Positions 1-64,000 are shown, counted from the stretch's first letter. The stretch: 64,000 bases of DNA from Prasinococcaceae sp. CCMP 1430 (GCA_013416795.1 RQSC01000011.1:236721-300720); one strand, 5' to 3'. The notes: a model not told the origin generated them from the letters alone. Translations and numbers: made by a program.

Positions 1-1026
1 TCGTGCCGCAGGGTGGCGCGCCGCAGCCGGCCGGCACTGGAAGCGGGTTCGTGTGGGATGACAAGGGACACGTCGTCACCAACTACCACGTGATTCGCCA
101 CGCAACGCGCGTTGCAGTGTCGCTGGGCGAAGGCACCACATCGGCAACCTACGAGGCGAGCCTCGTGGGCGTGGACCCTGACAAAGACCTCGCCGTCTTG
201 CGGCTGCGCGACGTGCCTGCGGGCGCGCAGCTCACGCCGCTCGACGTGGGGAGCTCGTCTGGGCTGCTCGTCGGGCAGAGCGTTCTGGCCATCGGCAATC
301 CGTTCGGGCTCGACAGGTCACTCTCGGTGGGCGTCGTCAGCGCGGTGGGCCGCGAGGTTCGCGGCGTATCAGGACGCACCATTCACGGCGTGGTACAGAC
401 CGATGCGGCGATTAATCCTGGCAACTCGGGCGGGCCATTGCTGGACTCGGCGGGGCGGCTGATAGGAGTGAATACCATGATCTACTCAACGAGTGGCGCG
501 TCGGCGGGCATCGGCTTCGCGGTGCCCGTGGACACAGTGCGGCGCAGCGTCAATCAGCTCATCAGACACGGCCGCGTGGCGCGCCCAGGTCTCGGCATAA
601 ATGTCTTCATGGGACCAGACGGCGCCATGGGATTGCCGGGAGTGCTCATCATGAACGTGCCTCCCGGCTCGGACGCCGCGCGAGCTGGCTTGCGAGGCAC
701 CGTCCAAGACAAACGCAGCGGCCAAACAGTGCTAGGTGCGCGCATGGCGCACACGCGCGCGCGTGGACGTGCGAGCGCAAATTTCGAACGCGCGCACCGT
801 GCGCCATGCAATTGCCCGGACTGACACTCGGGACGCGGCGCGGCCAGGCGACGTCATCACCGAAATCGACGGCGCTGCCATCAAGGGCACCGAGGATTTG
901 CTTAATGTGCTCGAGACCAAGCAGGTCGGGCAGACCATCCAGGTCACCGTGCAAAGGGGCACGATGCTGGCAAGCACCCGTCGGGTGAGCATCCGCCTGC
1001 TCGATGTCTCTCAGCCCGTGGACTGA
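1..1026 (+). CDS. Deg/HtrA serine protease with PDZ domain (5'-partial)
   Basis: TNYHVI (His), DKDLAVL (Asp) and QTDAAINPGNSGGPL (Ser) triad motifs. Removing intron 736-847 (GTGCGC..CCAG) gives VLG|DVITEIDG in the PDZ domain. Stop at 1026. Confidence 0.93.
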
Positions 1027-1125
1027 CCGCAGACGCGCGCGCGCCCGCGGCGCACGGTCGCGCGTGCGCTGGACGCTACAATTTTTGTTACAACAAATGA
1101 ACAAGCGGGCGCTCATTGCAAGCAC

Positions 1126-2595
1126 TCAAGAGATGATCAGCAGGAATATGCTGATGTTGACGCTCAGGCAGAGCGGCGCAATTACGTACGATGTGAAGAG
1201 CGTCGTCGACACGCTGCCCTCGTTGCGCTGCGCCATCGAAGTCATCATGACCACATTGTTCGCTGTCGGACAGCACGCTTCCAGTAGCAGCACGAGCTTG
1301 AACATTGGGTCGTTGTCTGGCAGGATCGAGGTGTATCTGCTGGTGGCGGTGACGAGCGCAATGGCGCACAGAGGCAAGAGCACCATGCGTGAGATTGCCA
1401 CGCCGGCAGCGAGGCGCAGCGGCACTGCCGTGTAATCAGGACCATTGGACAGGTTGGCACCGAGTAGAATCACGCTGATCGGAATGGCGGCTTGTCCGAG
1501 CGTAGAGACGGCCGAGAAGAAGACGCGTAGCGGGGCGCCTTTGACCACCAGCAGCCCATGCAGCGGCGTGGTGCCCACGAGCACACCCAAGACAACCGCC
1601 ACCACAGGCGGCGTGATTGCTCGCCTGACGAACTTGGCACAGTCCCGCGCGAACGACCGTGCCACCATCGGAGCGCGCCCCTGCACCGGCGTGGGCGTTC
1701 CCGGGAGCGCAAGGGTGTCGCTCGCAGTAGAGCCTTCGTGTCCTGCGCCATCCGCGAGCAAATGCACCTCCTCGAGCTGCTCTATTTCATCCTCATGGAT
1801 GACAAAACGGACGTCGGCGCTTTCTGTGGCCTGCGACCCCCCCTCTGAGCGCGCGTGTGCCAACCCCACCATCTCGAGGTCCATGTCGCTCTGCTTGCGC
1901 GTGAGCGCACGTTGGAGGCCGCCCGCGTCGCTCTCCCCCCAGTCAGCCTCCCCATCGCCGGCCTCGCGCGCGTCTGGCGCTCTCATGCTCTTGGCGCGGT
2001 GCTCGTTCGCCACAGTGCTCGCGCTGTCGTTGTCCTCGCTCATGAGCAGCACAGGTCCCACACTCCACAACAAGAAGGAGAATATGCTGAGATACGCTCC
2101 GACGTACGCGGTGCCCGCCGCCTCAAGCTCGGCCTCCGTGCGCAGCGACGCGCCCTCATCCCCGCCTTCGCCCGCGCCGCTTGGCTGCAGCAGCTCGGAG
2201 CCCATGTGAACGATTGCTTGCATGAGCACGACCGGAAGGTTGTTCGAGTTGCCCAGCGCGCAGGCGCACATGAGCACGCCGCGGAGCGCTCGAGGGGCCC
2301 GCGCGGCGTGCGCCAGCAGCCTGCCGAAGAGCGCGCCGAGTGCGACATACACCGTCGCCGCGAGTGGGAGCGGATAGAGCTTTATGGCGGTCCCGGCGGT
2401 CACCGACGTAGCGACCTGCGAGAAGAGGAAGCACGGCAGCGTGAGGCGGAACGTCACCTCGGAGAGCTTCTTGCGAGTCGGGCGGTCGAGCACGCCGCGG
2501 CGCGCGAGCATCAGGCCACCGGAAGCGATGAACATCACCTTGGCAACCGCGAGCACGGAGGTGAGAACTACGGACGACAGGCCCGACAGCTCCAT
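1126..2595 (-). CDS. PILS: PIN-LIKES (PILS)/auxin efflux carrier family membrane transporter
   Basis: Two TM bundles around a hydrophilic loop, with motifs CALGNSNNLP and LLLEACCPTANN. ATG at 2595 (MELSGL); the upstream extension of the listed ORF is low-complexity. No intron. Confidence 0.85.
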   Translation of the reverse strand: MELSGLSSVVLTSVLAVAKVMFIASGGLMLARRGVLDRPTRKKLSEVTFRLTLPCFLFSQVATSVTAGTAIKLYPLPLAATVYVALGALFGRLLAHAARAPRALRGVLMCACALGNSNNLPVVLMQAIVHMGSELLQPSGAGEGGDEGASLRTEAELEAAGTAYVGAYLSIFSFLLWSVGPVLLMSEDNDSASTVANEHRAKSMRAPDAREAGDGEADWGESDAGGLQRALTRKQSDMDLEMVGLAHARSEGGSQATESADVRFVIHEDEIEQLEEVHLLADGAGHEGSTASDTLALPGTPTPVQGRAPMVARSFARDCAKFVRRAITPPVVAVVLGVLVGTTPLHGLLVVKGAPLRVFFSAVSTLGQAAIPISVILLGANLSNGPDYTAVPLRLAAGVAISRMVLLPLCAIALVTATSRYTSILPDNDPMFKLVLLLEACCPTANNVVMMTSMAQRNEGSVSTTLFTSYVIAPLCLSVNISIFLLIIS

Positions 2596-3239
2596 TTCGC
2601 GCGGGAGGCTCGAGGGTCTGACGAGACACGCGCTGCGCGGGGCGGAGCGGCGCGCAGCGCGCGCGCGCGTGCGCGCGCCGCCGTGTGAGCCGTGTGGCGT
2701 GGCGGCGGCGGCGGCGGGTGCGCCGTGGCACCGCGCCGAACGCGGCGAACGCTCGCTCATGCCGGCGACACTGATGGATGAAATATATATTAAATGTAAC
2801 CACGGGAGACTTAAAGACATTGAACCCTGTACCAGAACGTGTACGTCATAATAAATTTAGAACACAAAAACCGTTATTATCGTCCGGTTGCGGCCCGCAA
2901 ACCCAAAATTATCCATGGAGGCGGACCAGATCAAGAACGAGTGGCGTAGAGCGGCCCACGCGCGCGCAGCGCGCGCGCGGCACGCGCGGGGAACAAAGTG
3001 CACGAGAGGGCGACGGAGCCGGGGAGAGCGGGGCGATGGGCGAGCTGGGCGCCTGAGAGGGGACTGGAAAGAGGGGAGCGGGCTGCCACAGTCCCGCACG
3101 GGCGCGTGGGGCGTGTCCGCGCGCGCACGTGCGAGCAAGCAGGAGCAAGGGTTGGGAGGGGGGCGTGGCAAGGGGAGGGCCGGGGAGGGGCGAGTGCTGT
3201 GCGCGGGCTGCAACCGGCGCGCGGGGCTGCGGCAGCAGC

Positions 3240-4607
3240 ATGGCGGCGGCAGCGGCAGCAGCGGCGGCAGCGAGAGTGCGCGCGCGGCCCGGAGCGCACT
3301 TGGTGGCGCGGAAGCGCGCGCAGGGGAGCGCGCGAAGCTTTCGCACTGCAGCGGCGACGGTCATCGCCGCGCCGGCAGAGGAGCCCAAGAGTGGCAACAG
3401 GTGCGCACCCTTGAGCAAAACACTGAAGCGCGAGCGCAAGTGCACGCGCTTTCTCGCACGTGCGAGCGCGCGATGTGCGCGAATGTGCCCGCTGCTGACG
3501 CGGCACGCTTGCGCCCGCGCACACGCCGGCACACGTGACCGCCTGCGCGAGCGCAGCGTCGAGTTCCCGTCCCTGCGCGAGCTGCGCATGGCAATCCCGA
3601 AGGCATGCTTCCAGCCGAGCACGGCGACGTCGCTCGCGTACGCCGCGTGCGACTTGTCGCTCCTGGCGGCGTGCGCGCTCGTTGCACGGCCGTTTGCGCT
3701 GGCGCACCCGGCGCTGCTGCCCTTGTACTGGGCGGTGAGCGGCTTGGTCATGTGGATGGTGTTCGTCATCGGGCACGACTGCGGCCACGGCTCGTTCTCG
3801 CGGAACCCCACGCTGAACGCGGTGGTGGGCCACCTGTGCCACACGCCACTCATGGTGCCCTTCTGGCCGTGGGCGTACAGTCACAAGATGCACCATAAGT
3901 ACCACAACCACCGTACGAGGGATATGAGCCACAAGTGGTGGACACGGGAGGAGTACGCCGACGTGCACCCGCTCGTTCGCGCTCTGGCGCTGGACACGCC
4001 GCTCGGGATCGTGACGGCCTTTCCGGGGTACCTGCTGCTTGAGGGGAAGCGGTGTGGCACGGACGGGAGCCACTTCTGGCCGGGAAGTAGGCTGTTTGAC
4101 AGGGCTCCAAAGGAACGCAAGAAGTGCGCCGTGAGCTCGGCCCTGTGCGTGGCGTTCCTGGTGGGCACTGCCTGGGCGTCGGGCAGCGCCTACGCATTCC
4201 TCGCTGGGTATGTGGGTCCCTACGCTGTCTTCAGCTGGTGGCTCTTCACGGTGACCTACCTCCAGCACCACGACGACGACACGATTGCGTATGAGGAGGG
4301 GGAGTGGGAGTACGTCAAGGGAGCCTGCCAGACAGTCGACCGCGAGTTTGGTGCCGTTATTGACGGTCTCACGCACAGGATCACGTCCGACCACGTGGCA
4401 CACCACATATTCAGCGACATGCCGCACTATCGCCTGCCCGAGGCGACGGCGGCCGTGCGCGCGGTGCTGGAACCGCTGGGCGTGTACAAGCGCCGCGATA
4501 CGCGCGACTACGTGCGCGAGGTGCTGCGCGTGCACGAGCGCTACGGCCACTGCTTGGAGAGCCCGCGGCCGCGCGCATTCGCGTTCGGGCCCCGCGGCGA
4601 CGAGTGA
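3240..4607 (+). CDS. Plastid omega-3-type (FAD7/DesB-like) fatty acid desaturase
   Basis: His boxes HDCGH, HKMHH and HVAHH, plus a GSHFWP motif and an Ala/Arg transit peptide. Exons 3240-3400 and 3557-4607 (156-nt in-frame intron). Confidence 0.88.
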   Translation: MAAAAAAAAAARVRARPGAHLVARKRAQGSARSFRTAAATVIAAPAEEPKSGNRCAPLSKTLKRERKCTRFLARASARCARMCPLLTRHACARAHAGTRDRLRERSVEFPSLRELRMAIPKACFQPSTATSLAYAACDLSLLAACALVARPFALAHPALLPLYWAVSGLVMWMVFVIGHDCGHGSFSRNPTLNAVVGHLCHTPLMVPFWPWAYSHKMHHKYHNHRTRDMSHKWWTREEYADVHPLVRALALDTPLGIVTAFPGYLLLEGKRCGTDGSHFWPGSRLFDRAPKERKKCAVSSALCVAFLVGTAWASGSAYAFLAGYVGPYAVFSWWLFTVTYLQHHDDDTIAYEEGEWEYVKGACQTVDREFGAVIDGLTHRITSDHVAHHIFSDMPHYRLPEATAAVRAVLEPLGVYKRRDTRDYVREVLRVHERYGHCLESPRPRAFAFGPRGDE

Positions 4608-4625
4608 ACGCCGCAAGCGCTTTGC

Positions 4626-4654
4626 ATTGAATTGAGTTGAATTGAATTGAATTG
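4626..4654. repeat. (TTGAA)n short tandem repeat in 3' region of the desaturase
   Basis: ttgaattgagttgaattgaattgaattga seen directly. Confidence 0.75.
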
Positions 4655-4903
4655 ACCTGTGGGCTGGGCAGAGAGCTTTTTTTTGAGAAAACGCGTCCAC
4701 ATGGTATCGTTGCGTCACGCGGCGGGGCTTTCGGAAATTCGAAAAGGGGGTAGCTTGGCGTGGCCCGCGTCAAAATGAAAGCGGAGCGCGCTGAGGTTGA
4801 GTCGCGCGCGCGGGGGTCTGCGCGCGCGCGCCGGGCGGGCGCAGCACACACTGCGGCGCCTGCGGCGGTGGGGCAGGGGCGCCGCGGGGAGCCGGACAGG
4901 TGC

Positions 4904-5261
4904 ATGACGTCCATGCTGCAGTCGTTCGCCGGGGCGTTCCTCGGCGGTGCCGTGTTGTCGCGCCCTGGCTGCGCGCTCGCGTTGGCGGCGGGAGTGGCCG
5001 CGGGGGTTTACTGCGAGCAGAACTACCGCGTCCCTGACGTGCAGGCGGAGGTCGTGAGGTGCGGCTCTTGCGCGCGAGCGCGCGCGCAACAAGCCCTCCT
5101 CTGCACGAGCTGCGCTGACGCACACGCGCGTGCTCCCCCCTCCCCCCTCGCACTTGCACAGGGCGTCTCGGGCGTTGTACGCGCTCGCGACGCAGCCTGA
5201 AGAGCAGCGCGCGTGGGCCGAGTGGGCGCGAGCCAGGGAGCGCGAGCTGCGGAAGAACTAG
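4904..5261 (+). CDS. Small membrane protein, STMP1/DUF4535-like (about 84 aa)
   Basis: Exons 4904-5058 and 5162-5261 give MTSMLQSFAG...AAGVAAGVYCEQNYRVPDVQAEVVR|ASRALY...RKN*. GVYxxQNYxVP resembles the STMP1 motif. Confidence 0.65.
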
Positions 5262-5332
5262 GCACGCGCGGTTCCGAGGCAGGACCCCGGCCGCCCCGGC
5301 TGCCGAGAGGCCCGTGCAAGAGCAGGCGGGTG

Positions 5333-6547
5333 ATGACGCGCGGGGCGCGGCACCTGCTTGTGACGGGCTCACCCGGCGTAGGGAAGACGACAGCGGTGCT
5401 CGCCGCCGCGCGTGCTGCAGCTGCTGCTGGGAAGACGATCGGTGGGTTTTGCACCGAGGAGGAGCGCAGTCGCCCCGATGGCCCGCGCACTGGCTTTGCG
5501 GTGGCAGCGCTCGATGTGTGCGGCTCACCAGGCGAGCGTGGCACGCTCGCGCGAGAGGGAAGGGGCCCGCACGCCGTTGGCAAGTGGGCGGTGGACGTCG
5601 ACTCCTTCGAACTTGCAGCGCTGCCCACGCTCACAGGGAGCACGCGCGCGACCGTCGACCTTCTGGTCATCGACGAGGTGGGAAAGATGGAGCTTTTCTC
5701 GACTCGCTTTGCGCCGGCCGTAGAGACGGCGCTGGACGACCACGCGGGCCCACGCGTTGTCGCCACAATTCCCACTCCCCGCTACGGACGCACGGTTCCG
5801 TTCGTCGAAGCCATCAGGGCGCGTGACGACGTCGCTCTCGTCAAGTTGACCAAGGCAAACCGCGACGCGGCTGCAGCCGCGCTTGCCGACGTTCTCACTC
5901 GGGCGCTCGATTGCGGGGGCGCTCTCGATATGGGCGCCCTCGAGCCCTTTCTCGACGATCGACCCGTGTTGGGGAAGGAGCAGCCCTCTGCGGCGGCGCA
6001 GAAGAAGGACGGCCCCGGAGGCGTGGATGCACCCATTGAAGGGGCAGGCCCGCTACTGCCTGGCGACACCGCGCCGCGAGTGCTGCTTCTGGGCGAGACG
6101 AGCTCCCCAAGATCGCCCGTGGGGGCTGAGTACTCTGAACGCAGCATGTGGCGCGTGCTTGGGCCAAGCCTGGGTGCCGGCAGCGACTACGAGGCTGCGC
6201 GCGCAGCCGCGTCTGCGAGCCAGATTGCAATCTGGGACGTGCTTTCCGAGGTCCATGACAAGTCGGCGCCGCGCCAAAAGCGGCGGCGCACGCTTGCGGC
6301 GAGCAACGCAAATGACGTCATCGGCCTGCTGCGCTCATGGCCCAGTATTGATACCGTGGCATGCAACGGCGCGAAGGCGTACGCCGCGTTCGGCGCACAC
6401 GCTGGCACGGGCGCCGCTCTCGCTGCGCGGCTAGGACGCACACGACCGCCCCGAGTGATTAAGCTACCCTCCAGCTCCCCGGCCAACGCCCGCGGCGGCG
6501 TCGAGGCCAAGATCGCCGCATGGGCAGATGCGCTGCGTAAGCAATGA
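5333..6547 (+). CDS. Fusion: NTPase_1 (THEP1/NTPCR-like) + UDG-superfamily DNA glycosylase-like domain
   Basis: N-half has LLVTGSPGVGKTT (Walker A), GFxTEE and LLVIDEVGKMELFS. C-half has IWDVL, NANDV, VACNGAKAY and LPSSSPANAR. Single ORF from ATG 5333. Confidence 0.8.
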   Translation: MTRGARHLLVTGSPGVGKTTAVLAAARAAAAAGKTIGGFCTEEERSRPDGPRTGFAVAALDVCGSPGERGTLAREGRGPHAVGKWAVDVDSFELAALPTLTGSTRATVDLLVIDEVGKMELFSTRFAPAVETALDDHAGPRVVATIPTPRYGRTVPFVEAIRARDDVALVKLTKANRDAAAAALADVLTRALDCGGALDMGALEPFLDDRPVLGKEQPSAAAQKKDGPGGVDAPIEGAGPLLPGDTAPRVLLLGETSSPRSPVGAEYSERSMWRVLGPSLGAGSDYEAARAAASASQIAIWDVLSEVHDKSAPRQKRRRTLAASNANDVIGLLRSWPSIDTVACNGAKAYAAFGAHAGTGAALAARLGRTRPPRVIKLPSSSPANARGGVEAKIAAWADALRKQ

Positions 6548-6691
6548 GGTACCGACACGGCCATGGGGTTAAGGAAGTTTGCGCCGGTGACCATGTATGC
6601 AGTCGGTGGGCACGAGGGCACAAGCACCGCATCGCGTCGCATGGCATCGCATCGCATCGAGTGCTGGAACTATTCCCCAGCCCGTGAGTCG

Positions 6692-7711
6692 CTACGAATC
6701 GCCCGCGTCTTCAAATGGCAGCTCGGACCGCACTGCTGCCTCGATGTCAGTGCACTGCTCCAACATCGGCAGTATAACGAACGGTTGCTCAATTTGCATT
6801 CCGCAGTCGTCTATGCCAAGGAGAAGGTAGGAGACGAGTACGTCCAGAGGTATCTCCTTCCACCCGAGCGTCTCGACCGTGGCGAGGGGCAGCGCGACGA
6901 GCCAGAGCATCAGGCTCCGACTGGTGTGCCTCGTGTATGTCAATGGAGTCGGCGTTTGCACGAGTCGCTCCAGTGCGGCGAGCTCCTCGTGCAGCGCGGT
7001 GAGGTCGTTGTCGATCAGGAGCACGCCGATGGGATGGACGCCAGCGGGCTCGAGCTCCGCCAGCTGGGACGAGAGCTCGGACAAGATGGCGCGCGGGGCG
7101 TTCCCATCGGGTGCGTCCAGCACGCGCGCGCACTCACCGGCGCTGAGGAGACGCCGCAGGGCCACCTCGCCTTCGCCTCCCTCGAGTCTCTCTATGCCCT
7201 GCGCACGTGCTTTGAGCGCCCACGGCAGCGCGGACAACAGCCTGCCCGTAGCCCTTCGCCGCTCCTCGTCGGCCGGGCCGCTCCGCGGGAACCACATGGC
7301 GCACTTGCGCGCGGCGTTGCGCGCGTGCGCCGTAACGCGCGCCATGCCGTCGCGCCCCGCGCAGAAGCGCGCGTAAGCCGAGTTGGTGCGAAACACCAGC
7401 AGCAAGCTCACGGCGCCGCCCAGCGTCGTGAACGCGCCGAAGCCCGCCGGCGAGAGCACCAGCAGCCCGTTGGCGTCCGGCCCGAGCGCGCTGTGCGCGG
7501 CCGCGACCGCTGCCGCCCAAGCGAATAGCCCAGAGCAGAGCGGCGCGATCCTGCGCGTGATGACCGACTGCGGCAGCGACCGGAGCTGATCGACGTAGCG
7601 GCGCGGGCTCTGGTACTGCTCCCAGTCGCCGCCGCGCGACGAGTCGAACGGGCGCGAGACGGACAGCTCGCCCAACGACAGCAGCTCGGCGTTCAGCCCG
7701 GGGTCGGGCAT
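6692..7711 (-). CDS. Bestrophin-like (UPF0187/BST) anion channel, probably plastid
   Basis: SLLLVFRTNSAYARF, LERLVQTPTPLTYTRHTSR and LLGIDDCGMQIEQPF. The true start is uncertain: the frame stays open upstream to about 7810 with transit-like composition but has no in-frame ATG. Confidence 0.85.
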   Translation of the reverse strand: MPDPGLNAELLSLGELSVSRPFDSSRGGDWEQYQSPRRYVDQLRSLPQSVITRRIAPLCSGLFAWAAAVAAAHSALGPDANGLLVLSPAGFGAFTTLGGAVSLLLVFRTNSAYARFCAGRDGMARVTAHARNAARKCAMWFPRSGPADEERRRATGRLLSALPWALKARAQGIERLEGGEGEVALRRLLSAGECARVLDAPDGNAPRAILSELSSQLAELEPAGVHPIGVLLIDNDLTALHEELAALERLVQTPTPLTYTRHTSRSLMLWLVALPLATVETLGWKEIPLDVLVSYLLLGIDDCGMQIEQPFVILPMLEQCTDIEAAVRSELPFEDAGDS

Positions 7712-8134
7712 GCGCGAGAGCGACGCGTCGCCAACGGCGGAGCCATCCCTGCCGGTGGCCGCCGCGCGCGGTGAGGCGCGCCGCGTGGCGTCCCGGCGGC
7801 CGCGCGCGGCCTACCGCCGCGTGCGCCATGCCCACGCGCGCGCCGGGCGCCCCCTTTGGCGGGGCGCGCGGGGGGAGTGGGGGTGACCTGCCTGCCAGGG
7901 TGCCTGCGTGCCTGCGTGCCTGCGTCGCCGGCCCGTTGGTAGGCGGGCGGGCGCACACGCGTGCGTGGGACTGGGGGCTGTGTGTGCGTGTGTGTTGAGG
8001 GGGGAGGAGGGGGACAGAGCCTGTGCTTGACCTGCGCGCGTATCTGCAACACGCATATCTACGCAACTTCAAAATTTCGAACACGCGACGTCGAATACCA
8101 TCATGGTTCCAATGTGTTCGCGCGCGTCACACAA

Positions 8135-8155
8135 TAGGGTTCTATGTTTAGGGTT
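8135..8155. promoter_or_regulatory. Telo-box-like motifs (TAGGGTT, TTTAGGGTT) in divergent promoter island
   Basis: Two telomere-unit motifs in the AT-richer island between the BST and VWA starts. Similar single copies occur at 12247, 21541, 28274, 36946, 53430 and 58857. Confidence 0.5.
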
Positions 8156-8507
8156 AACACCAACCAACCAACCAACCACCTGGCCCAGGGCCCGACGAGC
8201 GGGAAGCTGCCTGCCGCCGGCGTCGCGCGCGAGCGCGTGCCCCGCGCGCGCGCGCGCGTCGTGTGCGTTTTGATCAAGGCGCCGCTGTTCCTCCTGAAAT
8301 TTTTCTGGCGGTTCCCCCTCCCCCGAGCAAATCTGGCCGCAGGCCTAGGGAGGGGCGGCGTCGTGCCCCCCGGGGCCACACTGCGTAGGGGGAGGGCTCC
8401 CCCCTCCCCCCCTCTCCGTCTTCTGCCACGCGCACACACGCACCGCCAAATACGACCGACCCCCTGCGGGCACCGGCACCGTTCGCCTTCGTTGGCGGCG
8501 ACGAGCC

Positions 8508-10921
8508 ATGCGGCGCGCGGCGCAGCCGCGCCTCCTCGCGGCCGCCGCGCTCGCGGCGGCCGCGCTCGCCGCCGCTGCGTGGGCGCCCACGCGCGTGGCC
8601 GCTGACGGCAACGCGCAGCTTGAGGCTATCATGGATGAGATGGAACGCATGACCATCGAGCTTAGAGACGAAGTGGAGAAGCAGTACGCGCGGCGATGCG
8701 CGCTCTCCGCCAACTCGTGCAAGGAGGCAGCCTACGAAGGCTGCGTGACCTCGTACACGGACCAGGCCGAGTGCTCGGCTGACTACATCAAAATTGGCGA
8801 GTGCGGCAGCTGCGGCGCTGTGTTTGACTTCACCACCTCGAACGTGCGCATCCCAAAGGCGTACATGAGCAACGGGCCCGGCTCGAGCCCAGACACGCCC
8901 AGCTTGAAGGAGACGGTGTGCTACACGAACGCAATCACCGACTTTATGGTGCGCCAGGCCGAAGAGGTGAAGGCGGGCTCCGTCTTCCAAGAGATACCTC
9001 AGACTTACTTCGGCGCGCACAATGGCCTGTTCCGCTTTTACCCCGCGCGCCAGACGGGAGTGTGCGGTGGCTACGACCCGCGGGTGCGCCCGTGGTTCAC
9101 GGCGGCGTCCAGCGGGCCCAAAGACGTCGTCCTTGTGCTTGACATTTCCGGCTCCATGCACTTTCAGAACAGGTGGTCCCTCGCCAAGCAGGCTGCCATC
9201 GCGGTGCTCAATTCGCTTTCAATCGCAGACCACTTCGGCGTGGTGCTCTTCAGTACGGACGCCAAAATGCTCTCGGGCAGTTCGAGGAGGTCGAGGATGC
9301 AGCTCGCGACGGAGGAGAACGTCAAGAACGCCATCGATGCCCTCGAAAGAGTGACTGTGGGGGGCTCAACCAACTTTCTCGCCGCCTTTAGGCTTGCCTT
9401 CGACGTGCTCGACCACTCAGTCGAGCAGGAGAGCACGTCACGGTGCCACACCGCCGTGCTCTTCCTCACGGACGGTGAGATGACCTATCCCGAGGACGCC
9501 AACGTAGAGGACGTGTACGACCTGGTCTTGTCCCGCAACGCCGAGCACGGTGCCACGCTCTTCACCTACTCGCTGGGAAATGGCGCGGACCGCGTGGTCC
9601 CCAAGAACCTGGCATGCAGCACGGGCGGCATCTGGTCGCCGATTCCGGATGGCGACAACCTCGCCGCGTACATGTCAGCTTACTACAAGCTCTTCGCCAT
9701 CGGCCTCGGCGGCGAAGAGAACAAGGACTTCGTCGCGTGGGTCGAGCCGTACCTTTACGAATCGGGGGAGGACTACGGCACCACAACCTCGGCGCCTGTG
9801 TACGACCGCTCGGTGAGCCCGCCAATCTGGCTAGGCGTCGTGGGGGTCGACTTCACTGTGGGCGCCATGACGCGCGTGGTGGGCGGCTCGGACGCCTACA
9901 GCGTGGTCCTGCAGAAACTGGTCGACACCTCCGTGGCTCGCTGCCCGGCTCTCACCGACACCGATCTCCCCTGCCTCATCGAGAGCCTGCGCAGGGAGGT
10001 GGGCGCGGAATCCTCGTGCAACACGGACAATTGTGCCACAAGCATGCGCACGGAGCCTGAGACGGTGCGCATCGCGCGCTCTCCTTCTGCGCGCACACTG
10101 CTCGCTTCACTCCGCTGCGCGAGTGTTGCGCCCAGCTGACACGCCAGCGCACCCCCCTCGCGCGCGTCGCTCATCCTGCGCCCAATAGTGCGGCGGCGAC
10201 GAGCACTATCCGGTGAACCTTTGGGTGAACCAGGACTTCAAGGACGTCGGCTTTCATGCAATCAAGCCCTACAAGGAGCGCACATGCTGCGGCTTGGGCA
10301 AGGAGGAGGACGCTGAGTTTGGTGGCGGGGCGGGCACATGTGGTAGGCTGGAAGCCGCGGGTATTTCTGACACGGTCGTCTACGTGGTCGCCGCTGTCGG
10401 CGTCGTCGTCGTCTGCATTACCATCTACTCCCTTATGACTCGGTCCCGAAGGAAACGCCGCGAGGCGGTCGCCCAGGCAGGGGCTGGTCCTCCGCAGCAG
10501 CAGGTGCAGGTACGCCCTCGCGCTCAAGCGCCCAGGCGCAGGAAGGCGAAAGGCTCCGAGTGCACTGGATTTGCAAGCGCGTGCCTGAGCTTTCTACAGC
10601 TGACACGTGCCTGTGCGACGCCACGCCACAACAACGCGCGATTCAATCAATCCGCGCACCAAGCAGCCCGGATTCTATCCCTCGACAAGCGCACCCGCTG
10701 CGCCAACCAACGTGCAAATGTCTCATCTTGCGCCCGCCCCGACCGTCTATCTAGGCGCAGGAGCCTCGCAAACCCAGGGCGTCACATACGTCCCCGCCCC
10801 CGCGGTTGCGTCTGACCAGCCATACGGGACCGAGCCAGTCGTGGCCGTCCCGGTGGCGCAGATGCCTGACCCATCGCAGACGTACGCGGCCTCGGCGCCG
10901 ATGAAGCCAGAATATCAGTAG
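8508..10921 (+). CDS. Secreted/single-pass VWA-domain protein, alpha2delta (CACNA2D/CACHD1)-like
   Basis: Signal peptide, YDPRVRPWF..A.SGPKDVVLVLDISGSM (MIDAS DxSxS), LFLTDG, FTYSLG and a Cache-like W.EPY...GVVGVD, then a TM and a Pro/Tyr tail. Exons 8508-10064, 10189-10509 and about 10667-10921. Confidence 0.8.
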
Positions 10922-11086
10922 AGCAGCTCAGACGGCCACCCGTCTAAACGTGCACGGGCCTCGGTCGGGGGCTCCGTGTCCGGGCAGAGAGCAGGACTGC
11001 GCGTGAGCGTACGCGCGCGGTCACGTAAGAATGCATTACCCGCACGCGCGCCCGCTCCCCAGCGCGTGGCATCCCAGGGCGTCACT

Positions 11087-12165
11087 TCACTCGCGCAGGA
11101 GGCTCAGCGGAAGGTACCCACACTGCACCCAATTATCCACAGTCGTCGCGTTGAAGAGCACGCCGCGGGCGTCGCCAGCATAAGCGCTGAGGTTCGCGTC
11201 GCCTTGCTTTGAGTGGTACTGCACGAGCGCGTGCGCCGGGATAAGCAAAGGAGGGCAGGCGCGGTCGCAGCCGCGGCGGTGCCGAGGTGTGAGCGATGGA
11301 TCGTCCCGCGGGTGCGCAGCCAACAGTGTCACGCAGGCCACGCGCGCTCACGCACCTTGATGAAGACCGCACATCCCTCTGGCATCTCGATGGGCACACC
11401 ATCAACATCAGCGCCGTGCAGCTTGCCGCGCGGCAGCCCAAGCGCGTCCGTCCACAGCCGCAGCGAAGCCATGCCCTTATCCTGGGAGGGCGCGCAGATG
11501 CCCAGCATGACCGTATGGCTGTGCGCGGCCGCCGAGATGACTGCTCGCCGCAGGGCCTGCATGCGCGCGGGAGGGAGTGAAGGCGCACGTGGTGCGCGCG
11601 CGACGTCAGCATTACGCCGATGCGAGGCGTGCGCATGGCGCCGCTGCAAAGAGCCGCGCACCTTCGGCTCGCATCCACCCAGCTGCCGGGGCGCTCGACG
11701 CTCGCGCGCGGCGGCCATCTGCTCGGCGTCGAAGCGCGCGAGCAGCCTGAGCGAGTCCGACACCGGCGGCAGCGCTGCACGTGCGGCCTCATCGCCCCCG
11801 AAGAATCCCTCCACCGCTACCTCTCTGTCTCCACTCCCGTCGTCGCCCCCACCCTCGCCCTCGGCTCCCCGCTGCCTCCGCTTCCGCCTCGCTCCGGCCG
11901 CCTCGACAGCGAACGGGTCGCCGGCGTGCGCGCGAGCGGCCGCGCTCCGCTCGCGGCGCTCGCACCGAACCCTGCCGCGCCCTGTGGCGGCGGGGGGCGG
12001 CGCCGCGGCCGAGTGCGCCGCGGCAGCCAGCCCGAGATCCTGTTTTTTGTTTTTGTTTTTATCGGCGCATCCAAAAAAAAAAAAGGCCAAACCGAAAATC
12101 CCTCGCTCGCCCCCCGGCAGAAACGAGGACGAAGGCGAGCACATGAAGGCGTTGGCGGGGAACAC
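11087..12165 (-). CDS. DUF1824-like conserved protein
   Basis: Removing introns 11661-11557 and 11355-11219 joins VMLGICAPS..SLRLWTDALG..VFIK|YHSK..RGVLF..GYLPLSL, which resembles cyanobacterial DUF1824. Start uncertain. Confidence 0.55.
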
Positions 12166-12430
12166 CAGTGGAGTCCGTTTGAATCCGTCACATATGGCAT
12201 ACCATGAGCGTATTCACATCCAATGATCAGGTACGAAAGCATTTAATTAGGGTTCCGTTTCCGCGCTTCGGCGTCGCTTCGCCGGGCGACGTGGGAGCGC
12301 CCGGCGTCCGCTCTCTTTTCTCGCCTGGTCGCCCCGGGCCTGCGCCACTCACACCGCGGAATTCCGGACGCGAATTCCGCGGCGTCGTTCGGGGCCCGCG
12401 CGGGCGCGCGCGGGCCCGCGCGGGGTGCGC

Positions 12431-12706
12431 NNNNNNNNNNNNNNNNNNNNNNNNNNNNNNNNNNNNNNNNNNNNNNNNNNNNNNNNNNNNNNNNNNNNNN
12501 NNNNNNNNNNNNNNNNNNNNNNNNNNNNNNNNNNNNNNNNNNNNNNNNNNNNNNNNNNNNNNNNNNNNNNNNNNNNNNNNNNNNNNNNNNNNNNNNNNNN
12601 NNNNNNNNNNNNNNNNNNNNNNNNNNNNNNNNNNNNNNNNNNNNNNNNNNNNNNNNNNNNNNNNNNNNNNNNNNNNNNNNNNNNNNNNNNNNNNNNNNNN
12701 NNNNNN
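12431..12706. other. Assembly gap
   Basis: N-run hiding the ZEP-like start. Other gaps are 20654-20947, 48163-49047 and 62455-62604. Confidence 0.99.
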
Positions 12707-14098
12707 CCGCCGGCGGCAGCGGCGGCGGGCGCGGCGGCGGAGGCGGAGGCGCCGGCGAGCGCGCCGATGCTCGAGGAGGAGCGGCGGTCGTACATCTACT
12801 CTGGAAGCGGCACCCCGGAGACGCTGCAGTTCTCCCAGCCGGTGCGTGGGGGGGAGCAGCGGGTGGACGCCGACAGGCCGTTGCGCGTCATCATCGCGGG
12901 CGGCGGCCTCGGCGGCCTCGTGCTCGCGGGGGCGTGCCACCTGCAGGGCATGGAGGTGCGCGTGCTCGAGCAGGCGGAACAGTACATGGGCTATGGGGGG
13001 CCCATTCAGGTGCAGAGCAACGCGCTCGAGGCGCTGAAGGACATCTCGGAGGAGCTCTTCACGCAGATGGCGGCGCTCGGCACGGTGACGGCAGACCGCA
13101 TCTCGGGCATCCGCGACGGCAAGACCGGGCGCTGGCTGTGCGAGTTCGACACGCGCAAGCCCGCCGAGGCCAAGGGGCTGCCGCTGACGCTCGCCATCGA
13201 GCGGCCGCTGCTGCAGACCATCCTGCTGCGCCACTGCGTGCCGCCCGAGTTGGTGCACAACAACCGGCGGCTGACGGGGTACACCGAGCAGGAGGACGGC
13301 TCCGTGCTGGTGCGGCTCGACGACGGCACGGGGCTCGAGGGGGACGTGCTCGTCGGTGCCGACGGCATCTGGTCCACGGTGCGGCAGCTGGTGCGCGGCG
13401 CGCCCGTTGAGAAGCGCGGCCGCGAGTACGCGCGCGAGAACGGTGCGAGCTACACGGGCTACGTGTGCTACACGGCCGCGTGCAATCACGTGCCCGATGA
13501 CGTGGACACAGTGAGTTATAAGGTACTTCTGGGGCGCGAGAAGTACGCGGGGCTCACGGACGCGGGCAACGGGCGCTACCACTTCTGGGCGTTCATCGGG
13601 CAGCCAGAGGACAGGCCGCACCCGGAGGGCGTGTCCTACAAGGAGTACCTCGAGCGGGAGTTCGAGGGATGGGTGGATCTGCCGGCGGTGCTGAAGGAGA
13701 CCGAGGATGACGCGATATCCCGGAGGGTGCTGTATGATATGAAGCCGCTGCTCACAGGATGGTCCAAGGGGCCGGTCACGCTGCTGGGCGACGCTGCACA
13801 CGCGATGATGCCCAACTTGGGCCAGGGTGGCAACATGGCCTTCGAGGACGCGCGGAGGCTGGCCGAGCAGCTTGGCGGCGTGCGCGACACTTCGCAGGTG
13901 CCGGCCGCCCTGAAGGAATACGAGCGCCGCCGCGTGGTGCGCTGCGCTGCCTGCCAGGGCTTCTCGCGCTCGGGCTCGGACGTGCTTGGAGAGTACCACA
14001 AGATCTTCATCATCAAGCCGCTCGGCGAGCTCATCGTGAAGTTCATTCAGTGGTCGCAGCCATTCATGTTGCGCTACCTGTACACGCCCGACGTTTGA
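12707..14098 (+). CDS. ZEP: Zeaxanthin epoxidase-like FAD monooxygenase (5' end in gap, no FHA domain)
   Basis: IIAGGGLGGL, GPIQVQSNALEAL, RISGIRDG..G.W..FDT..PA...GLP.T..I.R, LVGADGIWS.VR and LLGDAAHAMMPNLGQGG are ZEP-family signatures. Confidence 0.8.
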   Translation, partial: PPAAAAAGAAAEAEAPASAPMLEEERRSYIYSGSGTPETLQFSQPVRGGEQRVDADRPLRVIIAGGGLGGLVLAGACHLQGMEVRVLEQAEQYMGYGGPIQVQSNALEALKDISEELFTQMAALGTVTADRISGIRDGKTGRWLCEFDTRKPAEAKGLPLTLAIERPLLQTILLRHCVPPELVHNNRRLTGYTEQEDGSVLVRLDDGTGLEGDVLVGADGIWSTVRQLVRGAPVEKRGREYARENGASYTGYVCYTAACNHVPDDVDTVSYKVLLGREKYAGLTDAGNGRYHFWAFIGQPEDRPHPEGVSYKEYLEREFEGWVDLPAVLKETEDDAISRRVLYDMKPLLTGWSKGPVTLLGDAAHAMMPNLGQGGNMAFEDARRLAEQLGGVRDTSQVPAALKEYERRRVVRCAACQGFSRSGSDVLGEYHKIFIIKPLGELIVKFIQWSQPFMLRYLYTPDV

Positions 14099-14731
14099 GG
14101 AGAGGCGGGGCTTGCCGTTGCTGGGGCCGTACATGCCATTGCTGCCGGTGCCTCACTGACGCCCTCCCCCCCCCCCCCTCCTCATCCTCTCGCCGGGGTG
14201 TCATGCAACACTCATGACTTCGCGAGCGTGCGTGTACGCGCGTGGCTTGGTGTACTCGCGCCTGTATTTTTTGGGGCTCGTTTCAGCCCGTAAATATGTT
14301 GTGTCACAGGCACGCACGCGCCGCAGCGCCGGCGAGGCGCTGAGGCGGTGGTGCGCGCCTTCGACTGCTTCGAACCCTCCCACGGCGATCGGAGGCCTCG
14401 CGCGCGCACTTGCAGACGAACGCGCGCGCACAGGTGTGCAAACACGAAGGCGAGGAGTCATGCACGCGCGAGTCAGGCATGCGCGACGGGCAGGCATGTA
14501 CATACAAGACTACTTTACCGCCCGTTAAGCGCGAGCGTCGGATGTCGTGCAAGCGAGCTCAAGCTCGAGCGCGCCGGGCACGCACAGAGGGCGAGGCAAG
14601 CAGGCGCGACCTCCGCGTGGATTCGCTAGGGCACTCACGGGGCCAGCCTCTCAGCGCAACCTCGGCGGAGCAACGCGGCCAGCAGGGCGCGTGCACGTTT
14701 GCCTGCCCCTGCCATCAGCTTGCGCACCCCC

Positions 14732-15330
14732 TCAAGCACCGTAACGCTGCCTCGACGCCGCCACGATGGCGCTCTTGTTGCGCATCACGGCCAGCGCGAG
14801 CGGAACGACTACGCCCAGGAACATGAGCGCCGCACCAAGCGCGAAGCGCGGCCACGGCGGCGCCTCCACCTACCCAATGGCCAGGGCCGAGCGAGTAAAG
14901 TGCACGCGCGTGGCGGCGTAGCGCCACGGGGCAGCGCAGGGAACGTGCATGCCGAGTTAGAGCAGGAACGCGCTCGCGCACGTGCAGCGGGCAGGTGAGC
15001 GAGCACGGGCGGGCCGCCCACAGACGCCCCCGCGCTTGCGGCACGCACCATCTCAGCCGCACAGGTGTTCCGCCGCTCAGCAGCGGTCGCAGCCGCCGCG
15101 CCAGCGCAGCAATGCGACGGGCACGCCCTGCACCGACGCGCGCGGCGAACTCGCCGCCGGGTGCGCGAGCCGCTCCGTCCGCCCACCGCCCGCGCTGCGC
15201 ACGTGCTGTGGCGTGGGCGCGCGCGACGAGACGCTTGGATGCGCATTTTTCTGTTGTGCTTTTGCGCTGCGAGCGCCAGAGCCGGCGCGCCATGCGCGGC
15301 GGCGAGGCACGGCGCAGCCCCGCGGCGCAT
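14732..15330 (-). CDS. Hypothetical small membrane protein
   Basis: Putative intron 15048-14870 (GTGCGT..TAG) joins ...CAAEM to VEAPPWPRFALGAALMFLGVVVPLALAVMRNK...YGA*. The 5' exon and start are uncertain. Confidence 0.35.
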
Positions 15331-15597
15331 GCGAACTGATGTGCGCGCGCGCCGCCCCGGGGCTCGCGCGCGCCCGCGCGCGTCGACCCAGGGTCCAGCC
15401 CCAGACACATCGGCACACACCGAGGCAGCCCGGAGGGATCCCGAAAACACACCCGGGGAAGGTCGTCTGCGGATATTTCCAATGTGGAAACGGGCGAGTC
15501 ATGATCAGGTCACAGATGAGAGGATCGGGCCAGCGTCGCACCGACCGGCGGCCGGCGGCGTGGGCGCGCCGCCCCCCCCCCCTGCGCACCGCTCGGC

Positions 15598-17100
15598 ATG
15601 GCCCGCAGGCGAGGGCGTGGGCAAAGCGCAGGTGAAGGCGGTCGCGGGGGCGGCGCGCCCGGAGGCTTCGCGCACGGAAGGGGCGGCCGAGGCCAACTAT
15701 ACACACAAGGCCGAGGGGGGGGCGGCCGGGGGCGCGGCGGCGGCTGGGGAGGGCAGAGTGGGCGGGGCGGCCGGCGCGGAGGGCAGGGGGGCGGAGGGCG
15801 ATACAGCTCGCATCGGTACTGCAACTTGTGCGACGTCCGTGTCCCGGTGTCGCAATGGAGCTCGCACGCCGCGGGCATCGCCCACCGCCGCGCAGAGCTC
15901 GCGCGCCGGCACTTCCCCGGCACGGCGGAGGTCACCTCCATCTTTGAGAGCGGCCATGGCACGTATGCCGGGCGCCTCCCGGGAGAGCTGACGCTACGCC
16001 GAGCAGAGCGTGCTCTCGCGGACCGAGCCGAGGAAGCGAGCGAGTGGGCACAGAGTGCGGCGCGCAGGTTGCTCGTTGGCGCGTGTGGTATCGACCGCTT
16101 CGCGGAGGCCTTCGCGCCATTCGCTGAGCGTGGCGAAGGTGCACTCCTCGAGCACGCCGCGGCAGCGTACCGTGCGCGGGCGCAGCTCCTCAGTAACCCG
16201 CGCGACCCAACTCCGCTGGTCTTGCGCGTGGGTAACGGCCTGCAGAGTGACCCGGCGTGGGTGTATCGCCGCATTATTGCGTTCGCTGGTCTGCTGGCCA
16301 CCGACGCGGCCGTGAGGCGACGCGAGCGGCCGTGGACGCGCATGGAGATTCGCTGCGCGTGGCCGAGCCGTCTCGTCGCGCAGGCGCGGCTCGTGGCCGC
16401 GCTCGCAGCGCTGTGTGAGGCCGCGCCGGGGAAGCTGGATGCGCTGCATCTGCAAGTGATTTCTGCAAGCGAGCTTGCCGGCACACCCGCCCGCGCGTGC
16501 TCGACGCAGACCGCGTCGTATGGTGGCGGTGGGACAACGAGCGCCGCTGGCGTCGGGGATAGCGGGGGCAGCGGGCGGCGCGTGTGGCGCGTGTTCGAGC
16601 GGGCGCTAGCCGTGGCGCTTCGGAGCGGTGGCCTGCAGGCGGGCACGCGCCTGGTGCAGCACCACATGCGCGATGCTGAGGGTGGCGGCGCTGCCGCAAT
16701 GGGTGACATGAGCCTCGCCGAGGTGCGAGAGAGCGCCCTCTTTGACCCGGCGACCCTGGCGGCCGACCTCGACCGCGCACGCGCCGATGGCCGGCGCGCG
16801 GTGACGGTCGCCGCGCTGCGTGCTTTCGCGCAACTTCCATCCCATATTGCCATGCGCGCGCTCGCGGCAGCTGTGCCGATGGAAGCTGCGCTCGGGCTCA
16901 ACCTCGACCTCGGTGCGCTGCATCCCAGCGTCGCCGCCGCAGGCGGCTCGCGGCCATGGTCGCAGCTGCCTCCGCACGAGACAGAAGTCTCCGCCGGCCG
17001 TGGCTGCATCACCGTGAATGCGCAGCTGACGCGTGGCGCCGTGCGCGCCGCGCTCATCGAGCGTGGACTGGAGGCGCCGCCGCGGCCGACTGCGCCGTGA
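15598..17100 (+). CDS. Hypothetical protein with RGG-rich N-terminus and C2H2 (matrin/U1-like) zinc finger
   Basis: 500-aa ORF with GRGG repeats followed by YCNLCDVRVPVSQWSSHAAGIAHRR (CxxC..H..H). Confidence 0.6.
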   Translation: MARRRGRGQSAGEGGRGGGAPGGFAHGRGGRGQLYTQGRGGGGRGRGGGWGGQSGRGGRRGGQGGGGRYSSHRYCNLCDVRVPVSQWSSHAAGIAHRRAELARRHFPGTAEVTSIFESGHGTYAGRLPGELTLRRAERALADRAEEASEWAQSAARRLLVGACGIDRFAEAFAPFAERGEGALLEHAAAAYRARAQLLSNPRDPTPLVLRVGNGLQSDPAWVYRRIIAFAGLLATDAAVRRRERPWTRMEIRCAWPSRLVAQARLVAALAALCEAAPGKLDALHLQVISASELAGTPARACSTQTASYGGGGTTSAAGVGDSGGSGRRVWRVFERALAVALRSGGLQAGTRLVQHHMRDAEGGGAAAMGDMSLAEVRESALFDPATLAADLDRARADGRRAVTVAALRAFAQLPSHIAMRALAAAVPMEAALGLNLDLGALHPSVAAAGGSRPWSQLPPHETEVSAGRGCITVNAQLTRGAVRAALIERGLEAPPRPTAP

Positions 17101-17146
17101 GCGCGCGCGCTGAGTCGAGAAGACGACACGCGGACTGTACATGTAC

Positions 17147-17925
17147 TTACTTACTCCTCTCTGCCTTCCTCACGCGCACCGTGCCCGACGTGGCGACCGC
17201 GCTCAGGTTGCACATGAGGCGCGCGTCCGGCCCCGCGCCGATGCTGAACAAAGTGTCCTCCTCGCCATCGTCCGCAACGGACAGCAGCTCCTCGCCCTCG
17301 AGCACGTCGCACGCGCAAGTCCCGCACGACGCGCGACCGCACATGAAGGTCACGCCCGTGTGCTCGGCCAGGCTGGGCTGCGCCTGCGAGCATCAAGCCC
17401 AAGCGAAAGGCGCAACGTCGCGCACGCGCCATGTCAGCCATGCACAAAGGGCGCGCCGCGCACGCGCGAGTGCGCGCTCGCGCGCGCGCGCACCTCCATG
17501 TACGTGCGGACGTCGACGCCCGGCGCCATGCCCTGTATTTGCACGTCATCGGCGCCCGCCGCGCCCTCGATCCACATGGTCACCCCCACTCCGTCCGCGC
17601 GGCGCACGGTGATGCGGCAGTCCTTCGGGGGCTGCTGGGATATGAATTGCAGCGTCCAGTCGAGGTAGGTGGCGCGCTCCACGGCCTCGGGGGGGACGGC
17701 GTCTGCCTCCACGGACTGCTCGCCGACGGCCACGATTTGGTCGCCGAGCCGCACCATGCCCGAGGCGGCCGCGTTCGAGTTCTGCTGCACCTCCGAGACC
17801 ACCACGCGCCCGTCGGTGAGCTGCTCGAGCACCAGGCCAAGCGGCTTCTCCAGCGTCATCTTCACATCGCCCGCCTCGGCGGCCGCGCGAGCGCGCGCGC
17901 GCCGCGCCGCGACGACCGCCGCCAT
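17147..17925 (-). CDS. PDZ-domain + 2Fe-2S ferredoxin-domain protein, plastid-targeted
   Basis: KPLGLVLEQ..VVVSEVQQNSNAAASG.VRLGDQIVAV (PDZ). Intron 17493-17384. CGRASCGTC...RLMC is the C-x4-C-x2-C..C ferredoxin motif. Confidence 0.78.
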
Positions 17926-18353
17926 CGCAGGGAGAGGCAGGCGCGCGCCCGCGTGCGCGCTGTGGGCGCGACGGCGCGCGCGCAGCGCACCGGCCGCTCC
18001 CACTGCGCTCACTCTCCTTATCCGAGCGCCGTCACGTGAACACGTTGCCTCAGAAGGCCTGGGTTTTGATGGCACGCGTGCGTTTTGATGGCGAGGTGAT
18101 TTTGCCCCCGTTCGGCGTCGCTTTCGCTTTCGGTTTCGGTTTGCCCCCACCGCGCGCTCACAGCGGTGGGTGCCAGAGCGCGTGCGGCGCGAGCGGCGAG
18201 CGGCTGCTGTGGTCGCCCGCGTGCCGTCCGTCCGCCGCCTGCGTCGACAGTACCTGCACACGTGCCCCTTCCAACGTCCCCACCCCCGCGCACGCGCGTG
18301 CGCACGCGCGCCAGGCGAGGTGCGGGAGTGCGCCTGCGCTGCTGGCGCCCGCA

Positions 18354-18551
18354 ATGACGTCGCGCGACACCGGCGCGTCCTCGGGGCCAGGAGTGCTCGA
18401 GGCGTTCGTGATGGGATCGCTCTGCGTGGCCATGGTGCTCTACCTGCTCAATGGGGCAGCTGAGTATCGCGCGGCGCGCAAGAATCTTAGGGCTGAGACT
18501 GACGCGTGCGAGCGAGAAGCCGACGAGCCACATGCCAGCAAGCGCGAGTGA
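18354..18551 (+). CDS. Putative 65-aa single-TM microprotein
   Basis: MTSRDTG...VLEAFVMGSLCVAMVLYLLNG... lies divergent from the ferredoxin gene, with AATAAA right after the stop. No homology recognised. Confidence 0.35.
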   Translation: MTSRDTGASSGPGVLEAFVMGSLCVAMVLYLLNGAAEYRAARKNLRAETDACEREADEPHASKRE

Positions 18552-18819
18552 CCTGAATAAATCTTTACTCGGCTCAAGCCCTTCTGCTCGTGAATGGCAC
18601 CAGCAGAGACACGCTGGAGGCAAGCAACCAATGGATGAGGAAGCTCGTATCGAGTGTGGTGGGTGCATGTGTGTGTGCGCGCGCGCGCGCGTGTGTGTGT
18701 ACAGTACGTGGGCTCGAGTGAGTGGGTGAGTTGGCGTGCGCCCGTGTGCATCCTGAGAAAGGTGCTGAAAGCATGTAGCTCGTCGCCATCTCATGCGAAT
18801 GGGCCAGCCATCACTCTCC

Positions 18820-20653
18820 CTAGTAGCCCCAGAAGTTGCTGTAGCATTCCCACGTCGTCCAGTCAATGCCCTCCTGGTCACACCACTGTTGCATCCAGTA
18901 CCAGCTGCGCGTGAGACACACGCGCGCGGGCACCAGCGGGCGCATCGTGAGGCGAGCATGCCGTCAGAGTGCGTCGCCAAAAAGCGGCGCACAACGCCAC
19001 ACCATCGCCGCCACGGATTCCCAGCACGCGCGATCGCACGCGCGCGACTTGAGCTCGCACTTACCCTTCCGCCAACGGCAAGGTGCGCGGCCTGGGCCCT
19101 TCAAACTGGTGCACGATGTTCTTGCCGCCCTCGAGGTGCCACACCTCGAGCAGCCCAAGGAAGTCCACGCGCCCGCATTCCCTCACCGCGGTCATGCTCC
19201 AGTAGCTCGAGCTGCGCTGGCGGATGCGCATGACGTACTTTACCTGGCTCGAGTAACGGTTTTCCAGGCAGTTCCCCAGCATCTTGCCCTCATGGATGAG
19301 CCGCTTGAGCGAGCGGATCTCCTCCACCTTGAGCTGGCAGGCCTCGGCGCCGGGCGCGTCCTCCACGCCCAGCGTCTCCGAGCCCTGCACATACGGCACC
19401 TGCACCTCGGTCCCGCGGGGGATGCGCGCACTCGCGCGGTAGAAGCCCGTCAGCCCGCGCGGGTTGCGCTCGAAGAGTTCGTCGTCCTCGCCTTCGAACG
19501 TGACCGTCGCGGCATAATACCGATCGGCGGCCGCCAGCACGCGCTTGGGCGTCCGCCCGGCGGGGGAGTACGGCGCCGCGGGCCCGGCGTCGAGCACTTC
19601 GTCGTCGTCGACCTCGAGGTCGCGCACGTCGGCGTGCTTTCCACTCAGCTCGTGCATGTCGGCCATGAAGTTCAGGCACACCGCGGTGGCGCGTGGCTCG
19701 GTCGCCTCGAGCTCGCGCAGCTCGCCCGCGTGTGTCATCGCCCAGCCGAGCGCGTCGGCGGCGAAGGCCTCGCCGGCGTCGTCGCCGAGGCGCTTCGAGA
19801 GCGACGAGCCGGCCGCGGCGCGCGCCGCCCAATCGGGGCCGCCCGCGGCGGCGCACTGCGCCAACCGCAGCGCGCGCAGTGGGTTGGACGGCACACGCGC
19901 GGACGTCCACCACGTGCCCTCGCCGCCGTCCGCCTTCTGCGCGCCATCGCCATCCGCACCCGCGGTGGCCTCCCCATTCCCCGCGCCCTCGTCCTCGTCC
20001 TCGCCCTCCTCTTCGCCGGCTGCCTCAGTGCCAAGCGCCACCAGCGCGCCAACGGCGCGCTTTGAGAGCCCCGCGTGCACACGCGCGCGCAGCGCCGCGC
20101 GCGCGCCCGCCGCGCCGGTCGCCACGTCGGCATACGCCAGGAAGAAAGCGCGGCTCACGAGGTTGGCCTCCTCAGTACACGCCACTGCGGTGGTGAGGCT
20201 CCCGCCGTCGCCCTGGTGAAGCAAGCGCCGCGCGCGCGCGCGTGCGCGCGAGCGCGTGTGTGAGCGAGTGAGACACAGGTGGTGCGGGCGACGCCCGTCA
20301 GCACCAAATGCGTGCGCTGTGATGCACTGCACAACTATTGGAGGCCGACGTGAACGTGCGCGCAGACAAACACACACGTGCACACGCGCGTGCGCCCTCG
20401 CCGCTGCCACTGACCTCCCCCTCTTCCGGCTCGTCTTCCGCGCCGACGTACGGCAGCGCGGCGCGCAGCGCGGGTGGCGCTGGCCAGCGCTCGAGCAGGT
20501 GCGCGGCGAGGGACACGGCGGCTGCTGCCGCGGCCTCCTCGTCCGAGGCGTCGGCGCGCGCGGCCTTCGCGGCGACGTTCGCTGCGGGATCCCACTCGGC
20601 CGGGGGGCGCACCCAACCGTCGCGCGGCGCCCACGCGGCGAGGCGCGCGAGCG
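18820..20653 (-). CDS. PcfJ-like domain protein (5' end in gap)
   Basis: HLLERWPAPPAL near the N-terminus; IRSLKRLIHEGKMLGNCLE..Y..SSYWSM..LEV..IVHQFEG..WxxQW at the C-terminus. Introns 20414-20213 and 19064-18905 restore the frame to a TAG at 18820. Confidence 0.6.
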
Positions 20654-21929
20654 NNNNNNNNNNNNNNNNNNNNNNNNNNNNNNNNNNNNNNNNNNNNNNN
20701 NNNNNNNNNNNNNNNNNNNNNNNNNNNNNNNNNNNNNNNNNNNNNNNNNNNNNNNNNNNNNNNNNNNNNNNNNNNNNNNNNNNNNNNNNNNNNNNNNNNN
20801 NNNNNNNNNNNNNNNNNNNNNNNNNNNNNNNNNNNNNNNNNNNNNNNNNNNNNNNNNNNNNNNNNNNNNNNNNNNNNNNNNNNNNNNNNNNNNNNNNNNN
20901 NNNNNNNNNNNNNNNNNNNNNNNNNNNNNNNNNNNNNNNNNNNNNNNCGCGCGGAGCACCATACTTGTTGTCACGGACGAATTCCAGGTGGTGCCCCTGA
21001 TGAATTCGCGCGAGCGTGAGAAGTGGCGGAGGGATGCGTCAGCGGCGCACTGGCTCGCCCCCCACTTTGTTCTTGCATCTCTCAGGCGCGTGCAGGGCGC
21101 ACCGGCGCGCGCGCTCGGTAACCCCCGAATTGGGATTCCGTCTGGATTCCGTCAGATTCATATGGGTTCCGCGTATGGATTCCGTTGCGCCCCCCCCGTG
21201 GCCCCTGCCTGCCTGCTGGGCGCGCGCGCGGGTGCCACCTCGGTGTGACGTGGGCCTGCACGGGTGGTGGGACTTCCCCTCGCTGCGAAAAGCCTCCGAA
21301 ATGCATTCCGGGCATCCGCGAAACATCGGCGCCGAATGCCGCGGAGAGGCGCGCGACCGGGGCGCGTTTCGGCACCGAACGGCGCGCCCAAATGGCGGAG
21401 TGCGTGCGAGTTTCGACCGCCGAGAACCGCGAAACAATGCGGGGCGCGGCGCGCGCGCGCCCGGGGGCGGCCGCTCCGCGCGCTGACTCAACCCTAACCT
21501 CCGAATGGTGTCAGAATTTAGTACAAAATGATATGATATATAAACCCTACAATGATTATACCTCATGTTTGACGCGCTGGGCGGAGGCGGCGCTGGGCGC
21601 ATGCGGATCGCGCGCAGGAGGGAGCGCCGCCGCGCGGGACCGCCGTTCGCAGCGCCAAATTGGACGCATTCCGCGGTTTTAACATGGTAGATGACGTCCT
21701 TAGTGACATTTACGCATTTTCGAGAGCAAATGCCGGTCGTCTGCGGCTGCGGCTGCGGCTGTATCCAGCGGTGGGCGCTGCGCGGCGGACAGGGAGGGAG
21801 CGAGGGAGGGAGGGGGGGAGGCGGAGGGCGCCGCGAGGCAGTGGCCACAGTGCGCGCCGCGCGCCGCGGCGGCAGAGGAGGTTGCGATCCCCGTTGGCCG
21901 GCCGTTTCCGAATCCGCCGCTTCGCGAGG

Positions 21930-23249
21930 ATGGCTGTGGCGTCTGCGCGCGCCGCGCGCGCGGCCGGCGCAGCGGCGCGCACTGCGCGCGCACGCCGCGC
22001 CGCGCCGCGCGCGGTCGCCGTGTCGCCAGAGGCGCCGCCCCTCGAGGGCGACAACGCCATCTACACGCTCAAGGATGCCCCCCCCGTGCACATCAAGATT
22101 GACGGCACGTGGTATGACGCCACGGGCTACGCGATGGCGCACCCGGGCGGCGCGCGCTTCGTGCGCTTCTTCCACGGCCGCGACGCGACCGACGTCTTCT
22201 ACGCGCTGCACTCGTACGGCCCCAACGGCGCGACGACGGCCAAGGACAGGCTGTCGAAGCTGCGCGTGCTGGACGGGCCGCCGGCGGGCGTGCGTGACAT
22301 GACCGAGGTGGAGGCCGCCACCAGCGGCTCCTTCCGCGCCTTCCGCAAGAAACTCGAGGAGGACGGATGGTTCGAGCGCAACCCCGTGCACGAGGTGCGC
22401 CTCGTCGCGCAGACCCTTGGGCTGTACGTGGCGGGCACCATGCTGGCGGCCACGCAGCCCATCCTGGCGACCATCCTCATCGGCGTCGGCATGCAGCAGG
22501 GCGGCTGGCTGGCGCACGACTTCGTGCACGGGCGTGGGCGCTGGTGCTCGTTCATGCGGCTCTTTGGCGCCTTCACCAACGGTTTCTCCAGCGACTGGTG
22601 GACGCAGAAGCACTCCATGCACCACAGCTTCACCAACGAGGAACACAAGGATGAAGACATCATGCAGGAGCCCTTCTTCTACCTGCAGGACCCCGCCAAG
22701 ACCGGCCGGCCCGACTCGCCCTTCCGGAAGTTCCAGCACATTTACGGCTATCCCCTGTACATGATCACCTTCTGGCTGTGGCGCTTCGACTCGCTGCGGT
22801 CCATCGTGCGGCGGCGCGACCTCATGGAGGGCGCGGCCGCCGTGGTGCAGTACGCGTGGCTATTCGCCGTGCTGCCGCTGCCTGTGGCGCTGGCGAGCGT
22901 GTCGCTCGGCGGCTTCCTGTGCGGTGCCATCGTGAGCGCCACGCACCAGAGCGAGGAGATCATGGACAACGAGCCGCTCGGCCCGACCGCCGAGTACGTC
23001 GATGCGCAGTTCCGCAGCACGCGCGACGCGCAGGCGGACGACCCCATCAGCAAGTTCTTCTGGGGCGGCATGGACACGCAGCTGGAGCATCACCTCTTCC
23101 CCTCGATGCCGCGCTACAGGTACCACAAGTTGCGCCCGCTGCTGCAGGCGTGGGCGGCCAAGACACCGGGCGTGGACTACAAGATCTCGCCGTGGACCAC
23201 GATCATCAGAGACAACTGGCTGTCGCTTCGTGCCGTCGCCAGGGCGTAG
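21930..23249 (+). CDS. Plastid-targeted front-end (cytochrome b5-fusion) fatty acid desaturase
   Basis: Transit peptide, HPGG b5 motif, and His boxes HDFVH, QKHSMHH and QLEHH. No intron. Confidence 0.9.
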   Translation: MAVASARAARAAGAAARTARARRAAPRAVAVSPEAPPLEGDNAIYTLKDAPPVHIKIDGTWYDATGYAMAHPGGARFVRFFHGRDATDVFYALHSYGPNGATTAKDRLSKLRVLDGPPAGVRDMTEVEAATSGSFRAFRKKLEEDGWFERNPVHEVRLVAQTLGLYVAGTMLAATQPILATILIGVGMQQGGWLAHDFVHGRGRWCSFMRLFGAFTNGFSSDWWTQKHSMHHSFTNEEHKDEDIMQEPFFYLQDPAKTGRPDSPFRKFQHIYGYPLYMITFWLWRFDSLRSIVRRRDLMEGAAAVVQYAWLFAVLPLPVALASVSLGGFLCGAIVSATHQSEEIMDNEPLGPTAEYVDAQFRSTRDAQADDPISKFFWGGMDTQLEHHLFPSMPRYRYHKLRPLLQAWAAKTPGVDYKISPWTTIIRDNWLSLRAVARA

Positions 23250-23464
23250 GTGGGCCGACGAACGGCGGCGGCGGGGCGTGCGAGCGAGCGAGCGTGCCGT
23301 GCGTGCCGTGCGCGCGGGGTGTAGTGATGACTTTAATTTCTTCTGGCAAGCGTGGAGCGACGGCGGCGGCGTGCCGGGTAATGACTGAACAGTGTGTACT
23401 GAGGCGTGCCATTCGCAGCGCGGGGCGTAGCTGGCCCGCGCGAGCGAACAGTGCTGACGATGTG

Positions 23465-24232
23465 TTACTGGCGAGTTTGTGCGCCCGCGCAGCCATCTCC
23501 CTCGGCCCCCGCCTCGGCCTCCACCTGCCTCACCGCGGCCTCGACCGAGCCAAACCATTTCACCGCCGACCAGAAGAAAGCGGGTGCGCGCCTCGCGGCG
23601 CTGCGCGGCCGCAGCGCGGCTGCACCGGCGGTCGCGCGCCGCGAACGAGAGCTGCCGCGGGCGCGAGCGCCGCGGATTATGGCGCGTACCTCGTCGGCGC
23701 TGAGGAACTGAACGCGCTCCTCAAGCTCCTTTTGCAGGCCGCGGTAGCGCGCGAGGAGCTGTGGCGTCTTTGTGTTCGTCGACAATTCCTCCAGAGAGGT
23801 GAGCTTTCCCGCCATGACCGCCTCGAGCCTGTTGTGGGCGTCGCCCTCGCTTTGCATATTTTCGGTGGCGCTCCCTGAGCCGTCTTCGAAGAGTGATGCG
23901 ACATGCGCATCGACGCTGCGCCCGGTGACGCGAGGTGCTCGCTCGCCCGCGTGCGCGCTCCCCATTGCTCGTCTTTTCTTCGCGCTGCCGGCGCCACTGC
24001 CGCCACCGGAGGCCTTCTGAACGCCCGCGAGGGTGTGCACGCCAACAGCCCTCTCCGTCGCCTTGGACTTGCGTTTGGGCACAGACTTGCGCTTGTGCGT
24101 GGTTGGTGCGGCACCCGCGACCGCGACCGCGCTGCCGCTCACGCCCCCCGCCGTCGCACCGCCGCCGCCGGCCTCGCGCTGAGCTCGCCAGCGCTCCGCC
24201 TGTGCGCGCCGCAGCGCGGCGAGCTCCTCCAT
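23465..24232 (-). CDS. Hypothetical protein (basic, NLS-like KRKSVPKRKSK and KKRR)
   Basis: Protein-like ORF from MEELAALRR with helical segments. No family recognised. Confidence 0.5.
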   Translation of the reverse strand: MEELAALRRAQAERWRAQREAGGGGATAGGVSGSAVAVAGAAPTTHKRKSVPKRKSKATERAVGVHTLAGVQKASGGGSGAGSAKKRRAMGSAHAGERAPRVTGRSVDAHVASLFEDGSGSATENMQSEGDAHNRLEAVMAGKLTSLEELSTNTKTPQLLARYRGLQKELEERVQFLSADEVRAIIRGARARGSSRSRRATAGAAALRPRSAARRAPAFFWSAVKWFGSVEAAVRQVEAEAGAEGDGCAGAQTRQ

Positions 24233-24361
24233 GGCCGGCGGGCTCTGCCGAGCGCTGCACACCGCACGCGCTGTGGCGCGGAGTGCGCGCGCCGCGCACC
24301 TGCCGTTGCGCCCGGAGCTAGCGACACGAGGGGCCTCGGCGCCATTTTCGATTTACAAGCT

Positions 24362-25456
24362 CTACGAGTACGTGACCTTGCTTGCCGGCAGGTGGCCTTT
24401 GTCGCCAAAAGCATGGAGAGAGACGCCGCCGTCGGGCCGCACCTCGAGGGTCGTCATCGAGCAGTTCCACGCGGCCGTGCGAAGCCACGCCTCGGGGGGA
24501 AGCTGCAGCGCTCTGAGCACGCAGTAGCGAATGACATTCCCGTGACACACCACGATCTCCGTCACCACGCGCGGGGGCTCGTGCGCGGTTGCGAGTGAAG
24601 ACTCGTCGTCGCCCTGCGCGAGAAAGGCCTCCAGGACGGACGGCGGCAACCATTCTGAACCCTGCTGTGCGGTGTATTTGTACGGGGCCGGCGCCCCTCC
24701 GCCGTCCTTGCTTCGGTCGGCATCGTCTTTGCTCTCGTCGCCGACCCACCGCCAGAAAAAGCGTCGGAAGGCGGCCTCGATGCGCGCCGATGCCGCAAAG
24801 CGCTCCCACTCCGTGGGCCTGTAGTGTTTGCTCGTTGGCGTGTGCTCACATGGATCACCCTCAGCCAGTAGGTCGCTCTCCACTACCGGGACGCCCGGCA
24901 GGCGTGCCGCAATGCGCTCGGCAGTCTCTCGTGCGCGTGGGAGCGGCGACGCGTGGATTGCCAGCACGCCAGCACCGCGTGCGCCCAAGCCCTTGCTATC
25001 GCTCTCGGCCACCTGTGCCGCGAATAGCTCGGCGAGCCGGTCGCCAGTCGCATCAGCCTGCTCACGGCCGAGGGGCGTGAGGCTGTGAGGTCGCGCACTC
25101 TCGTACTGGCCATGGCGTACGAGGATGAGACGGCGCGTGACGCGCGAGCGCGGTGCGGAGGCGCGTGCGTCCCAGTTGGCATCCCACGAGGCGCGTACGT
25201 CACGTGCGTCATTGGGTACCGGGCTCGGCGCGCGTTCTGAGAGCAGCGGACGCGGCGCCGGCTCGAAGTCTAGGCGCGCGTGTCAGCGTGCGCTCGCAGA
25301 CGCTCGCACGGGCGCCCGCAGCAGGGGCAGTTGCGGCAGTCTAGCGCGGCGCCGCACGGCAGCCGCACCTGTGCCCGCATAGCCCGCCGCGGCGGCTGCA
25401 GCCGCCGCAGCAGCAGTAGCCGCTGCAGCGCGCGCAGCGAGTGTCCGCGCAGCCAT
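24362..25456 (-). CDS. PGAM5: PGAM5-like mitochondrial histidine phosphatase
   Basis: Exons 25456-25369 and 25269-24362. The WDANWD motif precedes RRLILVRHGQY; also LTPLGREQA, SPLPRARETA, VCHGNVIRY and LHAFGDKGHLP. Confidence 0.88.
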
Positions 25457-25735
25457 CTCTCCAAGTCAGCTCTGCTCGGTGGCGCGCCCGCGCGGTGTGG
25501 CCGTGCCACCTCTCCTCCCTCGCCTCGGTGCGCCTCCGAGCATGCATTCGAATGCGAGCGAGTTCGTTGAGGTTCATCACCGGACAGGGTCCGCTTTACT
25601 GGATAAGGTTTGCTCCCATACGCACGGGTCGTTCGGCGGCCGAGCTCTCGCCGCGAGGGGCGGCGCGGGGCTGCTTGCCACACGGCGCGTTCGAGCGCCA
25701 ACCGGCGCGGCAGCGACGGTGTCAGCGGCGGCGGT

Positions 25736-26287
25736 ATGGCCGCGGCAGCGAGAGCGACTGGTGTGCACGTTGCAGGGCCGGCGCGTGCGGCCGGGCGGCA
25801 GCGCACCGACGATCCGCTGCGCGCGCCACGCTGCGCGCAGCCGCCGATGGCGGCGGCGACGGCGCAGCCGCCAGCGACGAGGAGGAGCGGCAGCGCGCAC
25901 TCGAGGCCGCGGATGCGGCAGAGGACGTGACGGTGGAGGGAAACCAGGTTGTGAAGGACTCGGTGCGCGACCTGCGCGCTCTGCAGGCGTCGGAGAGGGA
26001 AGTGCTCAACAAGGTGCGCAGCGGCGGGGCGCGCACATGGGCTGGAACGCGCCTTGTAGAGCGCTGAAGAGCGTGCGACGTGCGGGTGGGTCCTGCAAGC
26101 TTACGTGGCGCGTGTGTTGACGAGTTGGCACGCGCCCCGACCTTTTGCGCGCACATCCGCGTGCATGCATGCCTGCACGCACGCGCAGGCCGCCGACCTG
26201 CTGGAGCAGCTGGGCGTGAAAAACATGCCTCGCGTGCCCGAGAACATCCGCGACCTCGAGGACGACGACGAGGACGACGAGCCGTGA
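25736..26287 (+). CDS. Small hypothetical protein, likely plastid-targeted
   Basis: Intron 26014-26188 joins ...SEREVLNK|AADLLEQLGVKNMPRV...DDEP*. The nearest ATG (25736) is out of frame, so the 5' end is unresolved. Confidence 0.4.
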
Positions 26288-26437
26288 AGGTGCGCGCGCA
26301 AGTGCACGAGCGCACACGCCCCGAGGAGAAAGGTACATATGTATACGGCATGGTTACATCAATCGCGCCTATCTTGGGCGCGCGCGCGCGAGGGTGCGCG
26401 AGGGCGCGTGCGCGCGTGCCCCAAGGCACTTGCTCGT

Positions 26438-27797
26438 TCATTCGAACGTCCTGTCTGGGAAGACGACGGGAGCGAGCAGGCTCCACATGTACAGGAGGCC
26501 GCCCAACCATCCCGACACTACCTGCACCCACATCGCTGCCCAGCCGTCCTGTATGGAGAGCACCCCCTGCGTGGTGCCTAGCTGCCAGCTGAGCAGCAGC
26601 ATGGAGCCGTACATGGAGCTCAGGACCAGCGCGAAGTTAGAGAATGCGTAGGAGTACTGTGGGCGATCGTCCTCGAGGACGCCCTTGGCGACGTCGTCGC
26701 TGCCGCTTTCCTTGCTCACCCTGAACGCGTCGCGGCGCCCGCCGGCCGTGAACGCCGACACGAAAACGGTCCCAAAGGCTATGACAAACGAGACTACCTC
26801 GCTCCACCCCACGGTGCGCTCGCCGTCCTCGTTTGTGTCCTTGAGCGTGTTGCATCGGTAGGCGTCGGGCTCGGCCCCGAGCGCCGAGACAGTCAGGAAT
26901 GCCATGTACGCGAACACGCACGCACTAGTGAAGAGCCCGGCGTGCTCAATTTGCGCCTTCAGCGATAGAAACACGTGCACGGCGCCGAACAGCAGACAGA
27001 TGGACACGATGCCGATGTTGAGGGAGCACGAGCCCGATGGTGCGAACACGTGAAAGGCGAAGCCCACGAGCGCCAGGCCAGCGCCGTAGGTGATGAAGGT
27101 GCCCAGAGGCAGCAGAAAGCGTCCAGCGCCTTCCCACACGTCCTCTCTGAGCATCCAATCGTTGATGTTGTACACGGTAGCCAAAAGGATGATCCATTGG
27201 AACATCAGGAAGGCACCACCACCGACGCGCGCAAGCTGGCCATACGCATTCGCCGCGTCTGCGGACACCCCGAACACGCTCGCGCAGACCGTGCCGACGA
27301 GCACAATCACCTTCGCGAGCCACCAGCCGTTGTGCAACCGTCCACGCCACGACGTAACGTCGCTCACGCGAAAGGTGAGCATCGTCAGCGCGGCGAAGAA
27401 GATGCTCGCGCCGAAGGACACGCGCAGCACCATCTCCGCAGCGTGGCACTCAGCTGCGGCATCGCCCTCCAAACTCCCGCACTCGGCCTGCAGGGCCGGG
27501 CTGGCATTCACCTGCGCGTGCGCGCGTGCGTCGGCGCGCCGGGGTCAGAGTATGAACGTGCGTGTGGGCGAGCGCGCGAGCGCGAGCGCGAGCGGCTCGC
27601 GCACTCACCAGTCTCGCGTCCAGATAATCCCGCGCGAGCCATTGCAGTACGAGCGTGAGCGCGAGGAGCACTGTGTGGCCCAGCCGCGCGCCGCGCCCGC
27701 GCCCGCCACCACGCGTGCCTGCCCCACGCATGCTACCAGTCTCGATGTCTCCGGCCTCGCGCCGCGGCGGCGGGCCCGCAGGCTCGATCTCCACCAT
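26438..27797 (-). CDS. SERINC: Serine incorporator (Serinc/TMS) family membrane protein
   Basis: LRVSF, RLHNGWWLAK, QYSYAFSNFALVLSSMYGSMLL and YMWSLLAPVVFPDRTF. Exons 27797-27609 and 27511-26438. Confidence 0.9.
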
Positions 27798-28547
27798 TGC
27801 GCGCCCGAGCGCGCAAGCGCCCCGCTCCAACCGCTCGCGCGCCCGCCCGCGCGGGCGCGCTCGGGCGCTCTCGGGCGCCTGCTCGGACCCCCGCACCGAT
27901 CGCCTGCTCAAGCACCTCCAATTGCTGCGGGTGAAGGTCGTTAGACCCCCGCACCGATCGCCGAGCGGCGGCGGTGTGGCGCCGCCTTCGCGTGCCGCGC
28001 CTGCCCCCACCGGGCCCTCCACCCGTCCGCACACGCACACGTGGACGCACGCGCGCGCGCACCCGCACGCGCGCATGCGCCCTCTCCTGCCGGCCGCGCG
28101 CCCGGCGCTTCCTTCCGGCGCGACAGCTGGGCGCGTCGCGCCAAGACGCTGCCGGTTCCCCGAGGCGCTCGGGCGCTGAGGCGCCCGCGGCGCCATCAGG
28201 ATGCACCTCTGGCGATGGTCTACGGACCGGATCCGGGCCGGAAGGCTTTGTACTATTAACCCTACGAGCTACTAAACCCTAAACGGTGCCTGAAGCGCCT
28301 CAACCGCCCGGTCCGGTTCCCCAGGCGCAGGCGCGGTGCAGGGCGCGGTGCATGCGCAGTGCGGTGGGGCGGGTGGGGTAGGGGTGGATGGGAGTGGGGA
28401 GGACGGGGAAGTGCGGGCGCGAGCGAGGTTGGGCGTGCGCACACGCCAGGGCGCGAACGCCTTGCGCAGCGGGGTGGGCGGGCCGGCGGGCCCGGCGCGG
28501 GGGCCACGCCCGCAGGCCTCCCTCTCTCGCGCGGGATCCGGTTGAGC

Positions 28548-30074
28548 ATGGCGCGGAGCACGGGGGGCGCCCGCACGGTAGCGTTGGCGGCGGCCGCGGC
28601 CATGCTCGGTGTGCTGTGCGGTGTCGGGCACATCGCGTCTGCCGCACCCGCCGCATCCGCTGCACCTGATGCTTTGCCCGCGGAGGTCGCAGGAGTCTTG
28701 GTGCCGCCAGCGAGATTCGAGGAGCTCGTGCTGGGCGCGTATGCGGCAGCGCTGGTGGTGTTCGCGCCCTTCTCGTCCGACGCCCAGGCCGACAGCGCGC
28801 CCGCACCGTCTTGCGCGACGCTCGGTGTGTCGCTCACGCGGCTCGCGCTCAGTGCGACACGCGGTCGCGCGCTCATTGCGGCCGTCGATACGACCGGCGC
28901 GGGCGGCGCAGCCGATGCGGCACGCTTTGCGCCCGCCGCTGTTGCCGAGTGCGCAGGCCTGGTGCACTTCGCTCTGGGCGACGACAAGGCCGCACGCGGT
29001 GGCGAAGTGTACGACCACGCCGCCGCCGGCGTTGCGAGCGGCGGCGAGCACGTCGCGCGCCTCGTTGGCTGGATGGCGGCGCGAGCGCCGGACGTGCTCG
29101 CCCTGCGCGCCGGGGACGAGACTTTCGATTGGCTGAAGCGCGCTGACGGCGCGGGTGGCGTCGCCTCGACGCTCCAGGCTGACCGCGCGGGCGGGGCGGA
29201 AGAGGGCGAGGCCGAGCTCGCTACACTCGATGAGACTCACGTCCCCAAGGTGCTCGCACTCGTCGATGGTGTGGGCGAGGCGGGCGCCGGGCCTAACGTC
29301 CGGCTCGCGGCGGGCGCATTTGCGCCATGGCTCGAGTTTGCCTTCGTCGATGTGGGCGCCGACGAGGACCTCGAGGCGGTGAGGGCTCTTGGCGGGCCAC
29401 TGGGGAAAGCACGCCGCGGTGACGTCTTCGCGACATTCGTCGGTGATGGCCGCGTGCACTTCATGAGGGGGCCGGACGGTGCTGCGCTGCACAGCGCTGG
29501 AATGCAGGCGGACGGCAGCGAGCCGGGCGACGACTGGGGCAAGCTCTTCTATTTCCTGCGCCAGGTCGGCGCCAAGCTCGGGCTGCCCCCGCCCGGCGGG
29601 CCTGGCACAGCGCAGGCTTTCATGGAGTCGCAGGCGGGTGGCAAAGCCGAGCTTGGGGAGGTGGTGACGCTGAGGGACCTCAAGGCGATCTGTGGCAGAG
29701 CGGGCGATGTGTGCGTCCTCGCTATCATCGGGCCGAAGCAATTCGACGAGAGCGGGAAGTGCACGCCAGCGCTCGCTACTACGCTCCTCGACGTGGCCGC
29801 CCGCCGCGGGGGCGCCGCAATAGGCTACGCATTCGTCGATGCCAAGAGGAGCGCGCCACGGCTCCCGGGACAGCTCGGCGTCGATATGTACGAGGACCTG
29901 CCGAGAGTGCTCGCAATGCGCCTCGACTCGGGCGAGTACGCGCTCAGCGAGTCCTACGAACCCGCCCATATCATGGCCGCCATCGACCGCGCGGCGGCGC
30001 GGCGGGCGCTCGAGAAGTTTATAGGCGGCATGCCCGACTTCCGCATCGGCGCTGTGCACGAGGACGAGCTGTGA
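28548..30074 (+). CDS. ER-luminal thioredoxin-fold-like protein with C-terminal EDEL
   Basis: Signal peptide after ATG 28548, FAFVDV/YAFVDA thioredoxin-like strands, no CxxC, ends HEDEL*. Confidence 0.6.
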   Translation: MARSTGGARTVALAAAAAMLGVLCGVGHIASAAPAASAAPDALPAEVAGVLVPPARFEELVLGAYAAALVVFAPFSSDAQADSAPAPSCATLGVSLTRLALSATRGRALIAAVDTTGAGGAADAARFAPAAVAECAGLVHFALGDDKAARGGEVYDHAAAGVASGGEHVARLVGWMAARAPDVLALRAGDETFDWLKRADGAGGVASTLQADRAGGAEEGEAELATLDETHVPKVLALVDGVGEAGAGPNVRLAAGAFAPWLEFAFVDVGADEDLEAVRALGGPLGKARRGDVFATFVGDGRVHFMRGPDGAALHSAGMQADGSEPGDDWGKLFYFLRQVGAKLGLPPPGGPGTAQAFMESQAGGKAELGEVVTLRDLKAICGRAGDVCVLAIIGPKQFDESGKCTPALATTLLDVAARRGGAAIGYAFVDAKRSAPRLPGQLGVDMYEDLPRVLAMRLDSGEYALSESYEPAHIMAAIDRAAARRALEKFIGGMPDFRIGAVHEDEL

Positions 30075-30132
30075 ATCTTGAAATTTTGAGTAATACTACA
30101 CGCTGAACAGTGCGGGCGCAAGGATCCTCTCT

Positions 30133-33100
30133 TCACTGTGCAAAGGTGCAGTACTTGACCTGTCGAGTTGTGTGGAGTGGGTGTGTCGAGGGGTAGGGAG
30201 GAGAAGGGTGTCAGCGCGCGCGCGCGCACTTGCGCGGCCGACCCCAGCGCGGCGCGGGGCGACGCACCTGGGTGTAAGAGCCGTCGTTGGTACCCACCGA
30301 GTGCTGGTTGTAGTGCACCGCCCAGTCGCCGCCGCTCTGCACTGAGCAGCCCGGCAGCACCCAGCTCCAGGAGGCTGGGCCCACCAGCGAGCCGCGCGAT
30401 GCGGTCACCTTGGAGCCGAACATGGCCTTGGCGGCGTCGAAGCAGTCCGCCTGGGTCACTACCATCGCTGAGGTCTTGCCCGAGGGGCAGTAGCAGCCGG
30501 CCTGTCCGGCACACGATGGAGGGGGCGCGCCAACCGTTGAGGACGTGTCGAATGCGCAGTAGCGGTACTCGTTGGCGTAGCCGCCCGGGAAGTTGGCATC
30601 AGTGCAGTCCACGCCCCACTCGTCGTTCTCGCCAATGCCGGCAGGGGCCTGGAAGCTCTTGTACACCCAACCGAATCTGTGATAGCCCGTGTAGTCCATG
30701 GTCCGCGGTCCCCGGCCCATGCGCATGCTCACCTCGCTCACCCGGCCCTTAAATGTGCAGCGCGTCTGCACCGAGGGCATGCCGTACTGGTTGATGCTCG
30801 CGCAGTGCTCCCACTTGGGGCCCTCAGTGTCGATGTACACGCTGGAGTGATCGAGGTTGCCACACTTCTGCCATGAGTCGCCCAAACAGTCCCACGAACA
30901 CGAGTGGTCTGCGCTGAGCCCGTGAACGAACGCCGGGTCCTCCTCATAGCACTCGCACCACTGGCCCTGCAGGACGCCAAAATACTGGAAATTGCCCCTG
31001 GCGCGGCAGTGGCTCAGGCAGAGCTCGGGGTGCAAGTTGCTGTAGTGGGTCACCTCGCGCCCGAGCGCGTAGTGCTGGCCGCCCTCATCATGGTGGCGGC
31101 GTATGCATCCCCGGTATTCGTAGGCCTTGGCGGCGAGCTTGTTGGCGGTGGTGGCCTTGATGCGGCAGCAAAGGAAGTTGTCGATGTTGCTGAGCATCGC
31201 ACCCGAGCCCTTGCGCTCGAGGCCAGCCATGAAGGGATACTCCTTCGGGCACGTCGACCAGCCTTCGGAGTCGAACGCCTGCGAATTGTCGATCCACATG
31301 CACTCCATGGCGGCGGCCACCTTGACGCAGTGCCAGAATTCGAGGCGATGGATTGACTCGCCCTTGTTCGTGTAGATGCCGCGCATGACGTAGCCCTGGT
31401 GGATGTCGCAGTACATCTGCGTGGCCTTGTCGAAGCAATTCTTGTGGTCGTTCTCGTTGGCCCAGCGCCCCTTTCTCGAGCAGTAGTTCCACGTGTTGTG
31501 TCCTAGCACCTTGCCCACATTCGTACACAGGTATTTGTCCAGGTAGCGAATGTTGCGGCCGTTGGTCCTGTAGAAGCCGCTGAGCACCCAGCCGTTCCAC
31601 CCATGCTCGCACATCCAGTCGCCCCTCTGATCGGCAAAGTTGTACGTGTGGTCGACGACCTTGGTCTCAAGGCCGCCCAGGCGCGGCTTCATTCCGGGCC
31701 AAGTGGCGGACTTGTCTCCCGCACAGTAGAAGTAGTCCCAGCAATAGGTGTTGTGACAGGAAGTCTGGTAGATTCCTTGCAGGTACGGCATGTCGTACGG
31801 GCAGCCGTGCCAGCCGCCAGTCACGTCCGAGAAGCGCTCGATCACGGCCGCCTTGCGCGTCCAAGCGAAGTCGCGGTGAGTCACGCGCGCGCACCACACG
31901 GCCTCGATGCAGTATGTGTGCGGGCAGTTGCTGGCGGTGTTTCGCGTCAGGTTCTTGATGGCGTACCCGTCGGGGCAGTGAGTCCAGTAGTGAGTTTGGT
32001 CCAGGGTCCACCACGAATTTGAGATGTAGATCAGGTCCTGCTGCGCGCTGCCGCCCCAGGGGTTGATGGAGCTGCCAAAATTCCAGTGCGCAGCGTTCTC
32101 CTCGCCGTTGGCGTTGGTCTCGGCCATGCGCTGAAAGGAGGGCACATCGACGCACATCACGGACGACAGCTGCGTGATGTATCCGCCTCCTCGCCAGTAG
32201 CCCGACATGACGCTACCCTGCGGACAGTTGATGCCTCCACCAACGCCCCAGTGTGGCCACATCCTCGTCTGGCCGGAGGCCATGTTGCCCCATACCTCGG
32301 TGATCGGCTGCTCGCCCCACACGCTCGCCACCGATGAGACGGTCACCTCCTTGCCGCGGCTCATCACCTTGGGGCCGTACTTCATGATGCGCGAGCTGAA
32401 GACCGACGCGCAAACGATGAGCGCTCCCACAGAGATCTCTGCGTCGACGAAGACCGTGTACGTGTTGACGGGCTCGCAAGTGTACCGAATGCATGGCCAC
32501 ACGTCGATCGCGTCCTCTCCCCACTGGCGACACGTCTCCGCACACTTGGCCTTCTCGCATTCGCGCTCCATCATCATGTCGAATTGGATGGCGGCGATCA
32601 GGTCCACCTGAGGGCCGGCGTTACAGGTGCCCAACGTGACGGTGAGCTCACCCTTGATATAGGACTGCCAGCAATTGCGCCCGCCGTTGTACGGGTACGT
32701 TTTCAATACGAAGCCGTAGTAGATGCAAAACTGGAGGAAGGTGTAGCTCACGAAATCGGAGAATTTGCCACAAATCTTCTTGGAGCAGCCCACGGAGAAG
32801 GAAACGCAGCCGCTCACCTCAAGGCCGCTCCCGTTCGGGTTGTAGTCGATGCTCAGCGAGCCTTCGATCGTCACGCCGTAGACGTCCACCTCCGCGCTCA
32901 CGCCGAGAGCGCAGAATTTGGGATCTGAGTACGCCAACCCGAATATGCCGAGGTTGATGCCGATGAGCGTCGTGTCGGAGCAGTAGCTGAAGGACTGGCC
33001 ATATGAGATACCGATCATGAACGGAATGCCGTCGTCGTCGTCGGCCCTGCTGCTCGACTTCTTCTGCGCGAGCAGACTGCGCTCGCGAGCAGACGTTGCG

Positions 33101-36075
33101 GATGCCGCCAGCGAGCGACGAGCGTCTGAAGATTCGAGTCCATCGCCTTCGCCACTGTTGCCCAGCAACACCACCCTGCCCGCGCCTCCGGCGTAATATT
33201 CAGCCATGGAGCGGTCGAAGGCGTCCAACGCGGACACCTGCTCGGCCTCGTCACGGAGCTCGATGGCTGCCAGGCCGCGCGCGATTGTAGCCTCGGCTGC
33301 GGCGTCCAGCTTTCGCATGGCATCGTCCAGCGCCTCCTTGCCGAAGGCGTCGACGGCAAACTCGTGCGCGCCCTCGGGCATTGCAGCGCCGGCAAGATGG
33401 CGCAATGGCGGCCCGCCCTTGGGCACGAGCGGCACGAGGCCACCCGAATGGAGGCGCCGTCGCATCGCGTCCGAGGCGCCACTCGTGCCAACCCCACCGT
33501 CGCTCTGGCCGTCGTCCGCGTCAGCACCTGCGTCGCCGCCGTCCTCGCCCTGCTCGACCTCTTCGGCATCCGGGTCGTAGCCCGCCCAGTCAATTACCAT
33601 GCGATCCAGGACATCTGCACCGTAGACCCTCTTGACCCACGTGCGGAAGCCCGCCTCGCTGAGGAAGGAGCCCTTAAACTCGTTCATGAGCGCGCCGTGA
33701 GAGACGTAGATGTCGCTCGCAAACGGCGAGAGGTTGTGGATCTCGAACACGTTGCGGTGCAGCACGGCCTCCTTGCTGACAGCGGGGTCGGTGCAGTCGT
33801 CGGGCCACTCACTGAAGAGCCCGGTTGCGCGCACCGCCACAGGGTCGTACTCGTGGTGCGCCTCGAAGAGGTCGTACACGGCGAAGAAGTCCTGATCCTG
33901 ATAGCGCACCGTCGCCTTCACGGGCACGCGTGGGGAGGCCGGGTCGGCCGGATCGAGCGCCCGGTCGAACAGGCGCACATCTGCGCCCACGTCATCGAGC
34001 GTGTCGCCGCGCATGAGGAACTCGCGCGCGGCGACGCCGCCCGCTGCCTCGGCGAGGAAGACGTCGCCATTGTACACGCCGGTCACGTTGAAAGCGGTTG
34101 AGGCGTTGAGGCCCATGTCTGCGAACGTGCCGTTGCCGCACGACAAAGCACCGCCCGCAAGGCCGCGCGGCATGCGGATGCCACGGTAGTTGTCCATGAC
34201 GTTGTCCTGCTCCCGGGCCTTCTCTAGGCTGTTGGGGTCGTCATCCCTGAGCAGCTCCAGCTGCCTCTCGAACGGCGTTGGGTCGTCGCCTGGTGGCACG
34301 CCCGTGGTGGCGTTCGGGTCGATGCCCTGGGCTTCGTAGGCGTACGGATCGGCCGAGGGAATCGCAGTGAGCTCGTAGAGGTCAAAGAGGTTGATGAAGG
34401 TCGCATTTCCCATGGTATCAGTGCCGTTGCTCACGCGGCCATCTGATCTGAGCGAGATCTCGACCTCGGAGGCGTCCAGCCCCAGCTCCAGGCCAATGGC
34501 GCGCGCGCCGTCGATGGCGGCGCCGGTGCGATTGCGCTCCACATCGGCCGCCATGCGCACGCCGGACGCCTCGAGCCGTTCCATGAAGTAGTCCTCAGGC
34601 GTGTCGTCGATCTGGAAGAAGCGCTTGCGCTCGGACACATGAGCGGAGGGATCGGTATCGTTGACGATGTAGACCACGCGCATGTGGGGCGCGCGCACGG
34701 GGTAGCGGTACTCCTCGCGGCTCAGTGGACCATCCATCCACATCTCGCCTTCAACCCAGGTGTAGGTGTGGCCAGCCTGCACCATCTTGTAGCCGTCGTA
34801 CTCCGCGCCACACACGCTGAGCTTGCCTGCGTCGGGCTCGTCGCCGTTCTCGTCGGTCTCGATGCACTCGGCGTCACCTGGAGAGCGCGGCGGTGGAGGG
34901 TTTGCGGGGTCATAGCAGCGGTAGTAGAGGCGAAAGACGGTGTGGAACTGATCTGGGAAGCCCGGCTGCTCCTCTCCGGCCTCGAGTCCCTCCCAGTTGT
35001 CGATCGCATTGAAAAATCCCACCATTTCGTACATGCCAGTGAGGCGACGGCGGCTGAAGTCGACGGTGAACCCCGCGCGCTCGAAGATCTCCATGGAATC
35101 CGCCGACTTGAAGCTCAGTACCTCGTCCTCGATCTCTACCTGGCCCGCGGCTGTGAGCAGCACCACAGTCGAGTCGGTTCCCTTGCAGCCGCGCGGAAGG
35201 CGCGTCCACCCCTGCACCATGAGCACCAGGCGCGCCCCGGTGCCGCTGCGCACGTCCAGCTCCTTGAGTTCCTCGAAGGCGCTGTCGGGCAGGCGGCTGG
35301 TCAGGCGCGACGCGCGCAGCGGCGCGGCTGCCGTCGCTAGCACGCTGCCATCCGCCGCGGAGGTCATCACCGCCGTGTCGCCACCGCCTAAGACCAGAGT
35401 CCCGCCGTCGGCGTCGAGCAACCCGCGCTGGCGGCGCGCAGAGGCGGAGGACGGCTGGAGCTCATACTCTTGGGCGGCCGTCTTGACCGTCTGGGTGCTG
35501 TCTGCGGCGCTGACCATGGCGCCGTCCTCTGCGACCTTGCTCTCCTTGCTCAGTTCAACGACGGCGAAGGTGAGCCCCGCGATGGCCCCCAGCGTGAGGC
35601 CCATGAGCAAGAGGAGGACGCCAGCAAGCCGAACGAGCTTCTTTGCCTTGTTCTTCTCGCTCTCGTAAAGCTCCGCAGCACGCACCATCTCCAGCGAGCC
35701 GATGGTGCCGTCGCCGTCGCTGTCGAAGACGGCGAGCTTCTCCTGCACGGCGCGCGGGAATATGTCGATAGGCACTTTGTCATCTGACTTCATCTGCTCG
35801 TAGAGAGTAATGGCCTGCCAGAGCTCCTCGGACTCGACGACGCCGTCGCCGCTCTTGTCGAGATGCGCGAGGTCCGTTCGAATCTTCTCCGGCAGGTGTG
35901 AAAGCACCAGGTGGTCCTGCCTGCCTTTTCGCATGTCCTCGAACATCGCCGCCGCCTCCTCGAGCTCGCTCGCTTCCACCACGCCATCGGCGTCCAGGTC
36001 GAAGCGCGACAGCAGCTTGCGCTGGTCCGCCCTCAGGGAGTCCAAGCGGATGCCCTCCTTCCGACCCTTACCCAT
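30133..36075 (-). CDS. Giant type II membrane protein: 3 EF-hands, TM, Cys-rich repeats, WSC and other lectin-like modules
   Basis: EF loops DLDADGVVEASE, DKSGDGVVESEE and DSDGDGTIGSLE; TM LAGVLLLLMGLTLGAIAGLTFAVV; six Cys repeats; WSC YRGC..LC..C..YFGV..G.WC.C. Exon 36075-30268, intron 30267-30160, last exon 30159-30133. Confidence 0.85.
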
Positions 36076-36878
36076 GGCGAACTACTTCGGTCGTCGCCGG
36101 GGTGCGCGCGCTCCGTGTACCGGGGGTGGCACATGCGGTGGCAATCGCGGGAAGGAGGCGATAAGCAAGGGGAGGAATTGTGGTGGGGGGGGGGTGGGGG
36201 GGTGGGGGAGGGAGGGAGCAGAGCATTGTCTGCCACCGTCAGCACATTGGTGCTGCGCGGCGTGCGCCCATGCGCGTTCGCGCTGGATCGAGACGCGAGG
36301 CGATGCGAGCTTTGCCCTTGAGCGCTCGCTCCCTCGGCGCGTTCATCTCACCGTGTGCTGCGGCGGCGACACGCGCTGGCGGCGGGCACAGCCCGCTGCC
36401 GGAACGGTCCCGCGGGGGATTCCCCGGGGCCGCGCACGGGCGCTGCGCACGCGCTGTGGCGCACAGCCGGCCCGCCGCCCATCGCCCCCTCCCCCCTGCT
36501 CGCCGCGCGCCATTACGGTTGCGATGGCCCCGGGTGGTTGGGACGACCCGCTGTTTCTGTGGGGAACCGATGTGTAGACCCCATCGGACCGTCGTTTCGG
36601 CATGCGCACTGTGCTCAAAATGATCATTTCGTCGTGAGGGCGCGGTTTCTTTTCCGCTCGTTCCCCCGTTCGCGTTCCCCGGCCGGGGCGCGGCGCGGCG
36701 CAGCACGGTGCGCCGCGGCGCCGTGGCCACTCGCCTCGCTCCCACCCGCCGCGCGTGTGTGTCCGCCAGCGAAGCGCGCGCCCGCGCGCTGTCGCTCGCT
36801 CGCGCGCGCATCGACAGAGCGCGTCGACCGAGCGCGTCGACCGAGCCTCCGCCCCGGAACGAAGGGCGAGGCGGGTAG

Positions 36879-36927
36879 GTACTGTACCATCAGGCACCAT
36901 CGAATGGTACTGTACGATGGTACGTAC
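36879..36927. promoter_or_regulatory. Cluster of six GTAC cores (SBP/CuRE-like) upstream of the giant gene
   Basis: GTAC at 36879, 36884, 36907, 36912, 36920 and 36924. Function is inferred. Confidence 0.45.
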
Positions 36928-37172
36928 GGGTTCAATGAAAAGTGGTTTTAGGGTAAGGTTGTTGTAGGGTATGACATCTTCTGAGGCCATTTGTGCACCC
37001 TCCGCCGCGTCGCCCCAAAGAGGGAGGCTCTTCGAAGTCCCCCCCAAAAAATTCGCAAGCTCGCCGCGCGGCGCCGCGGCGGCGGCGGGGTGCCTCGCGG
37101 GCCCTCGCCTGCGTCGCCCGCGCCCGCGCCCTCGTTCCAAACCGCGCCGACGGGCAAGCCCTCCTCAGCGCT

Positions 37173-37850
37173 CTACGGGCCCTCCCCCGCGCCCTCTGAG
37201 TCCCACGCCGGCCGCGAGCTCACCACGGGCGGCCGCGGCACCACCACGTCTCGTCTCCCCAAAAAACCGTCGTACCCCCCGCGCTCCCGCCAGCCATTTT
37301 TGCGGTACACCCAGTGCGGCTTCGCGGGCATACGCGGCGGTGTGAGACCCTCCGCCACCCAGTAGTCCCACGCACGCTGTGAGCTGACGTGCGCGTCGCC
37401 TGCCAGCGGCATCGTGCCGCTAGCGGTCGCGCGGCACGCCCACGCGCGCGCCTCCTCATACGCGAGGGGTGTGCCCAGCCAATCGTCCCAGCCTTGCCAC
37501 GACGCCGAGTAGTACTCGTCGGGGCACGAAGGGATGTACGGATTCTTCTTGCCGTCGCGCAGCCAGTCCTCCCAGTCGTCGCGCGAGCGGAACGCCAGGT
37601 TGCGGTGCACCCACTCGCGCGCCACCTCGAACGGCAGTGCTCGCGCGAGCACGCAAGGCCGCCTCCGCGCGCGCGGCCGCGCGACCCCCGCCGCGCGCGG
37701 AGGCGGCGAACGCGAGCGGCTGCGCGCTGCTCGCGGCGCGCAAAGCGTGGGGCATGCGCGCCTGCGCGCGCCAGCGCGCGCGTGTGTGCCCCTCCCCTCC
37801 CGCGCCACAGAGGGAGAGCGTGCGTTGCGCACCGGTGCGCGCGCGCGCAT
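37173..37850 (-). CDS. Protein with two 'integrase repeat unit'-like repeats
   Basis: LPFEVAREWV..LAFRSRDDWEDWL..KNPYIPSCPDEYY...WQGWDDWLG, then YEEARAWA..SQRAWDYW..PPRMPAKPHWVY..GW..GYDGFLG. Start uncertain. Confidence 0.6.
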   Translation of the reverse strand: MRARAPVRNARSPSVAREGRGTHARAGARRRACPTLCAPRAARSRSRSPPPRAAGVARPRARRRPCVLARALPFEVAREWVHRNLAFRSRDDWEDWLRDGKKNPYIPSCPDEYYSASWQGWDDWLGTPLAYEEARAWACRATASGTMPLAGDAHVSSQRAWDYWVAEGLTPPRMPAKPHWVYRKNGWRERGGYDGFLGRRDVVVPRPPVVSSRPAWDSEGAGEGP

Positions 37851-38180
37851 GCGTGCGCGTGCCAGCCACGCGCGAGCGTGTGCTGTCTTGCGTACCATGA
37901 GATGGTATGCGCATGTGGCATATGCATGCGCATTCGCGCATGCGCGCTATACAACTGGTATCCTGACTCAGCGTCACAAAGTTCCCGGTTTGGTTGCCGG
38001 TCGTCGATTCATTCTTTTGCCGCAATTGGCGCCGCGCCTCGAATGCGCGCAGGTGGGTCTAAATACGCAGTGCCGAGGCGGCTCGGGCGCGCGCTCAGCT
38101 CCCTGGAGCCCGTATTTGACGTTCCTCGGTACGTGTGCGTGTGCAGGATGCTGTGCACATCTCTCGGGCGCGCAGTCTAA

Positions 38181-39173
38181 CTACGGAGCCGCCGCCACGC
38201 ACGGGTTGGGCCCGAACGCCTCAAAGCGCATGTCGAGTTTGATCTGGGCATCCTGGACGATGCTGTCAACCACCCCGATTGCGATGGCGGGCATGTCGAT
38301 CGCGACGCTGTCGAAGATGGCCTCCAGCGGGATGGAGATCTCCTCGTCGCTGATGTATCGCAGCTGTCGCTTGCCCGCGCCGCCGATGAAGGGCATCGCC
38401 AAGAGCTCGGGCTTGCCCTCCTCGTGAGAGCCACCCATGGCGATCGGAAGAGGCGTGGTGCTGTCGAAGACCAACCCGAGTGTGGTGTTGTCGTTGCTCA
38501 CGTTGATGGCACCACCCTTGGCCCACAAGCGGAGCTGTTGCTCCACCGGGTTGAGCCCAGCCAGCGTTGCCGCGGAGGGACCCTCGAAGCCTCCACCGTG
38601 CGGGGGCAGCGGCTTGCCTAGCGGCGCGAACGCCTCCTCCTGGGCGCGCACGCCAAACACGGCGTCGGCGACCGCCAGCCGCGCGGCGCGCACTGGCCGG
38701 TCCAGAAAGGCGTCGGTGAAGATCTCTGCGCGCCAGCCACTCGGCGCGCCAGTGTCCTCGAACAACATGCGCAGGTCCGAGTCGAGGTGGTACGCTCCGT
38801 CGAAGCCGCCCATGGTGTCGGTGCAGCGCAAAACGAGGTGGATGCGTCCCTGTTTGGCGAAGTCGAAGGGTTCGACGCCCTCGAGCGTCACTTCGTCGCT
38901 GCCGACGAGCTCCACGCGCGAGCAGCCGACTGGCGCCACGAAGCCGCTCCTGCTTGCGTCGGTTGCGTTGGGGCCGCAGGCGGAATCGGTTTTCAAGTCG
39001 AGCGTGGCGAGGGCCGCATACTTGCCTTCTGCGGCGGCGAGCGCGGCGAGCGCCGCGGGCACCGAGGGGGGTGGCTGCAAGACCAGTGGCGCATCTCCGT
39101 CCGCCTTCGTGCCGGGCGGCAGCAGCGCCGCCATTGCAGCAGACGCCGCCAGCGCCAATAATCTGAGTCTCAT
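38181..39173 (-). CDS. Secreted hypothetical protein (330 aa)
   Basis: MRLRLLALAASAAMAALLP signal peptide and globular composition. No family recognised. Confidence 0.65.
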   Translation of the reverse strand: MRLRLLALAASAAMAALLPPGTKADGDAPLVLQPPPSVPAALAALAAAEGKYAALATLDLKTDSACGPNATDASRSGFVAPVGCSRVELVGSDEVTLEGVEPFDFAKQGRIHLVLRCTDTMGGFDGAYHLDSDLRMLFEDTGAPSGWRAEIFTDAFLDRPVRAARLAVADAVFGVRAQEEAFAPLGKPLPPHGGGFEGPSAATLAGLNPVEQQLRLWAKGGAINVSNDNTTLGLVFDSTTPLPIAMGGSHEEGKPELLAMPFIGGAGKRQLRYISDEEISIPLEAIFDSVAIDMPAIAIGVVDSIVQDAQIKLDMRFEAFGPNPCVAAAP

Positions 39174-39432
39174 GGTGGCCGCCGGCGGCTGGTTAGGCCG
39201 CTGTCTGCGATAGCGGCACAGGCGAAGCGTGAGGGCGCGGCGGACGGGCCGCTCTGGGCTTCGACGGGATGGGCGTATGCTCGCGCCGCGTGCGGACTGC
39301 GCGCCGTGTGGCGCGCGCGGCGGCACGCCGCCCGCATCCGTGGCGCCGCCCGCAATTTCTCGCGCCGATCTGCTCGTTCCCGCCCAAACTTGACGCGCAC
39401 AATTCCCCAAAACTGGCAACAGCTACTGTACC

Positions 39433-39765
39433 TACCATGATGGTACTCGAGCTGATAATCAACTAAGGTGACGGATCACTGCGCGACACTGCGGCAGCGT
39501 TCAGCAACCGACACTTGACACGTTCGGGCGCATGGAATTGCGCGGACGAACAGATCGGCACGACAAAATGACGATCACTGCGTGACGCTTTTGGGGGTCC
39601 CAGATCTGGGACACCACAGATATGCGCTGCCACGCGTCAGGGTTAGCACCACGTGGCGCCCGTTGGCCAGCCCGCGACCCGAAAGGACAGCGCGCGAACG
39701 TGTTCGTCTCGGCGAAGGTCACGCACTGAGAAGGCTCTGTGTGGTGCCTGGTACCATGATGGTAC
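39433..39765. promoter_or_regulatory. Two copies of palindrome TACCATGATGGTA
   Basis: 39433-39445, and GTACCATGATGGTAC at 39751-39765. Variants at 37893 and 8096. Confidence 0.45.
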
Positions 39766-39941
39766 ATCAAAAGGCAAATCAGTAGTGGGGCGACGGGAGC
39801 GAACTCATAACAAATACTTCAAGCACGAGTAGAGTCACTCTCGCTGGCTCCGCACCGCATCCTCCGGAGTGCCGCGCGCAGCTGGCGTCACGCACGGCCG
39901 CCGCCGTGAGATGGTGTCACGATGAGGCCATAAGACGACGG

Positions 39942-41303
39942 TTACTCCGTTCGCAACGCCGCTGGCGCAGCGATGGGCAGTGGACCGAACGCCGCCCCCC
40001 TCGTCCTGCCCCTGCCTACCAGCAACGCCTCGTCTCCTGCGCCATAATAGTCCGCCGGCAGTCCCACCGCATCGACCAGCTCGCCCGAGCGCGAGAGACT
40101 CAACGAGCGCCCCACGGTCGGGACTAGCACAGGCGGCACGTCGTGGCGCGGGGCCTCGCTAGCCGCCTGGACGTCGGAGACGAGCACCCGACCGCCAAGG
40201 CGCAAGAAATCGAGCCGCAGTGCACAGCGTAGCCACCAGCTGAGCGCGCCGAGCCCAGCTCGCGTGCGGTGCTCCTCGTAAGCTTCGTCTCGCCCGGCGC
40301 CCGTGACGCGCAAGGTCGCGGTGCCATCGGCATCCGCGACCGCCCTCTCGAAGAATCCCCAGACCGCAACCGTCTCCCCAGCGAGGAGTACCTCCTCTAC
40401 AAACCACGACGTACCTGCGCGTTGCCAGACGTCGATCGCCCGCTCGCTGTGCTCTTCCTCCCAATGGTCGGCGCGCAGGAGGAACTCCCGGAAGCACAGG
40501 GGCCACCGGCCCGTGTCGCTGTGATCAGGCGAGGCAGCACCTGCCTCGCTGTCGATGCGGTAGGCGTCCTCGCCGCGCTCGAGCAGCTGGCCGAGCGCAA
40601 GCGACACCGGCGCGCCTGAGCCGTCGTCCACCACGCCGTCAACGCCCGCCTCCTCACTCGCGAGGCAGTCGGTCACAGTGCGCTTGCCGCTGCGCCGCGA
40701 GCGAAAGCACGAGGCGCGGTACCACACGCACTTCCGCCCCGTGAGGGCCGACAGCAGGTGCGCTGCGGCCGGCTCCAATTTTCCGACGACGCGCCCCATC
40801 ACTGCCTCAGCGGGGCTCGCTCGCACGACCTCGGCGAGCGCAGCAGCCTTGCTGGCGCGCGTGCCGCGCATCAGCCGCCGCTGCGCTGCGTCTGGCCGGC
40901 AGAAACACCACATCACGCAGGCGCAGATCGTCAACAAGGGCACCGTCCCGAACACTCCGAAAAAGATCAAGCCCAACGTGACGTCCGACATTGTCGTGAC
41001 CGGCGGCGCGGGCGGCCCGGGCGGCGAGGGGGGCGGTACAGGCGGCGAAGGCGGCGCGGGCGGCGGAAGTGGCGGAAGCATCGATGGTGGCCGCGCTTGC
41101 TCGTTCTCAACGCCACCGCCGCCTATGTCTCGCGCCCCACCGACAGCCGCGCCAACACATATGATGGCGACGAGCGCGCCAAAGATGAGGAGCGCTCGCC
41201 ACCGTCGCAGGCAGGCCCGCCACCCCGTGGCCCTGCGCCGACCTTCAAAGTATGGCGACGGAGAGGTCACGGTGGCTCCGATGCTGTCGTTGCTCTCGAA
41301 GCC

Positions 41304-41349
<46 letters not shown>

Positions 41350-41471
41350 TCCTCGTTTGAGGACGACGTGCTGCTGTTTGCAGACGCGCTCTCGGAGTTG
41401 CTCCTCGCAACATAGCTGCTTGGCGCGCCGCCCGCCTCGACGTCTCCATGCGCCACTTCAGGCGCTCGCAT
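39942..41471 (-). CDS. Membrane protein with poly-Ser, Pro-rich linker, two TMs and a GIDE (MUL1-like) domain
   Basis: LLSALTGRKCVWY..VVDDGSG..EEVLLAGETVAVWG resembles GIDE. No RING domain seen. Confidence 0.55.
41305..41346. repeat. (CTG)14 microsatellite encoding poly-Ser on minus strand
   Basis: Counted directly. Confidence 0.95.
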
Positions 41472-41869
41472 CTGTCGCCTCGCGCGCTCGCCACGCGTGA
41501 ATGCCCCTGGCAAGGACACGCACGCCCCTTGGCCGTGGCTCGGCGCGGCACGGCGCGGCGCAGCGCGGCGACGTAGCGCGCCGCGGCGTGGCGCGCAGCC
41601 GTCGTGCGCCCGCACGCCCTCTCCCGACACTCAGTCGCTCTCACTCGCAGCTCTCGCGATGTTCTAGGCCCGCCCCTCTGCCTCCCACCGCCCATCGCCT
41701 CCGCGCACACACCACGAGGAGTGGTCAGCACAGTGTCGACCGCCCCTCCCGTGCCGAAACGCGCATCTCGGGTGGGGGAACTCGGCAACTGTTCCGAATA
41801 AAGTTGCACGCGCGCTGCGTCTTAGTCTTCGAGAATGGAGGAGTCCAGTGACTAGCATGGAGACATAAG

Positions 41870-43174
41870 TTACAACAACTCGCCACCCTCAGCGCACTCG
41901 GAGAAGAGTGAGGCCTCGCCGTAGTTCGTGGCCGCGTCGCTGAAGCGCGTGCTGTACACGATCTGCAGGATGGGCCGCTCGCGTGTGCCGCTGTTGGGTG
42001 AGCCTGCGCATGCAAGTCAGCGACAGCGCGCGGCGCGGAGACCCGCCTGCGAGCAACCACAGCGACGGCGACAGTGCGACACGAGCGCAAGCGCGCGAGC
42101 GCTCGCCAAAGCACCCTTACCACAGTGCACCGTTCGGAAATCGTACACGATGGCCCCGCCCGCCCGAAGCGGCGCACCAGGCACGACGGTGGCCCCGCGC
42201 AGCTCTCGTGCGGACGCCGACCCCATGTGCAGGCAGCCGGCGTGGCGGTGGCTCCCAGGCCAGAAGACAGTGACGCCCTCCCCGCCAGCCTCGTACGGCG
42301 CGACGTCAACAAGGGGGACAAAGGCGCACACAGCGTACGGAGTCGCAGCCGACTCGCCACCGCCGAAGGCAAACTTGGAATGGCCGCCATCGGCGTGCCA
42401 CCGTCCGGCCGGTGCCCCCGGGCGGCTCACGATGACGCTAGCGCGCCATCTGAGCGCGCTTGCTCGCACCTCCTCCCTCCCTGCATCGCCCCCCTCCGGT
42501 TGGACACGCGGGATGCCAAGCGCGACGCGCACGGCGCCCACCCAAGGCCCATGCGCTGCGATGGCATCGATGGCGTCGCCGCCCTCGAGCGACGTGTCCA
42601 ACAGCAGGTCCCACCTCCCCACGCCCCGGGAGGAGAGCTCAGCGTAGTGGTGCGTACCGGCGCCGAGGTCAACTTTGGTGCTGCCACCTACCGCTGCCGC
42701 CCGCTTGCGGAGCGCGTCCTCGGCCGCCGCGCAACGCGAGCGCGCACTTGCCGCCGCAGCTGCCACCTGTGAGGCGTCGAGCGCGTCGGGGAGGGCGAAC
42801 ACGCCCAACGTGGCGAGCAATCGTGCGCCCTCGCGCTCGCCCGCAACAGTCGCGAGCTCAGCGGTGCGCAGTGAGATGCCTTCCAACAGCGGCGCACCGC
42901 CCTGCACGCGCGGGCGCGCCAGCGGCAGCACCGCACACTCGCGCTGCACGAGCGACGCTCGCGCTCGCGCATGCAGCGGCAGCGCAGCCAGCGACGCCGC
43001 GGCGCTCTCCGCGGTGCGTTGGGCGGCCACGGCGAGGGAGGCGTGTTCCTCGAGCGGTAGCGAGAACGACACATGCGCGAGGATCTCATGCCAGCTGCGG
43101 CATTCACCAGGCGAGTCCGTCTGCGCCGTATGCCAAGTGCTCGCTGCGCACGTGGGTGCGAGCGCCGCCTGCAT
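41870..43174 (-). CDS. Phytanoyl-CoA dioxygenase-like (PhyH) 2OG-Fe(II) oxygenase
   Basis: WHADG (HxD), TVFWPGSH, DFRTVHCG|SPNSGTRERPILQIVY after removing intron 42120-42004. Start uncertain (43174 or further upstream). Confidence 0.75.
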
Positions 43175-43231
43175 CTCCCCTGTGAGCTCCTCCACGAAGC
43201 CGCAGCCGTCGGCGCCGTCGGCCGCGCGGCC

Positions 43232-44236
43232 ATGCCACTCACCGCCCGCGGCGCCCGCAGGCGGACCTGCGGCGCATAGTGCGTCAAGAGCACGCGACGC
43301 GCACGCGCACGCGCACGTGCATGCGCCCATCCCTGGGACAGCGTTCGCGCCCACCGAGCAGTGGCAACGCAAGGCAAGCGAGACGACGCCGCCGGCACGC
43401 GAGCGGCCAGCGGCGCGGCGCGCGCGCGAGCGCTCGCCCCGCCCACCGTGTCGCGCGTGGCCCGGCGAGCGCCGCGCCTCCCGGCGCGTCGCGCGCCCCC
43501 TGCTTCCGCGAGTGCAGCCGCCGGTGCCGCCAGCGCCGCAGGAACGACAGAGCAGCTAGCACATGGCCTTGAGCTGCTGCGCGGCGAGACGGCCGCCGCG
43601 CGCGCGGCGGCCGTCGACTGGGGCAGCGTGGAGCCACTCAAGGCTGATTCTGCCTTCATTAAGCCACAGCGCCTGTCGTTCGAGCAGGACGGCAGCGACC
43701 GCAGGTGGGACATGGTTGCGTCCATGCCATCCGTCGCAGTGTTGCTCTACCATCATGAGCTCGACGCCGTCATACTCGTCCGCCAGTTCAGAGCACCTGT
43801 GCACGCTGCTAACGTTGCCGAGGCTGCACGCGCCGGCGCACCTGCGCCGCCAGTGGAGGGCGCGCTCACTTACGAGCTCGTCGCAGGGCTGCTCGACAAG
43901 GACGCGTCGCCCGAGCGCACGGCAATCGAGGAGGTCGCTGAAGAGGCTGGCTACCGTGTCGAATCTCTGCACCGCGTGGTCTCATACGCAGAGGCGATCG
44001 GCATCTCCGGCCCCAGCCAGACCCTTTTCTTCGGAGAGATTTTCAGCGAGGCGCAGCGCATCGATGGTGCCGGCGGCGGGCTCGCGGAGGACGGCGAGGC
44101 TATCGACGTGCTCACACTGCCCGCCAAGTTTGCATTGGATTTCGCGCTCGACGACAACTACGCGAAGAGCGCGGGGCTGATGTTCGGCCTGGCGGCGTTG
44201 CCCCACCTGCTGGAACGCTACGGCGAGCGCCGCTGA
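43232..44236 (+). CDS. NUDT14: Nudix nucleotide-sugar pyrophosphatase (NUDT14/AtNUDX14-like)
   Basis: VILVRQFR.PV and YELVAGLLDK...TAIEEVAEEAGY (Nudix box). The start needs a tentative intron 43279-43341 after ATG 43232; the core domain (from about 43600) is secure. Confidence 0.8.
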
Positions 44237-44315
44237 GGCAGGCGGTTGCGCGCGCGCGCAATCTGTGTACCAACCCGTGTGATCTACTTAGCCGCTGTCC
44301 GTGCCGAAACCCTCG

Positions 44316-46056
44316 CTAGCTTGAGAGCGAGATGGGATGCGACTCGAGGGCAGCATAGGCGCCTCCCTCGACAGGCGCCCCCCCGTCCACGTGCCTGGCG
44401 GTGGCACGGGCACTCCGTAGCCCCTGCTCACCCAGGGCGCGCTCGATCAAAGGCGTGTGCCGATGCGCGAGCATGCGCACCGCGTGCCCGAGGTCCTACG
44501 AGGTCGCGTGCTGTCATGTCAGCGCGGGCGTGGGCACGTGTGGCTGCGCGCGCGCGCATGGCGAACCGCGCACGTGTTGCCGCACATCGCGAGCGCCCAA
44601 GCCGTGCGCACGGGGTGACACGCACCCATGGGTCCTCAGTGGCGGCAGTCTTGTTGAGCATGTGCTCGAGCATCTTGTTGGACGAGCACCCGCAGCGCAG
44701 CAGCGCGGTGCGCTGCGAGCACAGCAGCGCCCCGGCCAGCAGCGCGGCACCGCCCCAGCGGCCGTCGCGGTTCAGCTGCGGCGGCGATGCTGACCACAGC
44801 GCTTCCCACACGGGGAGGCAGTCCTCAACTGAGAGCTCCCTGGCACGCGCGCGTGAGAGAGTGTGCGGTCGTCGCGGGCCGGCACGTCAGTACGCTTCCG
44901 ACGAGTGGACGAGCTGGCCGCCGCGCTCGTGAGCGTTCGATGCAGCGCTCTCGTCGCGCGCAGCACCTACGCACCTCCTGAGCATGACGAGCAGCGGCCG
45001 CAGCGCGAGCGTGCGCATGTCCACCTGCGCGGCGTCGAGCGCGGCTGCGAGCTCGGTATCATTCGCGCGTACCAGCGCATCCACGGCGCGCGCGTGCGCG
45101 TCTATGTGCGCGTAGCACTCCTCGAAGACGCCGGCCTGCCCACGCATGAGCGCCTCGAAGCACGCGTGCGCGAGCGCCTCTGCGCGTGTGCACGGCGCCT
45201 CGGCCGCTCGCGCGATGTCCTCCAGATCGACGCCACCACCGCCCCCGCGCTCGAGCTCTTCGAGGCCGGCAGGCAGCGGGCCAGCCAGCGCAGCCATGGC
45301 TGCGCTGGCCGGGGGCGCGCCACGGCCGCCGCCGCCGTCGGCTTTGCTGGTCTCCATAAACACCAGCAAGAAGGGCGAGAGTAAGTCACCCATGCCCTGG
45401 TAGAAGCCTACGCTCTCCTCGTGCGTGCAGTGCGCCAGCAGCACGCGATTGAGAGCCGCGCGCCCGGCGCCACCGGAGGCCAAGAGCGCGAGGTGCGGGT
45501 CGGTGCGTGGAGCGTCGACTGCGAGCTGCCTGAGCGACTCACACGCGCGCGGCTCGCGTGCGCGGAGCGCGGCTGCGGCAGCTCGTAGGCGCGCGTCGAG
45601 AACCGCGGCAGCGTGTTCGGCCACGGCGCGCTCGTGCTCTGCGTCGTGCCCGGCGCCGTGCGGATGAGGCTCGTAGACGCCCAGGAGATACGGCCATGCC
45701 AGCGCGCGAGCGGCAGGCGCGACACCTGCGCCCGAGCCTGCCACCAGCGCGCGCACTCCAGCGACGCCGCGCGACGCCAGTGCTGCGCGCACCTCGCGCG
45801 TGAGGGCAGGCAGCCCGCCATCGCCACCATACCGTCGTTGTCGCGGCCGCTGCTTGCGGCGCGCGGCAGTGGAGCGCTGGCTCCAGCCATCCAGATCGGC
45901 TGCGTGCTGCTGCTGCTGGGGGCCCGGGGCATGCGACCGCGCGCCCCCGTGCCCATCCTCGGGCGGCGCGCGGGCGTAGCGCTCCGGCTCGGTGCCCACA
46001 GCCGATGGCGATCCGCCATTGCGGCGCTTGGCGGCGCATGCCAGGCAGCTGACCAT
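44316..46056 (-). CDS. TBC-domain Rab GTPase-activating protein
   Basis: AWPYLLG, VDAPRT (IxxDxxR), FYQGMGDLLSPF (YxQ) and VWEALW. Introns 44974-44840 and 44625-44496. Confidence 0.85.
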
Positions 46057-46144
46057 CTCGCCCGCCTGCAGGAGCTCTCCGGCGCGGCGGCGCAAGCGCG
46101 CTCTGCGCAGCGCACGGCGCTCGCCGCGCTGCGTGGGGGGCGCA

Positions 46145-46183
<39 letters not shown>
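46145..46183. repeat. G39 homopolymer
   Basis: Counted directly. Others: G34 at 52683-52716, G29 at 53281-53309, C23 at 55498-55520, C13 at 14166-14178. Confidence 0.85.
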
Positions 46184-46534
46184 CTCTTGCGCCCACCCGC
46201 TCCCGCGCTCCCGCGCGCGTGTGGTGCCCCTGCCCTGGCCGCTCGGCCCCAGCCCTTCAACCTCCCTGGCGCAGCGCCGCCTCTCACGATCTCCTCCCCC
46301 GCCATCCCCCGGGGGCGTGGCCGCGTTCGTAATTCCCCCATCACGCTCGCTCCCTCTCGCTCGCGTTCGCATGCGCGCGAACGCGCGCCGCGGCGCCGCG
46401 TGTTCCCCGAGCCGGAGCGCCGGGGCCTGCGCGCAGTGCCTTGGCCTGCAGCGCGCGGCTCTTTCTGATTCGCCTTCGTCCTCGCGAGAAGCGAAAGCGA
46501 AAGCTGCAGCGCACTCGTCATTATCGCGCGGGTT

Positions 46535-48123
46535 TTACATGCGTTTGTATGGTACATCATCTCTCGCGTGCCGATGGGAGCGAGAGGCCCCGGCGCCTCC
46601 CGAGAGCATCGCCCAAAGCTCCGCATCGGCGCTCGCACCCCTGCTGACTTTTCTGTGCAGCCCCGCGAGGTCGGCGTGCTCGTCGTAGAGCAGCTCGTAG
46701 CAACCGATGCGGGTCGGCGGATCTGCCGGCACGCCACCTGCCGACGCCCCAACGCCCACGGCGCCCACGGAGGGGCGCATGAAGTCTGCGCAGCCTTCGC
46801 CGTTGTTGCTCGCATCCCTGCTCGCGGCCACTACCCTGAGCGTGTCGTCGATGACCTGCGCTTTGAGCACCCTGTCTGCGTCCGTGGTTGCGCTCAGGCT
46901 GGGCGATGCGTTCACCTCGATGAGCCAAGGCTTGAGGGCAGCGTCGACGATGATGTCGTACCCGTAGAGCCTGTCGAAATGCGGCGAGCGCGCGCGGAGT
47001 CGTTCGTCAGTACCGGCGTTCAACGCGCCCGCGCGAGCACCAGCCGTGCCGCGCCAACCCCTGCCGCCCGAGGCCAGCGCGCGGGGGCGCGGGCGCGCAC
47101 GCACTCGAAACAATGCCTGTCGTTGACGACTACTCCCTGCACGGCGCGCAGCGAGTGCACGACGATCATCTTCATGGCGTGCCGCAGCTTCTCAACCGCC
47201 TCTCGCCCGCGCGTGCCCTCGATGTAGAGGAGCATGTCCGCCATGCTCCACTTGTTGCCGTGCGACTCGTTGTAGTCTTCTGCATTCTTCTGTATGGACA
47301 CGTTGGTGAGGTGCATGTACTGGTTGCCGAGCTCCGACGGATCGCTCGAGTACTTGACGTTGGTGAAGCGCGCGAAGCCCTCGTCGCACCACCACACCCG
47401 CAGCGGTCGGTACGACGTCACGCACACGTAGATGCGCATGTCGAACTTCTTGCCTCCCACCAGCAGCGGTTTGTCGATGTAGCGGCTGCACACGTACGCG
47501 TCGCGCCCGCTCAGGTGCGACGTGTACGCGCTGCCTCGGCTGGTGTCGATCCCCATCTGCGCCGCCCAGCGCTTCACCTGCGTCATGCGGTTGATGAGGA
47601 ATATGCCCACGCCGCGAGCGCGCGCAGTCGGCTTCATGATCCACGTCGTGCTGGGGTTGCGACGGAACTCCTCGGCGAACAAGGAGAAGTCAGCAGGCAA
47701 CACGTACGTCACCGGGATGAAGTCGAGCTCGTCGCGCTCGGTCTCGAGCATGAGCGCGGCGGCGCTGGCGCCGGCGCCGGATCCGCCCACCTCGCTCTTC
47801 TCCAGCGACTTGGCATAGCGCTTGACGTTCTTCACGAGCAGGTCCTTCCTCGTGAGCTCGTAGTGGTTGGGAAAGTGGTTGATGATCTGGGTGTCGGAGA
47901 GCCTGAAGCCCGTTTCGGGATTGAATATGGCCTTGGCGGAACCCACCGAGGCCCAGTACACGTTCCAGTCGCCGCCCGGGTTGTACGCCTCGCGGGGCGC
48001 GCCCGGGTCGTCGTCGTCCGCGCCTCCGCCGTGCGGGAGGCGGCAGCGCACCCATCCCCTCCGCTCGAACGCGTGCATGATCACGAACTTGTCGAAGTCC
48101 GTCCTGAACTTGACGACGACCAT
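46535..48123 (-). CDS. TTLL1: Tubulin polyglutamylase TTLL1
   Basis: QIINHFPNHYELTRKDLLVKN, WIMKP, YIDKPLLVGGKKFDMRIY, HLTNVSIQK, CFE|LYGYD and WLIEVNASPS. Intron 47104-46971. Confidence 0.9.
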
Positions 48124-49178
48124 CGCGGCGCGCGCCCGCGCGGCGGCGGCGGCCGCCGCCGCNNNNNNNNNNNNNNNNNNNNNNNNNNNNNNNNNNNNNN
48201 NNNNNNNNNNNNNNNNNNNNNNNNNNNNNNNNNNNNNNNNNNNNNNNNNNNNNNNNNNNNNNNNNNNNNNNNNNNNNNNNNNNNNNNNNNNNNNNNNNNN
48301 NNNNNNNNNNNNNNNNNNNNNNNNNNNNNNNNNNNNNNNNNNNNNNNNNNNNNNNNNNNNNNNNNNNNNNNNNNNNNNNNNNNNNNNNNNNNNNNNNNNN
48401 NNNNNNNNNNNNNNNNNNNNNNNNNNNNNNNNNNNNNNNNNNNNNNNNNNNNNNNNNNNNNNNNNNNNNNNNNNNNNNNNNNNNNNNNNNNNNNNNNNNN
48501 NNNNNNNNNNNNNNNNNNNNNNNNNNNNNNNNNNNNNNNNNNNNNNNNNNNNNNNNNNNNNNNNNNNNNNNNNNNNNNNNNNNNNNNNNNNNNNNNNNNN
48601 NNNNNNNNNNNNNNNNNNNNNNNNNNNNNNNNNNNNNNNNNNNNNNNNNNNNNNNNNNNNNNNNNNNNNNNNNNNNNNNNNNNNNNNNNNNNNNNNNNNN
48701 NNNNNNNNNNNNNNNNNNNNNNNNNNNNNNNNNNNNNNNNNNNNNNNNNNNNNNNNNNNNNNNNNNNNNNNNNNNNNNNNNNNNNNNNNNNNNNNNNNNN
48801 NNNNNNNNNNNNNNNNNNNNNNNNNNNNNNNNNNNNNNNNNNNNNNNNNNNNNNNNNNNNNNNNNNNNNNNNNNNNNNNNNNNNNNNNNNNNNNNNNNNN
48901 NNNNNNNNNNNNNNNNNNNNNNNNNNNNNNNNNNNNNNNNNNNNNNNNNNNNNNNNNNNNNNNNNNNNNNNNNNNNNNNNNNNNNNNNNNNNNNNNNNNN
49001 NNNNNNNNNNNNNNNNNNNNNNNNNNNNNNNNNNNNNNNNNNNNNNNCTTGGTGCACCACACACGCACGCCACCGCGCGCGCGCGCAGGCGAGGCACGCG
49101 CAAGCCGCGGGAGCGGCAGCAGGCGCGGCAGGCGAGGGCGCCCCGCGCGGTCCGAGGGAGCTCTTGCAGGCGTTCGCC

Positions 49179-50799
49179 ATGGGAAAGGGCGGTCAGAAGG
49201 GCCTGTCGCCCCCCCCCGTGCTCGTCACGGGCAAGGCGCCGTCCGCGGTGCTCAGCCGCGCGGCCACCGGCGGTGCGCCCGTCAAGGCCGCCGACGTCTC
49301 CAAGCACGCGACGGAAGATGACTGCTGGATCGTCATCAAGGGAAAGGTGTACGACGTGTCGGGGTGGAAGGAGCACCCCGGCGGCAAGGTGCGTCTCCGC
49401 GCTGTCGCGACCCGGCGCGCGGGGCGCCGAGCGCGGAGGCGTGCGCCGGGCGCATGGGCACCGATCGCGGCTTGCGCCGCCGCGAGCCAGGCCGGGGCGC
49501 GTGTTGACCCCCCCACCCCAACCCCTCCCCTTCCAACCCCTCCCCACCCTCCCCGCCCGTCAACCCGCCATGCCCAACGCGCACCCGCCACACCCCGCCT
49601 CTTTCCCTCCTCAGGCCGTGTTCTCGCACGCAGGCCGCGATGCGACCGATGCCTTCACCATCTGGCACCCGGGGAGCGCGTGGAAGGACCTGGAGCGCTT
49701 CTACGTGGGCGAGCTCGACGGCCCCGCGCTCGAGGCGGACGCGTCCGAGGCCGATCAGGCGCTGCTCAAGGATTTCCGCGCGCTCCGCGCGCAGTTCAAG
49801 AGGGAGGGGCTCTTCAAGTCGAACAAGCTCTTCTACGCGTGGAAGGTGCTGAGCACGTTCGCGCTGTGCGTCGCCGCGGCCGCGCCGGCCGCCATGTACG
49901 GGCGCGACATGTCGTGGGCCGCGTACGCGCTCTCCATGTGCACCATGGGCGTCTTCTTTCAGCAGAGCGGCTGGCTCGCGCACGACTTCTTGCACGGGCA
50001 GGTCTTTGAGAGCCGCGACCTGAACGAGGCGTTCGGCTACGTCATCGGCAACGTCTGGCAGGGCTTCAGCGTGGCGTGGTGGAAGAACAAGCACAACTAC
50101 CACCACGCCGCATGCAACGAGATCGAGCAGGACGGCACCGCTTGCGACCCCGACATCGACACCATCCCGCTCTTGGCCTGGGACGAGAGGATGCTTTCGC
50201 AGCTCGACAACGAGTCCGCGCTGCAGAAGTGGGTCATCAAGAACCAGGCCGCCCTCTTCTTTCCCATGCTGAGCTTCGCCAAGTTCACGTGGAACCTCTC
50301 CTCGTGGGCGGACGTGCACCTGGCCAAGGAGCGCTCGTCGGCGCACTACGCGGTGGAGGTGGCCGCGCTGGCCGCTCACTACTTGTGGACTGCCGCGCTG
50401 TGCGTCTACTCCTTCGGCGTCTCGCCCGCCGCGCTTGGCTACTGGATTGGGGCCAACGTGGTGGGCGGTTCGCTGGTGGCGTTCGTGTTCGTGCAGAGCC
50501 ACAACGGCAAGGAGGTGCACGCGTACGCGGACGTGAGCAAGAACTGGATCCGCATGCAGGTTGAGACTACGCGCAACCAGTTCGCGACGCCCTTCAACGA
50601 CTGGTTCAGCGGCGCCCTCAACATGCAGATCGAGCACCACCTCTTCCCGACGATGCCCAGGCACAGCCTGGGCAAGACGCGTGGCCGCGTGCGCGAGCTG
50701 TGCAAGAAGCACGACTTGCTGTACGAGGAGCACGGCTGGGTCGAGTGCACGCGCAGGGTGCTCTCGCACCTCGACCACATTTCCAGGAAGCTTGACTGA
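49179..50799 (+). CDS. Front-end cytochrome b5-fusion desaturase (delta6/delta8-type, non-plastid)
   Basis: MGKGG start, HPGG, HDFLH, WWKNKHNYHH and QIEHH. Exons 49179-49388 and 49615-50799. Confidence 0.92.
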
Positions 50800-50986
50800 G
50801 CGGAAGTCGATCTGCGGGCTAGAGTCCGCAAATGGGCGAGCTTTGGGGGACGGTTTGGGGTTGGCGGGGTTCGAGAATCGATAGCAGGCCCCTTCGCACG
50901 CGCCGGGGCGGCCGCGGCACCATTACACGCCGCGACTGCAGCGCTCGGGGATGGCTTGAATAATTACACGTTTATTTGTTAGCGCC

Positions 50987-52582
50987 TCAGAGCGAGGCGG
51001 CGACGTCCTCCGCTCTCCGCCGTGCCGGTGCCAGGGCGGCGGCCACACGCTCCCTTGTGAGCGCGCACGCCGCAGCCGAAGCCCACTCGCACACCGCCGC
51101 GGCGTCCGACGCCAGCCTTGCGCCGTCCGACGCCCGGGCGCGCTTCGGCAACGCGCCGGCCAGCGTGCGAATGGCAGCCGCCGCCGCCGACTCAAGCGCG
51201 AACGCACGGGTCGCCGGGTGAGCGTGCACGACCGCCTCGCCAAGGGGCTCCAAGAGGGCGTCGGTGAGAGCGCCGCGCCCACCCCCCTCGGCGGCAGAGT
51301 GTGCAAGGACATCCGCGCACGCGTCAACCGTCGCCGTGCCGATGGCGCTCGCGAGCGTTCCGATGACCGTTCGCAGGGCCAGGCGCGATGGGTGCCGCCC
51401 GCGGAGCACGTCCGCGGCGCTCTCCTCCACGAGCACGCATTCGGAGTGGAGAACGCAGAGTTGGCTCAGCGTGCGCGATTCCGGGTACAGTCGCGGCACG
51501 CCGCATGCGTAGTTCGCGAGCGCACCAACGGTGGCGCCGGCCATGCGCTGCAGCTCCATCGCGCTCGGCGCATCGCCCGCGCCGGCCGTTGCCGGCGCTG
51601 GAAGGGCCGCGAGGGCCGCAAGCGCAGCATCGAATGTCGGCGTCTGCGCACGAGGCGCCTTCAACTCGCTGCAGCCATCCGTTTCAGGCGGTGCGCGAAC
51701 CGCCAGCTTCTCCTTGCGCGCGAGGGCGAGCGCCTCCCTGTGGTGCTGCCCCCACCGCCGCGATGCGCTCTGAGTCGGTGCGCTCGCCTCGGCGCTGACG
51801 CTGGGCGGGGCAGCGGCAGCGACCCAGACGGACGCGCTGTTGAGAACTGTCCGTGCGGCGGCCGGGGACGCGGCGCGCGCGGCCATCAACACGGCGAGCG
51901 CGCGGCGCTCCTCTGCGACCACCGCATCGGCGAGGCCGGGGACGCTCTCCTCAGGCATGGTGGCCCTGATCAATACGGCCTCCGACGCCAGCTCGAGCTC
52001 GGCATTAAACTCGCCGCCAAGACATCGCGAGCTTGCGAGCAGCGCACGCGCCTCGGCAAATAGCCGAAGCGCCTTTGAGAGCGCCTGCCCCTGCCGCTCC
52101 CCATCGTCGCCGGCGGCAGCAGGCGAGGATGGGGATGTTCTCCATGAGGCCAGCACGTCCTTGGCGCCTCTCGCGAGGGCGTCGAGCCCCGGCGGCGGCA
52201 CCGTCAGACGCAGCACGGCCCTTGACGCGCACGCTCGCGCCGCGTACGCCGCGGCTGCGGCGCTGAGCCAATGCCGCACGCTCACATCGTCGGTGCGCGC
52301 GGCCACAACCGCCTCGAGCGCGCGCTCGTGGGCCGCCTCGGCCTGGGTAACAGCCCTCATGACCGCCTCGCCAGCCACCTCGAGCGCCTCCTCGAGTGCG
52401 CAGAGCCTCTCGACCACGCCCGGCTCGCGCGCGCCCAGCGCCACGACAGCATGCGGCGCCGCGGCAGGCACGGCCGCCGCGGCGTCCGCGAAGGCCGCCG
52501 CGCTCGCGGCAGCCGCGCGTGCGCTCAGCGGAGCGAGCGCCTCGGCAGCACTCGCGAGGTCCTCCAGCGCCTCGGCGTCCAT
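50987..52582 (-). CDS. Hypothetical Ala-rich helical protein (about 531 aa)
   Basis: Long ORF from MDAEALEDL with repeating helical patterns. No family recognised. Confidence 0.55.
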   Translation of the reverse strand: MDAEALEDLASAAEALAPLSARAAAASAAAFADAAAAVPAAAPHAVVALGAREPGVVERLCALEEALEVAGEAVMRAVTQAEAAHERALEAVVAARTDDVSVRHWLSAAAAAYAARACASRAVLRLTVPPPGLDALARGAKDVLASWRTSPSSPAAAGDDGERQGQALSKALRLFAEARALLASSRCLGGEFNAELELASEAVLIRATMPEESVPGLADAVVAEERRALAVLMAARAASPAAARTVLNSASVWVAAAAPPSVSAEASAPTQSASRRWGQHHREALALARKEKLAVRAPPETDGCSELKAPRAQTPTFDAALAALAALPAPATAGAGDAPSAMELQRMAGATVGALANYACGVPRLYPESRTLSQLCVLHSECVLVEESAADVLRGRHPSRLALRTVIGTLASAIGTATVDACADVLAHSAAEGGGRGALTDALLEPLGEAVVHAHPATRAFALESAAAAAIRTLAGALPKRARASDGARLASDAAAVCEWASAAACALTRERVAAALAPARRRAEDVAASL

Positions 52583-52681
52583 TTCGCCGGCCCCGTCCCC
52601 GGCAGGCGCCCCTGGCCGGCTGTCTGGCACACTGTGCGGCGCGAAGCGCACGTTGTGAGCAGTTTGGCCGAGTTTGCCGGG

Positions 52682-52719
<38 letters not shown>

Positions 52720-53554
52720 GGCGAGCGAAGCACAGCACCGCGTAATCCAGAACTTTCCCGTGGTTTCATCGCGCTCCGGCTGTTGACTGTTGGCCCGACA
52801 GGGATGCGCCTCGGCCGGACGCGCGCGCTCGGCGCGCCCGGCGGGCAATTTTTGCGCGCTGACTGGAGCTCGGACAGCGATTCCGATTCCGGGAGCGCGC
52901 TCCGGTCACATGCTGCGCGCAGATTTGCGCCCGTCGGCGATCGGCGGAGGCGCGTTGCGTGCCACTCTGTGCGCGCGCGCACGCACGCACGCACGAGGGG
53001 CGGCCATGGCGCGCGGCGCGGCGCCGGGACAGGTGTCGACGAGCGTGAAGGGCGGCGGGCCGGGACCGCGCATGCAGGGGAACGCGCCCGCGGGCGCCGT
53101 GCAGAAGTGCGTGCGCGCGCGACTCTCCTCCCCCCCCCCCGCGCGCGCACGCGTGGCAGCACGCGGCTCGCAGCGCGCAGAACGAGCGTGCGAGCGAGCG
53201 CGTGCGTGTGTGGGAGCAGTTGGCGGTGGGCCGATCGGCGCTCGCGGCGCCGGCTGGGGCGGCGGCGCCGTGCTAGCGGCGGGGGGGGGGGGGGGGGGGG
53301 GGGGGGGGGCTTGGTGAGGGCAGCGAGGAGGGTGGTCGGGCAATGCTTGGGGACGCTGCGCCAGCCTCGCGTGTGCATGGGGCGCCCAGGCGCACTCAAG
53401 TCGCTGCAGCGGTGGTGCTGTTAAGGGGCAACCCTAACAGGAGTGATGGAAAGCAACGGCGCTGATCGGCGCTGCGGGGCGCGCGCACGAGCGCGCGAGC
53501 GCACTCTCGTGCGAGCGCGGATGGGGGGAACGCGCGCCGCTGGCTGCCTCTGCG

Positions 53555-53866
53555 ATGTGGAGCGCTGACCCATGTCGACGTCGGCGCCGCCCGCTCCGCG
53601 CTTGGGCCCATCGCCACCCACCTGCCGGGTGTCGCGCTGGCTCGCCGCTGGTGCCGCCGCTTCTGCCTGGCTCTCGCAGGCGCCGCGCCGGCGGTGGGCG
53701 TGGCAGCCAGGGAAACGGCAAGAACATGCTGCGCTTTTACACCGATGAGAGCCCGGGCCTTACAATCTCGCCAGTGACCGTGCTGGTGATGTCGCTGGGC
53801 TTTGTCGCCGGCGTGACGCTGCTCCACGTGATCGGCAAGTTGTACAGCTTGGGCGCCTCTAGCTAG
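53555..53866 (+). CDS. SEC61B: Sec61 translocon beta subunit
   Basis: [44 protein letters not shown]. The N-terminal exon structure is unresolved. Confidence 0.9.
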
Positions 53867-54056
53867 CTTGGGCAGGAGCTCGTATAAAATGCGTGGGTGG
53901 GTCTACTCGAAGGCGATGCGCGTCTGTGGCTCGTGTGCGCAGACGTTCATCGGGACCCCGCGCGAGGCGACTCGCGCTCGCGCTCGGGATGCCTTCAGAG
54001 TAGCATCGTACAGAGAGTAGATTACAGGGGGGCGTGCGAGCACAGCCGACTAGTCT

Positions 54057-55418
54057 TCAAGCACCTTCGGCGCCCGAGTCCTCCTGGTCCTCCTCGCTCC
54101 CGCTGCCACTCACGTCGATGCCTAGGTCCTTGAACGTGGAGAGATCAATCTCTGAACCGCCATCGCTGCCATCGTCGTCCCCGGCGGAGTCCTCGCCGGC
54201 GGCGCCTCCCTCTGCGGACGCGCCCGGGGACTCGGCCAGCACGTTCATGAGCTCCTCCAGCTCAGTGTCGCGCCTCAGCCCGCCGTCGGTCACCTCCTCG
54301 GCCTTGCTATCGTCCGAGTTGCTCGTAGGTGAGATGTCCGACGCGGGGTTCGTGCTGATGCTGTGCACCGACGCTGACGCGCGGCCGACCATCTGGAAGG
54401 ACATTTGGCTGCTCACCTCGCTGTCGCCGCGGCGGTGCGAGCCCGGCACCTCGAGCGGCTGCGGCAAGCCGGCAGGCGCCATCGCTGCCATGGGCGCGGC
54501 GCCCTCGGCGGCGACGGCGACACTGGCGCCTCCGGACGGAGGCAGCACCCGCGACGGATGAAGCGGCGGCTTGTCCGCGCTCGTACCGGCGCCCGCGCCT
54601 GCGCCCGCGCTTGCCACGGCGGGGCCATCCACTCGGCCCCTGTTTTCCAACAACGGGCCAGCGAGCGTGAAGTAGATCTTCCAGAATCTGCTCTCGGGTA
54701 TGTGCTTCGGGCACAGCTCGTAGCGGCAATGATCGAGGCTGGGCTCCAGTTTGGTGATGAGCAACGCGTGTGTCTCCTGCCAGGGGCTTAGCCGCCACGA
54801 TCTCCGGCTCTCCGTCTGCAACTCCGCCAACGGGAAATCGAGGAACGTTTTCACCGTGAGCGACTTGGCCAGCACGCGCAGCTCCGGGCTGATGCTGTGT
54901 TTCGCGAGATTGTCGTCGGTGAAGGACGCGCGCTCGTCGCCATCGGAGCTGCCCTCTGCGTCACGCGACAAGTCCTCCCTGAGCTCCTCAAACGCGGCGG
55001 TGGCCCTCTTCTTCGCCTCGAGCGCTCGTGTGCGCGTCGTCTGCAGGCGCTCGCGGGCAGTTGAAGGGGGAGGCGTGTAGCGCAGCCGCGGCGTCAGCCA
55101 AGGGCCAAAAGAGAAAGGCGCCACCGGTCAGTTCACTCCACTCTGGCCGGCGCGCTGGCCGGCGCGGCGCCGCACCTCTGCCACCTCCGCGGCCTCCGCA
55201 GAGAGCTTCTCCGAGAGCTCACCCGCCTTGGCTTTGGCCTCGGTGGCCAACTTCTCTGCCTGCAGCTTTGCTTTCTCCGCTTGCAGCTTGGCCTCGTTCG
55301 CCATCTCCTCGGCCTTGGCTTTGGCCTTGTCCCAGCCCTCCGACACGAACGCCGAGAACGCGCCCCACCCCGCGGCGGCTGCTTGACCCGCGGCGCCCGC
55401 GGCGCCCCCGTCCGCCAT
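54057..55418 (-). CDS. BSD-domain protein
   Basis: LSPWQETHA..L...RYELCPKHIPESRFWKIYF and an acidic tail. Exons 55418-55176 and 55040-54057. Confidence 0.82.
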
Positions 55419-55794
55419 CGCTCGCGCCCACGGGTTGGCGCGCACTCGCTGCCTCGTTGGCTGCCTTGCCTCCTGTCCCTCCCTGTCTGTCTCTGCTCCC
55501 CCCCCCCCCCCCCCCCCCCCGGACCCTTCCCCCTTTCCCCCGCGCACCTGCGCGGGGGGCGCTTTGTGCCGCTGCCCCCCCTTTCCCCCTCACCCCAGCC
55601 CCCCCCCACCACCACCGCCACCCACGGCCGGCTCGCGGCCCTGGCGGACGGCTACAACCCCGGCGCGGAGCCGGGCCGAGCCCCAGCCGGGGCGGGGCCG
55701 CGCGAAGCCCGCTCGGGCTGATGATGAGGCTCGGTCAGGCAACGGCAACGGACGGACGTGGTGGGGGGGTAGGTAAGGGGGCACGGACAGACAC

Positions 55795-55796
<2 letters not shown>

Positions 55797-55864
<68 letters not shown>
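55797..55864. repeat. (AGAC)17 microsatellite in divergent intergenic region
   Basis: Counted directly. Confidence 0.97.
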
Positions 55865-55865
<1 letters not shown>

Positions 55866-56636
55866 TCGCCAGCAACGACGGCATTCTCGGCATTCTCGGA
55901 TCAAACGCTGGGCCCCGCGCGCCCGCGCGCGCCGAAGAGAGGGGGAGAAGAAGGGAGGGGGGCGGCAAAGGAAGGGGAGAAACTTCGAAGAAAGGGTGGG
56001 GAGGGCGAGCGACGGGCACAGCGCGAGAAAACCAAAAAAAAAGGGGAAAAAAACGCCGGAGCGGGCGCGTTTTTGAGGCGGGCGCTCCGCGCGCGGCGGG
56101 GCGGGCGGGCGGAAGAAGGGTGGGTGGGTGGAAGGGGTGCCTGGGCCGGCGCCGGGCGTCGCGCGCAGCGAAGGGGCATCCACCGACACTCCACGACCAC
56201 GACGAGTGGCGCCAACCAACCAACCAATGCCAACTCATCATGCCATGACGTGATTGAGGATGATGAGTGATGAGTGGAATGGACTCGGTTCGGCACATGC
56301 GCTCGTCACAGCCGGCCGGCCGCCCCAGCACGCAAAGCCGCGGAACCGTTCCGTTTCGGTGCGTTCGGTGCGCCGTTTGTGTTCCGAAACGGAACGGCGC
56401 CGCGGCGGCTCTGGCGCCCGAACGGGCCGATGTGACGTGGCGCCCGGCAACCCGTGGGCGCGACGACGGCAAGGGGGGGGGGGGTGGAGCCGAGAGAGTG
56501 GTCCACGAAGGTAGAACAGCGACGCGGCGCAGGGGAGGAGCGCACCCTCGCTCGGCGGGGCCGGCGGACGCGCGTGGAGGGCGCGCAAGCCCGCGGGCAC
56601 GCGGAGGGGGACGCGGCGACGCCTCCCACGGGTGCG

Positions 56637-57671
56637 ATGGCGATGGCAACGCCGAATGCGGAAGTCGAGGCAATACAGGGCGTGCCCTCACCGCATCTGC
56701 TCGACATCGGTGAGCGCATTGAGCTGCCTACGCTGAGCAGCATGGCGCCGGTGATGCCACCGCGGCGCTTGAGCGTCGGCACACGGTGGCGCAAGGCGGC
56801 CGCGGGCAGCGCCAAGCCGTCGATCGCGTCGCTGCTCCCGGCCGCCGTGCTCAAGCACCGCAAGAGGAGGAGTCGCGAGCCCTCGAAATCCGCGCTGTCG
56901 ACCGAACGCTCCGGCACGACCGGCGCGATGGACGCTGTTGGCCCCCTGGAGTCGATCATGCGCGCCGAGCGCGCCAAGGACATCGAGAGCACGCGCAAGC
57001 AGCTCGCAGCTGCGCACGTGAGTGGGCGGTCGGCCGAGGAGGTTGCGGCCGAGGTGGATGCGCTCCCGTCATCGCAGCGCCAGGTCGTGCTTGCCACCAT
57101 GCTGCACAACGAACGCGCGCTGCGTGGAATCGCGAACGCATGCACGCTCATGAGCTCCTCGCATGACATGACAGAGACCCTGACCAACGTCGCGCGTGCG
57201 ACGCACGAGCTCCTCAAGCCCGCTGGGGGTGTGACCGTCCACGTGGAGGTTCCGCGCGGCAGTGCGACGGCCGGCGGTGCTGCCGGCGCCGACATGGAGC
57301 ATGACCGCACGCTCAGCGCTAAGCTGATCGAGCACGCGCTACCCGCGGAGCGCGCCGGCGTCCATGCGCTGCACCCATTGCAGCAGCTCATCGCAAATGC
57401 CTTCAACGGCGAGGTCAAGGTGTCGCACAAGAAACGCATGGGGGAGTCCAGTCTCGCCACAAGGACGTGCGCGTATGTGTGCGTACCATGTGCGAGCCCT
57501 GCCGACATGGTCGCGCAGGGCCACTCGCCAGTGATTGCCGTGATTTTGCTCAACTTCGGCGAGGGCACGGCGGGAAAACAGGCGACGGAACAGCTCGATC
57601 ATCAGATCCTTTTGTCGCTGGGGCGGCATGCAGGGACGTGCGTGGCCAACGCGCTTGCTAAACAGACGTAG
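56637..57671 (+). CDS. GAF-like domain protein
   Basis: DMTETLTNVARATHELL..V, CVPC...VIAVILLN and DHQILLSLGRHAGTCVANA follow the GAF pattern. Confidence 0.55.
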   Translation: MAMATPNAEVEAIQGVPSPHLLDIGERIELPTLSSMAPVMPPRRLSVGTRWRKAAAGSAKPSIASLLPAAVLKHRKRRSREPSKSALSTERSGTTGAMDAVGPLESIMRAERAKDIESTRKQLAAAHVSGRSAEEVAAEVDALPSSQRQVVLATMLHNERALRGIANACTLMSSSHDMTETLTNVARATHELLKPAGGVTVHVEVPRGSATAGGAAGADMEHDRTLSAKLIEHALPAERAGVHALHPLQQLIANAFNGEVKVSHKKRMGESSLATRTCAYVCVPCASPADMVAQGHSPVIAVILLNFGEGTAGKQATEQLDHQILLSLGRHAGTCVANALAKQT

Positions 57672-57802
57672 GAGGAGCTCGCGCGCACGACTGCCACTCT
57701 TCTTAGCTTGACTCGAAGTGACGCACGCTCCGTTTGTACATAAGATTGCATCATGGTGATGGGCACAGAGCTGGGCGGGCCACAGCCGCCTCGTAGACGC
57801 GC

Positions 57803-58595
57803 TCAGAACAGACCGCCAAACAGCCCATTCTTCTTTGAGACGCCCCCCGCGAGGTCAGCTTCGAGCCTACTGACCAGGAACGCAGACGTCTCCTCTCCGA
57901 AGGCCTTCTTGTAGCCCTCCCTCTTGGCGCATCTGAGCGCATATGCCGCTGTTGCCGGCAGTTGCGCATAGCTTGCGTCACGAAAGAATTGCAGCACGTA
58001 CAAGAGGTACGCCCCAACGTTGCAGTCGGCGGCGGAGAAGCCCGATGGCAGCAAGTAGGCGCCCTCACCTGCGGCCGCCAGGTGCGCCTCAAGCGCCGCG
58101 AGCGCGCGCGGAGGAGTCGCCTCCCGCACGCCTGTGTCGTACACTTTTCCGTCCGGCGTTTCCTGCGGGAGGGCGCGCGTCAGCCGCAGCGACCGAGTCG
58201 ATAGGAGCGATGCGGCTCATGCACTACAGCACGCGCGCGCGCGCGCTCACTTTAAAGAGGACGGGGTCGAGCGTCGCGTTGGCGAACACCAACCACTTGG
58301 TGATGTCAGCGCGCTCTGCGGGCGTATCAGCGCCGCCGTATGCATCGGCAAGGTACGCAAGGATTGCTCCCGACTCGAAGAGCGCCACGTCGCCGTCGCG
58401 CAACGCGGGCACTTGTCCCATCGGATGCGGATTGGACGGATCGCGCGGCGCCGCCATCTCGAAGTCCACACCACACTCGTGCATGTACCAATTGCACAGC
58501 GGCGAGCGCGAGCCCTGCGAGCCGTAGAGCGTGACAGACGCTGTGGCGGCGGCGCGCCTCCCATGCGCCCCAGCCGCGGCGCGCTTGTGTGTCAT
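57803..58595 (-). CDS. Glutathione S-transferase (cyanobacterial chi-like)
   Basis: LYGSQGSRS, NPHPMGQVPAL.DG..LFESGAILAYL and FSAAD..VG. Intron 58250-58163. Start uncertain. Confidence 0.88.
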
Positions 58596-58861
58596 TCCGC
58601 TCCTCTCCTGCTCGTCCTCCCCATCCTCGTAGTCCAACGCGCCCGCCCTGCGCGGCGATGCCCCGCCCCGCTGGGCGAGCCCCAGCAAGCGCCATCACGC
58701 CCCAGCCCGCCCTCCCACCGTGCGCAGTGTGGCCGCCCCGCCGGTGCGCAGTGCCCCGCCGCGCCGAGCGCGGCGCGTGAGCGTGAGCCACACACACACA
58801 GTGTGGATAGAGCTGCTCGACCTGCACCCTTCCGGCCGGGCCGGGCGCGGTAGTGTAAACC

Positions 58862-58903
58862 CTACCTCAAAACAAAACCCCGCTACCTCAAAACAAAACC
58901 CCG
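58862..58903. repeat. 21-bp tandem duplication CTACCTCAAAACAAAACCCCG x2 next to telo-box
   Basis: Read directly in the GST/cyclophilin divergent promoter island. Confidence 0.85.
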
Positions 58904-59062
58904 AAACGCACGCACGCTCGGTGCCGGTGGGCTGACTTGGACTTCGCGGACGCCACACTGCAGCGCAGCAGCGGCGCTCGCGCCCACCCGCGAGCGCGGG
59001 TGGCACCGGGCGGAAGGCGAGGTGTGTGGGGGGAGGACGGCGGCGGCGTCTGGGCCGCTGCG

Positions 59063-60339
59063 ATGCGCCCGCGTGGCACGCGGCGCGGCCGCAGCATGGC
59101 GCGAGCGGCTGCGGCGGTGGTGCTCGCGGCAGGGGCGCTGGGCGCGACGATGGCCTTCCTGCACCATGTGCTGAGTGCTAGGGGGATGGGCGGGGCAAGG
59201 CTGGAGAGCCTGGCCCCGTCCGTGGCGAGGAGGGGGGGGGCTTCACTTGTGATCGCGAAGGCTGTGCACGCGGCCCTACCGCCTGTGCTGGCACGCGCGC
59301 AGGCGCCGCTGTGCGCGTCAAGGCCGCACGTGGAGCTCGACGGCGCCGTGGTGCAGGCGGGCGCGGGCCCCCGTGCCGCGGCGCCCGCTGCCAATGCCGG
59401 CGAGTGCTGTGCACGCTGCACGGCACATCGCGGCTGCAACGTATGGGTGTTCTGCAGGGAGGCGTCGTGGTGTGCTGGGCAGTGCTGGCTCAAGCAGGCG
59501 GAGGCAGGCACGAACCCGCGCAACGTGCGTGTGCGCGCGCAGGGCGAGAGCGTTCCTTGGGAAAGCGGCACGCTGGACAAGGACTGGATCGATCCGGCTC
59601 GCCCGCTGCCAGCTGTCGATGTGTCGATATCTGCAATCGCACTGCGCACCGCTCACGGTGACATCGTACTGCGCCTGATGCCGGATTGGAGCCTCCCGAG
59701 CGTCGACTACCTGCGCCGCATGGCCGCCGGACTGCCCACTCAGCATGACGTGTGCACGCAGTGCGAGTTTTATCGGACAGAGGTGCGTTGCACGATCCGC
59801 GATGGGTGCAGTGCATCACTTGGAAGTGTGCACATGATGCTTACGCGTGCGTGCGCGCGCACGGTCCGGGGGCTGGATGGGTCTCGCGATCTGCTGCGCT
59901 GCTTGCGCGCTCGGCAGCCCGGATTCCTCCTACAGGGCGTCCTGCGTGGCCTTGTTCCGGCAAACACCGTGACACAGAAGGGCCCGAAGCTCATGGAGCG
60001 AGGCGAGGTCGGCTGGGCGGGAGGAGGACCAGGTCCCGACTTCTTCATCTACCTCGGTGCTCGACCGGCAGCGCACTTCGGACACGACCACACGGGTACG
60101 TGTCCGTGCGCATGCGTGGCGCGCGTGCGCACGCATGTGCGCGCATTCGTGTGTGCGTGCTGACCCCCCGTCTCCACTGCCCAGTCTTCGCACGCGTCGC
60201 CGACGAGGCGTCCATGCAGCTAATTGAGCGTATCGTGGCGATGCCGAGCAGTACACCTGGCGGACCTAACACGATGCGATTCCTCGACGAGCGCCCGCAA
60301 ATCACGGTGTTGCCGGCGAGCGTCGCAGCGTCGATTTGA
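59063..60339 (+). CDS. PAN/apple domain + cyclophilin-like domain protein with N-terminal anchor
   Basis: CCARC...CNVWVFC..CWLK (PAN), then LRT.HGDIVLRL, FYRTE|PGFLLQG, GPDFFIYL and HT|VFARV. Introns 59783-59917 and 60096-60184. Confidence 0.75.
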
Positions 60340-60554
60340 GAGCAGCCCTCTGGCCGGCGCGCCTAAAAGTACCATATATACAGTGAGCAATCGATGCGAG
60401 GACGCAAGGCGTCGATGCGAGCAAGGCGTGCGCCGTCACCGCGTGTGCAATTGCGGGCGGGCGGGCGGGCGGGCATGCGGGCGTGCGGGCATGCGGGCGT
60501 GACGGCGTGCTTGCGGGCGGGCGGGCGAGTGTGCTGCTCGCGAGTGCTCATCCG

Positions 60555-62135
60555 TCAGAGCTCGTCCTTGGCGTCGCCCTTCTTGGCGTACCTCGCAGCG
60601 AGCTCTGCGATCTCTTGTTCCTTCTTGGTAGTTCGGTCCGAGCCCGCGCCGTAGAACATGGGCGCAAACGGCTCCATGTGCACGAACTTGCCGGTGCCAG
60701 CGCGCGCCTCCTGGGTGAACTTGCCGTTGTCCCACATGACGCGCCCGCGCGAAAGCGTGGTGACAACCTTGCCCTGGTACGCGCGCCCCTCGTACACGTT
60801 GGTGTCCATGCGCGAGTGGTGCGTCTTGGCCGAGATGACGTTCTCCGCTTCGGGGTCGATGATGGCGATGTCGGCGTCCGAGCCGGCCGCAATCGCTCCC
60901 TTCTTTGGATAGACGTTGAAGATCTTGGCGGCAGCGGTGGAGGTCACCTCCACGAAACGCGAGCGCGATATCTCGCCGGTGGAGACCATCTCACCCCACA
61001 GCACGGGCATGCGCTCCTCGAGGCCGTTGACGCCGTTGGGAAGGATGCGAAAGTCGTCGCGGCCGACGGCCTTCTGCGTCGAGTTGAACACTGCGTGGTC
61101 TGTGGCGACGAGGTCGAGAAGGCCGCCCGCGAGCGCGGCGCGCAGCACCTCGCCATCCACGGCGCGCTTGCGAATGGGCGGCGACATGACGTACTGCGCG
61201 GCGAGCGTAAAGTCCTCCTCCCACATCATCGACTCGTCGAGGACGAGGCCCGACGTGACGGGCTCGCCAATGACGCGCTGGCCGCGGCGCTTGGCGGCGA
61301 TGACCTCGTCGGCGGCGCCATCGCTCATCACGTGCACCACGTACAGTGGCGCGCCAGCGAACTGCGCCAGACGCAGCGCGCGCCCGGTCGCCTCGGCCTC
61401 GAGCACCTTGGGCCTGCTGAGCGCGTGGCCCGCCGGGCCGGTCACGCCGCGTGCGATCATCTCGGCCTGGCCAACGGCGACCGCATCGCCGTTCTCCGCG
61501 TGCACCATGGGCAGCGCGCCGCTGGCAGCGCATTGGCGCAGGCCCTGCACCAGCTGCTCGTCGTTCACCATGAGCGCCCCCTTGTACGCCAGGAAGAATT
61601 TGAACGAGTTGACGCCCTCCTTCTCGGCGAGCTCGGCGAGCTCGGCGGCGACGGTGTCGTCCCAGCTCGTGACGGCCATATGGAAGCCATAGTCCATGAC
61701 GGCCTTCTTGGCCTTTTGGTGCCACTCGGCCAGGCCTTTCTTGAGGGAGCCGTCGACGGGCAGCGCGAAGTCGACGTGCATGGTCGTGCCTCCCGCGAGC
61801 GCGGCGAGGTGACCGCTCTCGAAGTCGTCGCAGGCGACCTGGCCCATGAAGGGCATGTCGAGGTGAGTGTGCGGGTCGATGCCGCCGGGGACGACGTACA
61901 TGCCTGTGGCGTCGATGACCTTGACGCCGCGGGTGGCACGCGCAGCGGTGGTGGCCGCCTCGCCGACGGCGGCGATCGTCTCGCCGTCGATGAGCACATC
62001 GGCCACGCGCTCACCGTCGAAGTTGACGACGGTGCCGCCCTTAATGAGCGTCGCCGCGTCGGCGCCCAGCGCATGCGCAGACACGCCGAGCAGCACCACG
62101 GCAACGCAGCGGCGAAGTCCTCGCACTGGACCCAT
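60555..62135 (-). CDS. PYD2: Dihydropyrimidinase (D-hydantoinase) with signal peptide and KDEL
   Basis: PGGIDPHTH, GVNSFKFF, MVHAENG, QYVMSPPIR, ATDHAVF and PNGVNGLEERM. Hydrophobic N-terminus; ends AKDEL*. Confidence 0.93.
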   Translation of the reverse strand: MGPVRGLRRCVAVVLLGVSAHALGADAATLIKGGTVVNFDGERVADVLIDGETIAAVGEAATTAARATRGVKVIDATGMYVVPGGIDPHTHLDMPFMGQVACDDFESGHLAALAGGTTMHVDFALPVDGSLKKGLAEWHQKAKKAVMDYGFHMAVTSWDDTVAAELAELAEKEGVNSFKFFLAYKGALMVNDEQLVQGLRQCAASGALPMVHAENGDAVAVGQAEMIARGVTGPAGHALSRPKVLEAEATGRALRLAQFAGAPLYVVHVMSDGAADEVIAAKRRGQRVIGEPVTSGLVLDESMMWEEDFTLAAQYVMSPPIRKRAVDGEVLRAALAGGLLDLVATDHAVFNSTQKAVGRDDFRILPNGVNGLEERMPVLWGEMVSTGEISRSRFVEVTSTAAAKIFNVYPKKGAIAAGSDADIAIIDPEAENVISAKTHHSRMDTNVYEGRAYQGKVVTTLSRGRVMWDNGKFTQEARAGTGKFVHMEPFAPMFYGAGSDRTTKKEQEIAELAARYAKKGDAKDEL

Positions 62136-62681
62136 GACTCGGCCCGGACCGTCCACACCCGAGCGCACGGTGTGCGCGGGGGGACGAACGGGGGAGTGGG
62201 TGGGTGGGGTGGGGGGAGTGGCAGAGCGTGTGGGCCTGAAGGTGTTGGTTGGTGGGGCGCCGGTGTGTGTGTGTGGAGGGGAGCAGGGGGGGACTTGCCC
62301 GCACGCGTCCGCTGCTCTCGCGCGCGCGGCCGTTTCGCCGCGCACCGATTTTCGCGGAACGCATTTCGCCGCGCTGTACGCCGCGCTCGCGCTCCCCGCC
62401 CCCATCGCCCGGCACCCGCCGCCCGGCCGCGCTCGCGGAAGGGGCGGCGCTCCCNNNNNNNNNNNNNNNNNNNNNNNNNNNNNNNNNNNNNNNNNNNNNN
62501 NNNNNNNNNNNNNNNNNNNNNNNNNNNNNNNNNNNNNNNNNNNNNNNNNNNNNNNNNNNNNNNNNNNNNNNNNNNNNNNNNNNNNNNNNNNNNNNNNNNN
62601 NNNNGAGGGGGCGTACCAGGGGAAGGGGTGAGGTGGAGTGGAGGTAAGACGAGCGGGGGAGGGGGGAAGGGAGTGGGGGGC

Positions 62682-64000
62682 ATGTCGCAGAGCGCGCATG
62701 AGCGTTTCAAGCGCGCGGCAACTGCCGCGCGCGCGGCAGCCGCGCTCGGCGGCGCGCAGCGCTACATCGACATGGACGGCGGGGACGTAGCGGAGGTGCT
62801 CGACGGCGCTCCCTTCGACGCAGACGCGACGCCTCGATCACTCAGGCAAAGGAGACCACCGCAGCTGGAGGGCGCGCCTGAGACCCGGACGGGCGTCGCT
62901 CAGACGCACGCCAAGCTTCGGAGGATGGTGCGTGGCGCCCGCGCAGCCAGCGCCGGCGCGCCGCTGCACAGTGTGCAGCTCGGAGGGGCGCGGGCGCACG
63001 CGCGCTTCCGCCGCCAAGGTGGGCCCTGACGCGCGAGAGTCACCGCGCCATCGCCACTCCGACCAGGCCGACTTCCAGTGCCACGACTACGATCCCCCCG
63101 ACAACGACGTGCAGGCCGAGGTCCTGCGCGGGCGCACGCTCAACACGTACAAGACCATCGAGGGACTGAAGTGGGTGTACAGCGCGATCATCGGCGTGGT
63201 GATGGGCGTCATCGCTTTCTCGGTCGACAGCGTCATCGAGCACATCAACGAGGTCAAGTTTTCCACGCTGCGCAGCCTCGTGGAGCGTGGCGAGAACGCC
63301 GGCGCATTCATGACCTACCTCCTGATGTGCCTGGTCTTCGCCACGGTGGCGGGCAGCATGGTGAGCTACGTGGAGCCGCTGGCGGCGGGCTCGGGCATCC
63401 CCGAGCTCAAGACGTACCTCAACGGCGTGCACCTGCGCGGTCTGCTGCGCCTAAAAACGCTGCTCGCCAAGGTGGGTGGCATCGTGTTCTCCATCTCAGC
63501 AGGGCTGATCGCGGGCAAGGAGGGGCCCTTCGTGCACGGTGGCGGCCTGGTTGGGGGTGGCATCTCCGCGATGGGATCGCGCGCGCTCTCGTTCGCGCTG
63601 CCGTCGAAATTCGCCACCTACTTCCGCAACGACGCCGACAAGCGCGACTTCGTGGCCATTGGCACAGCCGCGGGCGTTGCGGTGGCCTTCAGCGCGCCAA
63701 TCGGCGGCATGCTTTTCACCATCGAGGAGGGCGCGAGCTTCTTCTCGCAGCGGCTGCTGTGGCGCTCGTTTCTGGCCACGTGCTCGGGCGTCTTCACCGT
63801 GCACTGGCTCAACCAGCTCAAGTGGGACGCGAGCGACTTCCTGCTGGCGCGCTTTGGCACGCACAGGGACTTCGGGCTCTTTACCGACGACCAGGCAGGC
63901 TACTCGGGGATCTTTTGGTGGTACGTGTGGGAGGTGCCCATCTTCGTGCTGATGGGGGCGGCAGGCGGGCTGATGGGCGCAATGTTCATACGCGCCAACG
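62682..64000 (+). CDS. CLC: CLC chloride/proton exchanger (3'-partial)
   Basis: GSGIPE, GKEGPFVH, RDFV..G.AAGVA.AF.APIGG.LF.IEE. Exons 62682-62927 and 63040->64000. Confidence 0.92.

Follow-up and report, generated by a model that had tools for sequence, protein, structure and literature searches.

On the minus strand of the window, the 64,000-nucleotide stretch of DNA analyzed here, positions 30133-36075 encode a protein that is predicted to be a type II single-pass glycoprotein, with its EF-hands in the cytosol and a disulfide-rich, glycosylated ectodomain outside. Its sequence places it in an undescribed family of green-algal proteins that combine a predicted calcium-binding anchor cassette with interchangeable heads, carbohydrate- or ligand-binding in relatives. 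On balance we favor reading it as a glycan-binding surface or wall protein that is coupled to calcium and possibly cleaved. Of the overall interpretation given in the initial annotation, the architecture and the topology stood; the uniqueness, the toxin-like label and the multi-gene system did not.

The raw open reading frame comprised 1954 codons, from the ATG at 36075 to a TGA at 30211. This stop falls within an intron, and the correct gene end is 30133, where the initial annotation had placed it. The spliced product of 1944 residues was identical to the EukProt entry PRCOL_00004389-RA of Prasinoderma coloniale, a marine green alga, and the public gene model PRCOL_00004389 also removes the 108-nt intron. 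The gene is almost intron-free, as had been noted. An ortholog in marine metagenomes, found on six contigs, was 73% identical and formed a single uninterrupted ORF of 1956 codons. It is intronless, running directly from ...SYTR to VKYCTFNL, with the C-terminal end ...SYTRVKYCTFNL. The features of the gene and its product are collected in Table 1.

Table 1. Features of the gene and its product; positions are counted from the first nucleotide of the window.
Feature	Residues	Position	Strand	Basis or remark
Exon 1	1-1936	30268-36075	-	Codons 1-1936; start ATG 36075; C-terminal letters ...SYTQ
Sole intron		30160-30267	-	108 nt, GT..AG, gtgcgt...acag; the raw ORF stops here at an in-frame TGA
Exon 2		30133-30159	-	Codes VKYCTFAQ and stop; adds the 58th Cys
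Predicted cytosolic N-terminal domain	1-149	35629-36075	-	Cys-free; C-terminal basic patch KNKAKKLVR
EF-hand loop 1	26-37	35965-36000	-	Pfam and loop reading
EF-hand loop 2	73-84	35824-35859	-	Pfam and loop reading
EF-hand loop 3	118-129	35689-35724	-	Pfam and loop reading
Single transmembrane helix	150-173	35557-35628	-	Hydropathy scan
Juxtamembrane motif ELSKE	174-178	35542-35556	-	Part of AVVELSKE; invariant in ortholog, recurs in family
Family-specific core	236 to ~510	34546-35370	-	HMMER search, profile iteration
Domain X	236-400	34876-35370	-	Part of core, the remainder being an extension
Lineage-specific glycosylated region and linkers	511-1012	33040-34545	-	Ortholog is the only relative
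RRRL	872-875	33451-33462	-	Candidate S1P/SBT6.1-type processing site at core/head border
Beta-rich Cys domain	1013-1240	32356-33039	-	Long amphipathic strand patterns
Six Cys repeats	1254-1640	31156-32316	-	Unit alignment
WSC domain	1654-1739	30859-31116	-	PF01822, E 2e-9, 38 bits vs cutoff 27.8
Two C-terminal Cys modules	1746-1936	30268-30840	-	Completed by exon 2, to 1944

The N-terminal domain matched the Pfam models EF-hand_1, EF-hand_5, EF-hand_6 and EF-hand_7 and the XopAW-type EF-hand of NCBIfam. EF-hands (PF00036, PF13202, PF13405, PF13499) are defined by a 12-residue loop, flanking helices and an HMM score greater than the gathering score; EF-hand_5, EF-hand_1 and EF-hand_6 exceeded the Pfam cutoffs. 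The three loops, DLDADGVVEASE, DKSGDGVVESEE and DSDGDGTIGSLE, were read against a pattern of D at position 1, D, N or S at positions 3 and 5, G and E at positions 6 and 12, and a hydrophobic residue at position 8, and the three canonical EF-hands annotated ahead of the membrane were recovered. The ortholog retained these loops although their flanks diverged, and the EF-hand region was the least constrained segment between the two genes (dN/dS 0.6). In the membrane-proximal EF-hand, D118 was invariant among 58 family sequences, and G123 and E129 were at least 90% conserved; these residues occupy loop positions 1, 6 and 12.

The single transmembrane helix was also recovered, with about 1770 residues on its far side. 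A second hydrophobic peak in the hydropathy scan (residues 1207-1226) contains D and E and sits within the Cys-rich beta domain. Basic residues flank the helix on its N-terminal side, and these positive charges imply that the N-terminus is cytosolic, which corresponds to a type II arrangement. The cysteines of the protein were distributed accordingly, all 58 of them lying beyond the helix, as were those of the family (35 before vs 1390 after). The conservation of the N-glycosylation sequons (10 of 11) likewise agrees with the topology first proposed.

The protein does not stand alone, and its cassette is common to many green-algal proteins. An exhaustive HMMER search gave matches to 164 protein clusters, all at residues 243-395, and the family comprises at least 164 clusters in green algae, including a paralog in the same genome. 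About 75 fetched proteins also matched residues 56-175 (close-relative cluster members counted). The named members are proteins of Cymbomonas, Pycnococcus, Pseudoscourfieldia, Gonium, Astrephomene and a pedinophyte, together with the product of a second P. coloniale gene. No characterized relative was found, in line with the initial annotation. The constant cassette consists of one to three EF-hands, predicted to be cytosolic, the helix, AVVELSKE and an ectodomain core of about 275 residues. The last EF-hand lies about 20 residues before the helix, a spacing that was fixed across the family. Three traits define a family member, and the PRCOL_00004389 protein has all of them: an EF loop some 20 residues ahead of a single helix, a motif resembling AVVELSKE beyond that helix, and domain X. 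Among the 52 members scanned, the disulfide-rich C-terminal heads contained VOMI (five), WSC (three), ricin-B, PAN and CUB domains (one each).

The core carries a nearly invariant R-R-L-x-G (residues 343-347), and profile iteration lengthened the family match to about residue 510. Structure prediction, which had been proposed as a check, yielded an AF2 model of the core with a pLDDT of 85; no Pfam model covered the core, and neither a known fold nor a profile matched it. No relative of residues 511-1012 was found besides the ortholog, with dN/dS values of 0.26-0.33 against it. The span of residues 472-781 carries nine N-x-S/T sequons, the first of which, N472, is inside the adjoining family core. 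The annotated acidic linker was located at about residues 836-866, and DDDD occurs at 1011-1014.

RRRL, which is followed by LRHL at residues 891-894, was invariant in the ortholog within a stretch that is just 54% identical. Exact RRRL was present in 27 of 83 family tails compared with 0.5 expected, an enrichment of about 50-fold, and mostly lay 215-330 residues past domain X. The Cys density was 1.3 per 100 residues before the motif and 4.4 after it. S1P/SBT6.1 proteases cleave in the Golgi at the consensus R-(R/K)-X-L, and their substrates are plant pro-proteins as well as membrane proteins of type II, including CLEL6 and bZIP factors (PMC7162652). A substrate is marked by a motif in the lumen, R-(R/K)-X-L or R-(R/K)-L-X, that is cleaved in the Golgi. 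Because RRRL matches the consensus, it may be a Golgi processing site. The likeness to known substrates extends to the predicted luminal placement of RRRL in a variable, low-complexity stretch, at a position conserved in the family, where the predicted cleavage would part a membrane-proximal piece from a functional distal piece. The candidate site differs from theirs in lying far from the membrane. RRRL could instead be a structural or binding motif; the related R-R-L-x-G sits inside the folded core.

The beta-rich segment, the six Cys repeats, the WSC domain and the two further Cys modules of the initial annotation were all located in the head. The beta-rich Cys domain was the most constrained segment against the ortholog (dN/dS 0.12). 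It was common only to the metagenomic family member P0019, and profile searches found no Pfam or PDB match for it. The AF2 model of residues 1013-1650 was unusable (pLDDT 32). The repeat units (1254-1311, 1336-1398, 1399-1453, 1454-1520, 1521-1586 and 1587-1640) share the consensus W..CP.G.v.G..R..G..I..ID.F.C and form two triplets, with units 1-3 in register with units 4-6. Each unit matched the unit profile at 1e-14 to 1e-23, values that are circular because the profile was made from the same units. Family member P0030 contains two units of this type (E 5e-6). For a WSC domain, the HMM score must exceed the gathering score, and eight Cys must be conserved; here the match spanned profile positions 1-81 of 82, all eight Cys were present (1657, 1686, 1690, 1707, 1709, 1726, 1730 and 1738), and the WSC domain of Kremen was matched in the PDB search. 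In the C-terminal modules, every Cys was conserved in the ortholog, and Pfam, PDB and Atlas gave no match. Between residues 511 and 1650, a span of about 1100 residues, no recognizable domain was seen. Given this and the failure of AF2, the function of the head has to be judged mainly from one WSC domain and from analogy with paralogs.

One such analogy is with the beta-prism lectin domain VOMI (vitelline membrane outer layer protein I, PF03762). Paralogs carry true VOMI domains at the equivalent C-terminal position, and the Cys repeats resemble VOMI in the front-half motif W..CP.G..i.G, the terminal Cys and the arrangement in threes. VOMI domains are recognized by a Pfam HMM match and by three units that each carry the signature GDDTA.N. 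The repeats lacked GDDTA.N and matched nothing in Pfam up to an E of 10, and the hhalign probability was about 1% or less; in a shuffle test, the similarity was significant for one of four VOMI domains. The repeats were thus not assigned to VOMI.

On the favored reading, the head would bind glycans, whether of the thick wall or matrix made by the alga itself or of surfaces foreign to it. Tethered by the cassette, the head would sit at the plasma membrane or within a compartment of the secretory pathway. Calcium at the membrane-proximal EF-hand might alter how the protein binds partners, clusters or is trafficked, and cleavage at the luminal RRRL could free the head, or the head could stay bound non-covalently. 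The calcium coupling and the surface location are what we infer from the architecture. The wall of P. coloniale is thick and of unknown chemistry, and the genes for its synthesis are unknown (genome paper, PMC7455551).

The closest working analogy is a WSC-type sensor or adhesin of the wall or surface whose topology is inverted and in which a calcium-binding tail replaces the usual kinase or GEF-binding tail. Like fungal sensors of the Wsc1-3/Mid2 type and WSC-bearing receptors such as Kremen and polycystin-1, the protein appears to be single-pass, with a Cys-rich WSC domain outside on a long glycosylated stalk; polycystin signaling is tied to calcium. It differs from them in having an EF-hand tail rather than a Rom2-binding tail or a channel partner, in a WSC domain that is a small part of a 1770-residue ectodomain, and in an unrelated anchor cassette. 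Fungal Wsc sensors of wall integrity are type I proteins in which the WSC domain is N-terminal, the stalk is rich in Ser and Thr, and a short cytosolic tail binds Rom2; the present protein, being of predicted type II with a C-terminal, distal WSC domain and an EF-hand tail, was not classed with them. STIM1 also has an EF-hand beside a single transmembrane helix and couples calcium to membrane-protein behavior, as inferred here. However, STIM1 is a type I protein whose luminal EF-hands sense store calcium, while the EF-hands here are predicted to be cytosolic and show no sequence relationship to it.

The predicted topology and the glycosylation fit the lumen equally well, so the protein might instead work inside the secretory pathway, which we consider unlikely. 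The cassette would then hold the protein in the ER, the Golgi or wall-forming vesicles, where its lectin-like head would sort or assemble polysaccharides of the wall or matrix, and cytosolic calcium would control vesicle traffic instead of surface sensing. The thick wall without known synthesis genes (PMC7455551) is compatible with such a role, as is a neighboring gene for an ER-type protein with a signal peptide and a HEDEL ending, the ortholog of which also adjoins the orthologous giant gene. The protein showed no retention signal, however, and the diverse heads of the family suit varied external ligands more than housekeeping assembly. The HEDEL gene was the sole neighbor shared with the ortholog, where its arrangement is different, and this sharing may merely reflect the closeness of the two genomes. 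Nothing else links the gene to those around it, and the multi-gene system suggested initially is not supported.

A defense or toxin-like effector is quite improbable. Here, the beta-rich domain and the repeat triplets would form a membrane-binding or pore-forming unit directed against grazers, viruses or competitors, and a stored, membrane-anchored precursor would be released on a calcium signal. The unit profile matched all three repeats of the APC-beta beta-prism of PvPLP1 (E 0.0055), the membrane-binding domain of a perforin-like protein (bioRxiv 10.1101/2021.12.16.473088). The two-by-three layout is compatible with two prisms, the beta-rich domain is the segment under strongest constraint, and the candidate RRRL site could release the unit. 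APC-beta domains of apicomplexan perforin-like proteins (PDB 7PLN, TgPLP1) consist of three beta-sandwich repeats, each locked by two disulfides, that form a prism C-terminal to MACPF. Each 7PLN repeat matched the unit profile at CP.d..vL.GF, but this match was borderline overall and short, covering about 25 columns of each repeat; the units of the present protein measure 55-67 residues, with no MACPF upstream. At E up to 10, neither the whole protein nor its pieces matched MACPF, aerolysin, ETX/MTX2 or APT, and the toxin-like label of the ectodomain was dropped. Profile searches of the PDB with the beta domain were blank, and beta-prisms such as VOMI in the paralogs are lectin-type and non-lytic. 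Aerolysin-like toxins, including biomphalysins, combine an aerolysin or ETX/MTX2 pore-forming domain with an APT-type small lobe, and the searches of Pfam and the PDB gave no reason to place the protein among them; the small lobes of biomphalysins offer no defined motif for comparison (PMC8047071).

ATF6 and bZIP28 are type II proteins that are cut by S1P in the lumen. Regulated intramembrane proteolysis of this kind, in which a luminal cut and then a cut in the helix would free the EF-hand domain as a cytosolic signal, is still less probable for the present protein than an effector role. The predicted topology, the conserved S1P-type motifs RRRL and R-R-L-x-G on the luminal side and RRQRGLL near the membrane (residues 214-220) are in its favor. 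However, the enriched RRRL lies about 700 residues from the helix, whereas S2P-type cleavage needs a short stub, and the cytosolic domain contains no DNA-binding or enzymatic part.

That several genes or a pseudogene were read through as one ORF is scarcely credible: GC-rich DNA here does yield long spurious ORFs on both strands, and the sequencing runs that contain the stretch are of DNA or of unspecified type, but the 5.8-kb frame is maintained at 73% protein identity in another species, with every Cys and the domain order conserved, and the published gene model is identical. The locus is one real two-exon gene, since it is conserved with the ortholog in its overall dN/dS (0.27), in its exon-1 Cys (57 of 57) and in its N-glycosylation sequons (10 of 11). 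The single giant gene of the initial annotation was therefore upheld, by the match of its product to PRCOL_00004389, by the uninterrupted frame of the ortholog and by purifying selection, which acts on every segment (dN/dS 0.12-0.60).

Placing the gene end at 30133, as the initial annotation did, implies a short GT..AG intron near the end of the minus-strand open reading frame, followed by a very small last exon. Two independent results bore this out. The ortholog P0002 (1956 aa, 73% identical) is encoded without an intron by an uninterrupted open reading frame on six marine metagenome contigs and ends in ...SYTRVKYCTFNL. The spliced 1944-aa product is identical at every residue to the public gene model PRCOL_00004389-RA of Prasinoderma coloniale (EukProt EP00793). 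The intron lies 8 codons before the stop in P. coloniale and is absent from the related metagenomic species (contig L001, ~9200), indicating recent intron gain or loss. A near-identical copy (P0001, 99% identical) was found on contigs from other sequencing runs. The public runs containing the gene consisted of DNA-like contigs, with no RNA run among them. The G+C content of the window was ~68%, in line with the published P. coloniale value of 69.8%, and transcript support was reported genome-wide for 6,996 of 7,139 gene models (PMC7455551).

The coding sequences of the gene and its ortholog were compared by segment with the Nei-Gojobori method. The dN/dS ratio was 0.27 over the whole gene and stayed below 1 in each segment. 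All 57 Cys residues of exon 1 and 10 of the 11 N-x-S/T sequons were kept in the ortholog. Taken with the dN/dS values, this conservation excluded a chance open reading frame or a fusion of unrelated genes. A whole-protein homolog search returned the near-identical copy and the one ortholog only, and no further orthologs were confirmed in the JGI metagenome scan.

Coordinates and segment-wise dN/dS of features in the gene, its product and the surrounding sequence
Feature	Position	Strand	Description	dN/dS
Open reading frame	36075 (ATG) to 30211 (TGA)	-	1954 codons	
Intron	30267-30160	-	GT..AG, 108 nt	
Last exon		-	27 nt, VKYCTFAQ + stop	
Pyrimidine/C-rich tract	36165-36220	-		
HEDEL neighbour	28698-30074	+	~457 aa	
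ORF with many hydrophobic spans	26438-27511	-	357 aa	
ORF with signal-peptide-like segment	38181-39419	-	412 aa	
ORF with poly-Ser run	39942-41630	-	562 aa	
Triplet repeat	41305-41346		(CTG)14	
Stretch with G+C 0.000	48250-48999		~750 bases	
EF-hand region	loops at residues 26-37, 73-84, 118-129		three canonical loops	0.60
Membrane helix + ELSKE	helix at residues ~150-173			0.23
Stalk	after helix		60 aa	
Conserved core	residues 236 to ~510			
Domain X	residues 236-400		part of the core	0.19
Middle region				0.26
Glycosylated region + acidic linkers	residues 511-1012		found in this lineage only	
RRRL motif	residues 872-875			
Linkers				0.33
Beta-rich Cys domain	residues 1013-1240			0.12
Six Cys repeats	residues 1254-1640			0.17
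WSC domain	residues 1654-1739		eight Cys; Pfam 38 bits vs cutoff 27.8	0.32
Two further (C-terminal) Cys modules	residues 1746-1944			0.45

Each item of the architecture first described was recovered, namely the EF-hands, the helix, the acidic linker, the beta-rich segment, the repeats, the WSC domain and the final Cys modules. Residues 1-149 are free of Cys, and their EF-hand loops are kept in the ortholog while the flanks diverge. The sole convincing membrane helix is preceded by a basic segment (KNKAKKLVR) and followed by an acidic one (ELSKESKVAED), with ~1770 residues lying past it. These flanking charges, together with the Cys distribution and the sequons, indicate a type II orientation with the N-terminus inside and the C-terminus outside. 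The features identify the product as a type II glycoprotein in which a conserved Ca-type loop sits beside the helix and the distal head is rich in disulfides and carries a WSC domain. A hydrophobic peak at residues 1207-1226 was rejected as a second membrane span. It contains Asp and Glu and lies in the conserved Cys-rich beta domain, and a span here would also put the WSC domain and at least 30 Cys in the cytosol. The odd number of EF-hands suggests dimerization; complex prediction for a homodimer of residues 1-149 gave a score of 0.00, which is uninformative either way.

The gene product belongs to a green-algal family of proteins combining EF-hands, a membrane helix and ELSKE. When 1.84 billion representative proteins were searched exhaustively by HMMER with query residues 240-1240, 164 clusters were returned, each matching only residues ~243-395, that is, domain X. 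In the matched proteins, domain X is usually located 100-300 residues from the N-terminus. The 164 cluster representatives were fetched along with cluster members of close relatives, and in local searches ~75 of the fetched proteins also matched residues 56-175, which cover the EF-hand, the helix and ELSKE. Profile iteration extended the common ectodomain core to ~residue 510. The helix precedes domain X in 97 of the 103 members with enough upstream sequence, and family-wide Cys counts are 35 on the N-terminal side of the helix and 1390 on the C-terminal side. The distance from the last EF loop to the helix is fixed across the family. In a comparison of 58 members, positions 1, 6 and 12 of this loop (D118, G123 and E129) were either invariant or conserved in at least 90%. 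Cymbomonas, Pycnococcus, Pseudoscourfieldia, Gonium, Astrephomene and a pedinophyte supply the named members, and P. coloniale has a second one, PRCOL_00006270. The lone member filed under a dinoflagellate is P0065 (NCBI CAE7727119, 'Symbiodinium sp. KB8', 4.1-kb contig), the other named ones being green algae; its filing could reflect contamination or gene transfer.

Family members carry the source labels 'hypothetical', 'EF-hand domain-containing' or 'calmodulin', and Pfam holds no model for domain X. AF2 modeled this domain with a pLDDT of 85 from a 138-row alignment, and no convincing fold relative emerged. The best Foldseek match against the PDB had an E of 0.05, and the best VIA-wide Z of 4.9 was under the noise level of 7-8 given for the tool. 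Only the domain's own family came back from the Atlas, and the profile search against PDB sequences was blank. Nor did a literature search on EF-hand/WSC/VOMI type II proteins in algae find any description of such proteins. The family, its core domain and its RRRL motif appear to be undescribed, and PRCOL_00004389 itself is already in the published genome as an unnamed model. The gene exposes a widespread green-algal family outside Pfam and not found in the literature, which would define a new domain family useful for annotating hundreds of proteins now labelled 'hypothetical' or 'calmodulin'.

The heads, the Cys-rich C-terminal parts, were scanned with Pfam in 52 long family members. Five carried VOMI domains and three WSC domains, and ricin-B, PAN and CUB were found once each. 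Each of these modules is of a carbohydrate- or ligand-binding type, and the family therefore pairs an unchanging anchor with exchangeable heads of the lectin type. In PRCOL_00004389 the head is largely orphan. Its beta-rich domain is common to only one other member, the metagenomic P0019, and two of the repeat units occur in P0030. No matches came from word-based searches, whether run with residues 1000-1936 or with an alignment of the repeat triplets. ESM Atlas feature searches with residues 1241-1650, 1746-1936 and 400-850 returned nothing usable, and PDB profile searches were blank for the beta domain, for that domain together with the repeats, and for the C-terminal modules. Scanning all unassigned pieces of the query and its ortholog against Pfam at E up to 10 produced one chance-level match only, and NCBIfam recognized only EF-hand families. 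The AF2 model of residues 1013-1650, built from an 8-row alignment, was unusable (pLDDT 32).

The six Cys repeats follow the consensus W..CP.G.v.G..R..G..I..ID.F.C. Units 1-3 and units 4-6 aligned in register, pointing to duplication of a triplet. The unit profile had one match in the PDB, borderline at E 0.0055, to the APC-beta domain of Plasmodium vivax PLP1 (7PLN), and this match took in all three APC-beta repeats with the same motif in each. In APC-beta, three beta repeats locked by disulfides form a prism (bioRxiv 10.1101/2021.12.16.473088). We hypothesize that the repeats of PRCOL_00004389 may form two beta-prism-like triplets. One paralog has a true VOMI domain in which the front-half motif of the repeats also occurs. 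The repeats were rejected as VOMI members, with an hhalign probability of ~1% against VOMI from paralogs and a shuffle test significant for one of four VOMI domains. A likeness to the small lobe of biomphalysin was dropped as well; the aerolysin-type domain is absent, and comparison was impossible because the small lobes are reported to vary in structure and to have no motif.

Of 83 member tails, 27 contained an exact RRRL motif; in shuffles the count averaged 0.5 and never exceeded 3. It mostly lies 215-330 residues past domain X in low-complexity, often glycosylated sequence, and Cys density is 1.3 per 100 residues before the motif and 4.4 after it. In PRCOL_00004389 the motif is invariant in the ortholog within a 54%-identical stretch. 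RRRL fits R-(R/K)-X-L, the consensus at which the Golgi subtilase SBT6.1/S1P prefers to cleave; this enzyme predates the plant/animal split, and its substrates are pro-proteins and type II membrane proteins (PMC7162652). From its position and its fit to this consensus, it is reasonable to infer that RRRL is a candidate processing site between anchor and head.

Prasinoderma is placed in a third green-plant phylum, and next to nothing is known about the biology of its wall and surface. We rate the gene as belonging with single-pass lectin-type surface proteins. The head would bind glycans, either on foreign surfaces or in the thick wall of the alga itself, the EF-hand tail would couple the protein to cytosolic calcium, and the head may be released at RRRL. 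The wall of P. coloniale is thick, with a composition that is not established (PMC7455551). A toxin or defence role is less well supported than this reading, as are a purely intracellular sorting role and an ATF6-like intramembrane proteolysis. It also seems unlikely that the family is a calcium-gated head-release system specific to green algae. In such a system, the EF-hand before the helix would sense cytosolic calcium and steer type II pro-proteins to an S1P-like protease, which would cut RRRL and free the interchangeable lectin heads into the wall or medium; the ectodomain core would be a new fold acting as the handle. If true, this would couple calcium signals to cell-surface remodelling. 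The family members join a predicted calcium sensor in the cytosol to swappable heads of a glycan-binding kind, via the conserved core and the candidate protease site. If the proposed coupling is real, it would offer a testable path from calcium signals to surface recognition or wall assembly in algae.

The initial annotation had read the gene as a calcium-sensing, lectin- or toxin-like surface protein that might form a system with its neighbours. This interpretation was partly supported overall; its multi-gene part found no evidence, one neighbour only being shared with the ortholog locus. This downstream convergent neighbour has a signal-peptide-like start and an HEDEL end of the ER-retention type, and Pfam and PDB searches gave no match for it. 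In contig L001 its ortholog, ending in REEL, also adjoins the orthologous giant gene, there on the upstream side and with both genes on one strand. The 412-aa open reading frame with a signal-peptide-like segment (MRLRLLALAASAAMAALL...) is not found beside the ortholog, and may be the neighbour initially called secreted. Besides hydrophobic segments and a proline-rich stretch, the 562-aa open reading frame, which may be the so-called repeat gene, has a poly-Ser run coded by a perfect 14-copy triplet repeat. A counterpart of the 357-aa open reading frame in the near-identical contig L007 was called with Pfam Serinc. The stretch with a G+C of 0.000 in this 68% G+C genome most likely reflects a block of Ns from an assembly gap or masking rather than biology. 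A pyrimidine/C-rich tract (ctccctccc...cccacc) lies ~90-145 nt upstream of the ATG of the giant gene.
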